From an uncultured delta proteobacterium (GTDB taxonomy: Bacteria > Myxococcota_A > Polyangia > Polyangiales > B10-G4), in the NCBI GenBank assembly GCA_963727445.1, contig CAVSGI010000008.1, positions 192,001 to 256,000 of the forward strand: a DNA stretch of 64,000 nt. The letters are read 5' to 3'. Below are positions 1 to 64,000 of this stretch, one piece after another (positions within the stretch are counted from its first letter, which is position 1; every line of letters starts with the position of its first letter). The translations under genes were made by a program, and so were the position numbers. Under the pieces are notes generated by a model. It did not search any database and had not been told where the DNA came from. It saw only the letters and a program-made list of their open reading frames with translations.

Positions 1-275
1 GGCGTGCCCTCGATCCGGACGAAGGTGTTGGGGCGCAGGGTGGCCGGGGTGAGCTCGGAGATGTCGCCCAGGTCGGCCGCGGTGTTGTTGGCGAAGAAGT
101 AGCCGACGTCTGCCCGGAGCGAGAGGAGGAAGGCCAGGGAGGCCACCACCGTCAGGGCCATCACGGTCATGGCCGCGAGGCGCCGGCCCCGCGGGGGCGC
201 CGGTAGCGCCTCGAGCTCGGGATCGACCTCTTCTCGGACCTGGGGCGCCTCGGCCGTCTGATTCGCGCTGCTCAC
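1..275 (-). CDS. Membrane-anchored hypothetical protein, runs off window start
   Basis: GTG at 275 reads MSSANQTAEAPQVREEVDPELEALPAPPRGRRLAAMTVMALTVVASLAFLLSL...; one hydrophobic helix, frame open to position 1. Confidence 0.7.
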   Translation of the reverse strand, partial: MSSANQTAEAPQVREEVDPELEALPAPPRGRRLAAMTVMALTVVASLAFLLSLRADVGYFFANNTAADLGDISELTPATLRPNTFVRIEGT

Positions 276-365
276 GATCCCTCTGACACCCACTATCGCC
301 AAAGGTTCGCGCCAGACAAGCGCCTGGCCGAATTCTGGGGTTTCAGGCCGGAGCGGCCGCCCAGA

Positions 366-707
366 TCAGCTCTTTTTGCGGTGGGTGCCCCTGTCGTTGC
401 GATAGTGGTCGAGGAGGCGGGGGGTCGACCAGGACGCGAAACGGGCCTTGTAGCCCTCGTCCTTGGTGCGCTTCTCCTTCTCGAGGATCGCAGCGATGAG
501 CTTGTCGCGGGAGCCGAACTCCGTCTTCACGGTCGAAAGGACGTCGTGGAGGTGGAGGAGCTTCTTGTTGGAGATGAGCTCGAGGCCCTTGTCCTCGTTG
601 AGGCGATCGGCCCAGAGGTCGTCCTTGACGAGATCCTTGACGGCAGAGACCAGCCCGGCCTTGTCCGTGAAGCGCTCTTGAACCTGTTGAAGCGGCGACT
701 TCTGCAT
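366..707 (-). CDS. Hypothetical protein
   Basis: MQKSPLQQVQERF...; GGGAGAAG upstream of ATG at 707; non-shadow amino acid composition. Confidence 0.75.
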   Translation of the reverse strand: MQKSPLQQVQERFTDKAGLVSAVKDLVKDDLWADRLNEDKGLELISNKKLLHLHDVLSTVKTEFGSRDKLIAAILEKEKRTKDEGYKARFASWSTPRLLDHYRNDRGTHRKKS

Positions 708-885
708 TTTCTTCTCCCGAAGGGTCGGCGTACGTATCACGCGCCCAAAGGGGGTGCAAGCCGGGCCAGGAGCCCGACCCCGCGGGCCGTTCGCCCCCCT
801 ATCCCCCTCGGATCAGAAGACTTTCCTCGGAGGTGGCCCAACCCCCTGGATCCGCGACCCCGCCTCGCCTATCAAGGCCCGACCG

Positions 886-4536
<3,651 letters not shown>

Positions 4537-4540
<4 letters not shown>

Positions 4541-5205
4541 AGATCCCTCCTCCGGCCAGTGAACCGGAGCTCGTCGCGCGCGCACGCGCCATCGCCGGCC
4601 GTCGGATCGGTGACGTCGCGGGGGAGCTCGGCATCGACGCGCCGCCCACGCTCAAGCAGCACAAGGGATTCGTCGGCGGCCTCCTCGAAAAGGCGCTCGG
4701 CGCAAGCGCGGGCTCGCGCGACGAGCCGGACTTCCCGGAGCTGGGCGTCGAGCTGAAGTCGATCCCGGTCGACACCCGCGGCAAGCCGCGCGAGTCGACC
4801 TTCGTGTGCACCATGCCGCTCGACGCGATCGCGGAGATCGAGTGGTCCGAGTCACGGGTCGCGCGCAAGCTCGCGCGCGTCCTCTTCGTCCCCGTCGAGT
4901 CCGACCCGGAGATCAGGGTCGGCGCCCGGCGCATCGGCGGCCCCATCCTCTGGACGCCGAGCCCCGAAGAGAGCACCGCCCTCGCTCGCGACTGGGAAGA
5001 GCTCGCCGGCCTCGTCGGCGCCGGCGAGGTCGAGCGCATCACCGCCCACCTCGGCGTCCACCTGCAGGTCCGCCCCAAAGCCGCCAACGCCAGCGTCCGC
5101 ACCAGCGCCCCCGGCGGCGACGAAGGCATCCTCTCCATCAACCCCCGCGGCTTCTACCTCCGCACCTCATTCACCCACGCCATCATCACCCGCGCCCTCA
5201 GCTAA
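4537..5205 (+). CDS. mutH: DNA mismatch repair endonuclease MutH
   Basis: Colinear with E. coli MutH: KGFVGGLLE, LGASAGS, PDFPELGVELKSIPVD, STFVC, DWEEL, ERITA, LQVRPKAAN, PRGFYL; GTG overlaps dnaE TGA (GTGA). Confidence 0.93.
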
Positions 5206-5400
5206 CGGGGACGGTCTACACTTTTCAACTTTCGCCCCCAAAACGGCTAACGGGGACGGTCTACACTTTTCAACTTTCGCCACGCAGGCTGGGTCCATCT
5301 GCATGCGTGCAGCCCGGCCGAAAGTTGAAAAGTGTAGACCGTCCCCATCAAGCGATCCCGGCCGAAAGTTGAAAAGTGTAGACCGTCCCCATCAAGCGAT
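5201..5400. repeat. Four-copy REP-like element (two direct plus two inverted copies of a 28-bp core)
   Basis: Core ggggacggtctacacttttcaactttcg at 5207-5234 and 5252-5279; reverse complement at 5319-5346 and 5363-5390. Confidence 0.95.
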
Positions 5401-6495
5401 GAGCGTCGCGTCGCCGAACTCGTGCGCGACGTAGCCCGCATCGCGCGCGGCGCGATGCGCGCGCGCCAACAGCGCATCGTCCACAAACGCGCGCATCAGC
5501 TCGTGATGGCTCTCGCCGGGCGCGTGCACGTTCGTGAGCAGCGCGTCGACGCATCGAAGCGTATGCCCCGGCGCGATGCGCAAATCGGTCACCCCCGACA
5601 GCGACCCCGCCGCCGCAGCGCCCTCGAGCGCGCGCACCACCGTCGTCCCCACCGCCACGACCCGCCCGCCCCGCGCTCGCGCCCGCGCGAGCGCCTCCAT
5701 CGTCTCCGCCGGAACGCGGTAGCGCTCCGGCAGCGGCAAGAGCCGATCGATCCGCGCGTCGCCCGTCGCGCTCAACCCCGCCGCGTGCGTCACCGCCGCG
5801 ATCCCCACCCCACGCCGCCGCGCCGCGATCAGCGTCCCCCACGTGAGCGGCCGCGCTGCCGAAGGCATCTCGACCGCCCACGGCCGCGTCGCGAAGGCGG
5901 TCTGAAACGCCTCGAGCGGCACCGCCGTCTTCAGATACGAGTACCGCACGGGCTCCGCCGCCTCGTAGAGCGCCGCGAGGAACGCCCCGCCCCCCACCTC
6001 GAACGCCACGTCCAACAGCCGCGGCGACGCCGCGTGAACCCGCAGCACGCGCGCACCGAGCCGCCCCGCCCGTCCCTGCACGGACGCGACCAACCGCTCC
6101 CCGACACGCACCCGCGGCGGCGCCAGCCGCGCGTCCGTGTCGTCGCGAAACGACCCTTCCCCGAAGAGCACCACCGTCCACCGCGCCTCCGCTCCAGGCA
6201 AGCGCGACGAAAGCCGCACCTCCACCCGCGCGCCACGATCCGTCCGCATCGCGATCGACGCCGGCACCGTCGCCGCGTCGTTCACCACCAAGAGATCCCC
6301 CGCGCGCAACACCTCCGGCAAGTCCCCGACGCGTGCATGCCGAACCGCGCGGCGCGCGCGGTCCACCACCAGCATCCGCTCGCGATCCCGCTCCCCACGC
6401 GGCCCGGGCGCCGCCGTGATCGCCCCGCCGCCCGCGTCCACCTCGCGCGCGCCGCGCACCGCCTCCGCCGCCCAAGCCACCAGCCCGCTCTTCAC
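5392..6495 (-). CDS. queA: QueA-like S-adenosylmethionine:tRNA ribosyltransferase-isomerase family protein
   Basis: GDLLVVNDAATVPA, FQTAFA...AVEMPSAARP, THAAGLS, ERYRVP, RVVAVGTTVVRALE, VDALLTNVH, HEFGDATLI; GTG overlaps the SDR stop. Confidence 0.85.
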   Translation of the reverse strand: MKSGLVAWAAEAVRGAREVDAGGGAITAAPGPRGERDRERMLVVDRARRAVRHARVGDLPEVLRAGDLLVVNDAATVPASIAMRTDRGARVEVRLSSRLPGAEARWTVVLFGEGSFRDDTDARLAPPRVRVGERLVASVQGRAGRLGARVLRVHAASPRLLDVAFEVGGGAFLAALYEAAEPVRYSYLKTAVPLEAFQTAFATRPWAVEMPSAARPLTWGTLIAARRRGVGIAAVTHAAGLSATGDARIDRLLPLPERYRVPAETMEALARARARGGRVVAVGTTVVRALEGAAAAGSLSGVTDLRIAPGHTLRCVDALLTNVHAPGESHHELMRAFVDDALLARAHRAARDAGYVAHEFGDATLIA

Positions 6496-7211
6496 GCCCC
6501 CTCCCACGAAGGCGCTTCGAGGCGCGCACCCGTGCGCGTCTCCTTCGCGACGATGGCCGCGAACACCGCCGCCACGTCCGCCGGCTGCTGAAGCGTCGAC
6601 GGATCCGCGTCGGGCAACGCCGCCGCGTGCATCTCGGTATCCATCTCCCCAGGATCGATCGCCAAGAAGCGCACCCCGGTGTCCGCGAGCTCCGCGCCCC
6701 AGACCCGCGCGAGATGGTCGAGCGCCGCCTTCGACGCCCCATATGCGCCCCACGTCGGGTAAGCCTCCACCGCCGCATCCGACGACACCGTCAGCACCAG
6801 CCCCTCGCCGCGCAGCAGCATCGAGCCGACCACCACCTTCGCCAGCCGGAACGCCCCCAGCACGTTCACCTCGAAGACCCGCGACAGCTCGCCCGCCTCG
6901 ACGTCGGAGAGCATCGGCATGGGCACCGGCCCGAGGGTGCTCGCGTTCAACACCAGCACGTCGACCGGCCCGATGCGCTCCACCGCTTCCGCCGCGATGC
7001 GCGCCGCTGCCCGCGGCTCCCCGACGTCGGCCACGATGCCATGCGCTTCCCCGCCGCTCTGACGGATCGCCGCCACCGCCGCCTCGAGCGCCTCTTCGCC
7101 ACGCGCCACCAGCGCGACCCGCGCGCCTTGTCGCGCGAGCCGCTCCCCGAGCGCCCGCCCCAGCCCCTGGCTACCCCCCGTGATCAGGACACTTTTTCCT
7201 CCGAGCTCCAT
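6492..7211 (-). CDS. Short-chain dehydrogenase/reductase
   Basis: VLITGGSQGLG, DVLVLNAS, YGASK, DPGEMDT; GGAGG RBS. Confidence 0.93.
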   Translation of the reverse strand: MELGGKSVLITGGSQGLGRALGERLARQGARVALVARGEEALEAAVAAIRQSGGEAHGIVADVGEPRAAARIAAEAVERIGPVDVLVLNASTLGPVPMPMLSDVEAGELSRVFEVNVLGAFRLAKVVVGSMLLRGEGLVLTVSSDAAVEAYPTWGAYGASKAALDHLARVWGAELADTGVRFLAIDPGEMDTEMHAAALPDADPSTLQQPADVAAVFAAIVAKETRTGARLEAPSWEGA

Positions 7212-7333
7212 ACGACACCTCCGTACGGATCTGTATGCGGCCCCCCCTCGTGCACGGCTCGGGCCCTGCCAACGCATTGGAAGAATGCTCGCGAGGGAAT
7301 GCGGGGAGGCCCGCGTCGTAGCAAGCTGACGAG

Positions 7334-8311
7334 ATGCCCGCGACGCGCGTCACCCCCATCGGAGCCGCCACGGACCGCCAGACGCGGGTCCTCGACGGTT
7401 TCGACGGCCCGCGCATCGCGCTCGGTCAGCTCGAGGACGCCTACCGGCGCGTCCTGTCCGACGCGCGCGCTTCCGCGCGGCACTACCTCGACGCCGACGG
7501 CTATCGCCTCTACTGGTGCCGCCCCGGCGCCCCTCTCCGGAGCCGCGACCTCCCCGAGCTCCCCGCCGCCTACGCCGTCGTCGGCCGCCACGCCCGATGC
7601 GACCCGCAACTCGACGCGGATCGCGAAGTCTCGCTCCGGCATCTGCTTGTGCGTCCCGGCCGCCTCGACGACGGCACGTTGGCGCTTCGCCTCATCGATC
7701 TGCGCGGCGAGATGCCCTTCTTCCTGCTCGACGATCAGCCGCGCCGCTCGATCGCCGCCGCCGGCCCGGTCGCCATCCGTCTCGGGCGCTACGCGCTCAT
7801 CGCCCTGCCCTTCGTGCACGGCGCGCTCGTCGCTCCGAGCACCCTCGAGGCCCCGGCCATGCACGAAGACGTGCGTCCGCCCGAACGCGTCACGAAGAGC
7901 GAGCCCACCTCGACCAACATCACCATCCTGCCCGGCGTCACGGGCGTGATGGAAGTCGCGCGCCGCATGTCCCCCGGCGACGCCACCTTCACCGTGATGC
8001 GTGATGACGAGAGCGCATCGGTCGGCGTGAGCCGCGCCGACCTCGATCGGGGCGTGCTCATCGGGCGACTGCCGCGCTGCATCGACGGCGGCATCCGCAG
8101 CATCTTGAGTGCGCAGATCAGCCGCGCCCACCTCCTGGTGCTCGCCGAGGGCAGCCGCGTGGTCGCCTTCGACCTCGCCAGCACCAACGGCACCTACAAG
8201 CGGGGACGCGAGGTGAGCTGCGCCCGCCTCCACGACGGCGGCACCACCCTCGGCCTGAGCCGCCACCAGGGTGTCACCTTCCGCTTCACCCGCGAGCCGC
8301 TCACCAGCTGA
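7334..8311 (+). CDS. FHA domain protein
   Basis: C-terminal LIGR...ISRAH...DLASTNGT. Confidence 0.85.
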   Translation: MPATRVTPIGAATDRQTRVLDGFDGPRIALGQLEDAYRRVLSDARASARHYLDADGYRLYWCRPGAPLRSRDLPELPAAYAVVGRHARCDPQLDADREVSLRHLLVRPGRLDDGTLALRLIDLRGEMPFFLLDDQPRRSIAAAGPVAIRLGRYALIALPFVHGALVAPSTLEAPAMHEDVRPPERVTKSEPTSTNITILPGVTGVMEVARRMSPGDATFTVMRDDESASVGVSRADLDRGVLIGRLPRCIDGGIRSILSAQISRAHLLVLAEGSRVVAFDLASTNGTYKRGREVSCARLHDGGTTLGLSRHQGVTFRFTREPLTS

Positions 8312-8473
8312 CCGCGAGCGCGAACGAGGCCGTACGCCTCGCATCTGTGGAATTTTGGTACACCAACGTGCCTCACCTGGTGACCGAGCCCCTCAGTGGC
8401 GACGGTAGACGCCACGCGATATGGCGAGAATGTCGCGGTGCGTCATAAAGGTGACGGTGGCGTCAATCGGCCG

Positions 8474-8938
8474 TCAGGCCGCGGCGCGGCTGACGCGATC
8501 GGCGTGAGCCACGGTCACACTGGTCCCGCGAACCGACATTTGTACGGCCGAAGCGAGAGCCGCCATCGTGTACCGGTCGGCGCCCGCGTCGGAGAGGAGC
8601 ACCCGGCCTCCGGGTCCCTTAGCCATTTCCGAAGCAATTGCACGGAGCATCAGGCTTCGCGATTCGAGAACCTGGCTGTCGGTGCGGCCGCCGCCGACGA
8701 GCGTCGCCCAGCTCGGAGCCCGCTCTTCGGCAACCAGCTCCCGCACCTTGTCCCGCACGCGAACCGCGAAATCATTCGTCTTCTCATCCTTCTCTTGAAG
8801 GATCACGACCACGTCCGGGGCATCCGCCTTGAAGCGGTCTACCCAGGGGGTCCAGTCGCTGTTTCGCTCAGCAACGATGAGAGATGTGGCGGGGCGGGTC
8901 ATTGGTACGGCTCTTGTCAGGGATTGCTCAAGCAACAT
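8474..8938 (-). CDS. Hypothetical protein
   Basis: GAGAGG upstream of ATG at 8938; globular composition; start uncertain. Confidence 0.65.
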   Translation of the reverse strand: MLLEQSLTRAVPMTRPATSLIVAERNSDWTPWVDRFKADAPDVVVILQEKDEKTNDFAVRVRDKVRELVAEERAPSWATLVGGGRTDSQVLESRSLMLRAIASEMAKGPGGRVLLSDAGADRYTMAALASAVQMSVRGTSVTVAHADRVSRAAA

Positions 8939-9087
8939 CGGGGCCAACCTCTCGGACAGACACCGGACCCCCTCGAAGGTTCCCGGCGACTCTCCTACTG
9001 ACGTATCGCGCCGCATTCGGATCTCTTACGCCCGACCCCGCCCTTCAGATCGAACCATCAGGCTCCCCGCCCCAACCGGCCTCGCCG

Positions 9088-9116
9088 TTGACGCCCCGCC
9101 CCCCGATTGCTACCTC
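9088..9116 (+). promoter_or_regulatory. Sigma70-type promoter of tRNA-Lys
   Basis: TTGACG-17 bp-TACCTC with extended -10 TG, 11 bp upstream of the tRNA. Confidence 0.65.
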
Positions 9117-9127
9117 GCCCACCCCAA

Positions 9128-9203
9128 GGGTCGTTAGCTCAGTTGGCAGAGCAGTGGGCTTTTAACCCATCGGTCGCAGGTTCGAGCCCTGCACGACCCA
9201 CCA
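9128..9203 (+). tRNA. tRNA-Lys (UUU)
   Basis: 76-nt cloverleaf: GGGTCGT/ACGACCC acceptor stem, CTTTTAA anticodon loop, GTTCGAG T-loop, encoded CCA. Confidence 0.97.
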
Positions 9204-9330
9204 CCATGCGTCTCCTCTTCTTGCCCCTCGTTCTCGTCGCCTGCGGGTGGATGCTTCGCTCGGGTCTGCGAACCCGCTGCACTTCCGACGGGTGCCTTCG
9301 CGGAATCGCTCGAATCGGTTTGGGCTCTTG

Positions 9331-9359
9331 AACCCATCGGTCGCAGGTTCGAGCCCTGC
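9331..9359 (+). repeat. Exact 29-bp copy of an internal tRNA-Lys segment (att-like scar)
   Basis: aacccatcggtcgcaggttcgagccctgc is identical to 9164-9192. Confidence 0.9.
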
Positions 9360-9430
9360 TCCACTTCGGTCCGCCTACGCGAACCGCTCGCGCACCTATC
9401 CCTCGTCGCGCCGGCCCGCTCAGCAGCTCT

Positions 9431-9919
9431 TCACCGAGACGCCTCCGAAAGAGCCTCCCAATCGACGAGACAGTCCTCCGCCAGCACGAGGTACCCAGCC
9501 GCGAGCTCGTCGCTGACCGCGTTCGCGATCACGCCCCGGTCGCCCAGGAACTGGATGAAAGCGCGGTACTCGTCGAGGAACTCCATCGGATGGGTGCCCG
9601 GCGGGTTCAGCCCCCACATGCACGCCTCGAGGATGTGCTGCCATGGCTCGATGCTCGCCCAGGCTTGCCCTTCGGTGACGACGTCGCTGTCGTGGAAATG
9701 GCCGAGCGCAGTACCCGTGAGCTCGTATATGGCGGTGAAGACGTCCTCCCAGCGCAGCAAGCGCTCGTCGGAGACCTCCTCACACATGAAGTCGACGATC
9801 AGGCCGACGTACTTGATGTACCAGGAGCGGTCCGGCTCCGGCAACGGCCACCGAGGCTCCTTGCCCTGGTAGCTCCGCAGCTCTTCACGCGCTCGACGCG
9901 CCCGTCTCTTCACGTTCAT
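9431..9919 (-). CDS. Hypothetical protein
   Basis: 162-aa ORF with GGAGG RBS; acidic/aromatic composition. Confidence 0.7.
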   Translation of the reverse strand: MNVKRRARRAREELRSYQGKEPRWPLPEPDRSWYIKYVGLIVDFMCEEVSDERLLRWEDVFTAIYELTGTALGHFHDSDVVTEGQAWASIEPWQHILEACMWGLNPPGTHPMEFLDEYRAFIQFLGDRGVIANAVSDELAAGYLVLAEDCLVDWEALSEASR

Positions 9920-10001
9920 TCGGCAACCCTCCGCGCCTCGTGCGCGGCCCCTTATCGGGACCGCGGCGCGGTGGTTGCCTCAGTCGAGAAAGACGCTCCG
10001 C

Positions 10002-11135
10002 TCAGCCCCAGTGGCGGCGGCGACGCCACCACAGGCCGGTGAGGATGACGAAGATGGCGAGGTAGCCGCCGTGGGTGCCGGAAGCCGTGTGGCAGCCGCA
10101 GCCGCCGTCGCCGCCGCGGCGGGTGACGCCGCCATCGGTGAGGATCGGGCCCGTGTCACCGCCGGTGGTGCCCGTGTCACCGCCAGTGGTGCCGGTGTCA
10201 CCGCCGGTGGTGCCGGTGTCGGCGGTGGTGCCGGTGTCAGCGACCGATCCGTCGGTGCTGCCGTCGGCGACGCCGCCGTCGGTGCTGGCGTCCATGGCGC
10301 CGCCGTCGGTGCCGCCATCGGTCGTGCCGCCATCGGTGGTGCCGCCATCGGTCGTGCCACCATCGGTGCCTGCATCGGCAACGCCGCCGTCTGTGGCCGC
10401 GCCGGGCTCGATGGCCGTGGCGGAGAAGGCGACGGTCTCGGTGGCGCTCGCCGCGATGGCGCGGCTGTAGCCGTAGGCGCCCGTGAAGTCGTCATCCGTG
10501 AAGGGCAGCCCGGTGCCGTCGAGGGTCGTGGGCATCGTGTCCTCGAGCAGGTCCACGAGGTTCGAGTAGTCGAGGACCTGATAGGAATCGACAGCGGTGC
10601 CGCTGAAGCGCACCGACGCGCCCGAGTCCGTCACGGTGATGGTCGGGTTCGGAAGGCCCGTGGTCAGCGTCGCGTCGTCCGTCGAGGAGGTGCCATCGGC
10701 CTCGGCGTCGACGTAGCCGAAGAGCTCCACGTCGAGAGACCCGCTCGTCGTGTTCTCCACCGCCACCGAGACAGCGATGGAAGCCTGCCCGGAGCTCGGC
10801 TCGCTCAGGGTGATGGTGACGACGATGTTCAGGCCGGTGGAGTCGACGTCGGTGTAGGTCAGCGTCGCCACGCTGCCGGTGTACGACTCCGAGTCCGGCG
10901 TCCCGAGCCCCGTCTCGCCGCCCGTCGAACCGATCCGATACCAGACGCCGAGGGCGAAGAGCTGGTCGGTCCCGCCCGAGCTGGTCAGGTCCGCCGACCA
11001 TCCGCCGCTGAAGCTCGCGTAGTCCGTGATCTCGAAGCTCGCGCCTCCGCTCGTCACGCTGCCCTGCGCGCTGGCGGTCGATGCGGCGGTCAGAACCACC
11101 AAGAAGCCAACAAGTGCCGAATTGAAACGCACCAT
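10002..11135 (-). CDS. MYXO-CTERM-type surface protein with Asp/Gly/Thr linker
   Basis: Signal peptide ending ASA-Q; C-terminal GGCGC, hydrophobic helix, RRRR. Confidence 0.88.
   Translation of the reverse strand: MVRFNSALVGFLVVLTAASTASAQGSVTSGGASFEITDYASFSGGWSADLTSSGGTDQLFALGVWYRIGSTGGETGLGTPDSESYTGSVATLTYTDVDSTGLNIVVTITLSEPSSGQASIAVSVAVENTTSGSLDVELFGYVDAEADGTSSTDDATLTTGLPNPTITVTDSGASVRFSGTAVDSYQVLDYSNLVDLLEDTMPTTLDGTGLPFTDDDFTGAYGYSRAIAASATETVAFSATAIEPGAATDGGVADAGTDGGTTDGGTTDGGTTDGGTDGGAMDASTDGGVADGSTDGSVADTGTTADTGTTGGDTGTTGGDTGTTGGDTGPILTDGGVTRRGGDGGCGCHTASGTHGGYLAIFVILTGLWWRRRRHWG
10150..10370 (-). repeat. Coding tandem repeats (21-bp TTGGDTG and 15-bp TTDGG units)
   Basis: Units ccggtgtcaccgccggtggtg and gccgccatcggtcgt within the MYXO-CTERM gene. 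Confidence 0.85.
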
Positions 11136-11215
11136 CGATCTCTCCCCTTTTCGCCTCGCTCCCCTGAGCGAGCGAGCCGGCCTCCCATAAAGGCGCGAGC
11201 GGCGCCGCGCCAGGG

Positions 11216-11269
11216 GGGCTGAGCGCAGCCTCACACCTTCGGGCGAGCCTCTGAGGAGCGGCTCAGCCC
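11216..11269. other. Intergenic stem-loop between divergent genes
   Basis: gggctgagc (11216-11224) / gctcagccc (11261-11269) with inner cctca/tgagg. Confidence 0.55.
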
Positions 11270-11403
11270 TTGAAATCGCTGGCAAAGTACGAGCGAAGCC
11301 GCAGGTGGTGGACGACGTGATGGTGTCCTCGGGGACCGACGCCTCATCGGCTATGATGGAGAACGACGGAACCTTTCATCCCGAGAGACGTCGAAAGCAG
11401 GAC

Positions 11404-11736
11404 GTGAAGATCCCGAAAAAGCTCCTGGCGCGGGTCGCCGGGCCCCTGGTCGCCGGAGCGGCGCTGTCCTGCACGAGCGCCCCCGCGACGGACACGGCGC
11501 CGATCACGCCCATCGACCCCGCCACCGAGGCGCCGCACGCCGAAGCGCCCGACCCCGTCCCCTACGACGCCACCGCCGAAGCGGACCGCATCGCCCGCAC
11601 CGAGGCGCTCCTCGCGTCGCGCGACGTCGCCCGCGAAGCGCGCATCGACGCCCAGGAAGAGGCGCAGCATCGCCGGCAGGCCGCTCAGATCCGCATTACC
11701 CACCGGTTCATCGGAATCGGCTGCGGGCGCGGCTGA
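11404..11736 (+). CDS. Small exported/lipoprotein-like protein ending in CGRG
   Basis: GTG after AGGA; MKIPKKLLARVAGPLVAGAALSC signal/lipobox-like N-terminus. Confidence 0.65.
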   Translation: MKIPKKLLARVAGPLVAGAALSCTSAPATDTAPITPIDPATEAPHAEAPDPVPYDATAEADRIARTEALLASRDVAREARIDAQEEAQHRRQAAQIRITHRFIGIGCGRG

Positions 11737-11775
11737 GCTTCGTCACTACTCGCCGCCCTCGAGGGCTCGCGGCAG

Positions 11776-12681
11776 TCAGCGGTCGAGGTCTCGCAGGATG
11801 CTCACCGCGAGCCTGCCGACGGGGAACTCGTTGTAGCGCTCGTCGTAAGGGTCGGGATCGTCGACCAGCGCTTCGACGTAAGGACGCAGCGTCGGATCCG
11901 GATGGTCGACGAGGTACGAAAGGGCCGTGCGACGGACCTCCGTCGCGGGATCGGTGAGCGCCGATTCGAGGACGGCGCGCTGGTTCGGCAGACGCCCGAT
12001 CTGAGCGAGGGCGGCGACGCGCGCCGCTTTGTCGGCCGAAGCCCAGGCCTTCTCTACGAGGGGACGGGCGAGGTCGTGACACTCGAGGAGCGCCGCCAGC
12101 AGCGCAGGCGAATCGATCTCCGAGGCCAGATCCACGAGGCGCTTCGTCAGCCGCCGGTCGGACTTCGCCGACATCACCAGGTTCTCTACGTGTATCGCCG
12201 CGAGCTGCCCCGACCGAACGCGCTCCAGCAGCCAATCGTGATCGCCCTTGCGCACCAGCGCATCGATCGCCAGCTGCCGCTGCCGATAAAGCGCGCGACT
12301 GTCGCCCTGCGTCAGCTCGCGCGTCTCTTCGACGGTCGTGACGTCGTGCTGGATCAGGACGTTTCGAAGCGCCTCGTCCCGACGCGCCCCGAGCTGAAAG
12401 AAGAAGCGCATCGCGTCGACGGTCTCCGCGCGCCGCGCCGGATCGTCGAGGCGCGCCTCGATGTGCGCGTGCAGGATGCGGCGGGCGTTCGGGCCTTTGA
12501 GCACGAGGAGCTGCACGAGCCGATCGCCGTTCGCCGCCGAGATCTCCGCTTCGACAAAGTCCGTCAGCGCCCTTTCGACCTCCGGGGCCATGCGCCTGCC
12601 CACGTACGGCCACACGGCGTTCACGTCTCCCTCCTCGATGGCCTGCAGGATCCTCTCGTCGAAGTAGCCCTCGGTCGTCAT
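11776..12681 (-). CDS. HEAT-repeat-like protein
   Basis: ARVAALAQIG, ALTDPATEVRRTALSYL; TAGAAT just upstream of ATG. Confidence 0.7.
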   Translation of the reverse strand: MTTEGYFDERILQAIEEGDVNAVWPYVGRRMAPEVERALTDFVEAEISAANGDRLVQLLVLKGPNARRILHAHIEARLDDPARRAETVDAMRFFFQLGARRDEALRNVLIQHDVTTVEETRELTQGDSRALYRQRQLAIDALVRKGDHDWLLERVRSGQLAAIHVENLVMSAKSDRRLTKRLVDLASEIDSPALLAALLECHDLARPLVEKAWASADKAARVAALAQIGRLPNQRAVLESALTDPATEVRRTALSYLVDHPDPTLRPYVEALVDDPDPYDERYNEFPVGRLAVSILRDLDR

Positions 12682-12712
12682 CCGCGTCCCCGATTCTACC
12701 CGTGCCGCGATC

Positions 12713-14959
12713 TCAGAGCGTCATGATCTGACTCGGCACCGGCAAGCTGGTCGCTTCGAGGTTCTGGCCGTTGTCGCTATAGGACACGTCGTTCATCAAG
12801 CGGCCGAGGTCGTAGCCGTCCTGTTGGACGCACGCGCCGATCTCGGCGCCGCGGACTTCGCCCGTTCGAAGATCCAGGTCGCTTCCCTCACCGACGAAGA
12901 CGCCGCAGAGGTTCGCGTCGGAGACTACGAAGCGTTCGACGCCGAGACCGCCAGAAACCGCGGCGACGCCGTAGCCAAAGGGCTCGTCGGAACAGAAGCC
13001 GGTAGAGCAGTCGAACGGCATCGTCTCCTCTACCGTGACGTCGGAGAGCGTCGCGCTCGCGCCGTTGATGGCCAGCACTCCGACGCCGCGGCTGCGAAGC
13101 ACCCGAACCCGGCTCGCGGACAACGTCGCGCCGTCCTGGGTGTGGAGGCCGTGACCGAAGGTGCCATCGGACTGCTGCGCGCGCGTGTCGCGGACCACGG
13201 CGTCGGCAAGCGTCACGTCGCTCCCCACGCCCACGGACATCGCACCCGCCACCCCGGCCTCGTCGATGAGTGCGCGCGTCGCAGAGACCCGTCCACCGTT
13301 CGCAGCGAGCAGCCCCATACCGAAGGCGTCGGTGCCGTCGGCGCGGACGTCCCCCACCAGCACGTCCTCGAGAACGACCGAGGCGCCCGCTCCGTCCGCC
13401 TCGACTCCGACCGTGGTCACGGCCCGAAACGCGGCTCGATGAAACACCAACTCCGCCTCGAACTGCGCCGTGGCGCCACGGCCATCTCTCCCGTCCCCCA
13501 TCGGGGCGACCTCAGCGATCATGGCGTCGTCGAAGCCGACGTGTGCCCCGCCGCCGATCGCGAGGACACCCGTCGAGTGCACGCGGGCGACGAAGAGGCG
13601 GCTGCCGTCGACCCGCGCGCCCTGCTGGGCCACGAGCCCGAAGCCGTTTTTCCCGTCGTCGTCGAGATCCGAATCACGGACCACCAGGTCCGGGATCGTC
13701 ACGGTGGTTCCGGCCCCGACCGCCAGGAGCCCCGCACCTAGACAGTGCTCGGTCACCACGCGTTGCGCGTCGAGCGACGCACCGTCGAAGACCTGGATGC
13801 AGTATCCGGCCCCCACCGTCGAGGACGTGGTGTCGCTCACCACGAGATCCTCGACGACCGCCATCGTCGAGGAACTGCCGACCACCAGCCCCTCGCCGCG
13901 GTTACCTCCCACAAAGCCGCGATGGATCGTCAGCGCGGCGCCCCCTTGGACGTCGATCCCGCGTCCTCCCTCTCCGTCGAGCGCCTGAGGCAGCGTGTCA
14001 GCCACCGTCAGATCGTTCGCCGTGACATTCGAGCCCGACTCTCCGATCAAGAGGCTGACGAGATGGTTCTGCGCGAACACCGCCTGCGCCATCGTCACGG
14101 TCGCTCCACCGTCGACCGCGAGCCCCACGCCGTACTCGCGGCCACTGTCCTCGCGCGTGGAGAACACGGCGACGCGTCGTGCGTCGAGCGTCGCGCCGGT
14201 CGATGCGTAGAGTCCTATCTGCCTCGCTTCCTCCACGACCACGCCGGCGAGGACGAGCGACGCGCCTGCCCCCGTCACCTCGACGCCGCGGGTCGGTCCC
14301 CCGCGGAGCGTCACGTCCCGGAGCTCGGCGGCCTCGCCAGCGGCGGCGAGCTTCACCGAAGCGGTCTCCCCGGGGACGCCCATCACGATCGTCTCCGCCG
14401 CGCAGGCACCGATGACCCGCACACCGGGGCGGAGCGTGATGTTGCCGCTGTAGCTGCCTTTGGCGAGGACGACGGTGGTGCCCGCGGCGAGGGTGGCGAA
14501 GGAGACCGCCGCGAGCGTTCCATAGGGCGCGCTCATCGACCCGTCTCCGCCGGTCGCCCCCGCGCGGACGTAGATCATTCGCGCCGAGGCGGGGACGTCG
14601 GCCGGGAAGTCCCCCGCCGGACACGCAGCCCCGACCGGCGCGCATCCCGCTTCACCGACGAAGTGCGCCTGGCCCGCCGGGCAGTCGGCCATGCCGCTGT
14701 CGGGATAGGGCGCACATGTACTGAACGCGTCCTGCGTCACGGTGCGCCACCCCGCGGGACAGGTGATCTCGGGCAGCGCGACGGGTGGAGCGTCGGCCGC
14801 GAGCCAGTCGATCATGGGGGGCGCGGCGAGCGACGGGCCGGCGTCGACACTTCCGTCGACAGTGGGCCCACCATCGCCAACCGTCCGGCCGCCATCGCAC
14901 CCGGCGAGCAGCCATGCGAATGCGAGGGTTCCGACGGTCCCCAGGTGGAGGATGCGCAT
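12713..14959 (-). CDS. Right-handed beta-helix repeat lipoprotein
   Basis: Lipobox LLAGC; Cys-rich N-module; IYVRAGATGGDGSMSAPYGTLAA; repeated G-x-G-L-x-V / V-x-D-T turns. Confidence 0.85.
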   Translation of the reverse strand: MRILHLGTVGTLAFAWLLAGCDGGRTVGDGGPTVDGSVDAGPSLAAPPMIDWLAADAPPVALPEITCPAGWRTVTQDAFSTCAPYPDSGMADCPAGQAHFVGEAGCAPVGAACPAGDFPADVPASARMIYVRAGATGGDGSMSAPYGTLAAVSFATLAAGTTVVLAKGSYSGNITLRPGVRVIGACAAETIVMGVPGETASVKLAAAGEAAELRDVTLRGGPTRGVEVTGAGASLVLAGVVVEEARQIGLYASTGATLDARRVAVFSTREDSGREYGVGLAVDGGATVTMAQAVFAQNHLVSLLIGESGSNVTANDLTVADTLPQALDGEGGRGIDVQGGAALTIHRGFVGGNRGEGLVVGSSSTMAVVEDLVVSDTTSSTVGAGYCIQVFDGASLDAQRVVTEHCLGAGLLAVGAGTTVTIPDLVVRDSDLDDDGKNGFGLVAQQGARVDGSRLFVARVHSTGVLAIGGGAHVGFDDAMIAEVAPMGDGRDGRGATAQFEAELVFHRAAFRAVTTVGVEADGAGASVVLEDVLVGDVRADGTDAFGMGLLAANGGRVSATRALIDEAGVAGAMSVGVGSDVTLADAVVRDTRAQQSDGTFGHGLHTQDGATLSASRVRVLRSRGVGVLAINGASATLSDVTVEETMPFDCSTGFCSDEPFGYGVAAVSGGLGVERFVVSDANLCGVFVGEGSDLDLRTGEVRGAEIGACVQQDGYDLGRLMNDVSYSDNGQNLEATSLPVPSQIMTL

Positions 14960-14989
14960 CCAGGCAATGATATCCGCTATCCTGCAATC
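14960..14989. promoter_or_regulatory. Bidirectional leaderless promoter candidate
   Basis: TATCCT (14978-14983) 6 nt before GTG 14990 (+); TATCAT (14972-14967) 7 nt before ATG 14959 (-); no SD. Confidence 0.6.
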
Positions 14990-16999
14990 GTGCGGTGCAT
15001 CGCGGCTTTGGTATGCGCCATCGCGTTCGTCGCGGGATGTGGAGACGATGGTGCGCCCGTCGATGCCAGCCCCGACGTCGCGACGGACGCCGCCGTGGAC
15101 AGCGGGCTGGTCTTGCCGCCAGCCCCCGAGGCGCCCATGGCGGCCGCGCTCCCCAATCTCACCCCGTGCGCGGAAGGCTTCTCCGAAGCACAGGTGGGAG
15201 AGACCATCCCGTTCACGATCTGTCTGCCCGCCGCCGCGGACGACTGCCCCGCGGGGGAGCACGCCTTTCTGGATGGATGCCGCGCGGTCGGCGACGCCTG
15301 CCCCACGGGCCGCTTCGCGGACGCGACGGGCGTCGCTTCGCCCATCTACGTCGACTCCATGGCCGCCGCGGGCGGCGACGGAACCGAGGCCGCACCCTTT
15401 TCGACGATCGCCGACGCCCTCGCCGTCGCGACCGCCGGCGACACCATTCTGCTGTCGATGGGTGTTCACGCCGGCGGGGTCACCGTCGGCGACGGCATCT
15501 CGCTCGTCGGCGCCTGCGCAACCGGCACGACCATCGACTCCTCGCCCATGGGCGCGATCATCACCACCGCCGGCGACGACGTGCGCATCGAAAACCTGCG
15601 CGTCACTGGCGACCACTTCGGCGTCCTGGCGAACGCGGGCACCGCCACCCTCGCCGGCGTCGACGTGGATGGCACCGCGAGCGTCGGCGTCGTCGCCAAC
15701 GGCGCCGAGCTCACCCTCGACGACGTCTCCATCCACGACACCCAGCCCACCGACGGAAGCCTCGGGATCGGTCTGGTGGCGATGGGCGCGGCGTCGCACG
15801 TCTCGGCGCAGCGCTTGTCCCTGGTGCGCAACGCCACCTTCAGCGCCGGCGCGAACGTCGGGAGCGTGATCGAGCTCTCGGACACGCGCATCGTCGACAG
15901 TCAGCCGCCGGCTCCCGACGGGCTCGGCGTCGCGATGTCGGCCATCGCGGGCAGCCGCATCACGTGCGAGCGCTGCGCCATCGAGCGCGCCTTCGGCCTC
16001 GCCGTCGACGCGGGCGGCATGGGCTCGAGCGTCACCCTCATCGACACGATCGTCGACGAGACCCTTCAGGCGACCGGCGGCGAGGAGTCGGCCTTCGCGG
16101 TCCTGGCGCGCGACGCATCGCACGTCGAGCTCCATCGCACCGCCGTGACGCACACCGCGATCGCCGGCGTCGTGCTCGCTGCCGGATCTTCCGGCGTCCT
16201 GACCGATGTCGTCATCCACGACACGCGTATCGACGTGGGCCTCGTGGGATACGCTCGCAGCACCACGACGGCCGAGCGCCTCGCCGTGAACAGCGCGAGC
16301 GGGGTCGCCGTGCACTACACGGACCCCTCCGCGACCGTCAGCTTCACCGACCTCACGGTCGTCGACACCCGCGCGCGAGAGACCGACGGACTGGGTGGGC
16401 GCGGCATGGAGGTGAGCGCGGGCGTCGACATGACCCTCACCCGCGCCCACTTCGAGAACGTGCGAGAGGTCGCCATGCTGATCGACCAGGGCGCGACCGT
16501 GACCGCGACCGATCTACGCATCCTGAACACGATCCCCAACCTCGGCGTGGGCCGCGGAATCAACGTCCAGGGTGCGGCGAGCTTCGTGGGGGAGCGCGTC
16601 GAGATCACGGGAAGCTCCGAGGTCGGGTTCTTCGCCTATTCGGAGGGAACCACCGCCAGCCTGCGCGACGTCGAGATCGCGGACACCCTGGCGCGCGATT
16701 GCCCGGACGACGCGTGTCTTCCGGGCGCGGGTATGGGCTTCGTCGTCTTCGACAAGGCTTCACTCGACGCGACGAGCTTCCTGCTCGCTCGCAACGCGCT
16801 CGCCGGCTTGCAGCTCGTGGACGCCGACGTCACCTGGTCGGCGGGCGTCGTCCGCGACCATCCGATCGGCGTGAACATCCAGCTCGCCCCCATCGATGCG
16901 ACCACCCTCACGGAAAACGTCGTCTACATCGACAACGGCCAGAACCTCGATGCCACCGCGCTGCCCACGCCCGCCCCCGCACCGAGCGTGTCGCCCTGA
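14990..16999 (+). CDS. Right-handed beta-helix repeat lipoprotein, paralog of 12713-14959
   Basis: Lipobox FVAGC; CPAGEHAF..GC.AVGDACP.G.F; IYVDSMAAAGGDGTEAAPFSTIADAL; shared C-terminus DNGQNL.AT.LP.P. Confidence 0.85.
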   Translation: MRCIAALVCAIAFVAGCGDDGAPVDASPDVATDAAVDSGLVLPPAPEAPMAAALPNLTPCAEGFSEAQVGETIPFTICLPAAADDCPAGEHAFLDGCRAVGDACPTGRFADATGVASPIYVDSMAAAGGDGTEAAPFSTIADALAVATAGDTILLSMGVHAGGVTVGDGISLVGACATGTTIDSSPMGAIITTAGDDVRIENLRVTGDHFGVLANAGTATLAGVDVDGTASVGVVANGAELTLDDVSIHDTQPTDGSLGIGLVAMGAASHVSAQRLSLVRNATFSAGANVGSVIELSDTRIVDSQPPAPDGLGVAMSAIAGSRITCERCAIERAFGLAVDAGGMGSSVTLIDTIVDETLQATGGEESAFAVLARDASHVELHRTAVTHTAIAGVVLAAGSSGVLTDVVIHDTRIDVGLVGYARSTTTAERLAVNSASGVAVHYTDPSATVSFTDLTVVDTRARETDGLGGRGMEVSAGVDMTLTRAHFENVREVAMLIDQGATVTATDLRILNTIPNLGVGRGINVQGAASFVGERVEITGSSEVGFFAYSEGTTASLRDVEIADTLARDCPDDACLPGAGMGFVVFDKASLDATSFLLARNALAGLQLVDADVTWSAGVVRDHPIGVNIQLAPIDATTLTENVVYIDNGQNLDATALPTPAPAPSVSP

Positions 17000-17009
17000 G
17001 CGCTGCTGA

Positions 17010-17561
17010 TCAGCGAGCGCGGGCGTAGGTGCCCATCAGCTGCGCCTCGGCGAGCACGTGATCGCGCATCGCCGACTCGACCTCCGCTTTGGTCGCACCC
17101 TCGGCGAGGCCGAGCGGCGCGTCGAGGGCATAGAGCTTGAAGAAGTACCGATGCGCTGCACCGGGCGGCGGACACGGACCGCCCCAGCCCAGGTTGCCGA
17201 AGTCGTTGCGCCCCTGCATCGCCGGCGACTCGCCGGGAACCGCCGCGCCCGCACCTTCGGCGACCGCGCGCGCGTCGCGGGGAATGTCGTAGTAGACCCA
17301 GTGCACCCACGTGCCACGTGGCGCGTCGGGATCGTCGACGATCAGCGCGAAGGCCTGGGTGTGATCGGGGACATCGGCGATCGCCAGGGCGGGTGAGACG
17401 TCCTCCCCGTCGCAGGTGAAGCGCTGCGGGATGGGCTCGCCTTCGGTGATCGCGGTGCTGGTGAGATGCATGGTGACCTCCGGATCGGGCGCGGAGCTGG
17501 CGCAATACCCGCCACAGCCGGCGACCAGGAGCAGAAGGAGGTGGAGGCTGCGCGGGGTCAT
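17010..17561 (-). CDS. YbhB/YbcL (PEBP) family protein
   Basis: FTCDGEDVSP, DDPDAPRGTWVHW, GGPCPP, HRYFFKLYALD. Confidence 0.95.
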   Translation of the reverse strand: MTPRSLHLLLLLVAGCGGYCASSAPDPEVTMHLTSTAITEGEPIPQRFTCDGEDVSPALAIADVPDHTQAFALIVDDPDAPRGTWVHWVYYDIPRDARAVAEGAGAAVPGESPAMQGRNDFGNLGWGGPCPPPGAAHRYFFKLYALDAPLGLAEGATKAEVESAMRDHVLAEAQLMGTYARAR

Positions 17562-17646
17562 TGGATCACCTTTCAAGTGCTTCCCGAGGAGCGCGCGTCA
17601 ATTGTCGCCAATTTCCGCCGTAATTATCGGCCGCGGAGGCCCCGTT

Positions 17647-17665
17647 GATATTGACATTGACTTTC
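17647..17665 (+). promoter_or_regulatory. Fur-box-like operator upstream of bfd-bfr
   Basis: gatattgacattgactttc matches 13/19 of GATAATGATAATCATTATC, in an AT-rich patch 30 bp before bfd. Confidence 0.65.
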
Positions 17666-17694
17666 AACATCACCGGATGCAGATCAAAGGGGTC

Positions 17695-17910
17695 ATGCTG
17701 GTGTGCCATTGCAAGCGCGTCAACGACAAGGTCATCCGCAGCGCCATCCGCGAGGGCGCTGATGACATCGACTCCGTGGGCGCGGCCTGCGGCGCGGGCA
17801 CCTGCTGCGGCGGCTGTCACGACACCATCGACGAGCTGCTCGAGTCGGAGCGCGGCGAAAGGCGGCTTCTACCGATGCTCGCCATGACAGCCCTCGTCAC
17901 CGGGCGCTGA
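17695..17910 (+). CDS. bfd: Bacterioferritin-associated ferredoxin [2Fe-2S]
   Basis: MLVCHCKRVND...AGTCCGGC, directly upstream of bfr. Confidence 0.93.
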   Translation: MLVCHCKRVNDKVIRSAIREGADDIDSVGAACGAGTCCGGCHDTIDELLESERGERRLLPMLAMTALVTGR

Positions 17911-17929
17911 CGGCGCTAGGGTCCGGCCC

Positions 17930-18394
17930 ATGAAGGGCGACCCAGACGTCATCGAATTGTTGAACGCCGTGCTCACCTCCGAGCTGACGGCGATCAACCA
18001 GTACTTCATCCACTACAAGATGTGCGCGAACTGGGGCTACGGCGCGATCGCCGAAAAGAAGCGCTCCGAATCGATCGAGGAGATGAAGCACGCCGACGAG
18101 GTGATGGAGCGGATCCTCTTTCTCGATGGCGTCCCCAACATGCAGCGCCTGAATTCGGTGCGCGTCGGCGAAGACGTCAAGGAGATGCACGAGCTCGACC
18201 TCGCTCTCGAGCTCGAAGCGCGGACGCGCCTGGTCGACGGCATCGCGCTCTGCCGCACCAAGAAGGACGAGGGCACGCGCATGCTCCTCGAGCACATCCT
18301 CGAGCAGGAAGAGGAAGGCATCGACTGGCTCGAGACCGAGCTTCACGTCATCGGCCAGATCGGCATCGAGCGCTACCTCGCCGAGAAGCTCTGA
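17930..18394 (+). CDS. bfr: Bacterioferritin
   Basis: MKGDPDVIELLN, ELTAINQYFIH, EEMKHAD, ERILFLDGVPN, DLALE. Confidence 0.97.
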   Translation: MKGDPDVIELLNAVLTSELTAINQYFIHYKMCANWGYGAIAEKKRSESIEEMKHADEVMERILFLDGVPNMQRLNSVRVGEDVKEMHELDLALELEARTRLVDGIALCRTKKDEGTRMLLEHILEQEEEGIDWLETELHVIGQIGIERYLAEKL

Positions 18395-18435
18395 GCGGCA
18401 GGCTCGACGTCGTATCGGTCGCACCGTCTCGCACC

Positions 18436-20046
18436 TCAGCGCGCGGGATAGAAGGAGACGGCGAGGCGCATGCGTTCAACCGCCCCCGGGCCGTAGCTGA
18501 CCTGTCGCAGCTGGACAATCGCGCATTGGTTGAACTCGGGATAGTGGTTTCCCACCGCGTGAATGGCGTGCGGCGAGCCATGCTCGTCGAGGTCGATGAG
18601 GAAATCGACGCCGCGATCGCTCCGCGGCTCCGGCACCCCGCGGGGCCAACAGGACGTGAGGTCGGCGACGCCGCGCAACCGAGACAGGACGTCCCTTGCG
18701 CGTCGGGAGCGAAACTCGCCGCCGGCGAAGACCACCTCGACCAGGCGCCTGCCGCCTGACCGCATGCGTCCGCGCTTCGTGCGGCGTTCTGCGCCGGCGC
18801 CGCCTTCCGCGTTGGCGTCGGGTCCCACGTGGGCGGCGGCATCGGCGACGGGGACGACCACCGGGAGGGCCACGGCCTCGGTGGCGGGTACGACGGCGGT
18901 CGGCGCGACGGCCAGCGGCGCCGTGTCCTCTTCGCGGTCCGCGTCACCGACCCACAGCCACGTTCCCACCGCGCCGGCCAGCGCGACCAGGAGCAGGACG
19001 GAAGCCGTGACCAGCACGCGAGGCCACCGGCGCTCCTCCGCCTCGTTCGAGACGTCGGCGGCGCGCCCCGGGAGCTCGGCTCGGGTCGGCGGCGCCTGCG
19101 GGGTCGACTCCTCCGGGGCGTAGGAGACCCGCAGCGACGCGAGGTCGGCGGGCGGACGCCAGTCGACGATCGTCGACTTGGCCGTCGCGTCGAGTGACGC
19201 GAGCGCGTCGTTCATCTCCTCCGCGCTCTGGTAGCGCGCTTCGGGGTCGTGGGCGATCGCGCGCTCGATGATCTCGCCGAGTCGTCCGAGCCTCGGGGAG
19301 CGTTCGTGGATGCGCGCGCGCTCGTCGGCGACCATCCGTTTGAGGATGTCCACGTAGTCTCCGCGTCCGTAGGGCGGCTCACCGGCGAAGATGCGGTGCA
19401 GGATCGCACCCACCGAATAGACGTCCGCAGTCGGCCCGGCCGGCTCGCCCATCGCCTGCTGCGGCGACATGTACGAGGGCGTGCCCACCACCTGACCGGT
19501 CGACGTGAGGCGCGTCATCGCGTCGCTCATGGCGAGGCGCGCCACGCCGTAGTCGACGACCTTGGCGATCTCGCCAGCGCCGCCACGCCCCTCGACGAGC
19601 ATCACGTTCGCCGGCTTGAGGTCGCGATGCACGACGCCGATCGCATGACCCGCCGCGACGGCCGCGAGCACCTGCCGCGCGATGCGGATCGCGCGCTGGG
19701 CGTCGAAGGTCTCACCGCGCTTCAATCGCTCGCTCAGCGACGCGCCCTCGAGGAGCTCCATCGCGATGAAGGGCGGCTCGCCCCCGCCGCCGCCAGCGGT
19801 GATCACCTCGACGACATGCGGATGTGAGATGCGCGCCATGACCTCGGCTTCGCGCGCGAAGCGGCGCATCACCTCGTCGTCTTCGCCGAGCCCGGGATGA
19901 ATGAGCTTGATCGCGACCGCGCGTCCCGTCGCGACCTCGATCCCCGCGAAGACGGCACCCATGCCCCCGCGGCCGAGGGCGCGGTCGAGGCGGAAGCGCC
20001 CGCCGCCGACGTTGGTGCCCACGAGCTCGAGGAGTCGTTCGTGCAT
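18436..20046 (-). CDS. Transmembrane Ser/Thr protein kinase
   Basis: LGRGGMGAVF, VAIK, HRDLKPAN, DYG, GTPSYMSP; TM helix and extracellular C-domain. Confidence 0.93.
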   Translation of the reverse strand: MHERLLELVGTNVGGGRFRLDRALGRGGMGAVFAGIEVATGRAVAIKLIHPGLGEDDEVMRRFAREAEVMARISHPHVVEVITAGGGGGEPPFIAMELLEGASLSERLKRGETFDAQRAIRIARQVLAAVAAGHAIGVVHRDLKPANVMLVEGRGGAGEIAKVVDYGVARLAMSDAMTRLTSTGQVVGTPSYMSPQQAMGEPAGPTADVYSVGAILHRIFAGEPPYGRGDYVDILKRMVADERARIHERSPRLGRLGEIIERAIAHDPEARYQSAEEMNDALASLDATAKSTIVDWRPPADLASLRVSYAPEESTPQAPPTRAELPGRAADVSNEAEERRWPRVLVTASVLLLVALAGAVGTWLWVGDADREEDTAPLAVAPTAVVPATEAVALPVVVPVADAAAHVGPDANAEGGAGAERRTKRGRMRSGGRRLVEVVFAGGEFRSRRARDVLSRLRGVADLTSCWPRGVPEPRSDRGVDFLIDLDEHGSPHAIHAVGNHYPEFNQCAIVQLRQVSYGPGAVERMRLAVSFYPAR

Positions 20047-20096
20047 GTCCCGCGAGGATTCTAACGGGCTTGGTGCGGGCCCAAGAGACGGTGATT

Positions 20097-21680
20097 TCAG
20101 AGGGCTTGGAAGAAGGAGTAGTGCAAGACGACCGTCTCTGCCTCGCCGAAACGGAATTGGACGCGCTCGAGCTTGTGCGTCGCGCACCGGTTGAACTCGG
20201 GGTATGCGGACGTGGTTTCGACGGATTGCACCGCGCCCCACTGGTCGAGCTCGATGCGCAGGTCGGCGCCTCGATTGAAGTTCGGCGGCACCGGCGCGCC
20301 GAGAGGCCAGCACGCCGAGAGGTCGGCTCGATCGCCCAGGCTCATCCGAATCGTGTCTCGGCGCGAGCCGAGGTCGCCGCCGGTGAAGTTCACGACGGCC
20401 AGGCGCCTGACGCGCCTGGCGATTTGCGAACGCATCCCAGTCTCGGCGCTTCTCGTGGTCGCATGCGCGTCTTCTCGCGCATCGCCGCCTGCGTCTCTGG
20501 CGACGGGCTCCTCGGGGGCGACGAGCGCGACGGCTTCGGTTGGCGCGATGATGGGGGACGAGGGAGACGTCAGCTCCGGGCTCGGGACATCGCCATGGGT
20601 CGCGTCGAACCACAGCCAGGTGCCGAGCCCGCCGCCGAGCGCAATGAACGCGAACAAGACGAAGACCAAGAGAGGGCGCGCTCGTGACGCGCGGGGAGCG
20701 CCGACGTGGGCCTCGGTTTTCGGGCGTGGCTCGCGCACCGGCGGGTCGTCCGCGGCGGCGGGGAGGCGCAGAGAAGCGAGGTCCGGCGGCGGACGCCAAT
20801 CGAGGATCGTCGTCTTCGCCTTCGCGTCGATCGAGGCGAGCGCGTCGTTCATCTCGTCCGCGCTCTGGTAGCGAGCTTCGGGCTCGTACGCGACGGCGCG
20901 CTCGATGATCTCCCCCAGGCGACCGAGCCCCTCCACACGCTCCTGGATGCGTGAGCGCTCGTCCACGACCATGCGCTTCAACAGATCGATGTACTGCCCG
21001 CTGCCGTACGGCGGCTCCCCCGCGACGAGACGATGCAGGATCGCGCCGACCGCGTAGATATCGGCCTCCGGCCCCACGGGCTCGCCCATCGCCTGCTGCG
21101 GCGACATGTAGGAAGGCGTCCCCACCACCTGCCCGGTCGCCGTGAGCCGCGTCATCGCGTCGCTCATCGCCAAACGCGCCACGCCGTAGTCGACGACCTT
21201 CGCGATCTCCTCGCCGCCCGGCCCGGAGACCAGCATCACGTTCGCCGGCTTGAGGTCGCGATGCACGACGCCGATCGCATGACCCGCCGCGACCGCGGCG
21301 AGCACCTGCCGCGCGATGCGGACGGCGCGCTGGGCATCGAAGGTCTCACCGCGCTTCAATCGCTCGCTCAGCGACGCGCCCTCGAGGAGCTCCATCGCGA
21401 TGAAGGGCGGCTCGCCCTGCCCTCCCCCTGCCGCGATCACCTCGACCACGTGCGGGTGTGAAAGGCGCGTCGTGACCTCGGCCTCGCGCTGAAAGCGCTT
21501 CATCGCCGCGCTCTCTTCGGCGAGCCCCGGATGCATCAGCTTGATCGCCACCGCGCGCCCCGTCGCGACCTCGACCGCCGCGAAGACCGCCCCCATGCCG
21601 CCATGGCCGAGCACGCGATCGAGGCGAAAGCGCCCCTGACCGACCGTCTTACCCACGAGCGCCAGGAGACCTTCGTGCAT
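20097..21680 (-). CDS. Transmembrane Ser/Thr protein kinase, tandem paralog
   Basis: LGHGGMGAVF, VAIK, HRDLKPAN, DYG, GTPSYMSP; TM helix. Confidence 0.93.
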   Translation of the reverse strand: MHEGLLALVGKTVGQGRFRLDRVLGHGGMGAVFAAVEVATGRAVAIKLMHPGLAEESAAMKRFQREAEVTTRLSHPHVVEVIAAGGGQGEPPFIAMELLEGASLSERLKRGETFDAQRAVRIARQVLAAVAAGHAIGVVHRDLKPANVMLVSGPGGEEIAKVVDYGVARLAMSDAMTRLTATGQVVGTPSYMSPQQAMGEPVGPEADIYAVGAILHRLVAGEPPYGSGQYIDLLKRMVVDERSRIQERVEGLGRLGEIIERAVAYEPEARYQSADEMNDALASIDAKAKTTILDWRPPPDLASLRLPAAADDPPVREPRPKTEAHVGAPRASRARPLLVFVLFAFIALGGGLGTWLWFDATHGDVPSPELTSPSSPIIAPTEAVALVAPEEPVARDAGGDAREDAHATTRSAETGMRSQIARRVRRLAVVNFTGGDLGSRRDTIRMSLGDRADLSACWPLGAPVPPNFNRGADLRIELDQWGAVQSVETTSAYPEFNRCATHKLERVQFRFGEAETVVLHYSFFQAL

Positions 21681-21711
21681 CCCGCCGGCCAGTCTACTAT
21701 CGGCGCCGCCG
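21681..21711. promoter_or_regulatory. Overlapping opposite-strand -10 elements (bidirectional promoter candidate)
   Basis: agtctactat gives TACTAT (+, 21695-21700) and TAGACT (-, 21696-21691), 11 and 10 nt from the divergent ATGs. Confidence 0.6.
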
Positions 21712-22461
21712 ATGACCGACGAAGGCGACGACCTGGCTGTGGTGCCCCCCGGAGGCTCGGTTCAATTGCGGATCGTCTGCGCCATCCTCGCGAGCGCCGC
21801 GCGTCTGGTCCCGGTGCCTTTCGTCGACGACGTGTTGCGCGAGCGCATCACCCAGATCGTCGTCAAGCAGACGCTCGCCGCGCACGGGCGCGACTATTCG
21901 AGCAGCCGACTGAAGCCGCTCTGGACCGACAGCGGTGGGTGTGCGAGCGGGTGCCTCGTCGCGGCGCTCAAGGTGCCGTTGATCCTGATCACCTATCCGT
22001 TCCGCAAGGTGTGGGCGTGGCTGATGGCGGTGCGGCATCTGTCACGGGACCTGACGACGATGGTGCTCCTCGGGCGCGCGCTCGATCGTTCGCTCTCGCT
22101 GGGCCGGCTCGCAGACGGCGAGGGGCTGGAGGCGGAGGCGGAGCAGTGGAGCCGGGCCTTCGACAATGCCGTCTCGGGCATGGACACCAAGGTGCTCACG
22201 AGCGGCCTCGCGAGCGCGCTGTCCAGCGTGAAGGGCCTCGGGAGCTCGGCGGTGCGCACGCTCCGGAGCTTGTGGCGCAAGCGCCAGGCGGGCGACGTCG
22301 TGGAGGTGGATGTGCCGGATTCGGAGAAGAAGGTGCTCGAGGAGGGCGCGCGCAGCGTCGAAGCGGTGCTCGCCAAGCCCGAGATCGTCGCGCTCCTCGA
22401 ACGCTTCGATGCGCGCTTCGAGGACAACCTGAAGGTGCTGGCAGCGCGAAACGAGGGGTGA
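21712..22461 (+). CDS. Hypothetical protein, possibly membrane-associated
   Basis: 249 aa; LVPVPFVDD motif and a central hydrophobic stretch. Confidence 0.75.
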   Translation: MTDEGDDLAVVPPGGSVQLRIVCAILASAARLVPVPFVDDVLRERITQIVVKQTLAAHGRDYSSSRLKPLWTDSGGCASGCLVAALKVPLILITYPFRKVWAWLMAVRHLSRDLTTMVLLGRALDRSLSLGRLADGEGLEAEAEQWSRAFDNAVSGMDTKVLTSGLASALSSVKGLGSSAVRTLRSLWRKRQAGDVVEVDVPDSEKKVLEEGARSVEAVLAKPEIVALLERFDARFEDNLKVLAARNEG

Positions 22462-22496
22462 TGGCGCGTCGGCCCGCGCGCCGGTATCTTTCGCGC

Positions 22497-23294
22497 ATGA
22501 CTCGCTTGATCTCGATTCTTCTTCTCGTCTCCGCATCCCACTTCGCCCTCGCCTGCACCGAGGACGACGGCGGCCCCTACCTGTCGGACACCGGCACGAC
22601 CGGCGACACCGGCACGAGCATGGACACCGGCACGGGCATGGACACCGGCACGACCGGCGACACCGGCACGACCGGCGACACCGGCACGACCGGCGACACC
22701 GGCACCGCTGCAGACAGCAGCGTCATGTACCCGGACAGCGGCATGGGCGACCCGGAGTGGGTCGACCTCACCCTCGGGCCGACCGGCACGTGCACGACCT
22801 TCACGCCCTGCGGCGGCGACATCGTGGGCAGCTGGGACCTGACGGGCGGGTGCTTCGAGGACGACCTCGACTCGACGATCAGCGCCTGCCCCGGCGCGAT
22901 GGTCACGAGCCGCACCGGCCGCGGCCGCGGGCGCGTCGTCTTCCCGGCGACCGGCCCGGCGCATCGCGTCGCCGAGAGCGAGATCGAGTACCAGCTCTAT
23001 TATCCGTCGGGCTGCGCCGCCATCTACAGCTGCGCCATGCTCGAGGCGGCGATCGCGCCCTACGTCGACACCGTCTCGTGCCCCGTCGAAGCCAGCGGCG
23101 ACTGCACATGCACCGCGAACCTGCGGACGGTCATCGACCAGCGCGACACCTACACCACCGACATGAATCAGATCGTCGGCACCACCAGCGGCAAGCGCTG
23201 GGACTACTGCGTCGACGGCGACACGCTCACCTACAAAGACACCGACACCAGCGCCGCCGGCGAGCCGGGCATCATCGAGCTCGGCCGGAACTGA
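22497..23294 (+). CDS. Lipoprotein with DTGTTG linker and Cys-containing domain
   Basis: Lipobox ALAC; TPCGGDIVGSW...DYCVDGDTL; TATCTT 6 nt before ATG. Confidence 0.85.
   Translation: MTRLISILLLVSASHFALACTEDDGGPYLSDTGTTGDTGTSMDTGTGMDTGTTGDTGTTGDTGTTGDTGTAADSSVMYPDSGMGDPEWVDLTLGPTGTCTTFTPCGGDIVGSWDLTGGCFEDDLDSTISACPGAMVTSRTGRGRGRVVFPATGPAHRVAESEIEYQLYYPSGCAAIYSCAMLEAAIAPYVDTVSCPVEASGDCTCTANLRTVIDQRDTYTTDMNQIVGTTSGKRWDYCVDGDTLTYKDTDTSAAGEPGIIELGRN
22587..22706 (+). repeat. 18-bp coding tandem repeat (DTGTTG), about 6-7 units
   Basis: gacaccggcacgaccggc units. Confidence 0.9.
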
Positions 23295-23297
23295 GCC

Positions 23298-24023
23298 TCA
23301 TTCTTCGAGCACGACCTCGAAGAGCCACCCTTCTCCATCGGTGCAGACGAAGAGTCGGCCCTCGTCGTCGAAGGTGATGCCCTCCGGGATGTCGCCTTCG
23401 TCGGCGTCGAGGGTGTAGACGCACACGAGCTCGAGCTCTTCTCCTTCGACGGCGAGCTCCGCGATCGCGTTCTCCTTGCCGCTGAGCACCAGCAAGTGAC
23501 CGGAGCGCGGGTGGACCGTCACGTCGTTGAGGTCGTCGAGGGCCTTGCGCGCCGCCTTCGGCAGCCGCAGCGTCGCGCGCTCCTCGAGCGACTCGACATC
23601 GAAGAAGCCGACGCGTCGCGGCTTCGCCTGATGGACCGCCACCAACTCGCCCCGCTCGGGGTGAAAGGCGATCCCTTCCCAGCCCGCGTTCTTCTTCTTG
23701 CCGATGCGGGAGAGCCTGCCGAGCCGGTCTCCCGCGTGGAGCGCGTCGTCCTCGAGCGCGTAGCGCCACACGCTCCCATCGCGCTCCGCCAGCACGAACG
23801 CCGAGCGCCCGCGCGCGCCCACACAGATCCCCTCGAGGTCCGACAGCCCCGCCCCCGCCTCCAGCGCCACCGGGTCCGACGCGATCGCGCAGCGAAAGAT
23901 CCCGGCCTCGTCGTCCACCACCAGGAAGCGCCCCTCGCCGAGCGGTGCCACCGCGCTCGCCTCCTGCACCCCGAGCGCCCAGCGCCCCACGACCCTGGCC
24001 TTACCGCTCTCCCCTTTTCCCAT
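23298..24023 (-). CDS. SdiA-regulated/YjiK-like beta-propeller protein
   Basis: Repeated DLEGI, GWEGIAF, IPEGITFD blade motifs. Confidence 0.8.
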   Translation of the reverse strand: MGKGESGKARVVGRWALGVQEASAVAPLGEGRFLVVDDEAGIFRCAIASDPVALEAGAGLSDLEGICVGARGRSAFVLAERDGSVWRYALEDDALHAGDRLGRLSRIGKKKNAGWEGIAFHPERGELVAVHQAKPRRVGFFDVESLEERATLRLPKAARKALDDLNDVTVHPRSGHLLVLSGKENAIAELAVEGEELELVCVYTLDADEGDIPEGITFDDEGRLFVCTDGEGWLFEVVLEE

Positions 24024-24064
24024 CGCGCGATTGTGCCCACCCCGCGCCGAAGCCCACCACCCCC

Positions 24065-24093
24065 TTGCCGACCCATCCCCGACCGGTTACATA
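24065..24093 (+). promoter_or_regulatory. Sigma70-type promoter of tRNA-Glu
   Basis: TTGCCG-17 bp-TACATA. Confidence 0.55.
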
Positions 24094-24133
24094 GGCCGCC
24101 CAGCGGAGGCCCCGGCCTCCACACCAACCAATA

Positions 24134-24207
24134 GTCCCCATCGTCTAGCTGGCCCAGGACACCGGCCTTTCACGCCGGCGACGCGGGTTCAAATCCCGCT
24201 GGGGACG
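24134..24207 (+). tRNA. tRNA-Glu (UUC), CCA not encoded
   Basis: GTCCCCA/TGGGGAC acceptor stem, CCGGC-CTTTCAC-GCCGG anticodon arm, GTTCAAATC T-loop. Confidence 0.96.
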
Positions 24208-24237
24208 CTGTTGCTATCGCAACTCATGCCATGAGAA
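24199..24237 (+). repeat. 39-bp direct repeat, left copy, overlapping the tRNA-Glu 3' end
   Basis: ctggggacgctgttgctatcgcaactcatgccatgagaa, identical to 26326-26364. Confidence 0.95.
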
Positions 24238-24271
24238 GCGTTCGTCAAGAGTGGCGGACGCTTCTCATGGC
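24228..24271 (+). terminator. Long hairpin downstream of tRNA-Glu (no U-tract, terminator role uncertain)
   Basis: 14-bp perfect IR gccatgagaagcgt/acgcttctcatggc, extendable to 20 bp with G-U pairs, loop agag. Confidence 0.5.
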
Positions 24272-24374
24272 GCCAGCGTGGCACCCCTCATTGCGGGCAG
24301 TTGCCTGAACCTCACGCCCGCAGCGCCGATCTCAGCCTTTCGAGAAATGCGGGGGGGGGAGTAAGATCGAGTCC

Positions 24375-25667
24375 ATGCGGCATTCGGCCCTCTGTTCATC
24401 CTTGTGCTGTGTCCTGCTCTTGTCCGCTTGCGGCGACGACGGGGGCGGAGGTGACGGAAGCGTAGGCGACGGCGGCATGGACGCCGCGAGCGACGGCGGT
24501 GTGGACGCCGCGGGCGACGGGACGGTCGGCGATGGGGCGACTGACGACGGGACGGTCGGGGCATGCAACGGGCTTGGAGAAATCTGCGCCACCAGCGCCG
24601 AGTGCTGCGGCGGCGCCGCGTGCGAGATGACGCCCGCCGGCCTCGCCTGCGTCGCGGCCGACGTCTGCGCCGCCGCGGGTCAGCCGTGCGCTGTCGCGGC
24701 GGACTGCTGCTCACTCGGCTGCAACGGCGGAACCTGTGGCGACACGGCCTGCGCCGTGGCTGAGGATCCCTGCACCGACGACAGCCACTGCTGCTCGAAT
24801 CGCTGCGAGGGTGGCGCCTGCGTCCTGGCCGGGGAGTGTCGCCCGGCAGGTGAGAGCTGCACGGCGGACGGCGCGTGCTGCGCCGCGCGCTGCGGCGATG
24901 ACGGTCGCTGCCTGGCCGGCGGCCGCTGTCGGGTCGAAGGCGAGATCTGCACCGCGGGTGCCGACTGCTGTAACGGCCAGTGCGACAGCGGTCGCTGCGC
25001 CGTGCTCAGCGAGTGCGACCCGGTGGGCGAGGCCTGCATGGTGTCGGGCGAGTGCTGCTCGCGCGCATGCGCGGACGACGGGACTGGCTTCACCTCGTGC
25101 CAGTTCCTCGGCGGCTGCCGCCCCTACGGCGAGCTCTGCCGCGAGGACTCGGACTGCTGCAACGAGCCGGCAGGCATGATGGTCTGCGAGCTCATCGGCG
25201 ACACCGGCATCGGCCGCTGCGGCAACCCTGGCGGCTGCGCGCCCGCGGGAGAGGTCTGCGCGGTGTCGGGTGATCCGATGGGTTCGAACGAGTGCTGCCC
25301 GGGCATGCCCGACGGCATGGAGCTCTGCCGACCCACCGGCATCGCCGAGGTCTCCCGCTGCCAGGGCGAGGGGGTGCGCGACATGTGCCTCGCCGACGGC
25401 GAGGAGTGCGCGACGCCGGACGAGTGCTGCGGCGGCATCTGCGTGCCCGACTCGATGGGCGTCCTGCGCTGCGGCGCGATGTGCATCGAAGACGGCGGCG
25501 CATGTACTCGGGACGCGGACTGCTGTGGTGGCTACTGCACGGATGGCATCTGCGCGCCGCCGGTGGTGATGTGCCTGCCGCTCGGCGCCGCGTGCACCGA
25601 CAGCTCCGAATGCTGCTCCGGCTACTGTGATCCCGACACGATGGTCTGCTCCACGACGCTGATCTGA
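24375..25667 (+). CDS. Cys-rich repeat lipoprotein (G-x-x-C-x5-CC modules)
   Basis: Lipobox LLSAC, DGG linker, many GE.C.....CC...C...C units. Confidence 0.88.
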   Translation: MRHSALCSSLCCVLLLSACGDDGGGGDGSVGDGGMDAASDGGVDAAGDGTVGDGATDDGTVGACNGLGEICATSAECCGGAACEMTPAGLACVAADVCAAAGQPCAVAADCCSLGCNGGTCGDTACAVAEDPCTDDSHCCSNRCEGGACVLAGECRPAGESCTADGACCAARCGDDGRCLAGGRCRVEGEICTAGADCCNGQCDSGRCAVLSECDPVGEACMVSGECCSRACADDGTGFTSCQFLGGCRPYGELCREDSDCCNEPAGMMVCELIGDTGIGRCGNPGGCAPAGEVCAVSGDPMGSNECCPGMPDGMELCRPTGIAEVSRCQGEGVRDMCLADGEECATPDECCGGICVPDSMGVLRCGAMCIEDGGACTRDADCCGGYCTDGICAPPVVMCLPLGAACTDSSECCSGYCDPDTMVCSTTLI

Positions 25668-25668
25668 G

Positions 25669-26124
25669 ATGATGAAGCTGCTCGTGTCGACCGTGACGCT
25701 CGTGGCCGCGCTCTTCGCGGGCGGCTGCCACGGATCCGAGTGCGAAGGCGACTGCGAGTGCCGCGGCACCGAGTGTCAATGTCCATCGAGCGGCGACTGC
25801 CTGGTCGATTGCGCGGCCGACTGCGACCTGGCCTGCACCGGGAGCGGCGATTGCGACTTCGTCTGTGGACCCGACTGCGCCGCCTCCTGCCCCGGGAGCG
25901 GCATGTGCCTGCTGGACGTGGGCGCCGCCAGCTCGGTGAGCTGCACCGGCAGCGGCGGCTGCGACGTCGCCTGTCACGGCGACTGCACCGTCGACTGCCC
26001 GGGAAGCGGCGTGTGCGTCGCTCGCTGCGCCGAGGGAGCCGTTTGCACCTTCGACCGCTGCTCGGGCGAGGTGGTGGAGTGCCCGGGCCGGGTCCAGGTG
26101 TGTAACGGTAGCTGCCCGCCGTAG
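25669..26124 (+). CDS. Small Cys-rich lipoprotein with CxGSGxC repeats
   Basis: Lipobox FAGGC; 27 Cys in 151 aa. Confidence 0.85.
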   Translation: MMKLLVSTVTLVAALFAGGCHGSECEGDCECRGTECQCPSSGDCLVDCAADCDLACTGSGDCDFVCGPDCAASCPGSGMCLLDVGAASSVSCTGSGGCDVACHGDCTVDCPGSGVCVARCAEGAVCTFDRCSGEVVECPGRVQVCNGSCPP

Positions 26125-26325
26125 CTTGCTCATGCGGGCGACTGACCGGGCGCTACGCCGCGAGCCGAACCGGGAGAGTCCCCACCGCCACGGCGTCCCG
26201 AGATCGCACAGCGGTTCCCCACGCGGCCAGCCAAGGTGGTACACGCCGGCCCGTAAACGTCGAGAGGGTGTTCGCGTCCTCAGGCAACGAGCCGAATCGA
26301 GAACGTCATATCGAGCGGTGACCCT

Positions 26326-26364
26326 CTGGGGACGCTGTTGCTATCGCAACTCATGCCATGAGAA
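26326..26364 (+). repeat. 39-bp direct repeat, right copy
   Basis: Identical to 24199-24237. Confidence 0.95.
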
Positions 26365-26468
26365 CGGTTGGGTCGCGCGGATGGGGACGTGTCGTTGACT
26401 TTCGTGACTTGCGCTCGCGTCGCGCTCGTTTGTAGCGAGCGCGCGCAACGGCCGTGATAGAAAGAGGC

Positions 26469-27475
26469 ATGCGCACGGTGACCGCGCAGATCGCGCTCCG
26501 TTTCGCGGCCGCCTCGGAAGGGCCCGAGACTCTCGATGCGCTGCTGCGGCCTCTCGGGCTCAGCGCCGACCTGGATACTGCGAAGGCGCTCACCCAGGCC
26601 GTCGCCGCGGACGCCTACTACAATCTGCTCGAACGGGCGGCCGGCCCGGACGATGCGGGCCTGCCATTGCGCTATGGCGCGTCGGTGCGACCGGAGGACT
26701 TCGGCGCCATGGGTCTCGCGCTCAAGACCGCCTTCACCGTCCGCGAGGCCCTCGAGCGGGTCGTCCGCTACATCTCGGTACTCTCCGACACCCTGGAGTA
26801 CCGGCTGCGCGAGGAGGCCAGCCGCACCAGCTTCCACCTGCTCGGGCGAGCCGCCTCCCGTCGCGGGGCGCGGCTCGCGAACGAGGGCGCGCTGGCGGCT
26901 CTGGTCTCCCTCCTTCGGCAGGTGGCCACCGCATCCGTCGACCCGGTGTCCGTGCGCTTCCGTCACCCGGCGCCGAGCACGATCGCGCCCCACCGAGCGC
27001 ACTTCCGATGTTCCGTCCGCTTCGACGCCGACGCCGACGCGATCGACTTCGATGCCGACACCATCGCGCTCGAGACCCGGCTCGGCGACGCCGGGCTCAG
27101 CGCGTTCCTGCTGGCCGAGCTCGAGCAGCTCCGCGATCGGCGGGCCGAGCGCTCCCTCGCGGAGCAGGTGCGCGATGCGATCACCGACGCTCTGTGCGAG
27201 GGAGTGCCCGACCGGCAACGGATCGCGCGCCGGCTCGCCATGAGCGAGCGGACCCTTCACCGGCGGCTCCAGGAAGAGGGGCTCGCCTATCGTGCCTTGG
27301 TCGACCAGGCGCGTCGCTCCACTGCCGAGGCGCTGCTCGTGCTTCCCGATCACACCCTGGCGGAAGTGGCCTTCCTCACCGGCTTCTCGGACCAGAGCGC
27401 CTTCTCCCGCGCCTTCAAGCGCGGTCCGGTCAGACGCCGGGGGCCTTTCGGGACGCCGTGGTCGCCACGTCCTGA
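26469..27475 (+). CDS. AraC family regulator (frameshift near 27424)
   Basis: IARRLAMSERTLHRRLQEEG, LAEVAFLTGFSDQSAFSRAFKR, then SGQTPGAFR in another frame. Confidence 0.9.
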
Positions 27476-27574
27476 CCGCGGCGGTCAACGGACTGGCCGG
27501 CAGGGTCAAGAAGAATCGCCGCGCGCCCTCTAGGGTGGATCGCATCCCGTCGACCCTTTCCTGGAGCAATCCCA

Positions 27575-28251
27575 ATGACCGCTCGTACTTCTCTGCCCCG
27601 TATCGCCCGCTGGACCGGAGCCGCCTATCTCGGCGTGGTCTTCTGCGGCATCTTCGCCGAGTTCTTCGTGCGCCAATCGCTCGTCGTCCCTGGTGACGCG
27701 CTCGCCACCGCGACCGCCATCGCCGAGTCGTCTCGCTACTTCGCGCTGGGCATCGGCGCCGATGTGCTCGACGATCGTGCTCGACGTCGGCGTCGCTCTC
27801 GGTCTCTACCGGCTGCTCTCACCCGTCCATCGCCCGCTGGCGATCGCCGCCACGGCCTTCCGGCTGCTACAGGCGTCGATCCTCGCGGCGAATCTCTCGC
27901 AACCTCACCGAGGCGCTGAGCCGCGCATCCGATCCGGCGCTCGCCTCGCAGGCGCTCGCGGCGGTCGAGACCCACGCCCTCTTCTACGACGTCGGTCTGA
28001 TCCCCTTCGGCCTGGCCTGCCTGACCCTGGGACCCCTGCTTCGTCGCGCCGGTGGACCGCGCTGGATTGCCCTGGCGCTCTCGGCGACCGGGCTGGTCTA
28101 TCTGGTCGGCTCCTTCGGCGCCGTCTTCGCGCCCGCCGTCTCGGCGACTCTCGACCCGCTCTACGCCCTCGCCATCGTCGCCGAGCCCGCGGTCGCCATC
28201 TGGCTGATCGCACGCGCGGGTCGGTGGGCGCAGGTGCCGGCGTACTGCTAG
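27575..28251 (+). CDS. DUF4386-like membrane protein (frameshifted)
   Basis: GIFAEFFVRQSLVVPGDALATATAI; LDVGVALGLYRLLSPVHRPLA; YDVGLIPFGL; sits between AraC and an MDR dehydrogenase. Confidence 0.8.
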
Positions 28252-28415
28252 CAAGACGCGAGGGACTCCGCCGTGCGTGCGGCGGTTGAGGACGCGCTCG
28301 ACCACCTCCTCGGGAAGCTCGTCCACGAGGCTGTGCAGCTCGGCTCTCGTCGGGGTGCTCACTGTCGTGCCGGACACGGAGACATCGCGGGGCGGGACGT
28401 ACTACTGTGGCCACG

Positions 28416-29377
28416 ATGCGCGCGATTGTGAACCGACGATACGGGCCTCCCGACGTGATGCGGCTAGAGGAGGTTGCGGTGCCGACGCCAGCGGAGGGTC
28501 AGGTGCTGATTGAGGTTCGCGCGACCTCGGTGAACGCTTCGGACGTGGAGTTTCTCACCGCCCGGCCTTCCTACATTCGTGGGTTCGGCCTGCTGCGCCC
28601 GAAGTACGAAGTGCTCGGGTCGGACGTCGCGGGGACGGTCGTCGAGGTGGGCGCCGGTGTGAGCGAGTGGCGCGAAGGCGACGAGGTCTTCGGTGACCTG
28701 CTCTACTCCTTCGGCGGCTTCGCGGAGTACTGCGCGGCGCCCGCGTCGGAGCTGACGCGCAAGCCAGGCGGGCTCTCCTTCGAGGAGGCGGCTGCGCTCC
28801 CACAGTCGGCGGTGATCGGAGTGCAGGGGCTTCGAGACCAGGGCGTCACGGAGGGCACCGTGGTGGCGATCAACGGTGCGGGCGGCGGTGCGGGGACGTT
28901 CGCGGTGCAGATTGCGCGCCTCCTCGGGGCGGAGGTCACGGGCGTCGACTCCGCAGCGAAGCTCGACCGGATACGCGAGCTCGGCGCGGACCACGTGATC
29001 GACTACGCCGAGGCGGACTTCACCGCGACGCCGGCACGCTACGACCTGATCCTGGACCTCGTGGCCGCGCACTCCATGCGCGACTACCACCGAGCGCTGC
29101 GCCCGGGCGGGCGCTATCTGATGGTCGGCGGCCACGTCCCCAACCTCCTCGCGGTCAACACCATCGGCCGCCTCCTTCACGCGGCGACCGCACCCTCGAA
29201 TTGTGCGTCGTGACGCCCAACCGAGGGCTGGACTGGGTGCTCGAGCGTGTCGAAGCCGGTGAGATTCGCCCGGTGATCGACCGTTGCTACCCGCTCGAGC
29301 AGACCGCGGACGCCGTGCGCCACGTCGCGGAGGGACGAGCGTGCGGGAAGGTCGTCGTCACCTCCCGCGCTCCCTGA
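28416..29377 (+). CDS. NAD(P)-dependent MDR/quinone-oxidoreductase family protein (frameshift near 29190)
   Basis: YGPPDV, SVNASD, LGSDVAG, INGAGGGAG, LGADHVIDY, IRPVIDRCYPLE, GKVVV. Confidence 0.92.
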
Positions 29378-29551
29378 TCCGCCGCTCGACACCCGCTGTG
29401 TTGGCCTTCGTCGCGCGGCCGAGACGCCGCTGTTCCAGCGCACCTCGTTCCGAGCGTCCGCCATGAGGTCGAACGCCGTCGCCGCCCATGACCCAGCCAA
29501 CCTATCGGGGCCCCGGAGGTGGCACATGAGGCAAACACCCCAGGACCGGTC

Positions 29552-29602
29552 GCGCTTGCTTGTCAGGATCGTGGAACCACGTTCGTAGCGCTCGCGGATC
29601 AA
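29552..29602 (-). pseudogene. Short IstB-like (IS21 helper ATPase) remnant
   Basis: Reads LIRERYERGSTILTSKR, resembling the IstB RYERGSxIxTSN segment; no surrounding ORF. Confidence 0.55.
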
Positions 29603-30438
29603 CGCGCGGGACCGAGGCGGGCTCGCACGAGCGTCCAACGGTGGACGACGGCGCCTCGCTCGCCGCCTCGACGCACTATCACGCGGCCCGGGAGCGCGAA
29701 GCCCTCCACGGCGCGGTAGTCCTCGAACGTCACGCGGGCGACGACGAACGGAGCGATCGGCGCGCCCCGTCGAGTCGAAGCGGCGCACGAGGTGCTGCGC
29801 CCGATCGGTCCGACACGATGTACTGGTCCACGTCCATCTGCGGTGTGTCTGTCCCCCAAGAGGCGAAGATCCGCGCGTGCCCGTCGCGATCGGGGAGCGC
29901 GGCGAGCACGTCTGCGCTCTCCATGGAGAACGCGTACTCGAAGAGGTGGCGCACGGAATCGGCGAGCAGCCCGAGGCCGTCGCGCTCGACTCGGGTGTCG
30001 ATGGCGTGTGTCTCGCCATCGAGCACCATGGTCGCCACGCCATATTCCCGCGGGTCGTAGCGGAGGCGCAGGTGGACCTGCTCGTTCACGTCGCCGAAGG
30101 CGAGGCGCGCTGGAAGGAAGGGGATTTCTCCATCGAGCTCGAGCTCGACCCACTCGCGGTCGAGCCACGCCTCGCGCCCACCGTGCGCGGCCTGGGCCTG
30201 ATGGAGGTGCGCCCGCCCTTCGTCTGCGCTCCCCAGCGGCTCCGCACGGATGTCGCTCAGCAAGAGCGGGGTCTTCAAGACGACCGCACCCAACGCCATG
30301 ACGGCGACAAGGATTGACACGAGGGCGAAACCGATTCTTCCGACCGCGGGCAACCCATGGAGTCCCTCGACGCGTAGCGACGCGCCCGCCCGAGTCGCGG
30401 GGCGCCGGACCCGGCACCGAGGTCTTTTCCGTGAGCAT
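29599..30438 (-). CDS. Membrane-anchored hypothetical protein (frameshifted)
   Basis: TM helix, AHGGREAW, ASWGTDTPQMDVDQYI, VTFEDYRAVEGFALP across frames. Confidence 0.7.
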   Translation of the reverse strand: MLTEKTSVPGPAPRDSGGRVATRRGTPWVARGRKNRFRPRVNPCRRHGVGCGRLEDPALAERHPCGAAGERRRRAGAPPSGPGRARWARGVARPRVGRARARWRNPLPSSAPRLRRRERAGPPAPPLRPAGIWRGDHGARWRDTRHRHPSRARRPRAARRFRAPPLRVRVLHGERRRARRAPRSRRARADLRLLGDRHTADGRGPVHRVGPIGRSTSCAASTRRGAPIAPFVVARVTFEDYRAVEGFALPGRVIVRRGGERGAVVHRWTLVRARLGPAR

Positions 30439-30511
30439 GATCGGGAACTCCTGGCTTTTCGAACCGATTCGCACCAAAATATCCGAGTACGAGGAGCGGA
30501 GCCAGGGACAA

Positions 30512-31147
30512 GTGCGAGACGGTACAAAAAAGGTCGGTGACCGAAAGCGCGGGCGGCCGCGCTCCTTCGATGAGACCGAAGCGCTCGAACGGATCACGGA
30601 TCTCATTCTGGCGTCGCGGCTTCTCCGCGACGTCGCTGGACGAGATTTCTCGGACCTCGGGGTCCGCCGCCCGAGTCTCTACGCGACGTTCGGCGACAAG
30701 GAGTCGATGTACCTGAAGTCGCTCGACGCCTTCGTTGCTCGAATCCGTCTGGCGCTCGCCGAGCCAAAGAAGCGCGACGGCACGCTGGAACAGACGTTGA
30801 CCGGGATCTTCGACGCCCTGCTCTCCATTTACGAGAGCACCGGTGATGACGCTCCCAGCGCCCGTGGGTGCCTCCTCATCTGCACGGCCGCGTCCGAGGC
30901 GGGCGAGCGTCCGGCGGTGCGCGGCGCGCTAAACGCGCTGCTCGAGGGGATCGATCGACACTTCGCCGCACTGCTCGAGGCTGCGCGGCAACGAGGCGAG
31001 CTGCCCGACGACGTCGATGTCGAGGGGCGCGCAGCGGTCCTGGCGGCCACGGCGCACAGCCTGGCCCTACGCGCTCGCGCGGGCTCAACTCACGCCGCGC
31101 TGAAGCGGATCGCACGTACGGCCATCGCGCTCACGGTGGTCCCCTGA
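30512..31147 (+). CDS. TetR family regulator (compensating indels in the HTH)
   Basis: RGRPRSFDE, LGVRRPSLYATFGDKE, RGCLL; FWRRGFSATSLDEI appears in the alternate frame. Confidence 0.9.
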   Translation: MRDGTKKVGDRKRGRPRSFDETEALERITDLILASRLLRDVAGRDFSDLGVRRPSLYATFGDKESMYLKSLDAFVARIRLALAEPKKRDGTLEQTLTGIFDALLSIYESTGDDAPSARGCLLICTAASEAGERPAVRGALNALLEGIDRHFAALLEAARQRGELPDDVDVEGRAAVLAATAHSLALRARAGSTHAALKRIARTAIALTVVP

Positions 31148-31267
31148 GCCATGCCTGGGCACAGGCTGAAAGGACGAGCGCTGAGAACCCCCACCGGCGG
31201 CGGCGCGTCCGACGGCACGGTGGCTATCGTGAACATCCTCTCCGCGTCAGCGTCGGCGCCGACTGAG

Positions 31268-31919
31268 CTAGGAGGCCTCCCCGAGGAGCTCGAAGAGCGC
31301 CCGAATGTCCGCCCACTCCGATTCCGTGAGCGTCGTCAGCTCGTTCACCGTAGCGATTCGCGCTTGGCCCTGCTCGAGGTCCGTGACACCGAAGTCGGGA
31401 ACGCGCTTCGTCACGAGCTCGATGTTTCGTAGGAGCATGTTGAGAGCGGACTTCCGGGGCATGGATTGCATCGTGTGGAAGCCGACGAGGAGCGCGCAAG
31501 ACTCGAGGAGGCGTTTGCGCTCGGGGTCCTCGGCCCGCTGCGCTCCACCCTCGATGGCGTCTTCGCAAACGTAGTTGCTGTTCCAGGCCTCCCGAATGAT
31601 CGCGTCGAGGGCGGAGTCCGATCCGGGAAAGAGCCTCAGAGCGACCGCGAATCCCCGAGTGAACCCATCGGCGTCATCCGATTCTCTCGTGAACCAAGCT
31701 CGCCAGGCTGAGGACGACCGCTTCACTGACGCTCACCTCGTACCGGGCCGCAGCCTCGAGGGCGGTCACCGCCAACCGTCCCGCGCTGTCGGCGCTCTCG
31801 AATTCGTCTCGGGCCGCGATGACCGCCTCGATGAACGGCACATCATCCTTCGACAGCGACTCCAAACCTTCGAGGACCAAGTCCCAGTTGCGCGCCTCGA
31901 TGTCCGCTACGTTCCCCAT
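31268..31919 (-). CDS. Hypothetical protein (one frameshift near 31700)
   Basis: ORFs 31674-31919 and 31268-31726 overlap and read as one helical protein; AGGTGG upstream. Confidence 0.6.
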
Positions 31920-32099
31920 TTACTCGCCACCTTTCCCGGCCCGGCCAGCTCGGTGCGCTCGAAACCCATGCGCGAAGCTACGGCGCGCCGGCCGCAAGTC
32001 TTTCCTCGACCTTGCGAGAATATCGTTCGATGCGTTTGGCGCACTCTTCGACCCAGCGCCTTCGCCTTGCCGATGACCAGCGCCTTCCGGTGCCCGTGT

Positions 32100-32528
32100 C
32101 TAAGGCACGATCATCCCACCCGCCGAGCTGTTTCGGCACTGGCCCTCCCGACACACCGGCATGCACGCCCAGGGCCCGCACTGGTGAGGCCAGGGACATC
32201 CAGCCTCGTGAAAACGAGTGGTGATGGCGCGGAGTTGATCGGTCGTCGCGGAGTCGGTGATGCCGCCGCATCCGGCCTCGCCGATGACGGGGTCGAAGCA
32301 CCCGCACTCGTCGTCCTGCGTGCAGGATCCGGTGGCGGTGCGCAGGACGCGACCGAACTCTTCCTGAATCGCCCGGCACGGATCGGCGTCGCTCTCCTCG
32401 TCCGATGAGGGTGTGGACGGGGTCTGTGGCGGCGGTTGCGTCGACGGCTCCGCGGCGGGCTCCGCGCTTCGCTCGGAGCCGCATGCGATGACGAAGACGG
32501 CCAGAAGCAACGGACGGATCTTCATCAT
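32100..32528 (-). CDS. Small Cys-containing lipoprotein
   Basis: Lipobox VIAC; CTQDDECGC; TACACT 6 nt before the second ATG region. Confidence 0.8.
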   Translation of the reverse strand: MMKIRPLLLAVFVIACGSERSAEPAAEPSTQPPPQTPSTPSSDEESDADPCRAIQEEFGRVLRTATGSCTQDDECGCFDPVIGEAGCGGITDSATTDQLRAITTRFHEAGCPWPHQCGPWACMPVCREGQCRNSSAGGMIVP

Positions 32529-32595
32529 CGGCCGAGTGTAGCGGTATCGCGCTTCCCGTGGTCGATGAACCGAAGGCCTCCTGGTGAAGTCCGGA

Positions 32596-33252
32596 TCAGT
32601 CGACGTCCGGGGCGAGGAGCGCGGCGATCAGCGTGTCCGCCAGCCAGCAACGGTAGTGCTCGGCGGTCCACCCCGCGTGGGTCTCCATCATGCGGCGCGT
32701 CTGGGGGCTGGCGAGCAGCCACAGGGTCCGTCCGGCGTCGCTCACCGTGAGGCCTGCCCGCAGGGCGCCGCGGTCGGCCAGCTTCCGCGCCAGCGTCTCG
32801 AGGTTGGCGAAGCGGTTCTCTTGCGCGCGCACGTACAGCTCACGAACCTCGGGATCGGTGCGTGCCGCATGCTTCATCACGTGAAAGATCGGGCCCACCC
32901 GATCCTGAATCTCGGTCATGTGCTCTGAAAAGCGAGTGAGCATCCGTCGGGGATCCGGCTCCTCCAACACCTCGCGCGCCCGACCGGTCCTCAGGATCGG
33001 TGTCGGCCCCGGCTCATTCGACACGAGTCGATCGAGCACGGCGGACAAGAGCCCACGCTTCGAGCCGAAGCCCGCGTAGATGGTGGGAACGGCGACCCCC
33101 GCCTCGCTTGCGAGGGTCGCCATCGTCGTCTCGGCGTAGCCGCGCTCGGCGAACACCCGGGTGGCGACCTCGATGACGCGCTCCCGGTTGGCGTCGGCGC
33201 GCCGCCTCCGTCGGCTCGCGTCGTATCGCCGCGATTCTTTCGCCTTGACCAT
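32596..33252 (-). CDS. TetR family regulator
   Basis: RRYDASRRR, FAERGYAETTMATLASEAGVAVPTIYAGFGSKRGLL, GWTAEHYRCWL. Confidence 0.93.
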   Translation of the reverse strand: MVKAKESRRYDASRRRRRADANRERVIEVATRVFAERGYAETTMATLASEAGVAVPTIYAGFGSKRGLLSAVLDRLVSNEPGPTPILRTGRAREVLEEPDPRRMLTRFSEHMTEIQDRVGPIFHVMKHAARTDPEVRELYVRAQENRFANLETLARKLADRGALRAGLTVSDAGRTLWLLASPQTRRMMETHAGWTAEHYRCWLADTLIAALLAPDVD

Positions 33253-33306
33253 TGGATATAAGTAGCACATATCTAAATCAATCAACCGCCTACAAGGACG
33301 TGTTTC

Positions 33307-33816
33307 ATGGGCACCCCCATCGCCGAGACGCCCGTCGGATCGGCCCGACCCAAGCGCTCGTTCTGGCTCTACATCCCACCGCCTCTCCTGTTCGTCGGAA
33401 GCTTCGCCGCGGGCGTCCAGCTCGACTCGCGGCTCGTGTCCTCGGCGATGCCCGCGCAGGCCGCACCCGCCGCCTCGGCGGCGGGCATCGCGCTCATCTT
33501 CGCGGCGGGGCTGATGATCGTCGGCGCGCCGCTGCTCTTCGCCCTTCGCCGGACGACGATCATCCCGCACGCCGCAGCGAGGGTCCTGATCTCGTCGGGA
33601 CCCTACCGGATCAGCCGAAACCCGATGTACCTCGCGCTCGCGATCGCCTACGTCGGCGTCGCGTTGCTCTTCGATGTACTCTGGCCTCTGCTTCTGCTGC
33701 CGCTCCCCATTTGGGTCATGAGCACCCGAGTGATCCCCGTCGAAGAACACGCGCTCATGGAGGCCTTCGGCGACGAATACCGGGCCTATCAACGGCGCGT
33801 CCGCCGCTGGATCTGA
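33307..33816 (+). CDS. Isoprenylcysteine carboxylmethyltransferase (ICMT/PEMT) family protein
   Basis: IPPPLLF, SGPYRISRNPMYL, EEHALMEAFGDEYRAYQRRVRRWI. Confidence 0.93.
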   Translation: MGTPIAETPVGSARPKRSFWLYIPPPLLFVGSFAAGVQLDSRLVSSAMPAQAAPAASAAGIALIFAAGLMIVGAPLLFALRRTTIIPHAAARVLISSGPYRISRNPMYLALAIAYVGVALLFDVLWPLLLLPLPIWVMSTRVIPVEEHALMEAFGDEYRAYQRRVRRWI

Positions 33817-34062
33817 GCGCTACCAGGCAGCCAACGGGACGGGTGCAGCCGTCGCGGTGAATCCCCCTATGCGGGGTCGTCGTTCGCTTCTACGTCGAAG
33901 GCCTCCGCGACCTCGTCCACCCGGTACGCGCGTGGGTGCTCGTCTCGATGGTGCGCAGCGGCGATGACGCGCTCGCGACGCGGGGGCGATGCTGTCGCGC
34001 TCCCCGCGTCTTCCTCGGGCTCCGGTGGCCAGCGCCGTCGCGCGGCCTCGAACGTCTCGTTT

Positions 34063-34200
34063 CTACTTCTTGCCTTTGGCAAGTGATTCTCCCTGCCCCA
34101 GACCGTCCTGCTTGTTCTTGGCCTTCTGCTTCTGCTTCTGTTTGGAGGCCGCCTGCTGGTTCTTGTTCTTCTGCTTCGACTTCGGAGACTTGTCTCCCAT
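34063..34200 (-). CDS. 45-aa Lys/Gln-rich small basic protein
   Basis: MGDKSPKSKQKNKNQQ...; GAGGTG RBS; Lys codons mostly AAG. Confidence 0.75.
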   Translation of the reverse strand: MGDKSPKSKQKNKNQQAASKQKQKQKAKNKQDGLGQGESLAKGKK

Positions 34201-34237
34201 ATTCACCTCGTTTCGCGCGGCGCTTTGCCACGGGTCG

Positions 34238-35065
34238 TCAACCTTCACCACCGATGTCTCTGTTCATGGAATCGACGAGCAGATCCGCCTCGCCGTCGTC
34301 ATGCCGCGTGATCTGTCGCGTGAGCCGGACGAGCGCGGGGCGGTGGTCGTAAGTGGATCCTTCAGCGCGAACCGTCGCGATGAGCTGATCCAACTCCTCG
34401 AGGAGCGTTCGGTGCTCGTCCTGCAGGACGCCGACGCGGCGGTGGTTGTCGACGCCCGTTTCCACGAGCACGTCGAAGAGCCCGCCCGAGCTCTCCTCGT
34501 CGGCGAACCGGCGGCTGAGCACGTCGCGAAGCGCCAGTAGATCTTTCTTGAGCAGCTCGTTGATCACTGTCGGACCGTCGGGCTGTCCGCTGTGCCACTC
34601 CCCGTTGGTGGCCGTGCGGATGGACAGGACCGAGACCTCGAAGACCGATGCGTTCTTGCTGAATGGGTGATCGAAGTCGAGCGAGAGGGTGATCCCCTCA
34701 CGCCTCTCCACCTCCAGCGTCATATCGGATCCATCCAGGCCGCGGGCGTCGATCAGACTGCCGGGTGTCAGTTCGAAGAGACCCGACAATCGCTCGTTCG
34801 GCAAGGTGGCACGCCGCAGGACTCGTGCCTCGTGTCGGCGCCCCTCAGGCAGCGCGGCGGTGAAGATCTCGCCACTCTGGCGCCCCTCCATCTCCGCTTC
34901 GATCGCGTCGGGGAGCGAACCGCTGCCCCCATGCACGTAGTGCAGGAGCTCCGTGCTCGCAGCCAGGACTTCGCCGGCGGCATCGCGGATCACGAAGCGG
35001 TATCCGACGACGTCTCCCTTCTGAATTCGGCGCTCCTCCGGTGGGGCGCCTTCGTCTTCTTCCAT
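34238..35065 (-). CDS. SlyD-like FKBP domain fused to a hemerythrin-like helical domain
   Basis: N-part LHYVHGGSGSL..AIEAEMEG, LDFDHPF, FEVSVLSIRTAT; C-part RFADEE..GGLF, LQDEHRTLL, RHDDGEADLL, DIGGEG. Confidence 0.72.
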   Translation of the reverse strand: MEEDEGAPPEERRIQKGDVVGYRFVIRDAAGEVLAASTELLHYVHGGSGSLPDAIEAEMEGRQSGEIFTAALPEGRRHEARVLRRATLPNERLSGLFELTPGSLIDARGLDGSDMTLEVERREGITLSLDFDHPFSKNASVFEVSVLSIRTATNGEWHSGQPDGPTVINELLKKDLLALRDVLSRRFADEESSGGLFDVLVETGVDNHRRVGVLQDEHRTLLEELDQLIATVRAEGSTYDHRPALVRLTRQITRHDDGEADLLVDSMNRDIGGEG

Positions 35066-35155
35066 CTCTCATCTCGCTCGGCGGCGGGGGGAGCCCTGAC
35101 TACTCGCCGCGAGGAGTGGAGGCGCGCTGCGAAGAGCAGCGGTAGGGACAGCTTA
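35066..35155 (-). promoter_or_regulatory. -10 element plus structured 5' leader, copy A (candidate cis-regulatory RNA)
   Basis: TAAGCT-6 nt-A-c-cgctgctcttcgcagcg-c-gcctccactcctcgcggc-gagtagtcagggct; homologous to 43416-43507. Confidence 0.75.
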
Positions 35156-35323
35156 ACCACCCCCGTGGGGAAAAGCCATCCAAGCCTGGAGGAGGGTCAG
35201 ATGGCAGCGCCGCCTCCCTCCACATGTGTCACACTGGACCATCACGGAGCCTCAACTCTCCCTCGTCACCCTCGAGCTCGAGGACCGAGTCCCCAAATGG
35301 GGCGTGACGAAGCTGGAGAGCAC

Positions 35324-35578
35324 ATGTCCGAAGTCTCGCTCGCTCCCTACATTCTGACCGACGCCAATGGATCGAATCCGCGGATCATGATCGCGGTCAG
35401 GACCCCGGCCGCGCTGGTGATGGTCGAAAGCCAGGTTCCTCACAGGTTCCTCGTCCGATCCCACAATCGCGACGGCGTGAACATCGCGATCGACCTCGCC
35501 CGGCAGTACGCGCGCACGCACAAGGGCCGGCTGGACGTGCTTTATGCGCAGATGGAGCGGATTCGGCAGTCCACATGA
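35324..35578 (+). CDS. Hypothetical protein, 84 aa
   Basis: GGAGAG RBS; MSEVSLAPYILTD... Confidence 0.55.
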   Translation: MSEVSLAPYILTDANGSNPRIMIAVRTPAALVMVESQVPHRFLVRSHNRDGVNIAIDLARQYARTHKGRLDVLYAQMERIRQST

Positions 35579-35747
35579 GCGCTTCGCGTGTCTGTTCGCA
35601 CGGCTCTTCAACGGAGCACTGAGCGTCGACCCGCCGCCCAGGTGCGGCCGGGTCGGATGACCTAGCGCCTCGGGGCGGTGGACCGGCCGCCCGTGATGGT
35701 CGTCGTAGGGCGCGAGCGGGTGCGGTGAGGGTCGCACCTGCACCCGA

Positions 35748-38481
35748 TCACTCTGGCGAAGGCGGCTCGGGCGAGGCGTTGCAGATCGCGCGCGTCACGA
35801 TGACGACGGCGCGGTAGCGAGACGGCGCGCGCATCTCGGCGCACTCCGCCTCGGCTTCTTCTTCTTCGCCGAGAGCGAGGAGGTTGCGACGGATCGCGAC
35901 GTGCTCGATGTAGCTGCCGGCACCCGATGGGTTGGTGAGATAGGTGCGCCACGCCTCGACGGCTTCCCGGTTGTGGCCCTCACGCTCGTGAGCCGCCGCG
36001 TCGGCGAGGATCTCGAGCGCCTGGGGCATCTCCTCCCGGGGCACCGGCTCGAGATCGTGGACCAGCGCCGGTGCGTGGGCGCCGACGAACCAGCGGACCA
36101 CCAGCACCGGCGTCACTTCGACCGCCAGCGGGTAGAGCTCGCGCAAAGGGTCTTCGGCGTCGGCGGCGATCAGGACCTCGCTCAACGAGCGGAGCAGGCG
36201 CCATCCATGGACGCCCGGGTCTCGACGCAGGCCATCGATCACCGCACGCGCGAGACGATCGCCGCGCGCGCGATCCCCCGCGGCATAGGCGCGCGCCGCA
36301 TGGTGGATCCGTCGCTCGGGCGCCCCGGGCGGATAGGTCTCGTCGACGAGAGCGTCGGCTTCATCGGCACGGCCGAGGAGCATCAAGGCGCCGACCCGGA
36401 GATCGATCGGTTGCCCTTCCTCCGACACCTCGGCGTAGCGCTTCTCGGCGAAGGTGATCTCGGCGGCGTAGCGCGTTGGCACGTCCGGGTCCGTGCGCAT
36501 CATCCGCTCGTAATCCCACGCCACGTCGAAGCGGCGCAGTCCGGTGGCGTAGCCGAGGGGGTGCAGAATGGCGATCTTGAAGCTGGGCGCCGATCGCATC
36601 ACCCGCTCGAACGTCTCGATGCCGGTGCGGTATCGACCCGAATGGTATTGGACCTCGGCCAGGGTGTAGCCGATGTCGCGATCGCGTGGGTTCTCCTCGT
36701 GAAGCGGGGTCAGGATCTCGACGCCGCGATCGTAGTCGTAGGTGAAGTAGGCGCTCAGGGCTTCGACCAGGGTGCGATCCCGGCGAGTGGTGGCGAGCTC
36801 GCCCGCCCTCTCGGCGGCGGCGAGGATGTCCTCGAGCTCCGCCGGCGCCCACGATCGCGCGAGCGCGAGGTAGTACCAGGCTTCGAAGAACTCCGGATCG
36901 CTCTCTACCGCGCGTTCGAGGTGCGTGATGGCGGCAGGCCACTGCTGCTCGGCGAGTGCGCGCGCCCCGAGGTCGTAGGCAGCGAGCCCCGACATGGAGT
37001 GGGTGGCCGCCGTGGGTGCGGTGGTCTGGATACCGAGGCGTTCGAAGGTCGCCTGCGCGAGCTGGGTCAGCGCCGCGTCCACGTCGGCCGCCTCCACGTG
37101 TACCTCGAGATCTTCGCGGTCTCCGAGTCCGCGAAGCCGAAGGTCCCCCGTAGCGCCGCTGGCTTCGGTGGCGACGATTCGCCCCTCGAGCAGGTGCGTC
37201 GCCCCCGCGCTCTGTGCGACGCGTTCCCAAGCCGGCGTGCTCGTCATGAACTCCGACACCATGCTCCGGAGATCCTGAGGCGACAGAAGCCGCAGCTCCG
37301 GCGCGTGACGGAGCAGCGTGGCGAGCACCTGCGCGAGTCCTTCGGAGCGCTCCGACGCGAGCCCTTCGACCTCGACTTCGAGGGGCGCGACCGCGAGCAC
37401 CAGAATCCTCCTGCGGCTCGGGCGCCGCGACATCCGGCGTCGAAGTGGAAGTCACCGGCGCCGGTGGGGACTGTCGCCCGACCCAGAGCAAGGCACCCAG
37501 CGCCGCGATCGCCGCGGCGGCGAGCGCCAGCCCCCACCAGGCGACGCCCTTCGGTCGAGTCGACCGCCCCGCATCGACGGTGGTCTGCGCGCCCCCGGCC
37601 GCGAGTGAGGCCGGCGGTGAAGTCGCGGTCGACGAAGCGACGCCCGCCGCCTGATTCAACGTCGCGGCGACCTCCGCCATCGGTGGGCGCGCTTCGGGCG
37701 CCGCGTCCAGCATGCGCGCGACGAGGTCCGCGATCGGCGCCTCGACGAGGCCCTCTTCGTCGAGTCGGGGTGGCGGCTGTCGGGTGGAGATGCGCTTCAA
37801 TGCTTCGGGGAGCGTGTCGCCCTCGAAGGGCAGGTCGCCACAGAGGAGCTCGTAGAGCGTCGTCCCGAGGGCGTAGGTGTCGGTGGCCTCGGAGGCGTCG
37901 CCACCTCCGAGGACCTCCGGCGGCATGTACGCAGGCGTCCCCACGATCAGCCCCGCGTGCGTCACCAGCGGGTTGCTCACGGTTCGTCCGTCGTCGGTGA
38001 GCAGGGGAGCCTCTTGCTCCGTGAGGGCGATGCCAAAGTCGACGACCTTCGCCTTCCCGGCGCGGGTCACCATGATGTTGTCGGGCTTGATGTCGCGATG
38101 AAGCACGCCGGCGGCGTGGGTCTCCACGAGCGCCGAGGCCACCTCGGCGATCAATCGGTAGAGGTCCGCTCGCGACAATCCAGCCGCGACTTCCTCACGA
38201 AGCGACCGTCCCTCGATCAGCTCCATCGCGATGTACTCGCGATCGTCGTGGACCCCAATCTCGTGGATCGTGACGACGCCTGGGATGTTCAGCGCCGCGA
38301 GGGCACGGGCCTCGCGGCGGAAACGCTTCCTGGCCACCTCGGATCCGGACACCGCCGAGTGGATCACCTTGATGGCCACCCGTCGTCGCAAGTCGGGGTC
38401 CTCGGCCACGAAGACCTCGCCCATCGCCCCGGCGCCGAGCGGCCGCACGATGCGGTAACGACCAATCTGGCCCTCCACCAC
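35748..38481 (-). CDS. Ser/Thr kinase with TM, TolB-N-like and TPR domains (frameshift near 37430)
   Basis: LGAGAMGEVF, VAIK, HRDIKPDN, DFG, GTPAYMPPE; TPR-like LERAVESDPEFFEAWYYLALA. Confidence 0.9.
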
Positions 38482-38518
38482 GATGGATGAGCCTACCAGC
38501 ATCGGGCGGGGAGCCGCC

Positions 38519-39064
38519 TCAGAACGCGCCGAAGAAATAGACGGCCGGGCCGTTCTCGTCGTCGCTCTTGAAGAAGTCGACCATCGCGGCGTTGAGGTCG
38601 TCGAGCGTCAGCGTCCCGTCATTGTCGCGGTCGATCCTCGAGAAGGTCTCGCTCGCCTTGGCGTCGTCTGCGCGGATGGCCTTCAGGAACGACCGGAAAT
38701 CCGCCTCCTCGTGCACGCCGTTGCCGTCGGCGTCGATGATCGCGTGAAACAGCCCCGTCAGCCCACCGAGCACCTGGTCGAACATCGCGTCGTCGTTGAC
38801 GACGTTGTCCATGTAGATGAGCCACTCCTTGAGGGACACGCCGCCGCTCTTGTCGGTGTCTGCGACCGCCACCAGGCCGTCGTACATCCCCGCGTACTGC
38901 TGCGTGAGCTCCGCGAGGCGCTCGGGAGATCCATTCGGTCCCTGCACCTCGCCGACGCGCTCGACGATCAGCTCGAGGTCACTCATGTTGATCTCTCCGT
39001 CACCGTTGGAGTCCATCTTGGTGAAGAGGTAGGAGAGCTTTCGGTTCTGGAAGTCGGTCAGCAT
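38519..39064 (-). CDS. EF-hand calcium-binding protein (calerythrin/SCP-like)
   Basis: Four loops: DSNGDGEINMSD, DTDKSGGVSLKE, DADGNGVHEEAD, DRDNDGTLTLDD. Confidence 0.93.
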   Translation of the reverse strand: MLTDFQNRKLSYLFTKMDSNGDGEINMSDLELIVERVGEVQGPNGSPERLAELTQQYAGMYDGLVAVADTDKSGGVSLKEWLIYMDNVVNDDAMFDQVLGGLTGLFHAIIDADGNGVHEEADFRSFLKAIRADDAKASETFSRIDRDNDGTLTLDDLNAAMVDFFKSDDENGPAVYFFGAF

Positions 39065-39123
39065 CGGTCGCCTCGCGCGCTCGGGTGAAAGAGGGCGGAG
39101 TCTCTCCGTTGCATCGGGAAAGA

Positions 39124-40353
39124 TCAACGCCTACCCCTCTTGCCCGGTCTGAGCACGCGCCGCACGAAGCGCTCCGCGAGATCGGCGCGCGCCGACTCGG
39201 GGAGCATGCGGGTGGAGACCCCGTCGAGCGCGCGCGCGAGGGCACCCACGCTCTGGGCGTGCTGCGCGGTGGAGCTGCCTGCGAGCGAAGCCTCCGTGTC
39301 GTCGAGGTAGCGCGTCACGAAGCGGCGAAGGCGCGCCGGGGTCACCTCTGTGCGACGATGGGCTTCGCCGAGCGCCGCGCGGAAGCGTTCGTCGGCGAAC
39401 GCGAAGTTGCCCGTGCCGGCGATCGGCTTGGCGACGCGAGTCATCGCATCGAGGACGCGGTCGCCCATCGTCCGCGGCGCGCCGTAATCGATGCGCATGC
39501 GCAGCGTCTCTTCCGTCGGCTCGACCACCGCCCGCGTCGACACGTCCGTGCCGATGTCGTTTCCGACGAAGACAGGTGAATCGACGGTCGCTTCGAGGAG
39601 AGCCGCAGCGTTGCCCACGAAGTCGTCGATCGGCAGATAGTTGTGCAGCGCCTCTGCGGGGAGGTCGAGGCGCAGGTCGCGAAGTCCGAGCTGGCTCATC
39701 AACACCAGCGCCGCGAGGTACATGTGGATGCCAAAGGGCTTGCCGCCGTACCACGCCGTCTCCGTGTGCGCACCGACGAGCGTCGGGCGGATGATGCACA
39801 GAGGCGAGCCGCCGGGGCTGCGCGCGGCGTGGGCCAGCGCCAGCTCGGCGCCCCACTTGGTGACGAGGTAGGAGCTCTCGAGCTTCGGCGCGAGCACCAG
39901 GTCCTCGGGAACGACACCCGGTGCGAACCCGCCGACGTATGCCGTCGACACGTAGTAGAAGCGCGCATCCTGTCCTCGTGCATCCGAGAGCGCGCGATGG
40001 AGCGCGAGCGTGCCGCGTACGTTGACCTCGTGGGCGAAGGCGAGTTGCGAGGTCGACAGGCTCATGTGCGCGGCGCAGTGCCAGATCGCGTCGATGGGCT
40101 CGAGCCCCTGCGCCCCCGCGAGGCCAGCGGCGGTGGGATCGCCACCGGCTTCCCATGGGACGACGTGGATGTCGGGCGGGGCTCCTCCGTCGTCGAGTCC
40201 GAACCCTCGCCACGCCTCCTCGATCGCGAGCCTGGTACGGCTTCCCTTCGGGTCGCGTCGCGACAGACACGTCACGCGATGGCCGCGTGCCAGGAAGCCG
40301 ACGGCGAGGCATGCGCCCAGGTAGCCCGTCGCTCCCGTCAGTGCGATGTGCAT
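39124..40353 (-). CDS. Extended SDR, fatty-acyl/thioester reductase-like
   Basis: IALTGATGYLG, IWHCAA, NVRGT, YVSTAYVGG, YLVTK, IIRPTLVG. Confidence 0.85.
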   Translation of the reverse strand: MHIALTGATGYLGACLAVGFLARGHRVTCLSRRDPKGSRTRLAIEEAWRGFGLDDGGAPPDIHVVPWEAGGDPTAAGLAGAQGLEPIDAIWHCAAHMSLSTSQLAFAHEVNVRGTLALHRALSDARGQDARFYYVSTAYVGGFAPGVVPEDLVLAPKLESSYLVTKWGAELALAHAARSPGGSPLCIIRPTLVGAHTETAWYGGKPFGIHMYLAALVLMSQLGLRDLRLDLPAEALHNYLPIDDFVGNAAALLEATVDSPVFVGNDIGTDVSTRAVVEPTEETLRMRIDYGAPRTMGDRVLDAMTRVAKPIAGTGNFAFADERFRAALGEAHRRTEVTPARLRRFVTRYLDDTEASLAGSSTAQHAQSVGALARALDGVSTRMLPESARADLAERFVRRVLRPGKRGRR

Positions 40354-40423
40354 CCGTCGACCCAGCGAGGCCGGACTATAGCAGCGGGCCCGTCGATCGG
40401 GCGATGTGTTACGGTCGGGGCCG

Positions 40424-41578
40424 ATGCCAGAGGCTCGTGAGTGGTCGGCGGTGGCCGAGGAGTTGCGACCCATCATCGTCGAGCACGCCGCCGCCGCTGA
40501 CCTGGCCGGCGAGCCCCGCGACGAAGTGATGCACGCGCTGGCCGAGAGCGGCCTCCTGCGCCTCGGGCTCCCCGTCGCCTACGGCGGCGCGGAGGTGGAG
40601 CCGCGCACGCTGGTGCAGGTCGTCGAAGCGATCGCCGCGATGGACGGATCGGCGGGCTGGCTCACCGCGATCAACATCATGGGCGCGCTCACCATGGCGC
40701 GCGTCGAGCGCAGAGTGGTCGACGAGATCTACGCCGAGCCGGGCGTATCTACCGCCGGCGTCTTCGCCCCCACCGCGATGGCCGAAGTATCGGCGGACGC
40801 ATACCGCCTCACCGGCCGCTGGACCTTCGCGAGCAACTCTCGCCACGCCGGGTGGTTCTTGTGCGGCACCGTCCTCGTCGAAGACGGCGCGATGGTGACC
40901 GCCGGCGGGCGCCCGGTGGTGCGGATGCTGGCGTTTCCCGCCGCGGACGTACGCATCCACTCGACCTGGGACACCTTGGGGCTTCGAGGAACGGGCAGCC
41001 ACGACATCGAGGTCCAGGAGAGCCTCGTGCCGAAGGCGCGCTCGCTGAGCCTCGTCGATCCCGGACTGGTCGCCGACGAGCCGCTGTACCGAATGCCCTA
41101 CTTCGGGATGTCCGCGACGTTGATGGCCGCGGTGGCGATGGGGATCGCGCGCGGCGCCGTGGCTCACGCCACGAAGGTCGCCGCCGAAAAGACGCCCCTG
41201 GGCAGTCGAAAGGCCGTGCTGGAGCGGCCCTACGCGCAGACGATGATCATCGACGCACGCACCACGCTCGACACGGCGGGCGCGCACCTCGCGTCCTGCC
41301 GTGACCTGGCCTGGGCCAACGCGCAGGCCGGCGAGGTGGACATGCAAGAGCGCGCCGAGCTTCGCCTGGCCGCGTGCAACGCGGTCACCGCGTCGGTGCG
41401 CGCGGTCGACCTCGCTCATCACGTCGTCGGCTCGAGCTCCGTGTTCCGGTCGAGCCCGCTCGAGCGCGCGCTGCGCGACGTCTTCACGCTGCGCCAGCAC
41501 GTGATGGTCGGTCCGTCGCTCATGGACGTCGCGACGCGGAGCCGTCTCGGTATCCGCGTCGACACGACGATGCTTTGA
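40424..41578 (+). CDS. Acyl-CoA-dehydrogenase-fold flavin-dependent hydroxylase (HsaA-like)
   Basis: LPVAYGGAE, DGSAGW, LTGRWTFASNSRHAGW, TWDTLGLRGTGSHD, PLERALRD...QH. Confidence 0.88.
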   Translation: MPEAREWSAVAEELRPIIVEHAAAADLAGEPRDEVMHALAESGLLRLGLPVAYGGAEVEPRTLVQVVEAIAAMDGSAGWLTAINIMGALTMARVERRVVDEIYAEPGVSTAGVFAPTAMAEVSADAYRLTGRWTFASNSRHAGWFLCGTVLVEDGAMVTAGGRPVVRMLAFPAADVRIHSTWDTLGLRGTGSHDIEVQESLVPKARSLSLVDPGLVADEPLYRMPYFGMSATLMAAVAMGIARGAVAHATKVAAEKTPLGSRKAVLERPYAQTMIIDARTTLDTAGAHLASCRDLAWANAQAGEVDMQERAELRLAACNAVTASVRAVDLAHHVVGSSSVFRSSPLERALRDVFTLRQHVMVGPSLMDVATRSRLGIRVDTTML

Positions 41579-41581
41579 GCC

Positions 41582-42946
41582 GTGGAGACCCGCGCGATGC
41601 CCGTCGTCCGGAGACTGCTCGAACGCTGGACGAGCCCGCCGACGCGACGGGAGCACGCCGTGGTGATCGGCGGAAGCCTCGCGGGGCTCCTCGACGCGGC
41701 CGCGCTCAGCGCCCACTTCGAGCGGGTGACCATCGTGGAGCGCGACGCCCTTCCGTCGGACGCGGCGTGCCGCAAGGGCGTTCCTCAGGACCGCCACGGC
41801 CACGGCCTTCTGGCGGGAGGGTACGACGCCATCGCCGCCCTGGTGCCGGAGTTCGAGAGCGACATCCGCGCGCACGGCGCGGTCGTCGGCGACGTGATCC
41901 GTGACGTGCGCTGGTTCTACTTCGGGGGCTACAAAGCGCGCTTCGAGAGCGGCCTCGGTGGGGCGCTGATGAGTCGGCCGCTGATCGAGTCGCTGATCCG
42001 GCGACGGGTGCTCGGGCGCGACAACGTGTCGCTGAGGCAGTCGCGGGTGCACGGGCTCGTCGGGAGCCGGTGGCGTGTGCGCGGCGTTCGCCTCGAGGAC
42101 GACGAGACGCTCGCCGCCGATCTCGTCGTCGACGCGAGCGGCCGCGGGTCGAAGACCGGGGAGTGGCTCGAAGCGCTCGGCGCCTCCGCACCCGAGCGAG
42201 AAGAGCTGAAGGTCGGCATCGGCTACTCCTCTCGGGTGTACCGGAGAAAGCCCGAGCACCTGGGCGGCGACCTCGGCGTCATCCTCTCCCCCACCCCCCC
42301 CGACCGCCGCGTGGGCTTCATGCTGGCCATCGAAGACGACCGCTGGATTGTGTCGATCGGCGGTTGGCTCGGCGACCACGCGCCGGTCGACGACGAGGGG
42401 TACCTCGCGTTCGCCAAGACCCTGCCACGTCCCGACATCTACGAGACCATCGCGACTGCCGAGCCTCTCTCCGACATCGCGTCCTACAAGTTCCGCTCCA
42501 ACCTGCGCCGGCGCTACGAGAAGCTCGAACGGATCCCGAGCGGTATCCTCGTCACCGGCGACGCCCTGTGTAGCTTCAACCCCATCTACGCGCAGGGGAT
42601 GGCGACCGCCGCTCTCGAGGCCGTGCTGTTGCGCGAGCTCTTACGCGCGCACGAGGCCAGCGACGCCGCCCTCCCCCGGCGGTTCTTCCGGCGAGCGGCC
42701 CGCCTCCTCGACAACCCGTGGATGCTCGCGACGAGCCACGACCTGCGCTATCCCGAGGTCGCCGGCACGCGTTCGGTGGGCCTGCCGCTCCTGCACCGCT
42801 ACGTCGAGCGCGTCCAGGACGCCGCCAACCACGACGAAGCGGTGTGTCGCGCGATGTTCGACGTCGCCAACCTGCTCGCCCCTCCCGCGAGCCTCTTCGA
42901 GCCGCGCGTACTGCGGCGAGTCGTCCGAGCTCGCTTCAGACGCTGA
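41582..42946 (+). CDS. FAD-dependent monooxygenase/oxidoreductase
   Basis: AVVIGGSLAGL, RKGVPQ, ADLVVDASGRGS, GDALCSFNPIYAQGM. Confidence 0.9.
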   Translation: METRAMPVVRRLLERWTSPPTRREHAVVIGGSLAGLLDAAALSAHFERVTIVERDALPSDAACRKGVPQDRHGHGLLAGGYDAIAALVPEFESDIRAHGAVVGDVIRDVRWFYFGGYKARFESGLGGALMSRPLIESLIRRRVLGRDNVSLRQSRVHGLVGSRWRVRGVRLEDDETLAADLVVDASGRGSKTGEWLEALGASAPEREELKVGIGYSSRVYRRKPEHLGGDLGVILSPTPPDRRVGFMLAIEDDRWIVSIGGWLGDHAPVDDEGYLAFAKTLPRPDIYETIATAEPLSDIASYKFRSNLRRRYEKLERIPSGILVTGDALCSFNPIYAQGMATAALEAVLLRELLRAHEASDAALPRRFFRRAARLLDNPWMLATSHDLRYPEVAGTRSVGLPLLHRYVERVQDAANHDEAVCRAMFDVANLLAPPASLFEPRVLRRVVRARFRR

Positions 42947-43007
42947 TCGCGCGCGCCGAGCTCCCAAATCACGATGCGCCCCGATGGCATTGGTGCTATT
43001 CGCTCCC

Positions 43008-43373
43008 ATGTCCAATCAGGAAGAACGCGACCGCGGCCAGCTCTTCGACAACCGAGACAAGCGCAAGCCGAGTCAGCCAGACATGCAGGGCAAGGGTCGA
43101 GTGGGCGGCGTGTCGTACGCCATCTCGGGCTGGATGCGCGAGGATCGATTGGTGGTCTCGTTCGAGCCTCCCCGGGCGAAGGGCAACGCACACCCCGTGG
43201 GCGAGCTCCGCGGGGTCCTGGACCGCGCTTCGGAGGGCGAGGACGGCCCGCTCTGGCGCGGCGACGTCTCCGGGGAGGACGTGTCTTTCGTCGTGCGCGC
43301 ATTCCAGAAGATCGGCAAGAGCGGCGCATATCTCACCCTCGAGCTGATGCGCTCGGGTGAGAGCGCCCCCTAG
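43008..43373 (+). CDS. Small beta-rich protein resembling phage ssDNA-binding/DUF736-like proteins
   Basis: GQLFDNRDKRKPSQPDMQG...YAISGW and GPLWRG...RAFQKIGKSGAYLTL. Confidence 0.6.
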   Translation: MSNQEERDRGQLFDNRDKRKPSQPDMQGKGRVGGVSYAISGWMREDRLVVSFEPPRAKGNAHPVGELRGVLDRASEGEDGPLWRGDVSGEDVSFVVRAFQKIGKSGAYLTLELMRSGESAP

Positions 43374-43415
43374 CCCGCCGAAATCACTTTCGTGGCGCAG
43401 AGGACCCAAACGAGC

Positions 43416-43507
43416 TAAGTTCCGCCCATCGCTGCCGTTTCGCAGCGAGCCTCCACTCCTCGCGGCCGGGTAGTTTGGGCTACCGACGCGCCGCCCGAGT
43501 GTGACTT
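43416..43507 (+). promoter_or_regulatory. -10 element plus structured 5' leader, copy B (candidate cis-regulatory RNA)
   Basis: TAAGTT-6 nt-A-t-cgctgccgtttcgcagcg-a-gcctccactcctcgcggc-cgggtagtttgggct; homologous to 35066-35155 (-). Confidence 0.75.
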
Positions 43508-44737
43508 TTGACTTCGAAACCCGCCGGCAACGACCGGCCGACCACCGCTGCGACCTTCGCCTCCCTCGAGCTCCCCCTGCCCCTGCTCCGGGCCCTCGAC
43601 GACGAAGGCTACGCGACGCCCACCGCCATTCAGCGGCAAGCCATCCCCCATGCCCTCGCCGGGCGTGACATCCTCGCCACCGCCCAGACCGGAACGGGCA
43701 AGACCGCAGCGTTCCTGCTGCCCATCGTCGCGCGCCTCCTGGAGCGCCCGGGGCGCGGCATCCGAGCGCTCATCATCTCCCCCACCCGAGAGCTCGCGTC
43801 GCAGATCGCCGAACGCGCCGACGCCTACACGCGCCACACGGAGATCGAGCACGCGGTGATCTACGGCGGTGTGCGTCAGCGGATCCAGGAGCGCGCGCTC
43901 CGGCGCGATCCCTCGATCGTCGTGGCGACCCCTGGCCGCCTCCTCGATCTGATTCAGCAGCGTGTCGTGCGCCTCGATGACGTGGACACGTTGGTCCTCG
44001 ACGAAGCCGACCGGATGTTCGACATGGGGTTCTTGCCCGACGTTCGGCGCATCGTGTCCGAGGTCTCCACCGACCGCCAAACGCTGCTCTTCTCCGCCAC
44101 GATGCCCCCGAGCATCTCCCGCCTCGCCCAGAGCATCCTTCAGGACCCGGTGCGCGTCGAGGTCGACCCGCCGGACGAGACGCCGGACGTCGTCGACCAG
44201 TCCGTCTATTTTCTGCGGAGCGCGGAGAAGCCCGCGCTCCTACTGCGACTGCTGCGCGGGCGGGACATGGACCGCGCGCTGATCTTCACGCGCACCAAGC
44301 GCGCCGCCGACCAACTGGCGGACCGACTCTCTCGCGACGGGCTCGGCGCCGACGCGATCCACGGCGACAAGTCGCAGGCGGATTGGGAGAGGGCCCTCTC
44401 GGCGTTCCGCAACGGCGAGATGCCGGTGCTGGTGGCGACCGACGTCGCCGCCCGAGGAATCGACGTCAAGGGCGTCACCCACGTGTTCAACTACGAGCTG
44501 CCCGACAGCCCGGAGAGCTACGTCCATCGCATCGGCCGAACCGGTCGCGCGGGAGCCGTCGGCAAGGCCATCTCGCTTTGTGACCCGACGGAGCGCGGCC
44601 AGCTCTACGACATCGAGCGCACCCTCAAGGTGCGCATCCCCCAGGGCGGGGAAGACGAAAATGGCGCGACCGCCCGCGCGCGTGAGGTCGTGCACTTCGG
44701 TGGAAGGCGCGGCGAGCGCAAGCGCAGGCGCTGGTAG
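43508..44737 (+). CDS. DEAD-box RNA helicase (RhlE-like)
   Basis: Q motif GYATPTAIQ, TGTGKT, PTRELA, TPGRLLD, DEAD, SAT, HGD, TDVAARGID, HRIGRTGR; TTG start. Confidence 0.96.
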   Translation: MTSKPAGNDRPTTAATFASLELPLPLLRALDDEGYATPTAIQRQAIPHALAGRDILATAQTGTGKTAAFLLPIVARLLERPGRGIRALIISPTRELASQIAERADAYTRHTEIEHAVIYGGVRQRIQERALRRDPSIVVATPGRLLDLIQQRVVRLDDVDTLVLDEADRMFDMGFLPDVRRIVSEVSTDRQTLLFSATMPPSISRLAQSILQDPVRVEVDPPDETPDVVDQSVYFLRSAEKPALLLRLLRGRDMDRALIFTRTKRAADQLADRLSRDGLGADAIHGDKSQADWERALSAFRNGEMPVLVATDVAARGIDVKGVTHVFNYELPDSPESYVHRIGRTGRAGAVGKAISLCDPTERGQLYDIERTLKVRIPQGGEDENGATARAREVVHFGGRRGERKRRRW

Positions 44738-44790
44738 TCGAGGCGCAGCAGGCGCGAAGGCCGGCGCGGGCGCCGTGATATCATCGCTCC

Positions 44791-46296
44791 GTGGCCATAC
44801 GCGTCGTCCCCATTGTCCCTTTCGTCATCGTCCTGGCCGCGTGCTCGGGTGGTTCCGGCCGCGATGGTGACGGCGGGGGCTCGGCGGACTCGGGCGCGAG
44901 CACGGACTCGGGCGGGGGCATGGACTCGAGCACGTCCATGGACTCGGGCGCGTCGGGCGACGGGGGCGGCGGCGACGCCAACAACATGTACGCGATGGAC
45001 GCCGGCCCCGGGTGCGAGACGGGGGCGACGATGTGCACGCCCGTCGATCCTGGTTGCGTCGGCGCCGAGATCTGCGACGACGGACTCGACAACGACTGCA
45101 ACCTGCTCGTCGACGACGGCTGCCCCTGCGTGCCCGGCACCGTGCAGACCTGCTTCGCCGGACCGCCCGGGTCGCGCAACGTCGGCGCATGCAGCGACGG
45201 GACGCAGCGCTGCGAAGGCTCCTTCGAGTTCGGCACCTGGGGCGAATGCACAGGCGGCATCGCGCCGATGGCGGAGACGTGCGACGTCCTCGACAACGAC
45301 TGCAACGGCTGCACGGACGAGAACGACTGCTGCGGCGAAGAGCTCAGCTGCCCAGGCCCCGGCGACCCGCGCGTGCCGACCCCGCAGCCCTTCGACGACG
45401 TGACCATCGACGGCACCGCGTTCTACGGGATGGCGGGCGCCACCTTCTCCTGGGAGATCGAGGGCGGGCCCTGCGAGGCGGTGATCCCGGAACCCACCTT
45501 CACCACCGGCTCGCTCACGGACTCCACCCTCCACTTCACTCCGACGCTGAGCGGCGACTACACGGTGACGATGACCGTGCACACCGCCGCCGGCGAAGAC
45601 CTGACCTGCACCTTCGTCGTCCACGTCGTCGGCGAGGGCCTGCGCGTCGAGCTCTGCTGGCAGCCGACCACGCCCACCGGCGGCACGAGCGACCTCGATC
45701 TCTACCTCCACGACCCGTCGATGATGGGCCCCTGGTACGCCATGGGCGGCAACGTCGTCTTTTCAGGCGTGACCACCGGCAACTCCTGCAACTGGGCGAA
45801 CTGCGCCCCGGGCCTTCGCTCGTCGCTTCCTCGCGCCGACTGGGGCTACGCCAACTCGCCGCTCTCCGCGTGCGACCGCGGCCCGGCCGGTGCCGGTTGG
45901 ACGGGCATCGGCCACTGCCCGAACCCGCGCATCGACGTCGACGGGCACGGGTCCTCCTTCGAGCCGCTCCACGGCTTCATCGAAAACATCAACGCCGACA
46001 ACCCGAACGACGGCCAGACGTTCCGCGTCATGGTCCATGACTGCACGAGCCCACCCTCGAACCCGGTCGTCAACGTCTACTGTGGCGGCTTCCTCCGCGC
46101 GACGATCGGCGCCGCCCCGGACACCATCACGCTCCCAGGCGGCTCGAGCTGCTCCGCCGACACCGACACCGTGTGGCGCGTCGCCGACGTCACCGTCCAC
46201 GTCGACGCCGCGGGCGTCACCACCGGATGCGACGTCACGCCGATCCGCGAGATGGGCGGCGGCCCGCACCTGACGATCGGCGACCTCGCGTACTGA
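44791..46296 (+). CDS. Cys-rich lipoprotein with CDxLDNDC repeats and Ig/PKD-like domain
   Basis: Lipobox LAAC; EICDDGLDNDCN, ETCDVLDNDCNG; LRVELCW, DLDLYLH, ENIN. Confidence 0.85.
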   Translation: MAIRVVPIVPFVIVLAACSGGSGRDGDGGGSADSGASTDSGGGMDSSTSMDSGASGDGGGGDANNMYAMDAGPGCETGATMCTPVDPGCVGAEICDDGLDNDCNLLVDDGCPCVPGTVQTCFAGPPGSRNVGACSDGTQRCEGSFEFGTWGECTGGIAPMAETCDVLDNDCNGCTDENDCCGEELSCPGPGDPRVPTPQPFDDVTIDGTAFYGMAGATFSWEIEGGPCEAVIPEPTFTTGSLTDSTLHFTPTLSGDYTVTMTVHTAAGEDLTCTFVVHVVGEGLRVELCWQPTTPTGGTSDLDLYLHDPSMMGPWYAMGGNVVFSGVTTGNSCNWANCAPGLRSSLPRADWGYANSPLSACDRGPAGAGWTGIGHCPNPRIDVDGHGSSFEPLHGFIENINADNPNDGQTFRVMVHDCTSPPSNPVVNVYCGGFLRATIGAAPDTITLPGGSSCSADTDTVWRVADVTVHVDAAGVTTGCDVTPIREMGGGPHLTIGDLAY

Positions 46297-46345
46297 GCTT
46301 CAGCACGCGGGCCTTCACCCGTGGTGCTCTGCTACGCTCCGGCGC

Positions 46346-46961
46346 GTGGTGCGCGCGCTGCTCTTCCCGGTGCTGCTGTCGTCCGGCTGCTACCTCAGCC
46401 ATACGATCCCCAATGCGAGTCCGACCCCACGCTGTGCGAGGCGGCCGCGACCCTCGACGGGCTGCGCTGGGAGCTGCCGTGTCTCGACGACAGTGAAGGA
46501 GTAGAGGTCTGCGCGACGGTGCCGAACATCTCCGATCACACCGTCTTCGCCCCGGGCATGAGCGGTCGGTTCGCGGTCAGGCTGCGCTTCCGCGGCGTGG
46601 TGGAGACGAAGATGTACACGGGGGGCGAGGTCGACGGCTTCTTCTCCATCGGGGGGACGCCGACACGACGCCGTGGAACCTGTACGCCCTCGAGGTCGGG
46701 AGACCCGCGGGGACCTACTACCTCAACCAGGGCGAGACCGAGCTCTATCGCTGCTTCGCGATCGACTACGAAGAGACCGTGACCATCGCCGCCGGCTCAA
46801 ACATCACACTCGACGCGCAGGTCTTCGACGAGGCACAGCATCACGCAACCGCACCATGGCCGGTGACCCCATCGTCGTCCCGGGCGTCGACCCCGCGCCC
46901 GACCCCTTCGACGGTCAGTTCATCCAGATGGACGTGGTCGGACATTCGCCGCCTGCCTTGA
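46346..46961 (+). CDS. Lipoprotein, hypothetical (several frameshifts)
   Basis: VVRALLFPVLLSSGC; LDGLRWELPC, LRFRGVVETKMY, PFDGQFIQMDV; TACGCT 7 nt before GTG. Confidence 0.65.
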
Positions 46962-46970
46962 CCCAACCGG

Positions 46971-48479
46971 TCACCGGCCATGAGCCCATCGCCGCAGCTC
47001 GAAGACGTGATGCCCCCACGCCGGCAGGTCGAGGTACAGGCCGCGCGCAGCGAGATCCGATCCGTCGCGTTCGTAGCGCGCGTCGCTGAGATGGTCCTCG
47101 AGCACGAAGCGATGACCGTCGAGGCCATCGAGGCCGAGCGCGACGTAGCACTGGCCCGCGTGAGGGGCGTAGTTGACGGCGACCAGGAAGCGTCGCTCGT
47201 CGTCGGCCCAGGTGAACGCGACGAAAGACGCGTGGCTCGGGTTGCCCTCCCACGCGGGACGACATTCGCAGAGCCGCCACGCTCCCTCGTGAACGGTGGA
47301 GATGCGCAGCAGCGCGAGCAATCGATCGTAGAAGGAAGCGATCGCGTCGTCGACGGGTTCGTCGGGGCGACGGCCCACGTGCATCGAGACCTTCACCTTG
47401 CGCCCCTCGCGCTCCCCCTCGTGGAAGAAACGCATCCCCGGAACCAAGAAAGCGATGGCGGCAGCCGCGCGATGGACGTCGGGCGCAAAGTCCTCGGCGG
47501 CGCGTGGCTCGTCGTGGTTCTCGAGGAAGCGCACCGAGCGGTTCTGATAGGCGGGGTCGGCGAGCAGATGGCTGCGCACCGCCGCGCCGTCGCGCGACAG
47601 CAGCCGGTCGTAGAGCTTCTTGTCGTAGGTGTAGTCGAAGCCCTCTTGCTGGAGCTCCCACTCACGCTCCCAGTAGACCTCCGCCATGAAGAGGAAGTCC
47701 GAACGCTTCTCGCGCACCGCCGACACCGCTTCCGGCCAGAAAGGCGCGTCCACCGGCTCGCTGCCGTCGCCCGGTCGTGCGCGCTCACCCCACGTCCGCT
47801 GGATGACGTCGGGCTGCACGAGCATGGCCATGTCGCAGCGAAGTCCGTCGCACATCGACGCCAGGCGAAGGAGGACGTCTTTCATCGCCTGCCGGAGCCC
47901 CGCGTGACGGTAGTTGAGCTGCAGCGTGTCGGGCCAGCCGGCGAAGTAGGGGTCACGCCCGTAGGCGAACACCGCGCGCCCACCTTCGGAGGGCAGCTCT
48001 ACCCAGTTGTCGGGCTCGCGTTCGAGATCCTCTTGCGTGCCGCGGATCAGGTACTCGGGATGCTCGTCGGCCCAGCGGTGATCGAGGCCCATGTGGTTCA
48101 CCACGAAGTCGAGCACCAGCCGGATCCCGCGCTCGCGAAGGCGCGTGCGCAGCCGACCCAGCGCCTCGTCCCCGCCCCACTCTCGTCGCACGCGGTACTC
48201 CTGCACCGCAAAGGGCGAGCCCGTGATGTCCTCATCCGTCGCGCCCGAGAGCGTCGCGTCGATCTGATCGCGCAGCGAGGCATCCGTGAGCGAGACCTCC
48301 CGCGCCTTCGGACCCGTGCGCCAGACGCCGAGGAGCCACACCCAGGTGTAACCGGCGGCGGCGGTCTGTTCGATCCACGCGTCGGGGACGTCGTCGAAGG
48401 TGACCGTTCGGCCGAGGCCGCGGCCCAGCTCGTGAAGCCAGACCCGGGTGTTCATCTCGAGTAGGCAGGGGTGGTTCAT
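46971..48479 (-). CDS. Alpha-amylase family (GH13) glycosyl hydrolase
   Basis: EMNTRVWL, GSPFAV, LVLDFVVNH, CDGLRCDMAML, MAEVYW, RFLENHDEPR. Confidence 0.93.
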   Translation of the reverse strand: MNHPCLLEMNTRVWLHELGRGLGRTVTFDDVPDAWIEQTAAAGYTWVWLLGVWRTGPKAREVSLTDASLRDQIDATLSGATDEDITGSPFAVQEYRVRREWGGDEALGRLRTRLRERGIRLVLDFVVNHMGLDHRWADEHPEYLIRGTQEDLEREPDNWVELPSEGGRAVFAYGRDPYFAGWPDTLQLNYRHAGLRQAMKDVLLRLASMCDGLRCDMAMLVQPDVIQRTWGERARPGDGSEPVDAPFWPEAVSAVREKRSDFLFMAEVYWEREWELQQEGFDYTYDKKLYDRLLSRDGAAVRSHLLADPAYQNRSVRFLENHDEPRAAEDFAPDVHRAAAAIAFLVPGMRFFHEGEREGRKVKVSMHVGRRPDEPVDDAIASFYDRLLALLRISTVHEGAWRLCECRPAWEGNPSHASFVAFTWADDERRFLVAVNYAPHAGQCYVALGLDGLDGHRFVLEDHLSDARYERDGSDLAARGLYLDLPAWGHHVFELRRWAHGR

Positions 48480-48511
48480 CGCGAGTCTCGCGCCAGGCGG
48501 GGACCTCGCCC

Positions 48512-49722
48512 TCAGGGCATGTAGCCCGAGTGCCGACTCCAGTCGCCGTCCGGGTAGTAGAAGAAGAGCAACGCGCCGCCGCTCAAGGTGTCGATGACGC
48601 CCCTCGAGATCCGATCGTCGATCGCGGGGCAGCCCCAGGTCGGCGCGGTCTGGCCGAAGGTGCTCACATAGGTGTCGCGCGAGCCCTCCCATGGGTGAAC
48701 CACGATCGCGCGGCCACGCACGGCGTCGTTGTATCCCGGTTCGAGCCCGTCGAGGCGCACGGAGTAGCCGTAGCTCCCGACGTAGGTTTCCCCGGCGCGC
48801 ATCATGCCGAGTGAGGACTGGTGGCTCCCGGAGACGTTGGAGAACGTCCGCGCAATCCGCGAGTCGGACGGATCGCTCGAAGCGTCCCCGTGCGCGACGA
48901 AGAGGTTGAAGAGCACGGCGCCGCTCGACAGATCGACCACCCACTCGCGCTCTCGGTCGGAGGGCACGGAGAAGTCGGTGACGGCGTATTCGAAGCGCTC
49001 GGTATCACCTCCCTGCCAGGCGACGCCGAACGCGCGCAGGGCGGTGTCGGCCACCGAGCGGTCCATCCCTTCGCGCGAGAGGTCGTCGGCGGAGGTGAAG
49101 CCCATGGTGATCGCGTAGTCGCCCGAGCGCTCGCTTCCATCACCAGCCACCCAGCTGTCCGCGATCACCCAGTAGCGGCCAGCCGGCAGATACCCGCCCG
49201 CGCGCCAGTTGCCGCGATCGAGGCACGCGCTCGCGTCGCGGCTCGTCAGGAGGTGAACGTCCACGTCGACCCCGGCGCCCATGTCGCTGCGCGGTAGATC
49301 GAGGGCGAGGAAACCGGCCGCGGGAAGGTCGACACGGTAGACGACCTCCGGACCGGACTCATCGGTAGTGGGTGCGCAGGCGTAGGCGTCGAAGGTGCGC
49401 GAAGCGGCGCTGGTCGTGCTCACATGCATGAACGGAAATGTGTCGACGCAGACGACGTCCGCCGGGCACGCGTCGGGATCGGGGGCGGCCCCGCGTCCCT
49501 CACCGGTGGCGCGCTCGCGTCCGCGTCCGGACCCGCGCTCGCGTCGAGCGCCGCGCCGGCGTCCGGCTCGGCCGCGCTGTCCATGGCCGCGTCGACCGCG
49601 ACCGTCGCGTCTTCATCGGTGGAGGCGCTCGAGTCCGCGCCCGAAACGAACGTCTCGCCGCCGTGAGCGCACCCGGCGAGAGCGGCGATCGCGATGAGCA
49701 GACAGGAGACCCGTAGCGACAT
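48512..49722 (-). CDS. Murein L,D-transpeptidase (YkuD_2-like) lipoprotein with N-terminal PPC-like domain (frameshifted)
   Basis: Lipobox LAGC; ESGPEVVY, DVDVHLL; VAHG, FSNVSGSHQSSLG, LDGLEPGYND, AIVVH...TWGCPAI. Confidence 0.88.
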
Positions 49723-49885
49723 GGCGGCGGACTCTACCTCAGGGTTGGGCACGATCAAGACGAAGGCAGTCCGGCTCGTCAGCTCCAGCACGTCCGCCTG
49801 ACGAAGACGCGCTACGCTGGTGCTCTGGCTGCTCGTCATGAACAGCTACGGGTAGCGAAGACGCTCGCACGGCGAACGTGGCAGG

Positions 49886-50917
49886 ATGCGTCGCATGCTC
49901 GTCCTCGGCGCGCTCATGGTGTTCGTCTTCGACTTCACCAACGGGTTCAACGACGCCGCCAACATGGTGGCGACGATGATCGCGTCACGCGCCATCACGC
50001 CGCTTCGGTCGGTGGTGCTGGTGGGGATCTTCGGCTTTCTCGGGCCGATCCTCGGCGGGACGGCGGTAGCGAACACCATCGGTGGGGTGGTGGTGGTGGA
50101 GGGGCTGTCGGAGCCGGCGGCCTTCCTGGTGGTGCTCTCCGGCCTCGGAGGCGCCATCGTCTGGAACCTCCTGACCTTCTGGAAGGCGCTCCCCTCGTCG
50201 AGCTCCCACGCGTTGGTCGGGAGCCTCGTGGGCGCGATGTGGATCTCGGAAGGAGCGCAGCGCGTGCACTGGGGGATTGCGGCGCTCGCCGAAGGTGAGC
50301 TGACGGGGGTGGCCAAGATCCTCATCGCCCTCCTCGTGTCGCCGCCCCTCGGTTTCGGGCTCGGCTTCATCCTGCAGCGCGTGGTGCGCCGCCTCCTTTC
50401 GCGCGCTCACCCAAGGGTGAACCGCTGGCTGCGACGGGGGCAGTGGATCACCGCCTCGGCGCTCGCCTTCGCTCACGGCACCAACGACGCGCAGAAGGGG
50501 ATGGGGATCCTGACGCTCCTTCTGGTGGTCAGCGGATCCCTCGCGCACTTCGACGTCCCGATCTGGGTGATGCTGCTGAGCGCGAGCGGGCTTCTCCTCG
50601 GCACGCTCTTCGGTGGATGGCGCATCATCGCGACGGTGGGATTCGGGATCTACCGCCTCAGGCCGCTTCATGGGATGGACGCGCAGCTCGCATCCGCGGC
50701 CATCGTCCTCGGCGCGGGCGAGCTCGGTGCCCCGGTCTCCACCACCCACGTGGTGACCAGCGCCATCATGGGAGTCGGTTCGGCCGAGCATCCGCGCGCG
50801 GTCCGATGGAGGCGCGCCATCGACATCGGCCTGACCTGGGTGGTCACGCTCCCGGGCGCGGCGCTGCTCGGGTTCTTGCTGGCGAGCCTCGGGCTCGCGC
50901 TCGGAGGCGCGCGATGA
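49886..50917 (+). CDS. Inorganic phosphate transporter, PiT family
   Basis: NGFNDAAN, PSSSSHALVG, HGTNDAQK, GGWRII, PVSTTH, WVVTLP. Confidence 0.95.
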   Translation: MRRMLVLGALMVFVFDFTNGFNDAANMVATMIASRAITPLRSVVLVGIFGFLGPILGGTAVANTIGGVVVVEGLSEPAAFLVVLSGLGGAIVWNLLTFWKALPSSSSHALVGSLVGAMWISEGAQRVHWGIAALAEGELTGVAKILIALLVSPPLGFGLGFILQRVVRRLLSRAHPRVNRWLRRGQWITASALAFAHGTNDAQKGMGILTLLLVVSGSLAHFDVPIWVMLLSASGLLLGTLFGGWRIIATVGFGIYRLRPLHGMDAQLASAAIVLGAGELGAPVSTTHVVTSAIMGVGSAEHPRAVRWRRAIDIGLTWVVTLPGAALLGFLLASLGLALGGAR

Positions 50918-51540
50918 GCGAGGACGGACGCGGATGGTTCGAGCGCCTCTTCCCGAAGATGATGGACTTCGGAGCGCTGCTCACGGAGCAAGCCGCGCAG
51001 GTCGAGCAAGCCCTGACGCAGCTGGGAACGATGCTGGCGCAAGAGGGCATCGACACCGAACGCCTCGAGGCGCTCGAAAAGGACGCGGACGCCCTCCGGG
51101 AGCGCAACGCACGCGCCCTGAACGAGGCCTTTGCGACGCCCTTCGATCGCGAGGACATCCAGCGCGCCATCGAAGAGCTGGACTGGATCGTGGTCCACAC
51201 CATGAGCACCGGGCGCGAGATGGCGGTGCTGGGGGTGTCCAGCGACGACACCATCAACGACCTGCTCGCGATCGTGATCGAGGGAGCGGCCGCCTTGCAC
51301 GAGGGGTTCGCAAAGCTTCAGAGCCATCCCGACCAGACGGCGGCGGCCATCGAAAAGGCTCGGCACGTCGACCGCCGCGCCCGGCGGCGCTACGAGCAAG
51401 GCCTCGCCGCCCTCTTCGACTCCGGCGACGCGCTACGCATCCTGCGCCGCCGCGAGATCTACCACCACCTCAAGGACGCGGCGAAGCGCGTGCTCAAGGG
51501 CGCCGTCGTCCTCGAAGCGATCCACGTCAAGAACGTCTAG
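50914..51540 (+). CDS. DUF47 phosphate transport regulator
   Basis: LEKDAD, LNEAFATPFDREDI, REIYHHL; ATGA overlap with the PiT gene. Confidence 0.92.
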   Translation: MSEDGRGWFERLFPKMMDFGALLTEQAAQVEQALTQLGTMLAQEGIDTERLEALEKDADALRERNARALNEAFATPFDREDIQRAIEELDWIVVHTMSTGREMAVLGVSSDDTINDLLAIVIEGAAALHEGFAKLQSHPDQTAAAIEKARHVDRRARRRYEQGLAALFDSGDALRILRRREIYHHLKDAAKRVLKGAVVLEAIHVKNV

Positions 51541-52274
51541 CGCGCGTGCTGGATGAGCCCGAACGCCGCGCCCTGAGGATCGTCGCACGCTGTAGCTCTG
51601 TCACCGTTCGGAAATCGGAAAGGATCGTGCGCCTTGCCGCCGAGCGAACGCACCCGGCTCAGGGTGGCGTCGATGTCCGCGACCGGAAAATGAAAGAGCC
51701 AATGGGTATGCACGCCCGGCCACCGCGCGGTGTTCGCGACGCTGCCCACCGGCGCTCCGCCGTCGGTCCACGCGAAGAGGTGATGGCCGCCCTCGGGATC
51801 GGCCGCCTCGAGGGTGCCCGCATCGTGCCATCCGGTGAGCTCGGCGTACGCGGCATAGGCACCGTCGGCGTCGCGGGTGTGGAGCTGGTGCCACGCCATC
51901 GGACGATCCGGAGGCGAGGCGTCCTCGCGCTGGCGAAGCGCGAGGATCGCTTCGAACGGATCGCGCAGAGTCGCCCACCTCGCTCCATCCGGGGCGGTCA
52001 CCGAAGGGCCCAACGTCTCTGCGCCCATCGCCACCATCGTCGCGACCGCCGCGTCGAGATCCTCCACCTCGAGGTGGCCCAGCCAATGCGCCGGCGCCCC
52101 CGCACGCCGCGCTCGCTCGTGGAGTGGCCAGGCCTCGAGGCAGGTGTCGGCGGAGCGACCTTCGGGAAGCGTCAGCCCGAGGGCCTCCCCGTAGAAGCGG
52201 CGCCCGGCCTCCGCGTCGGTGGTCCGCAGGGTGTATCGAGTGAACACCCGCCAACGCTGGCACGGGCGGAACAT
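51537..52274 (-). CDS. VOC/glyoxalase family protein
   Basis: LRTTD...FYG, PAHWLGH, WHQLHTRD, DDPQGAAFGL; start uncertain. Confidence 0.88.
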   Translation of the reverse strand: MFRPCQRWRVFTRYTLRTTDAEAGRRFYGEALGLTLPEGRSADTCLEAWPLHERARRAGAPAHWLGHLEVEDLDAAVATMVAMGAETLGPSVTAPDGARWATLRDPFEAILALRQREDASPPDRPMAWHQLHTRDADGAYAAYAELTGWHDAGTLEAADPEGGHHLFAWTDGGAPVGSVANTARWPGVHTHWLFHFPVADIDATLSRVRSLGGKAHDPFRFPNGDRATACDDPQGAAFGLIQHAR

Positions 52275-52365
52275 TGCAGCAATGATCCAAGTCCTCCGGT
52301 GTCCCCAGTCGAGGAGGACGCACGCCTGTTGACAGTGTGGTCGGGATCGCGCGAATTTCGCCGCG

Positions 52366-52722
52366 ATGCGAAACGCGATGATCGGGGCCGCCACGCTTCT
52401 GCTCTTTCTCGCCGTCGGCTGTGGGGGCGCTCCGCTGCCCGACAGCTCGGTGTCGGCGACACAGGCCGCCATCCGCGCTGCCCAGGAGGTGGGCGCCGGC
52501 GACGTGCCCAAGGCGGCGCTTCATCTTCGCTATGCGACGGATCAATTCGACGAGGCCGAGGCGCTGCAGAGCGACGGTGACGAAGAGAGAGCCGCCTACG
52601 TGCTCATGCGCGCCCAGGCCGACGCGGAGCTCGCCATCGAGCTCACGCGCGCGCAGGCCGCCAATCAGGAAGCGGACGAGGCCGAGCGCGAGGCCCAGGA
52701 GCTCGAACAGCGTCGCCACTGA
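52366..52722 (+). CDS. DUF4398-like lipoprotein
   Basis: Lipobox AVGC; AAIRAAQEVGA..VPKAALHL; RAQADAELA. Confidence 0.85.
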   Translation: MRNAMIGAATLLLFLAVGCGGAPLPDSSVSATQAAIRAAQEVGAGDVPKAALHLRYATDQFDEAEALQSDGDEERAAYVLMRAQADAELAIELTRAQAANQEADEAEREAQELEQRRH

Positions 52723-52741
52723 GCGGCGGAAGGGAAGACCG

Positions 52742-53665
52742 ATGGAGGGGATTCAGTGGCGAGTCGGCTGCTTGGCAGCGTGCTTGGTCCTCGTGGCGTG
52801 TGGCGCAGCTGCGCCCCCCACCGAGCTGGTCGACGCGCGTGAGGCCTACGCGCGCGCCGCAGAAGGGACGGCCGGCGAGCTCGCGCCGGTGCAGGTCGAA
52901 ACGGCGCGGCAGTCACTCGCCGAGGCGGAGAAGGCCTTCGAGGACGAGCCCGAGGCGCTTCGCACGCGGGACCTCGCCTACGTGGCGCTTCGCCAGGCGG
53001 AGTCCGCCGAGGCCCACGCCGAGCAGGCGACGGCGCGCCTTCGAGCGGCCCGCGCCCGAGGCGAAGAAGAGGAGATGCGCACGCGGCTCGAACGCGAGCG
53101 CGAAGCCGAGCTCAACATGACCCGCGAGCAGCTCGCCGAGCACCGGCGTGCTTTCGATCAGCAGTCACGCGAGCTCGAGGAGCGCGAAAGGCAGCTGGCC
53201 GAGCGCGAAGAGCAGCTCGAACGTGAGCGCGAGGCGCGTCAGAGCGCCGAGGCCGAAGCCGCCGCCGCCCTCGAGAGCCTGCGGCGCGTCGCCGCCGTCC
53301 AAGAGGAGGAGCGCGGGCTGGTGATCACGCTCTCGGGCGCGGTGCTCTTCGCTTCGGGGCAGAGCGAGCTCCTGCCCATCGCACAGCAGAAGTTGGACCA
53401 GGTCGCCGACACGCTGAACGACAACCCGGATCGGGCGATCACCATCGAAGGCCACACCGACTCGCGCGGCTCACGCCGACGCAACGAGGCGCTCTCCCTC
53501 GCGCGCGCCAACTCCGTACGCGACTACCTCGTCTCGAAGGAGGTCGACGCGAACCGGATTCGCACCGTGGGCCTCGGCTCGCAGCGGCCGGTCGCCGACA
53601 ACCACACGGCCGAGGGACGCGCCAACAACCGGCGCGTCGAGATCATCGTCGCGCCTCCTCAATAA
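52742..53665 (+). CDS. OmpA family lipoprotein with DUF4398/coiled-coil region
   Basis: RGLVITLSGAVLF, IEGHTDSRG, LSLARANSV, NHTAEGRANNRRVEI. Confidence 0.95.
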   Translation: MEGIQWRVGCLAACLVLVACGAAAPPTELVDAREAYARAAEGTAGELAPVQVETARQSLAEAEKAFEDEPEALRTRDLAYVALRQAESAEAHAEQATARLRAARARGEEEEMRTRLEREREAELNMTREQLAEHRRAFDQQSRELEERERQLAEREEQLEREREARQSAEAEAAAALESLRRVAAVQEEERGLVITLSGAVLFASGQSELLPIAQQKLDQVADTLNDNPDRAITIEGHTDSRGSRRRNEALSLARANSVRDYLVSKEVDANRIRTVGLGSQRPVADNHTAEGRANNRRVEIIVAPPQ

Positions 53666-53689
53666 GGCTCGGTGCTACAATGCCCGCCC

Positions 53690-54205
53690 ATGGGCGAGGC
53701 GCTGACCGTGCAAGAGCTCGCGACGAAGGCAGCGGGCCTGTCGGCTCAGGCCTTCACGGCGGAGCTCGGTCCATGGGTGCTCATCGGGCCGCCAGCCGAG
53801 TCGAAGATGCCCGACAAGTGGTCGTATGCCACGCAGCATGCGATGCCGGCCCTCACCAGCAATCCCTTCGGCCCGATCGCGACGAACATCGTCTTTCCCC
53901 TTCGCGCTCGGGATCGCCGCGCCGCCGTCGGGACCTCCATCCTGATCGGGCGCACCGACTCGAACGACGTCTGCATCTCGGACCCGAGCATCTCCAAGCT
54001 CCACGCGCGAGTGACGAAGACCGACTTCGCGCTCAGCGATGCCGGCTCGACGAACGGCACCTTCGTCAACGGCCGGAAGCTGGGCCCGTCGGAATCGATC
54101 CCCCTGAAGGCCAACATGCTGCTCCGCTTCGGGGACCGCGCGTTCCAGGTGCACGCCGCCGAGGCGCTGCACACCACGCTGCAAGGGCTCGCACGCAGGC
54201 CCTGA
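53690..54205 (+). CDS. FHA domain protein
   Basis: LIGRTDSND, SISKLHA, DAGSTNGTFVNG; TACAAT 8 nt before ATG. Confidence 0.92.
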   Translation: MGEALTVQELATKAAGLSAQAFTAELGPWVLIGPPAESKMPDKWSYATQHAMPALTSNPFGPIATNIVFPLRARDRRAAVGTSILIGRTDSNDVCISDPSISKLHARVTKTDFALSDAGSTNGTFVNGRKLGPSESIPLKANMLLRFGDRAFQVHAAEALHTTLQGLARRP

Positions 54206-54211
54206 CGCCGA

Positions 54212-54865
54212 TCAGCCGCGCTCGAATGCGAGCGCCCGGGCCGAGACGGGCAGCGGGCTCGGCCCTCCTTCGCCGCGCAGCGGCACTCCGTCCACGGCGC
54301 TGTCGTAGATGGTGAGCCAGAACGAATCGAGCGCGCGGGGAACGAGCCACGATACGTCCAGGTCGATGCCGAGGGCGCAGACGACGATGGCGTGCGCCTC
54401 GGCGACGCGCCGCAGACGCGCGAGCACCTGGTCGACGACCTCGCCCGTGAAGGGATCGTAGAGATAGAAGACGGTCCCGTCGTCGAGGGGAGCGTCGCGT
54501 ACGTCAGCGGCGACGAAAGTGGCGCGCGCTCCCATCCGCGCCGCGCAGGCCCGCGCGCGGCGGACGAGCGCTGGACGGATCTCGATCCCCCGCCCGGTCG
54601 CCCCCGTCAGCATCTCGGCCAGCAACACCACCTTGCCGAGGCCACAGCCGAGATCGATCAGGACGTCCTCGGGCGTCACCGGCACCTCGAGGAGCGAACG
54701 CACGATCGGAGCGAGGCCGCTGGGGTGGTACCCGATCAGCGAGTCGCCGGGAGGCTCGCTGTTCGCGCCGTCCGCGATGCCCAGTCTCGCCTCGACCGCG
54801 GCGTCACGGCGCGAAGCCGGCAGAGTGGCGAGGTGGGTGAGAAGCGCGTGGGCATCGGGGTGCAC
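54212..54865 (-). CDS. Class I SAM-dependent methyltransferase
   Basis: LIDLGCGLGK, GIEI, ADV, FYLYDPF. Confidence 0.88.
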   Translation of the reverse strand: MHPDAHALLTHLATLPASRRDAAVEARLGIADGANSEPPGDSLIGYHPSGLAPIVRSLLEVPVTPEDVLIDLGCGLGKVVLLAEMLTGATGRGIEIRPALVRRARACAARMGARATFVAADVRDAPLDDGTVFYLYDPFTGEVVDQVLARLRRVAEAHAIVVCALGIDLDVSWLVPRALDSFWLTIYDSAVDGVPLRGEGGPSPLPVSARALAFERG

Positions 54866-54961
54866 CAGCGGACGTTCTCATGATCGTGAGCTCAATTGTA
54901 CGCGCTCGGTCGAATATCGAACAGCCTTGTTCTTCCAGGCAGGGGGTGCAGATTCTCGGTC

Positions 54962-56131
54962 ATGCCCACCCCGCTCATCCGACGACGCCAGCGCGTTCTG
55001 AACCGCCTCCTGGACTCCCCGGCGCTGGTGGAGACCATCCGCGCGCTGCCGGCCAGCGCCCTCGGGTTGGTGATCGCCGAGGTCGGCGTGGAGGACTCGG
55101 CCGAGATCGTCGCGCTGGCGACCACGGAACAGCTGGTCCACCTCTTCGACGAAGACGTGTTCGAGAACGAGCACGTCGACCCGGCGCGCTTCGGCCTCTG
55201 GCTCGAGGTGCTCCTCGAAGCAGGCGATGCCTTCGCCGCCGACCGCGTGGTGGAGCTTCCCGAGGACCTGGTCTACGCCGCGGTGAACGACTACGCCTGG
55301 GTCTTCGACCTCGACGCGCTCGCGGTGGAGATCGCGGAGCGAGAGGATCTCACCGAGGTCAACGACCTGCTCGAAGCCGCGCGGACCGAAGAGCTCCTGG
55401 GGCGGCTCTTGGTGGTGCGGCGTAGCGATGGATGGGACGCGCTCTGGACCACGCTGGTGGCGATCGCCGAGCGGCATGGGGACTATGCGGAGCGCCTCCT
55501 CGACCGACTCTGCGCCCAGTCGATGGACAGCGTCTCCGAGGAGGGGCTGTACGAGGCGCTCTCCGCGGAGCAGATGTTGGTGGAGGACGCGGCCGCGGGA
55601 CGCGAGGAGCGGCGTGCCGCCGTCGGCTACGTCTCGGAGTCCGACGCACGCGCCTTCTTGAGGCTGGCCCGTGAGGGCGGCGGGGACGCGGAGACGAGAG
55701 ACGCGATCACCTCCGCCTGGTTTCGCCGCCTCGCCCCTCGACCGACGCCCGCGACGCCCGGGGTCGCCCTCGACCTCGAAGCGCTCCTCGAGCGTGCGGG
55801 CGCGCGTGGTCAGCGCGTCCCCACCCTACCCGCCGACCGAGGCCACATCGATCCGGTCTCGCGCCTGCGCGCCGCCATGGAAGCCCTGTCGCGCACGAAC
55901 CTGGAGACACACGCCGCCCGTCTCGAGGAGCTGTCCTTCCTCGCGAACGTGCTCAGCGCAGGCGCGCCGATGGCCGACCGTCCGAAGCGCGCCGTCGAAG
56001 CGGTGGAAGAGGCGCTCGAGGTGGCGGCGCGGGCGCTCGTCGCGCGCGCCCCGAGCCCCGACGCCGACGCCCGAATCCTCGCCGAGCGTCCTCTCAATCT
56101 CCTCTTTCGCGAGGGCTACCGGGAGCGCTGA
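54962..56131 (+). CDS. Conserved hypothetical protein (DUF6178-like)
   Basis: GVEDSAEIVALATTEQL..LFDED, RFGLWLEVL, GYVS..DARAFL, EELSFLANVL. Confidence 0.7.
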   Translation: MPTPLIRRRQRVLNRLLDSPALVETIRALPASALGLVIAEVGVEDSAEIVALATTEQLVHLFDEDVFENEHVDPARFGLWLEVLLEAGDAFAADRVVELPEDLVYAAVNDYAWVFDLDALAVEIAEREDLTEVNDLLEAARTEELLGRLLVVRRSDGWDALWTTLVAIAERHGDYAERLLDRLCAQSMDSVSEEGLYEALSAEQMLVEDAAAGREERRAAVGYVSESDARAFLRLAREGGGDAETRDAITSAWFRRLAPRPTPATPGVALDLEALLERAGARGQRVPTLPADRGHIDPVSRLRAAMEALSRTNLETHAARLEELSFLANVLSAGAPMADRPKRAVEAVEEALEVAARALVARAPSPDADARILAERPLNLLFREGYRER

Positions 56132-56135
56132 GCGC

Positions 56136-57458
56136 TCACGAGAGCACACCCGAGAGCTCGGTGTCGCCGTCATCGCCGAAGATCGCGCCGCTGCCGCCGA
56201 AGCGTCCCTCGACGCCGAAACCGCGGAGCAGGGTCACGAAGAGGTTGGCGAGGCTCGTCCCCGCCCCGTTCACCTGACGGCCGTCGGCCGCGACGAGACC
56301 CGCGCCACCGAAGATGAGCGGGCAGACGCGCGCGTGGTCGTGAACGCTGCCCTCGCCCATGCTGGGCATCACCAGGACCAGCGTGTCGTCGAGGAGGGTT
56401 CGGCCGTCGGCGGTGGGCGTCCCGTCGAGACGCCCGAGGAGGTCGGCGAGCATCTCCGCGTGCCAGCGCTCCACGGCCTCGAGGCGCGCTCGTCCGCCGG
56501 GGCTGAGGTCATGGGAGAGCACGTGATGACCGCCGGGTGCGCCGAGGAAGTCGTGAGAGCGCAGGCTCAGCCCGAACTCGATCATGAAGGTCATGACGCG
56601 CGTCTGGTCGCATTGGAAGGCCAGCCGGATCAGCTCGTGAAAGGTCGGGACGCGCTCGGGATAGGTGAGGGTCGGCGAGGGCCCCGTCTCGTCGGCGCCG
56701 CACGCCGAGGGCGGGCGGAGCAGGCCGGACTGGAGCTCCGAGAGCGCGTCGCGATACTGCTGGAAGGTCGCGCGGTCGTCGGCGCCGAGGCGTGATTCGA
56801 AGCGCGACGCGCGATCGTTCGTCGCGTCGAGCAACGAGCGCACCGAGCCGTGGCGGATGTCGGCGGCGCCGGCCGTGCGTCCGTCCGCGGCCCCGTCGCC
56901 GAAGAGCCGGGAGAACGCGGCCGCCGGGCTGATAGTGGGCAGGAGCGGCTGGCGCGGCCCGCTCCACGAGAGGCTCTGCGTGTAGGCACAGGCGGCGCCG
57001 CCCACGTCGCAGACGCCCGGCTCGCCGGCGCTCCACTGGAGCGACCCGAAGCGCGTGTCGGGCGCGAGCTCGCGCGCCAGCAGCTGGTCGAAGGAGATGT
57101 CGTTGAAGACCGCGCCGCGATCGAGCGTGGGGATGGCCGTTCCGGTGAGCAGCGTGCCGGTGCCCATCGCGTGTGCAGCGCCGGGGCTGCGTGAGGCCGC
57201 GGTGTTGTGGAGGTCGATGATCGACAGCGCGCGGTTGGCAAAAGGCTGAAGGGCGGAAGCGGTGCCCGGAAACGTGAGGCCGCCGCCGCCCGCCGCGGGG
57301 ATCCAGTTGTTCCGGACGCGACCGTTGGGCAGGTAGTAGACGAGGAGGCGCGGCGTGGGAGCGGCGGCGCGCGAGCGGCCGGCCAGCAGGTTGAGCGCCG
57401 GGAGCGCCAGGGCTGCGCCGGCGGCTGCGCGCAGGAGACGGCGGCGTCCGAGCTTCAT
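56136..57458 (-). CDS. DUF1552 domain protein with Tat-like leader
   Basis: RRRLLRAAAGAALALPAL, YLPNG, ISFDQ, LAFQCDQTRV, HHVLSH, TLLDDTLV. Confidence 0.9.
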   Translation of the reverse strand: MKLGRRRLLRAAAGAALALPALNLLAGRSRAAAPTPRLLVYYLPNGRVRNNWIPAAGGGGLTFPGTASALQPFANRALSIIDLHNTAASRSPGAAHAMGTGTLLTGTAIPTLDRGAVFNDISFDQLLARELAPDTRFGSLQWSAGEPGVCDVGGAACAYTQSLSWSGPRQPLLPTISPAAAFSRLFGDGAADGRTAGAADIRHGSVRSLLDATNDRASRFESRLGADDRATFQQYRDALSELQSGLLRPPSACGADETGPSPTLTYPERVPTFHELIRLAFQCDQTRVMTFMIEFGLSLRSHDFLGAPGGHHVLSHDLSPGGRARLEAVERWHAEMLADLLGRLDGTPTADGRTLLDDTLVLVMPSMGEGSVHDHARVCPLIFGGAGLVAADGRQVNGAGTSLANLFVTLLRGFGVEGRFGGSGAIFGDDGDTELSGVLS

Positions 57459-59862
57459 GGGGCATCTCCTTCGGGTGGGGGTGCGCGGAAGGCCTCGGAG
57501 AGCGCGATGGCTTCGAGGAGCGCCGGGAGGCTCTGTTCGGCGCCCACCACCTCGGTCGCGATCGCATCGATCGCGGGCTGATCCTCGGGCGACACCGTCC
57601 GCCCGACGGCGTAGCTGTAGAGCCACTGGGTCAGGCAAGAAGCGAAGAGCTGTGGGTCGAGGACGGCGGCGAGCCCCTCGGCTCCCTCGAAGGTCTCACC
57701 CGTGGGGAGCTCGCCGACGCTGTCGAGCCCGGGCTCCGCCCGAAAGCGTCCGACCGCGTCGTAGAGCTCGAAGCCCATGCCGACGACGTCGAGGCGATCG
57801 TGACACGAGGCGCACACCGGATCGCTGCGGTGCCGCTCCAGCTGCTCGCGCTTCGACAGGCCGTCCTCGAACTCGAGCTCGCCCACCACCAGGCCCGCGG
57901 GCGGCGGGGGCACGGGCTGGCAGAGGATGTGGTCGGAGATGAAACGCCCGCGCTGGATCGGCGACGAGTGCGCGCCCTTGACGTGCAGGCTCAGCCAGCC
58001 GCCGAGCGACAGAACGCTCGCGCGGCCCTGTGCGGCCGGCACCTCGACCATCGCCTCACTGCCCACCGGCTCCGTTCCGTAGTGCGCCGCCAGGCGGTCG
58101 TTCGACATCGCGAAGTCGGCGTCGAGGAGGTCGAGGGCCGGGCGCTCGGACGCGAGGAACGCAGCGAAGAAGCTCTTGGCTTCGTCCTCGAAGGCGAGGC
58201 GCAAGGCGGCGTCCGACGCCTCGGGAAAAGCTTCGGCGTCGGGCGACCACTGCGCGAGGCGCCGGGTGGAGAGCCACTGCTCCCCGAAGCCGTCCACGAT
58301 CCCGCGCGCACGTGGGTCCGCCAACATGCGGCGCACCTGCGCGCGGATCCCGTCGTCACTTCGAAGCTCCCCGCGCGCCGCGGCCTCGAGCAGCGCGTCG
58401 TCCGGCATGCTGCTCCACAGGAAGTAGGACAGGCGGCTCGCGAGCCAGTAGTCGTCGCCGGGCGTGTAGGCCCGGTAGATGAAGTCGGGCGAGATCAAGA
58501 TTCTGACGCAGCACCAGCCGGAGCGCGTCATCGCCGCTCTCGCCGCCGCCCACGAGCTCGATGAAGAGCGTCGCCAGCGCGTCCGACTCCGCTTCGTCGA
58601 GAGGGCGGCGCCACGCGCGACGGGCGAAGGTGGTGACGATGGTGCGATAGCAGGCGAGGTCGTAGGCGCTCGCGTCGGGCCGCTGGGCCGAGACGTCGAG
58701 GGTGTAGACGTGCGGCGTCGCGCCCTGCACCAGGTGAGGGCCCTGGGGCCAGGCAGGACCCGAGGGGAGCGCGTCGCGCTCCGCCGCGGAGAGAGGCTCC
58801 ACGTCCGCGAAGGCGAAACGCCAATCGGCCATGGACTGTGGATTCTGGACGTGCCGCTTGATCTCGACGCCGTCGGCGTCGACGTCGATGATGTAGACAG
58901 CGGGATCGCCCGGGGTCTGCACCAGGCGCGGCCGCGCGACGAGCGCCGGCCCCTCCGCCCAAACGTCCGCGTCCGCCACGTGCGCGATGTCCTCGCCCCG
59001 GAAACGCCACGCGGCGAAGGCAGTGGGATCGGGCACGTGGCGGCGCACGTCGACGGTCGCGGGCGCGGGCGGCGGCGCCGGATCGCAGACGTAGACGAGA
59101 GCGCGTCCCGGCGCCTCGGCCAGCGGACCGCGGAGCTCCACCGCCTCCACGTTCACGTTGTTGCCATAGCCGCTCGCCGGCTCGTTGATGTAGTTGATGG
59201 GGATGAAGCGAAAGACGTGCTCGCCCGCGCCGAGGTCCGTGGAAAACACGTGCTCTACCGCACGCGCGGCGCCGCCGCGCACCGCCACCGTCCCGAGCTC
59301 CGTTCCATCGACCTCCACGCGCACGCGCGGCGTCAGAATCCTGGGCCACCAGCTCCTGACCGAAGAAGGGCCCGCCCGCGACGAAGACCACGTCGAGGGG
59401 CCCAGCCGGAACCGTGCGGGTGAGCGCGAGCGTGTGACCGCGGAGCGCGAGGAAGCTGCCGACGCGCTCGCCATCCACGGGGAGCTCCGAAGCGTCCGTG
59501 CGGTCGACGAAGGAGGGCTGATCCGTGAGCGCGTCGTCCACCACCCGCTTCGCGGCGTCGTAGTACGCGGCGAGCAGGGTCGGCGTCAGCGTGAGGTTCT
59601 CCGCGAGGTTGTCGAGACCGGCGGACGCCGCGTCCGGGGGAAACGCCTCCGAGGGCGTGAGCCGCGTGCCCAGGAGATCGTGAACGGTGTTGTCGTACTC
59701 GAGGCGGTTGAGGCGGTGCAGCTGCGGCGTCGCGAGGCCGCTCCCGCGTTCGGAGGCATCGGGGCGCTCCGAAGGGTCTCCGCCACCCCCCGCGTCGCTC
59801 AGCCAGCCCGTGCAGGCTGCGAGGAGCCAGGGCATTGCGAGCGCGACCGTGAAGCGAAACAT
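57455..59862 (-). CDS. DUF1587/1595/1592/1588/1585 multidomain lipoprotein (frameshifts near 59330 and 58500)
   Basis: HRLNRLEYDNTVHDLLG, FARRAWRRP, LASRLSYFLWSSMPD, SSPIQRG, CASCH, GFELYDAVGRFR. Confidence 0.92.
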
Positions 59863-60081
59863 CTGCAACCTCAACATCTCGGGAGCAGGAAGCGTGCCGC
59901 CGCCTCGCGCGGCCCAGGGGCCCCGATCGCGGGCCACGAGCAGCGCTCGGATGCCCACCTGGCACGGATCGGGCCCTGCCGCGTCCAGGTTTTTCGAGCC
60001 CGGGCCCCGATGGCAGACACGGTCAAAGCCTTGGCATCGCGCGGTCAAGACCCGTCTCGCCGTCGGGGCCAGGTTCGGGTC

Positions 60082-61645
60082 ATGACCCATCCACCCGACA
60101 ACCGCTCCGCACTGCACTCGGCTCTGGACCGCCGCCCGTGGTCCTGGCTGCTGCTCGGCGCCGTGCTCCTGGTCGCCTCCCAGCTCCGCTTCGGGATCGG
60201 CGTTCTCGCGTGGCTCGCGCCCGTTCCCTTCCTCCACTACCTCCGCATCACCGAGCGGTGGCCCTCGCGCGTCGCCTTCCTCGCCGCCTCGCTCGTCGCC
60301 TACACGCTCGCGATCGCGAAGATCATCACAGCCCCCCTACCGCTCGCCTTCGCCCCGCTCTTCGGTCTGCCCATCGGTCTCGTGCTCTCGCTGCCGCTGC
60401 TCGCGATCGGGCCGCTGCGCCGGCAGCTCGGAGAGGCGCCCGCGGCCCTCGGCTTCAGCGCGCTGATGGTCACGGCGGAGTGGACGCTCCACGGGCTCCT
60501 TCCCTTCGGCACCTGGTGCTCCGCTGCCAACACTCAGCTCGACCACCTCGCCCTCATGCAGCTCGCCTCGGTCACGGGCCTGCACGGCGTCAGCTTCCTC
60601 GTCTACGCGTTCGCCGCGGCGCTCGAGAGCGTCCTCGCCGCACCCTCGCCGGGCAGGCGCCGGGCGCTCGCCGGTGTCGCCGTCGCCATCGTCGCCGCGA
60701 GCGCCCTCGGGCAGGCGCGTCTGGCCGCGTCCACGGCGAGCGGTACGGCACGGACGGAAGTCGCCACGGTGGACACCGACTCCACGATCGGCGCCGGGCC
60801 GCTGCCCACACAGGACGAGCTCCGCGCCGTGAACGAAAACCTCTTTCGTCGTTCGCGCGCCGCCGCCGACGCGGGCGTCGCGCTCATCGTCTGGACCGAA
60901 GCCGCCACCATGGTGATGCCCGAAGACGAGGCGCGCTTCCTCGGCGAGGCCTCCGCCTTCGCCCGCGACGAAGACGTCACCCTGGTCGCGGCGTACATCG
61001 TCCCGATCTCCTTCGAGCCGCTCCGCTACCGCAACCGCTACGCGTTCGTGACCCCGGGTGGCGTCGATCACGTCTACGACAAGCACCATCCGGTACCCGG
61101 GGAGCCGGCCGTCGCCGGCGACGCTCGGATGCCGCTCTTCGAGAGCGAGGCGCTGGGCCGCGTCTCGGGCGCGATTCTGCTACGACTACGACTTCCCGCG
61201 CCTCGGCCTGGTGCACGCCGCGCTCGACGTCGATTCCGTGGTCCTGCCCTCCTCCGATTGGCGGGGCATCGACCCCATCCACACCGAGATGGCCGCCGTG
61301 CGGGCCATCGAGGGGGGACACTCGCTCGTCCGCTCCACCCGCTTCGGGCTGTCCGCGGGCTACGATCCTTGGGGACGGGCCCGGGGGTGGCTCAGCCACT
61401 TCGACCCGGGCGAGCGGGTCCTCACGATGAGCCTGCCCCATCACGGGGTGACCACGATCTACGGCGTCCTGGGCGACTGGTTCCCGCTCCTGTGTGGCAT
61501 CGTCGCCTTCGCGCTACTGGCGACGGCGTCGGCTCGCCGCCTCGGGTATGCTGCGTCGTCGTGGCCGACACCGTCCTCTCCGTCGCCAGCCGCGCCATCC
61601 TCGACGCCTACGAGCAGCTCGGCCTCGACGGCGACGCGCTCCTGA
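60082..61645 (+). CDS. Lnt-like membrane carbon-nitrogen hydrolase (frameshift near 61175)
   Basis: LAWLAPVP; triad-like WTEAA, YDKHHPVP, CYDYDFP; RAIEGG, TIYGVLGDWF; 3' end overlaps next gene. Confidence 0.85.
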
Positions 61646-62556
61646 ACGCCGCCGGGCTCGCGCGCGAAGAGGTCCGCGATCCGGATCGGCGCATCCCCGC
61701 GGCGCGCGCCGACGCGCTCTTCGCGGCGGCCTACGCGCGCGCGGACGATCCCCACCTCGCGCTCCACGCCGCCGAAGCGCTGCCCTTTGGCGCGTACAAG
61801 GTGGTGGACTTCCTCTGCGCGCACAGCGCGACGGTGGCGGAGGCCTACCGTCGCATCGCCGCGTATTTCGCGCTCGTCGACGTCCGCGCCCAGATCGAGG
61901 TGCGCGAGAGCCCGCCCTCTCTCGTGATGCGCAGCGCCTCGGGCCAGCCGGTGCCGCCGCCTGCGCAGGAGTACACCTTCGCAGCGCTGATCCGGCGCAT
62001 GGCGCTTTGCGTCGGCGACGACTTTCATCCGCAAGCCGTCGAGCTCTCCTTCGATGCACCCCCCGATGCGTCCGAGCACCAGCGGGTGTTCGGCGCTCCC
62101 GTTCGATTCGGTGCGCCAAAGCCGCGGGTCCTCTTCGACGAGGCGACGTTCCACGCGTCGATCCGCGACGCCAACCCGGCCCTCGCCTCCGTGCTCGAAG
62201 ACCACGCCCGGCGCCTGGTCGGCGAGCTTCCTGCCGGCGACGATCTGGCGGGTCAGGTCCGCGCGGCCATCGCCGAGCAGCCCGACTCGGGAGCCGCCAC
62301 GGTCAAGAGCGTCGCCAAGCGGCTCGCCATGAGCGAACGGACGCTCTCACGCCGGCTGAGAGAGCGCGACCTCACCTTCGGGCAGCTCAAGGCCGAGTCT
62401 CGTTTCGCCCTGGCCCGTACGCACCTCGGCGATCCGTCTCTCTCCCTCGCGGAGGTGGCGTGGCTCCTGGGCTTCGCCGACCAGAGCGCCTTCACCCGCG
62501 CGTTTCGCCGGTGGTCGGGCAAGCCGCCGGGCGAGTTCCGGCGCGAAGAGCGCTGA
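61561..62556 (+). CDS. AraC family regulator
   Basis: DPDRRIP, VAKRLAMSERTLSRRL, LAEVAWLLGFADQSAFTRAFRRWSG; TATGCT 8 nt before GTG. Confidence 0.93.
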   Translation: MADTVLSVASRAILDAYEQLGLDGDALLNAAGLAREEVRDPDRRIPAARADALFAAAYARADDPHLALHAAEALPFGAYKVVDFLCAHSATVAEAYRRIAAYFALVDVRAQIEVRESPPSLVMRSASGQPVPPPAQEYTFAALIRRMALCVGDDFHPQAVELSFDAPPDASEHQRVFGAPVRFGAPKPRVLFDEATFHASIRDANPALASVLEDHARRLVGELPAGDDLAGQVRAAIAEQPDSGAATVKSVAKRLAMSERTLSRRLRERDLTFGQLKAESRFALARTHLGDPSLSLAEVAWLLGFADQSAFTRAFRRWSGKPPGEFRREER

Positions 62557-62559
62557 GCC

Positions 62560-63390
62560 TCACGGGCTCGGGTGGCACTCGGGCATGGGCCCGTCGTCGC
62601 TCGGCGGCTGCTCTCGCGTGGCGGCGAGCCGCCCCTCGACGATGCGCGCGATGGTTCGGGCGTTGTCGCAGGAGTGCTGCGCGGCCTCCAAGGAGGTCTG
62701 ACAGAGGCCGCGCTCGGTCTCGTCCCGCATGGCGGCGCACCGAGCGGTCTCGCGGTCGATATCCGCGCACGCCGTCTCTTCGTTTTCGCGTGCCTCGGCG
62801 AGCTGTGTCTCGAGCCACCCTTCTGCCTGCGCCTTCGCCTCGGCGCGCGCCTCCTCGATGCGCGCGACGAGCTCGGCGCGCATCTGCTCGCATTCATCGG
62901 CGGTCCCGTAAGTCGTGACGTAGGTCGTGCTCACCGATTCGGCGGGCGTCCCTTCGGCGGCAGCCCGGGGCGCGGCGAAGAGAAGATCGAGGTCGCTCAG
63001 GATGTGCCGGTTGACCAGGAACGCCCCGCTGTCCGGCCGCTCCATCGAAGGCAGGAGCGCCGGCCGACAGGGGCGCGCGAGGTGCGCCTCCATGGCCGCG
63101 TCGGAGGGGAGCTGCATCTGCTGCTGCGTGAGGCGCTCACAGATCGCGCGCTCGCGCTCGGTGTCTCCGGGGACCTCGATGTCGATCCAGTTGTCGGGTG
63201 CGGACGCTCCGGGCGAGAGCACCCACACCCGCGCCCGAAAAGCGGGCGGGCCGGAGGCTGCCCGCTCCCCGGCGGACGCGGCGCCGGATTCGGCGTCGAG
63301 GTCCTCCGGCAGCGGGGCCGGGCGCAGCTCTCCGCCCGTTCCCCCGCAGCCCCCGAGGGTCACCAGCAGAGCCGCCGTCCAGCGCTTCAT
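62560..63390 (-). CDS. Hypothetical lipoprotein with coiled coil
   Basis: MKRWTAALLVTLGGC; AGGAG RBS. Confidence 0.75.
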   Translation of the reverse strand: MKRWTAALLVTLGGCGGTGGELRPAPLPEDLDAESGAASAGERAASGPPAFRARVWVLSPGASAPDNWIDIEVPGDTERERAICERLTQQQMQLPSDAAMEAHLARPCRPALLPSMERPDSGAFLVNRHILSDLDLLFAAPRAAAEGTPAESVSTTYVTTYGTADECEQMRAELVARIEEARAEAKAQAEGWLETQLAEARENEETACADIDRETARCAAMRDETERGLCQTSLEAAQHSCDNARTIARIVEGRLAATREQPPSDDGPMPECHPSP

Positions 63391-63483
63391 CTCCTGCCGA
63401 GTCACGCGATCGTCCTTCCACAGGCTAAAGGAAACGAGCGTCACATGTGGAAAGTCCGCGAGGTCCGGGGCACACTGCCCCCC

Positions 63484-64000
63484 GTGACGCGCTGGACCCT
63501 TTCCTTGCTTCTGATCGCTCTGTCGGGCTGTAGCTTCATCGACGATTTCGGGCGCTACAGCGTCGGAGATGGTGGGGCGCCCGACACGAGCATGGCCGAC
63601 TCGACCGTCCCCGACTCGTCGATGCCGGACTCGACCATGCCCGACGGCTCGGTCGACTCCACCGTCATGGACACGGGCACCCCCGACACCGGTCCGCCCC
63701 TGCCCACTTGCGCCACGGCCTGGCTCGAGCCCGGCGTCTCAGAGACCACGACCACCACCGACAGCGGTGACGACTCCGAGGGCAGCTGCGGCGGCGCGGG
63801 GAGCAACGACGTGGTCTACGCCTTCGTCGCCCCCGAGGACGACTACTACCTCTTCGACACCAACGGCAGCGGCTTCGACACCGTCCTCTATCTGGACGAG
63901 ACGTGCGCGGGCGACGTGGAGCTCGCCTGTAACGACGATGGCGCCACCCCACCGCAGTCGGAGGTCGTTCGAAAGATGAACGCCGGCGACACGGTGATCG
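63484..64000 (+). CDS. Lipoprotein with PPC-like domain, runs off window end
   Basis: VTRWTLSLLLIALSGC; DS linker; GSCGG..SNDVVYAF, FDTVLYL, ELACNDD. Confidence 0.85.
   Translation, partial: MTRWTLSLLLIALSGCSFIDDFGRYSVGDGGAPDTSMADSTVPDSSMPDSTMPDGSVDSTVMDTGTPDTGPPLPTCATAWLEPGVSETTTTTDSGDDSEGSCGGAGSNDVVYAFVAPEDDYYLFDTNGSGFDTVLYLDETCAGDVELACNDDGATPPQSEVVRKMNAGDTVI

Follow-up and report, generated by a model that had tools for sequence, protein, structure and literature searches.

Genes and leaders in the window

The analysed window is a stretch of 64,000 nucleotides from the genome of an uncultured delta proteobacterium (order Polyangiales), in which two genes lie behind the same unit of a putative promoter and a leader. 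The two instances of the unit are referred to as copy A and copy B hereafter, and the genes and parts are as follows.

34238..35065, minus strand: gene under copy A; 275 amino acids, with a SlyD/FKBP-like N-terminal part and a hemerythrin-like C-terminal part
35066..35079, minus strand: purine-rich ribosome-binding region of copy A, paired in the predicted full-length fold
35081..35085, minus strand: invariant GCCGC of copy A, the 3′ arm of the predicted late helix, 15 nt before the start codon
35092..35105, minus strand: early partner strand of copy A, from folds of leader prefixes
35106..35110, minus strand: invariant GCGGC of copy A, in the loop of the predicted early hairpin and the 5′ arm of the late helix
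35111..35122, minus strand: CU-rich anti-Shine-Dalgarno (anti-SD) strand of copy A, common to both predicted folds
35125..35141, minus strand: hairpin P1 of copy A at the predicted 5′ end of the transcript (fold prediction)
35150..35155, minus strand: putative −10 hexamer of copy A, read in the sequence as TAAGCT
35173..35178, minus strand: putative −35 hexamer of copy A, TGGCTT, inferred 17 nt before the −10 hexamer
43393..43421, plus strand: putative promoter of copy B, read in the sequence as TGGCGC, 17 nt and TAAGTT
43428..43507, plus strand: leader of copy B, with P1 (43429-43448), the CU-rich strand (43450-43461) and GCGGC (43462-43466)
43469-43484, 43490-43494 and 43497-43504, plus strand: inner hairpin, GCCGC and ribosome-binding region of copy B (fold prediction)
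43508..44737, plus strand: gene under copy B; DEAD-box RNA helicase of 409 amino acids with a TTG start

A preliminary description of this DNA had listed TAAGCT (35155-35150, minus strand), TAAGTT (43416-43421, plus strand), a hairpin, an 18-mer, gtagt, gggct and gccgcc..gag as the common parts of the two leaders, and all of them were found where it had placed them. The 18-mer is identical in the two copies (35123-35106 on the minus strand and 43449-43466 on the plus strand), and the hairpin has the same stem, cgctgc/gcagcg, with the loop tcttc in copy A and cgtttc in copy B. The inner hairpin of copy A is degraded. No RNA run was among the sequencing runs listed, and in small shares of two DNA sequencing runs, no listed variant fell inside leader A or B.

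The assignment of the gene under copy A is based on matches below the curated cut-offs: its relative P0003 matches NCBIfam PRK15095 (E 3.7e-4), and the gene itself matches Pfam Hemerythrin (E 4.8e-4). The hemerythrin-like domain replaces the usual tail of a SlyD/FKBP-like protein (34238-35065, minus strand). This gene is 29% identical to a paralog on contig C25, and a single relative of similar length (89%) was found among 5488 candidates. The helicase under copy B has the Pfam DEAD and Helicase_C domains; its nearest NCBIfam models are CshA and RhlE, with scores below their cut-offs.

Several other features were observed in the window. An open reading frame (ORF) of 84 amino acids (35324-35578, plus strand), without a convincing Pfam match, is divergent from the copy A promoter, and one of 127 amino acids (42990-43373, plus strand), consisting of two similar halves and having no Pfam match, lies directly upstream of copy B. 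On the minus strand between 35748 and 38502, a Ser/Thr kinase-like ORF (36361-38502) overlaps a TPR-like ORF (35748-37433) in a different frame; the translations suggest a single frameshifted kinase-TPR gene. Two tRNA genes (9128-9200 and 24134-24207, both on the plus strand) are the sole Rfam matches in the window.

Copies of the promoter-leader unit

The likeness between copies A and B is beyond chance. The 18-mer occurs exactly twice in the host genome of 9.47 Mb (68.8% G+C), the genome-wide BLASTN comparison of copy A with copy B gives an E of 4.6e-9, and a profile built from the two sequences has three matches in this genome at E ≤ 1.6e-11, the next match having an E of 0.62. The additional match is a third copy, C (G000:C9:214369-214461), and a covariance model based on five copies returns exactly A, B and C in the host genome at E ≤ 2. 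A short loose core alone is not significant, since a 15-mer with up to two mismatches is matched twice in the window against an expectation of 0.93. The proposal that the unit is a shared promoter with a structured 5′ leader, and not a generic repeat, stands: the host genome contains three copies in 9.47 Mb, all in the sense orientation and 5′ of start codons, and the leader is not an interspersed (REP-like) repeat.

The sample of the host's order comprised 401 genomes, and copies were found in four of them. In total, six copies exist in four genomes of three families: three in the host genome and one in each of three other genomes. Each is in the sense orientation and immediately precedes a start codon. 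Two of the 401 genomes contain the exact core pattern, and the motif was not found in an 86%-complete genome of the same genus. Copy D (genome G002, family f2) was the sole find by BLASTN among 40 relatives, and the model built from A, B and C alone gives it 56.8 bits. Copy E (G138, family f22) has 23.1 bits, which is within the chance range, and was one of 38 places in 150 genomes; it is also the one of 28 new loci that has a small-protein gene (described below), directly downstream and in sense, a coincidence that rough arithmetic puts at about 1 in several hundred. Copy F (G059, family f22) emerged from 31 helicase leaders with a profile E of 2.2e-7, the next new match having 0.33, and its 24.5 bits were the best among 24 loci. 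The genome-wide model search of f22 missed copy F; thus, diverged copies can escape the searches, and the counts are minimum values.

A seventh instance lies in a fifth genome, G005. Its leader is longer and has no model match, and its diverged core consists of an early hairpin with GCGGC in the loop and, further downstream, GCCGC. A pattern drawn up after inspection of this leader occurs in all four members of the helicase clade concerned, in 1 of 27 other helicase leaders and in none of the 47 RRM leaders examined. Its background rate is 0.003 per 120 nt; since the pattern is post hoc, this result is suggestive only.

Wider searches gave little more. Exact-core matches were gathered from GTDB (99), metagenomes (at least 120) and viral stretches (19). 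Among the 238 exact-core matches listed, only one, L147, scored as a full motif (113.9 bits, the next 18.6), and it is identical to copy D. No new copy was found in a phylum sample of 150 genomes, and no full copy in phages, plasmids and the 19 viral stretches. A looser pattern, applied to 231 genomes, matched 66 of them, mostly as background, and none of the 44 loci read had the right context. Several covariance-model matches were rejected: those in G025 (31.8 bits) and G033 (34.8 bits) are antisense in coding regions, from which it follows that scores up to about 35 bits arise by chance here, and those in G118, G098 and G456 were judged as chance from their context. A match in G091 (27.8 bits), before an epimerase-like gene, is at most a candidate, and a by-eye likeness of an RRM leader in G052 to the motif was unsupported by the models.

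Promoter layout and conservation

Three features were found in the alignment of the copies. One is the promoter layout: in each of the six copies, a TGGCGC-like hexamer is separated by exactly 17 nt from a hexamer that starts with TA and, in five copies, has T at position 6. A strict sigma-70 consensus scan finds the promoter of neither copy A nor copy B. The predicted transcription starts are at 35143 (copy A) and 43428 (copy B). Another is the core ACUCCU(C/G)GCGGC, which is invariant in the six copies, while P1 and the inner hairpin vary. GCGGC is present in all seven instances (the six copies and G005), and GCCGC is located 13–19 nt before the start codon in all seven. The last feature is the overall conservation: the leaders of copies B, D and F are 0.68–0.72 identical, as compared with 0.46–0.56 for the upstream flanks and 0.51 for shuffled leaders, and the fourfold sites of the helicases behind them are 0.48–0.54 identical against 0.43–0.46 expected at saturation. 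Thus, the leader is conserved beyond neutral expectation while the fourfold sites are near saturation. By its sense orientation, its position 5′ of genes and its fixed distances in all six copies, it also appears to fit the general kind of a cis-regulatory 5′ leader. We conclude that the copies form a real, selected and uncatalogued promoter-leader family, which is rare and lineage-limited.

Genes under the leader

The genes under the six copies are three DEAD-box helicases (B, D and F), a small protein (C and E) and the SlyD-like gene (A). The preliminary description had the unit shared by two unrelated genes. That A and B share it is right, but the picture is incomplete: the host genome has the third copy, C, and five of the six copies front DEAD-box or DEAD/RRM-linked loci. 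Copy C precedes a 96-amino-acid small protein, followed by an RRM protein and then a second DEAD-box helicase, and behind copy D come a DEAD-box gene and then the gene of this small protein. Identity among the B, D and F helicases is 67%; a quick tree built from 58 helicases of the order places these three on one side of a branch (SH-aLRT 99), with the G005 helicase as the sister of this clade (SH-aLRT 99).

The small protein (L001:5068-5358, which is G000:C9:214467-214757) has an invariant GWPGT motif. The proteins under C and E have no NCBIfam match and no usable Atlas match. The protein was found in 111 of the 401 genomes of the order, a tally that includes two unpublished genomes, and it is a candidate new family of RNA-metabolism or cold-shock proteins. 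Of 30 loci with its gene, 13 have an RRM gene within about 1.5 kb, 3 have a DEAD-box gene there and 3 have the motif, most of the loci being without the motif. A search of the leaders of 47 RRM genes from the order did not find the motif.

At copy E, the nearest GTG opens a frame of 14 codons that is out of register with the downstream small-protein match (L354:1595-1890), and the frame of this match has no ATG or GTG start; the mismatch may reflect a frameshift, an assembly error, or a CTG or other start. Copies C and D precede different genes with nearly the same first codons (L001:5068-5079 and L003 about 1562-1573), as though the leader and the start of the reading frame had moved together. 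The leader of copy A is closest to that of copy C (0.82 identity), and copy A therefore looks like a lineage-specific duplicate. Prolyl isomerases are reported to be cold-inducible (PMC3179164). This would fit the SlyD-like gene under copy A, without showing co-regulation.

Different leaders were observed before related genes. In family f17, a different long conserved leader lies before the DEAD-box genes of L409, L411, L418, L419, L422, L424, L425 and L427, and the subgroups L406/L414/L416/L423, L412/L413 and L408/L410 each have their own helicase leader; these are possible further motifs. In genus g42, conserved stacked hairpins lie before RRM-small protein operons (L039/L390 and L392), and these RRM leaders have a partial likeness to the 3′ half of the motif that is unsupported by the models. 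At L091 (G028:C1, about 113766-114030), an RRM gene seems to begin about 200 nt past the 3′ end of a 16S rRNA gene, which is possibly a mis-assembly.

Predicted folds of the leader

P1 is predicted in full-length A–D and F and in prefixes of E, with loops of 4–6 nt. Its stem is extended in D and its sequence is replaced in F, and both D and F use G-U pairs. These variations in the loop, in D and in F favour the view that P1 is an RNA hairpin rather than a DNA operator.

Downstream of P1, two mutually exclusive folds are predicted. In prefixes of 55–60 nt, an early hairpin is the minimum-energy fold in all six copies and in G005; in copy A, the CU-rich strand pairs in these prefixes with the early partner strand (duplex −10.9 kcal/mol), and at full length with the ribosome-binding region. 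In full-length A–D and F, a long stem is predicted, built from a GCGGC/GCCGC helix and from pairing of the CU-rich strand to the purine tract that precedes the start codon, and this late fold is about 11–18 kcal/mol more stable than the early one. The second stem of the preliminary description (ctcg/cgag, flanked by act/agt and gcc/ggc) corresponds to the early partner pairing. It is therefore right for the prefixes, as their minimum fold, but not for the full leaders of A–D, in which the CU-rich strand pairs with the ribosome-binding region. Copy E and G005 differ from the others: at full length, the minimum of copy E is a third fold, still covering the ribosome-binding site (RBS), with a barrier of only 6 kcal/mol, and the minimum of the whole G005 leader keeps the early hairpin (−17.7 kcal/mol, with a sequence of its own). 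For A–D and F, the barrier from the early to the late fold is 10–13 kcal/mol at 37 °C and 11–17 kcal/mol at 10 °C, these values being heuristic path estimates and upper bounds.

The predicted occlusion also bears on the claim that both genes are without a strong Shine-Dalgarno (SD) sequence. An SD-like tract is in fact present in A and B, with a predicted pairing to the genome's own 16S tail of −7.0 and −7.8 kcal/mol (−5.2 to −7.8 kcal/mol for the purine tracts of A–F), and it is better described as an SD-like tract with predicted occlusion than as a weak one. Opening the region −15 to +3 costs 8.4–15.9 kcal/mol in the six copies. In all six, this cost is above that of controls with shuffled upstream sequences (10, 2, 1, 2, 2 and 5 of 150 shuffles being as high for A–F, respectively), and these six tests are not independent because the copies are related. 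For copy A, the cost is 12.5 kcal/mol at 37 °C against 8.8 ± 2.6 in the shuffles, and for copy B it is 12.0 against 6.8 ± 2.2. RRM leaders of the order that are unrelated to the motif also fold over the RBS (10 folds inspected).

The evidence for the two pairings themselves is mixed. In F and G005, which have diverged the most of all instances, the CU-rich strand of the same leader is the best match for the early partner (rank 1 of 7, tied in G005), and in copy F a changed CU-rich strand, which still pairs with the RBS side, is matched by a changed early partner. The late helix between the CU-rich strand and the RBS has no cognate preference (own rank 2–7 of 7), so that any other CU-rich strand would fit as well. 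The stability of the early hairpin does not exceed that of shuffled sequences (z from −1.51 to +0.04; −0.75 for copy A). The z of the whole-leader fold ranges from −3.77 (D) to −0.33 (F) and is −2.84 for copy B; the signal vanishes for A and B when flanks are included. No covariation (0 pairs) was found among A, B and C; in the five model-fitted copies, 2 of 24 pairs change on both sides, and 33 of 500 shuffles reach as many. The GCGGC/GCCGC pairs never vary.

Two other regulatory devices are disfavoured by the predictions. The predicted opening cost falls steadily with temperature (in copy A, for example, from 18.5 to 8.5 kcal/mol between 10 and 55 °C), and at 55 °C it is still 6.7–8.5 kcal/mol; the unpaired probability of −15 to +3 is nearly flat from 10 to 55 °C in A–C, with a modest rise in D. 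A heat-melting RNA thermometer is disfavoured because of this nearly flat access. A transcription attenuator is likewise disfavoured, because only copy B has a weak terminator-like site, of 5 pairs; none is present on the strand of copy A, and no U-run follows the late stem in C–F.

Comparison with known RNAs

The motif belongs to no catalogued RNA family (Rfam 15), in agreement with the first impression that the family was unfamiliar. In the window, only the two tRNAs reach the gathering threshold, and no family matches the copies above it; at the six loci with A, C, D, E and F and the G005 leader, no Rfam match at E ≤ 5 lies on a copy. The sole match of copy B is to c4-a1b1 (RF03163), with 11.6 bits against a cut-off of 46.7. 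The likeness covers only the −10 region and P1, where both have a −10-like hexamer and, after it, a first hairpin of the GUCGCUGC type, while the second hairpin is unaligned and the a1/b1 loops do not match. The cognate C4 antisense RNA (RF01695) was not found at E ≤ 1 in the host genome assembly (86% complete; 150 candidates scored). Membership of the leader in c4-a1b1 was rejected on the score, the unmatched second hairpin and the missing C4 RNA. A literature search found no description of the motif in the portions of the sources covered, which were the main text of PMC2864571, PMC5737381, PMC11109978 and PMC8632094 among others and, of the supplements, that of PMC2864571 only, for two family names.

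Beyond c4-a1b1, four kinds of RNA come closest. The E. coli cspA 5′ leader is a cold thermosensor with two alternative structures, one of which is better translated (PMC7873864). The present leader would resemble it through two exclusive folds that differ in RBS access, which are predicted in all six copies but with an early hairpin that is not above shuffles, and both are on RNA-chaperone genes; it differs in having no sequence or Rfam match, a length of 80–90 nt, an explicit anti-SD strand, and copies on several unrelated genes. The E. coli deaD 5′ UTR (838 nt) mediates autoregulation through mRNA stability and Rho termination (PMC7430678), and the Caulobacter rhlE 5′ UTR (186 nt) probably acts on mRNA stabilisation or translation (PMC5472812). 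What makes these cases comparable is that a DEAD-box helicase is controlled through its 5′ UTR, with indications that it represses itself, whereas the anatomy here, as modelled, points to RBS occlusion in a compact element. The plant DEAD element in DRH1 is a structured RNA that senses the activity of its own helicase in a negative loop (10.64898/2026.01.23.701338); it is eukaryotic and acts on splicing, so that it serves as an analogy only. The Chlorobi-RRM motif (RF01697) is a candidate cis-regulatory motif named for RRM genes (PMC2864571), and it differs in taxon and sequence and has no Rfam match on any copy.

Discussion

Based on the conservation, the positions and the predicted folds, we consider it highly probable that the unit contains a functional structured cis-leader, and probable, from the models, that this leader acts on the RBS. 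Its anatomy can be hypothesised to be that of a translational switch, in which one anti-SD strand can pair with either of two partners but not with both, and the RBS is free while the earlier pairing lasts; the computational support for this is mixed. The reading that we tentatively prefer, while placing it slightly below an even chance, is a two-fold cold/chaperone switch giving cold induction with negative feedback. For this reading the sequence, copy number, position, conservation and gene association are observed, both folds are predicted, and we infer the transcription start, the switching and the signal. Cold induction with negative feedback is favoured because most of the genes under the leader encode RNA chaperones or lie next to such genes.

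The switch would operate as follows. A housekeeping-type promoter would start the transcript, whose first 80–90 nt would be a cis-acting translational leader, with P1 capping the 5′ end and probably protecting it. During synthesis, the CU-rich anti-SD strand would pair with the purine strand just downstream, forming the early hairpin with GCGGC in its loop and leaving the RBS free. Once GCCGC and the RBS have emerged, GCGGC would pair with GCCGC, the CU-rich strand would shift onto the RBS, and translation would be shut. The output would be set by the speed of the early-to-late conversion: slow conversion, in the cold or with scarce RNA chaperones, would mean on, and fast conversion, in the warm or with the encoded DEAD-box and RRM proteins active, would mean off. 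If the estimated barriers are near right, conversion should slow strongly in the cold, and RNA chaperones should speed it. Copy A would be a duplicate that brought the SlyD-like foldase under the same control.

Of the alternatives, all of them unlikely, the most probable is that the core ACUCCU(C/G)GCGGC is a binding site for the RRM protein, the small protein or the helicase tail, so that binding, and not folding kinetics, gates the RBS. The invariance of the core in all six copies while P1 and the inner hairpin change would be explained in this way, as would the GCGGC/GCCGC pairs that never vary, and the candidate ligands are at hand: copy C fronts the small protein-RRM-DEAD run, and an RRM gene accompanies the small-protein gene in 13 of the 30 loci. 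Such invariance would, however, also be expected if one strand serves two helices, and the motif was not found in front of the 47 RRM genes searched.

A static or melting structure is somewhat more improbable. Here the role of P1 would be to stabilise the mRNA, the long stem would either dampen translation or be opened by heat or a helicase, and no functional early fold would exist. The early hairpin, being not better than shuffles, and the steady drop of the predicted opening cost with temperature are what this reading would lead one to expect. It leaves unexplained why the early partner in F and G005 best matches the CU-rich strand of the same leader, and the 6.7–8.5 kcal/mol still needed at 55 °C and the near-flat unpaired probability are unlike a melting thermometer.

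The remaining two explanations are very unlikely. In a DNA-level cassette, P1 would be a palindromic operator accompanying the promoter and another protein site, and RNA folding would be incidental; the promoter layout is indeed the best-kept feature and P1 is a palindrome at the predicted start, yet the half-sites of P1 are 4, 5 or 6 nt apart, F has a different P1 sequence, G-U pairs occur in D and F, and the element keeps a fixed distance to the start codon. Least probable is that the cassette was recently duplicated or transferred with its leader under no selection, or that it is a mobile or phage-type element, for example a c4 target: the patchy occurrence (4 of the 401 genomes, and not found in the 86%-complete same-genus genome), the weak c4-a1b1 match of copy B and the degraded inner hairpin of copy A are outweighed by a leader conserved where synonymous sites are near saturation, by the lack of a full copy in the 19 viral stretches, phages or plasmids, and by a genome in which no C4 RNA was found.

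Returning to the cold/chaperone switch, its possible meaning depends on whether the switch holds. The element is rare, its copies are limited to uncultured-looking lineages of a single order, and leader motifs missing from the catalogues are common; for these reasons it would be unsurprising otherwise. The element is very likely a cis-regulatory RNA of RNA-chaperone loci, and it probably acts at their ribosome-binding site. Only a few cases have shown how DEAD-box helicases and RRM proteins are regulated in bacteria, and most of them involve long UTRs with diffuse determinants. The present element is about 85 nt long, with a defined anti-SD strand, two candidate partners and seven natural variants, and because of this compactness, the defined strand and the variants, the feedback and cold-trap models are directly testable by a few point mutants. 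The leader family also shows a regulon forming by the copying of a promoter-leader unit. A more far-reaching idea, which we regard as rather unlikely, is that the leader is a kinetic sensor of RNA-chaperone activity, in which the cell's DEAD-box and RRM proteins would catalyse the refolding that closes the RBS, and the promoter-sensor module, copied onto unrelated genes, would make a small regulon without a transcription factor. If this were true, bacteria would have their own equivalent of the plant DEAD element, and the leader would serve as a portable gauge of the RNA refolding capacity of living cells.

Follow-up and report, generated by a model that had tools for sequence, protein, structure and literature searches.

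What is the function of a block of DNA that stands directly in front of a DEAD-box RNA helicase gene and recurs in front of other genes of the same genome? The window analyzed here is a stretch of 64,000 nucleotides (G000:C8:192001-256000) from a genome of 9.47 Mb, with 68.8% G+C, in 27 contigs. In this window, the helicase gene sits behind a promoter-like element and a leader of which the genome has three copies. Our preferred reading is that the leader acts in cis as a control element of the mRNA, a proposal that we hold to be evenly balanced between right and wrong.

The position of the leader depends on where the helicase begins. The gene is:

43508..44737, forward strand: DEAD-box RNA helicase of 409 amino acids, with a TTG start and a short basic C-terminal tail (open reading frame, Pfam and motifs)

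The frame is complete, running for 409 codons from TTG at 43508-43510 to TAG at 44735-44737. An in-frame TGA (43502-43504) lies directly 5' of the TTG, and between the TTG and the conserved N-terminal region that holds the Q motif there is no ATG, GTG or TTG; the TTG is thus the sole possible canonical start. The ortholog in another genome of the order (G002), which is 68% identical, starts with GTG at the equivalent position. Because the GTG and the TTG are each located 16 residues before a conserved Phe, this supports the TTG start. The translation matches Pfam DEAD (1.2e-51, 175.2 bits, above the cut-off of 26) and Helicase_C (6.3e-34, 117 bits, above the cut-off of 23.5). It carries the Q region and motifs I (AQTGTGKT), Ia (PTRELA), Ib (TPGRL), II (DEAD), III (SAT), V (ARGID) and VI (HRIGRTGR), under the customary names and consensus forms. 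The nearest solved relative is CshA (5ivl, 1e-94). Scores against the NCBIfam equivalog models for RhlE (NF007882, 409.9) and CshA (NF053631, 421.9) fall under the respective cut-offs of 743 and 646. Judged by sequence, the protein is a DEAD-box helicase with an RhlE/CshA-like core that lacks a C-terminal extension, and we assign it to neither RhlE nor CshA. An earlier note on this DNA had the leader ending at the TTG of an RhlE-like helicase: the TTG start, the repeat and the DEAD-box identity are borne out, and the RhlE label fits only loosely at the score given above.

The gene upstream of the helicase ends at 43373. This leaves a gap of 134 bases, which contains a promoter-like pair (TGGCGC, 17 bases, TAAGTT) and a leader of about 80 nt, copy B, with the following parts:

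43393..43398, forward strand: -35-like hexamer TGGCGC, predicted, 17 bases 5' of the -10-like box
43416..43421, forward strand: -10-like hexamer TAAGTT, predicted
43430..43447, forward strand: leader hairpin 1 (CGCTGC, loop CGTTTC, GCAGCG), predicted to be at the 5' end of the mRNA, 8 bases after TAAGTT
43450..43466, forward strand: pyrimidine-rich 5' strand CCTCCACTCCTCGCGGC, containing CCUCC
43467..43487, forward strand: apical hairpin GGGTAGT ... GGGCTACC, the helix that varies most
43488..43504, forward strand: 3' strand GCGCCGCCCGAGTGTGA, pairing with the 5' strand, holding the only Shine-Dalgarno-like purine tract and ending in the in-frame TGA

The start coordinate in the earlier note, 43416, falls on the opening base of the -10-like TAAGTT, ahead of the part of the leader that is predicted to be transcribed.

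Two further copies occur in the genome. Copy A lies in the window and matches copy B by blastn at E=5e-11; copy C, found by a core-motif scan, is on another contig, C9, and was out of view for the earlier note. A profile built from the three copies gives three matches in the genome (E 9e-22 to 4e-20), with the next best at E=5.3, and covariance model R1 likewise finds three sites. The features at copy A are:

35066..35155, reverse strand: copy A, promoter-like box and leader (blastn, profile and covariance model)
35155-35150, reverse strand: -10-like TAAGCT of copy A
35141-35125, reverse strand: hairpin 1 of copy A
35122-35106, reverse strand: 5' strand of copy A
35085-35072, reverse strand: 3' strand of copy A
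34238..35065, reverse strand: gene after copy A, encoding a 275-amino-acid fusion of an N-terminal SlyD-like FKBP/IF half to a C-terminal half that is weakly hemerythrin-like
34063..34251, reverse strand: predicted Lys-rich open reading frame of 62 amino acids overlapping the end of the fusion gene (open reading frame list only; no Pfam or NCBIfam match)

Residues 17-160 of the fusion align with Thermus SlyD (3cgm, E=3.7e-12). Matches to the NCBIfam SlyD models (E about 1e-4) and, in the C-terminal half, to Pfam Hemerythrin (E=4.8e-4) are under their cut-offs. Copy C stands before a 97-amino-acid open reading frame with a GGWPGT motif, followed by an RRM_1 protein (4.1e-21; NCBIfam 'RNA-binding regulator', 96.5 versus 100) and then a second DEAD-box helicase (Pfam DEAD, 3.5e-48). 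The GGWPGT frame has no family match in Pfam or NCBIfam, and its protein has no usable match in the ESM Atlas.

Outside this genome there are three recognizable relatives: two in other genomes of the order (G002 and G138) and one on a metagenome contig (L015). Each precedes a helicase ortholog or the small GGWPGT frame. Together with copies A, B and C, this makes a set of six leaders with their upstream boxes. The -35-like position reads TGGCGC in B, C, G002 and L015, TAGCGC in G138 and TGGCTT in A, and a TAnnnT box is found 7-10 bases 5' of hairpin 1 in all six. A scan for the sigma-70 consensus returned no sites, and the promoter-like boxes are non-consensus. A possible attenuator or terminator, consisting of a weak stem followed by UUUU, is present in copy B only and absent from the other copies; we rejected it.

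The genes behind the leader share a clear functional theme. The earlier note had expected csp, helicase, PPIase and ribosome-related genes behind genome-wide matches; what the matches deliver (3/3 here, 3/3 elsewhere) are helicase genes, an RRM operon, the small GGWPGT frame linked to both, or a SlyD-like gene, and the csp and ribosomal genes drop out. This genome counts a single cold-shock-domain gene, alongside four strong DEAD-box genes and as many RRM genes. The leader is present at two of the four DEAD-box genes, at one of the four RRM genes and at none of the csp complement, the rest having unrelated upstream regions; no ribosomal gene in this genome carries it.

The distribution of the leader is very narrow. 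Among 151 genomes of the order, model R1 matched five at E<=0.01. The genuine matches are this genome and G002 (7e-8); those in G014, G098 and G150 lack the conserved blocks on reading and are false. The G002 leader stands before the helicase ortholog, the end of which overlaps a GGWPGT frame. An exact-pattern scan of reference genomes gave two loci, one being the G002 contig and the other lying in a Treponema MAG, with flanks that show no similarity. The same scan of JGI metagenomes gave five loci, of which only L015, before a GGWPGT frame, is genuine; L012, L013, L014 and L016 are chance matches within unrelated sequence. When the regions upstream of 29 GGWPGT homologs were scored without filters, G002 and G138 alone gave a distinct signal, the latter as a diverged copy before a GGWPGT homolog. 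With covariance model R2, G138 (8e-9) was the only convincing match across 32 genomes of family f22. Weaker matches there are G118 (0.049) and G073 (0.067), and the match in G098 is the same false site as with R1. Across 151 genomes of the class, R2 matched this genome alone. A looser pattern matched eight of 401 genomes of the order, and a reversed-pattern control gave about as many or more. Five of the six extra loci were scored, and the covariance model matches (best E=0.031) all lay away from the pattern sites, at chance level.

A genome of the same genus (G001, 86% complete) has no copy (best E=0.71), and its best helicase match is 52% identical; in G005, the helicase ortholog is 65% identical and its upstream region is unrelated. 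The GGWPGT frame itself occurs in 112 of 401 genomes of the order, a tally that takes in two flagged as unpublished (G387 and G396), and it mostly adjoins an RRM or helicase gene. Among public sequencing runs matching positions 43200-44800 of the window, there was no RNA run; four DNA metagenome runs matched, with 0.06-0.22 of the sampled words.

In all six cases the leader is sense-oriented and stops no more than about 10 bases short of the start, the gene start in G138 being uncertain. From the end of the conserved GAGUGAGA-type tract to the start codon there are 3-10 bases. That the differences in length between leaders are not multiples of three speaks against a coding role. Between the orthologous loci of copy B and G002, identity is 62/78 in the leader, 30/43 in the promoter region, 918/1217 in the coding sequence and 84/143 far upstream. 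With so narrow a distribution, recent common descent accounts for part of this identity. It also raises the question of whether the copies are functionless leftovers of a recent segmental duplication, as the 89% identity of A and C (71/80) might suggest. Against this, the downstream genes are mutually non-homologous and similarity ends at the start codons. Three families of the order retain the element at an identity like that of the coding sequence, whereas the far-upstream DNA has diverged. Substitutions are, moreover, concentrated in columns that are unpaired in the predicted fold: among A, B and C, 5/50 paired versus 23/36 unpaired columns vary, and among all six related sequences, in an alignment fitted to the model and with gap columns counted as variable, 18/50 versus 44/49. 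We regard the duplication account as very improbable.

The predicted fold of A, B and C consists of hairpin 1 at the 5' terminus and a long interrupted helix. In this helix, the invariant CUCCACUCCUCGCGGC pairs with GCCGCC-GAGUGAGA, a purine-rich tract that comes shortly before the start codon. A, B, C and L015 agree in every base of TCCACTCCTCGCGGC, and the lowest-energy folds of A, B and C have the 3' strand in pairs. Hairpin 1 folds at 37 °C in five of the six leaders, the exception being G138. Its loop is variable in length and sequence, and G002 retains a hairpin of 9 bp in which one pair is swapped from U-A to A-U. In the apical hairpin (helix 4), 10 of 14 paired columns are variable and 80% of the cells are paired. 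Over the six-sequence alignment as a whole, 91.9% of cells pair, versus 25-49% when the partners are slid.

Statistical evidence for this structure is modest. Within the six sequences, two of 25 pairs change on both sides (equalled by 55/500 shuffles), 13 of 25 never vary, and the covariation score is equalled by 12/500 shuffles. Fold-energy z values of -0.76, -1.71 and -1.13, with 42, 11 and 25 of 200 shuffles folding as well, are ordinary for the composition. Since the covariation is thin and the fold energies are unremarkable, we call an RNA structure in the leader plausible only. Rfam 15 offers no family for it: at the gathering score, the whole window contains two tRNAs only; at E<=10, positions 43300-43600 give only c4-a1b1 (11.6 bits versus 46.7, E=2.3); and the copy C locus has no match.

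The main alternative is that conservation acts on DNA. A propagated promoter and operator could be read by a dedicated sigma factor or by a repressor bound at CGCTGC-N-GCAGCG and the adjacent block; co-regulation would then be transcriptional and the RNA fold incidental. The weak covariation is consistent with this, as are the conservation of the -35-like TGGCGC and the TAnnnT box along with the leader and the perfect inverted repeat formed by hairpin 1. Mobile promoters, that is, homologous promoter regions before unrelated genes, are a known phenomenon and favor the same account. An operator explains less well why about 80 bases are conserved up to the start codon, which extends beyond one 20-bp site. 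The spacing between the halves of the inverted repeat varies (5, 6, 5, 3-5 and 4 bases), and the extended hairpin of G002 differs. The leader helices also contain G-U pairs, which are kept on the sense strand only. These pairs and the variable loop length of hairpin 1 fit an RNA better than a dimeric operator. Finally, CGTGGCGC-N16-18-TANNNT occurs at only three sites in the genome (B, C and an unrelated LMW phosphatase gene), so a wider promoter regulon is not visible. On this evidence, we give a DNA-level cassette a low probability.

Returning to the leader as an RNA, its long helix would act at the ribosome-binding site. The 16S rRNA of this genome ends in GGATCACCTCCTTTCT, so that the CCUCC strand of the leader shares its core with the anti-Shine-Dalgarno sequence. 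In each start region, the anti-Shine-Dalgarno sequence finds its best partner in the purine tract (-3.9 to -7.8 kcal/mol; -7.8 in B). Opening the start region by force at 37 °C takes 8.4 kcal/mol in G138 and only 2.0-4.7 in the other five leaders. The start codon is predicted to be largely free of pairing in A, and unpaired by about half in C and G138. In these folding models, then, the strongly sequestered part is the Shine-Dalgarno-like tract rather than the start codon.

Would this helix respond to temperature by itself, as a cspA-type or zipper RNA thermosensor? The theme of DEAD-box, RRM and PPIase genes comprises kinds that are cold-induced in other bacteria (PMC3590241), and the predicted 6-bp stem-loop at the 5' end resembles the one that PMC9411577 describes for cspA. 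In C, G002 and L015, a second GAGUGA that includes the GUG start offers the pyrimidine strand an alternative partner. The folding calculations point the other way. Between 5 and 45 °C, the mean unpaired probability of positions -15 to +6 shifts by 0.05, 0.10, 0.03, 0.05, 0.04 and 0.03 in the six leaders, and at 45 °C the minimum-energy folds still contain the helix in A, B, C, G002 and L015. Whole-leader fold energies at 37 °C are -33 to -45 kcal/mol, which seems more stable than is usual for melting thermometers. The marginal Shine-Dalgarno hairpin, melting in the growth range, that characterizes zipper thermometers is not seen. Blocking the proximal partner of the pyrimidine strand costs 12-15 kcal/mol, which implies that the two states are not near-isoenergetic at equilibrium. 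Taken with the accessibility shift of at most 0.10, this cost makes a melting thermometer unlikely on the modeled energies. The temperature test is one of equilibrium folding, and a co-transcriptional, kinetic switch lies outside its reach. The Rfam thermoregulators also lack a match here. A cspA-type thermosensor, to which the earlier note pointed, or a melting one thus finds no support in Rfam or in the six leaders, and we consider a leader that answers temperature by itself unlikely.

If the leader is instead a cis-acting mRNA element that needs a partner, control would likely involve: transcription starting at a predicted position 1-3 bases before the 6-bp hairpin; a 5'-terminal hairpin that would protect the end of the mRNA; and pairing of the invariant strand with the only Shine-Dalgarno-like tract, which would hold translation initiation low. 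The second of these steps could in principle be all there is. On that account, the hairpin and the long helix would shield the mRNAs against 5'-end-dependent decay, and expression would be high and constitutive, free of conditional control. In every copy, hairpin 1 is indeed within a few bases of where the mRNA is predicted to begin, and its sequence can change while the stem is kept. A stability element alone leaves the strict conservation of CUCCACUCCUCGCGGC, and its pairing with the ribosome-binding tract, unexplained; we judge it quite improbable.

Under the preferred reading of a cis-acting control element, the final requirement is a means of opening the helix. If physiological temperatures do not suffice to melt the helix, as the models suggest, then opening would need RNA-unwinding or chaperone activity, or the release of a bound protein. 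The opener or occupant could plausibly be a product of the regulon, and protein supply would then follow the RNA-folding load of the cell, for example in the cold. In its fullest form, this describes a portable promoter-plus-leader cassette that serves as a homeostat of RNA-folding load in uncultured myxobacteria-like bacteria. The controlled DEAD-box helicases and RRM protein would themselves open or occupy the leader, and their synthesis, with that of the SlyD-like chaperone, would track misfolded RNA and not temperature as such. We offer this fuller model tentatively and give it a low probability.

If real, the leader would be a compact and so far unlisted RNA motif that brings a protein chaperone into the same post-transcriptional regulon as RNA chaperones. 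Its 80 nt, with one invariant strand, would provide a mutable target for asking whether helicases use their own mRNAs to sense demand. The cassette also illustrates how a regulon can grow by the copying of a promoter and leader ahead of unrelated genes. To our knowledge, the control of helicases and RRM proteins outside model bacteria is largely unknown, and a non-exhaustive literature search turned up nothing on leaders of myxobacterial helicase or RRM genes. The narrow distribution limits the present weight of this sequence-based finding.

Among known systems, the E. coli cspA 5' UTR offers the closest parallel in layout. The csp genes have a cold box in common with csdA, which a repressor titrates, and the cspA leader is about 160 nt long. 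As PMC9411577 describes it, the cspA leader opens with a 6-bp stem-loop at the very 5' end and undergoes rearrangement, and its long-range pairing affects mRNA stability and access to the start codon. Here, too, a leader is common to several stress or RNA-chaperone genes and is predicted to combine a 6-bp 5' stem-loop with long-range pairing. In contrast to cspA, it is about half as long, lacks Rfam or sequence similarity, is absent from the lone csp gene and has no predicted temperature dependence. ROSE and fourU thermometers similarly pair a pyrimidine strand with the ribosome-binding tract in an imperfect helix. The leader here differs in being far more stable, predicted closed from 5 to 45 °C and without an Rfam match, and the genes behind it are not heat-shock or virulence genes.

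The proposed mode of opening has its own precedents. In Synechocystis, the DEAD-box helicase CrhR is autoregulated in a way that is partly post-transcriptional and helicase-dependent, as the abstract of PMC3485376 reports, and DeaD relieves 5'-UTR structure according to PMC3590241. By analogy, crhR resembles the present case as a DEAD-box helicase gene under candidate post-transcriptional control. It differs in that the leader here would serve several genes and is a prediction from DNA, and the crhR abstract gives no leader motif. For CspA of S. aureus (PMC5815144) and PNPase of E. coli (a reference in PMC3590241), the RNA-binding product reportedly acts on the structured leader of its own mRNA, with control relieved in the cold. 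The present motif is unrelated in sequence to both of these leaders. Taken together, these comparisons suggest, by analogy, that the leader would work most like the common leaders of the cspA type and the autogenous leaders of chaperone genes, while being a member of neither group.

In copy B of the leader, the loop of hairpin 1 (GUUUCG, window 43436-43441) is complementary to CGAAAC at 43515-43520, within codons 3-5 of the helicase, and this loop-to-coding complementarity is found in copy B only. When copy B is folded together with 48 coding bases, the predicted minimum-energy structure at 5-37 C exchanges hairpin 1 for the long-range pairing. The UUG start is buried in this predicted fold, with an unpaired probability of 0.00-0.03.

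The window also contains repeated sequence. Tandem 18-base repeats resembling GACACCGGCACGACCGGC, which would encode Asp-Thr/Ser-Gly units, occur in two sets: one (44868-44939) is close to the 5' end of the ORF at 44791-46296, the next after the helicase, whereas the other (22568-22729) lies 22 kb away. Separately, the neighbouring segments 19109-19877 and 20746-21511 share 78-88% identity at a spacing of ~1.63 kb; together with shorter related matches near 37900-38230, they suggest tandem paralogous genes.

Elsewhere in the genome, the promoter-like pattern CGTGGCGC-N16-18-TANNNT has a single further site, at G000:C20:468108 (-), preceding an ORF that resembles low-molecular-weight phosphotyrosine phosphatases. 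This match is probably due to chance.

Copy C is followed by an ORF for a 97-aa protein with the conserved motif GGWPGT(L/V)SEAR, which has no match in Pfam, NCBIfam or Atlas. Homologs are present in 112 of the 401 genomes of the order, a count that takes in the unpublished genomes G387 and G396; RRM and/or DEAD-box genes typically adjoin them, in varying gene order. The ORF and the homologous region of G138, another genome of the order, are located as follows.

L001:1465-1757 (G000:C9:214464-214754), GGWPGT ORF after copy C, 97 aa
L022:1430-1720, GGWPGT-homolog region of G138

In G138, the homologous frame begins after a TGA immediately 3' of the leader, and upstream of the conserved core it lacks ATG, GTG and TTG alike. 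The GTG that follows the leader belongs to a different frame, which closes after 14 codons. This might be explained by a start codon of non-canonical type, by a frameshift or by an error in the assembly.

A second conserved leader, of 175-195 nt, was observed in seven genomes belonging to f17, a family within this order, on the RRM gene located before the GGWPGT ORF (gene-oriented coordinates).

L032:920-1114, f17 RRM leader
L033:876-1060, f17 RRM leader
L034:925-1117, f17 RRM leader
L035:924-1117, f17 RRM leader
L036:926-1099, f17 RRM leader, reverse complement of stored locus
L037:944-1135, f17 RRM leader, reverse complement of stored locus
L039:845-1037, f17 RRM leader

An Rfam scan of three of these seven loci returned no match at E<=1, and the sequence is unrelated to the ~80-nt leader of copies A, B and C. 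Its conserved blocks are, in order, GUCACAGCGUUUUCGG, CGCCUGCCUGCCUCUCG, GAGAUCGCGGAAAGUCG and CCUGUGG, and it contains several hairpins with some compensatory changes, such as GAUCGC/GCGAUC versus GACCGC/GCGACC.
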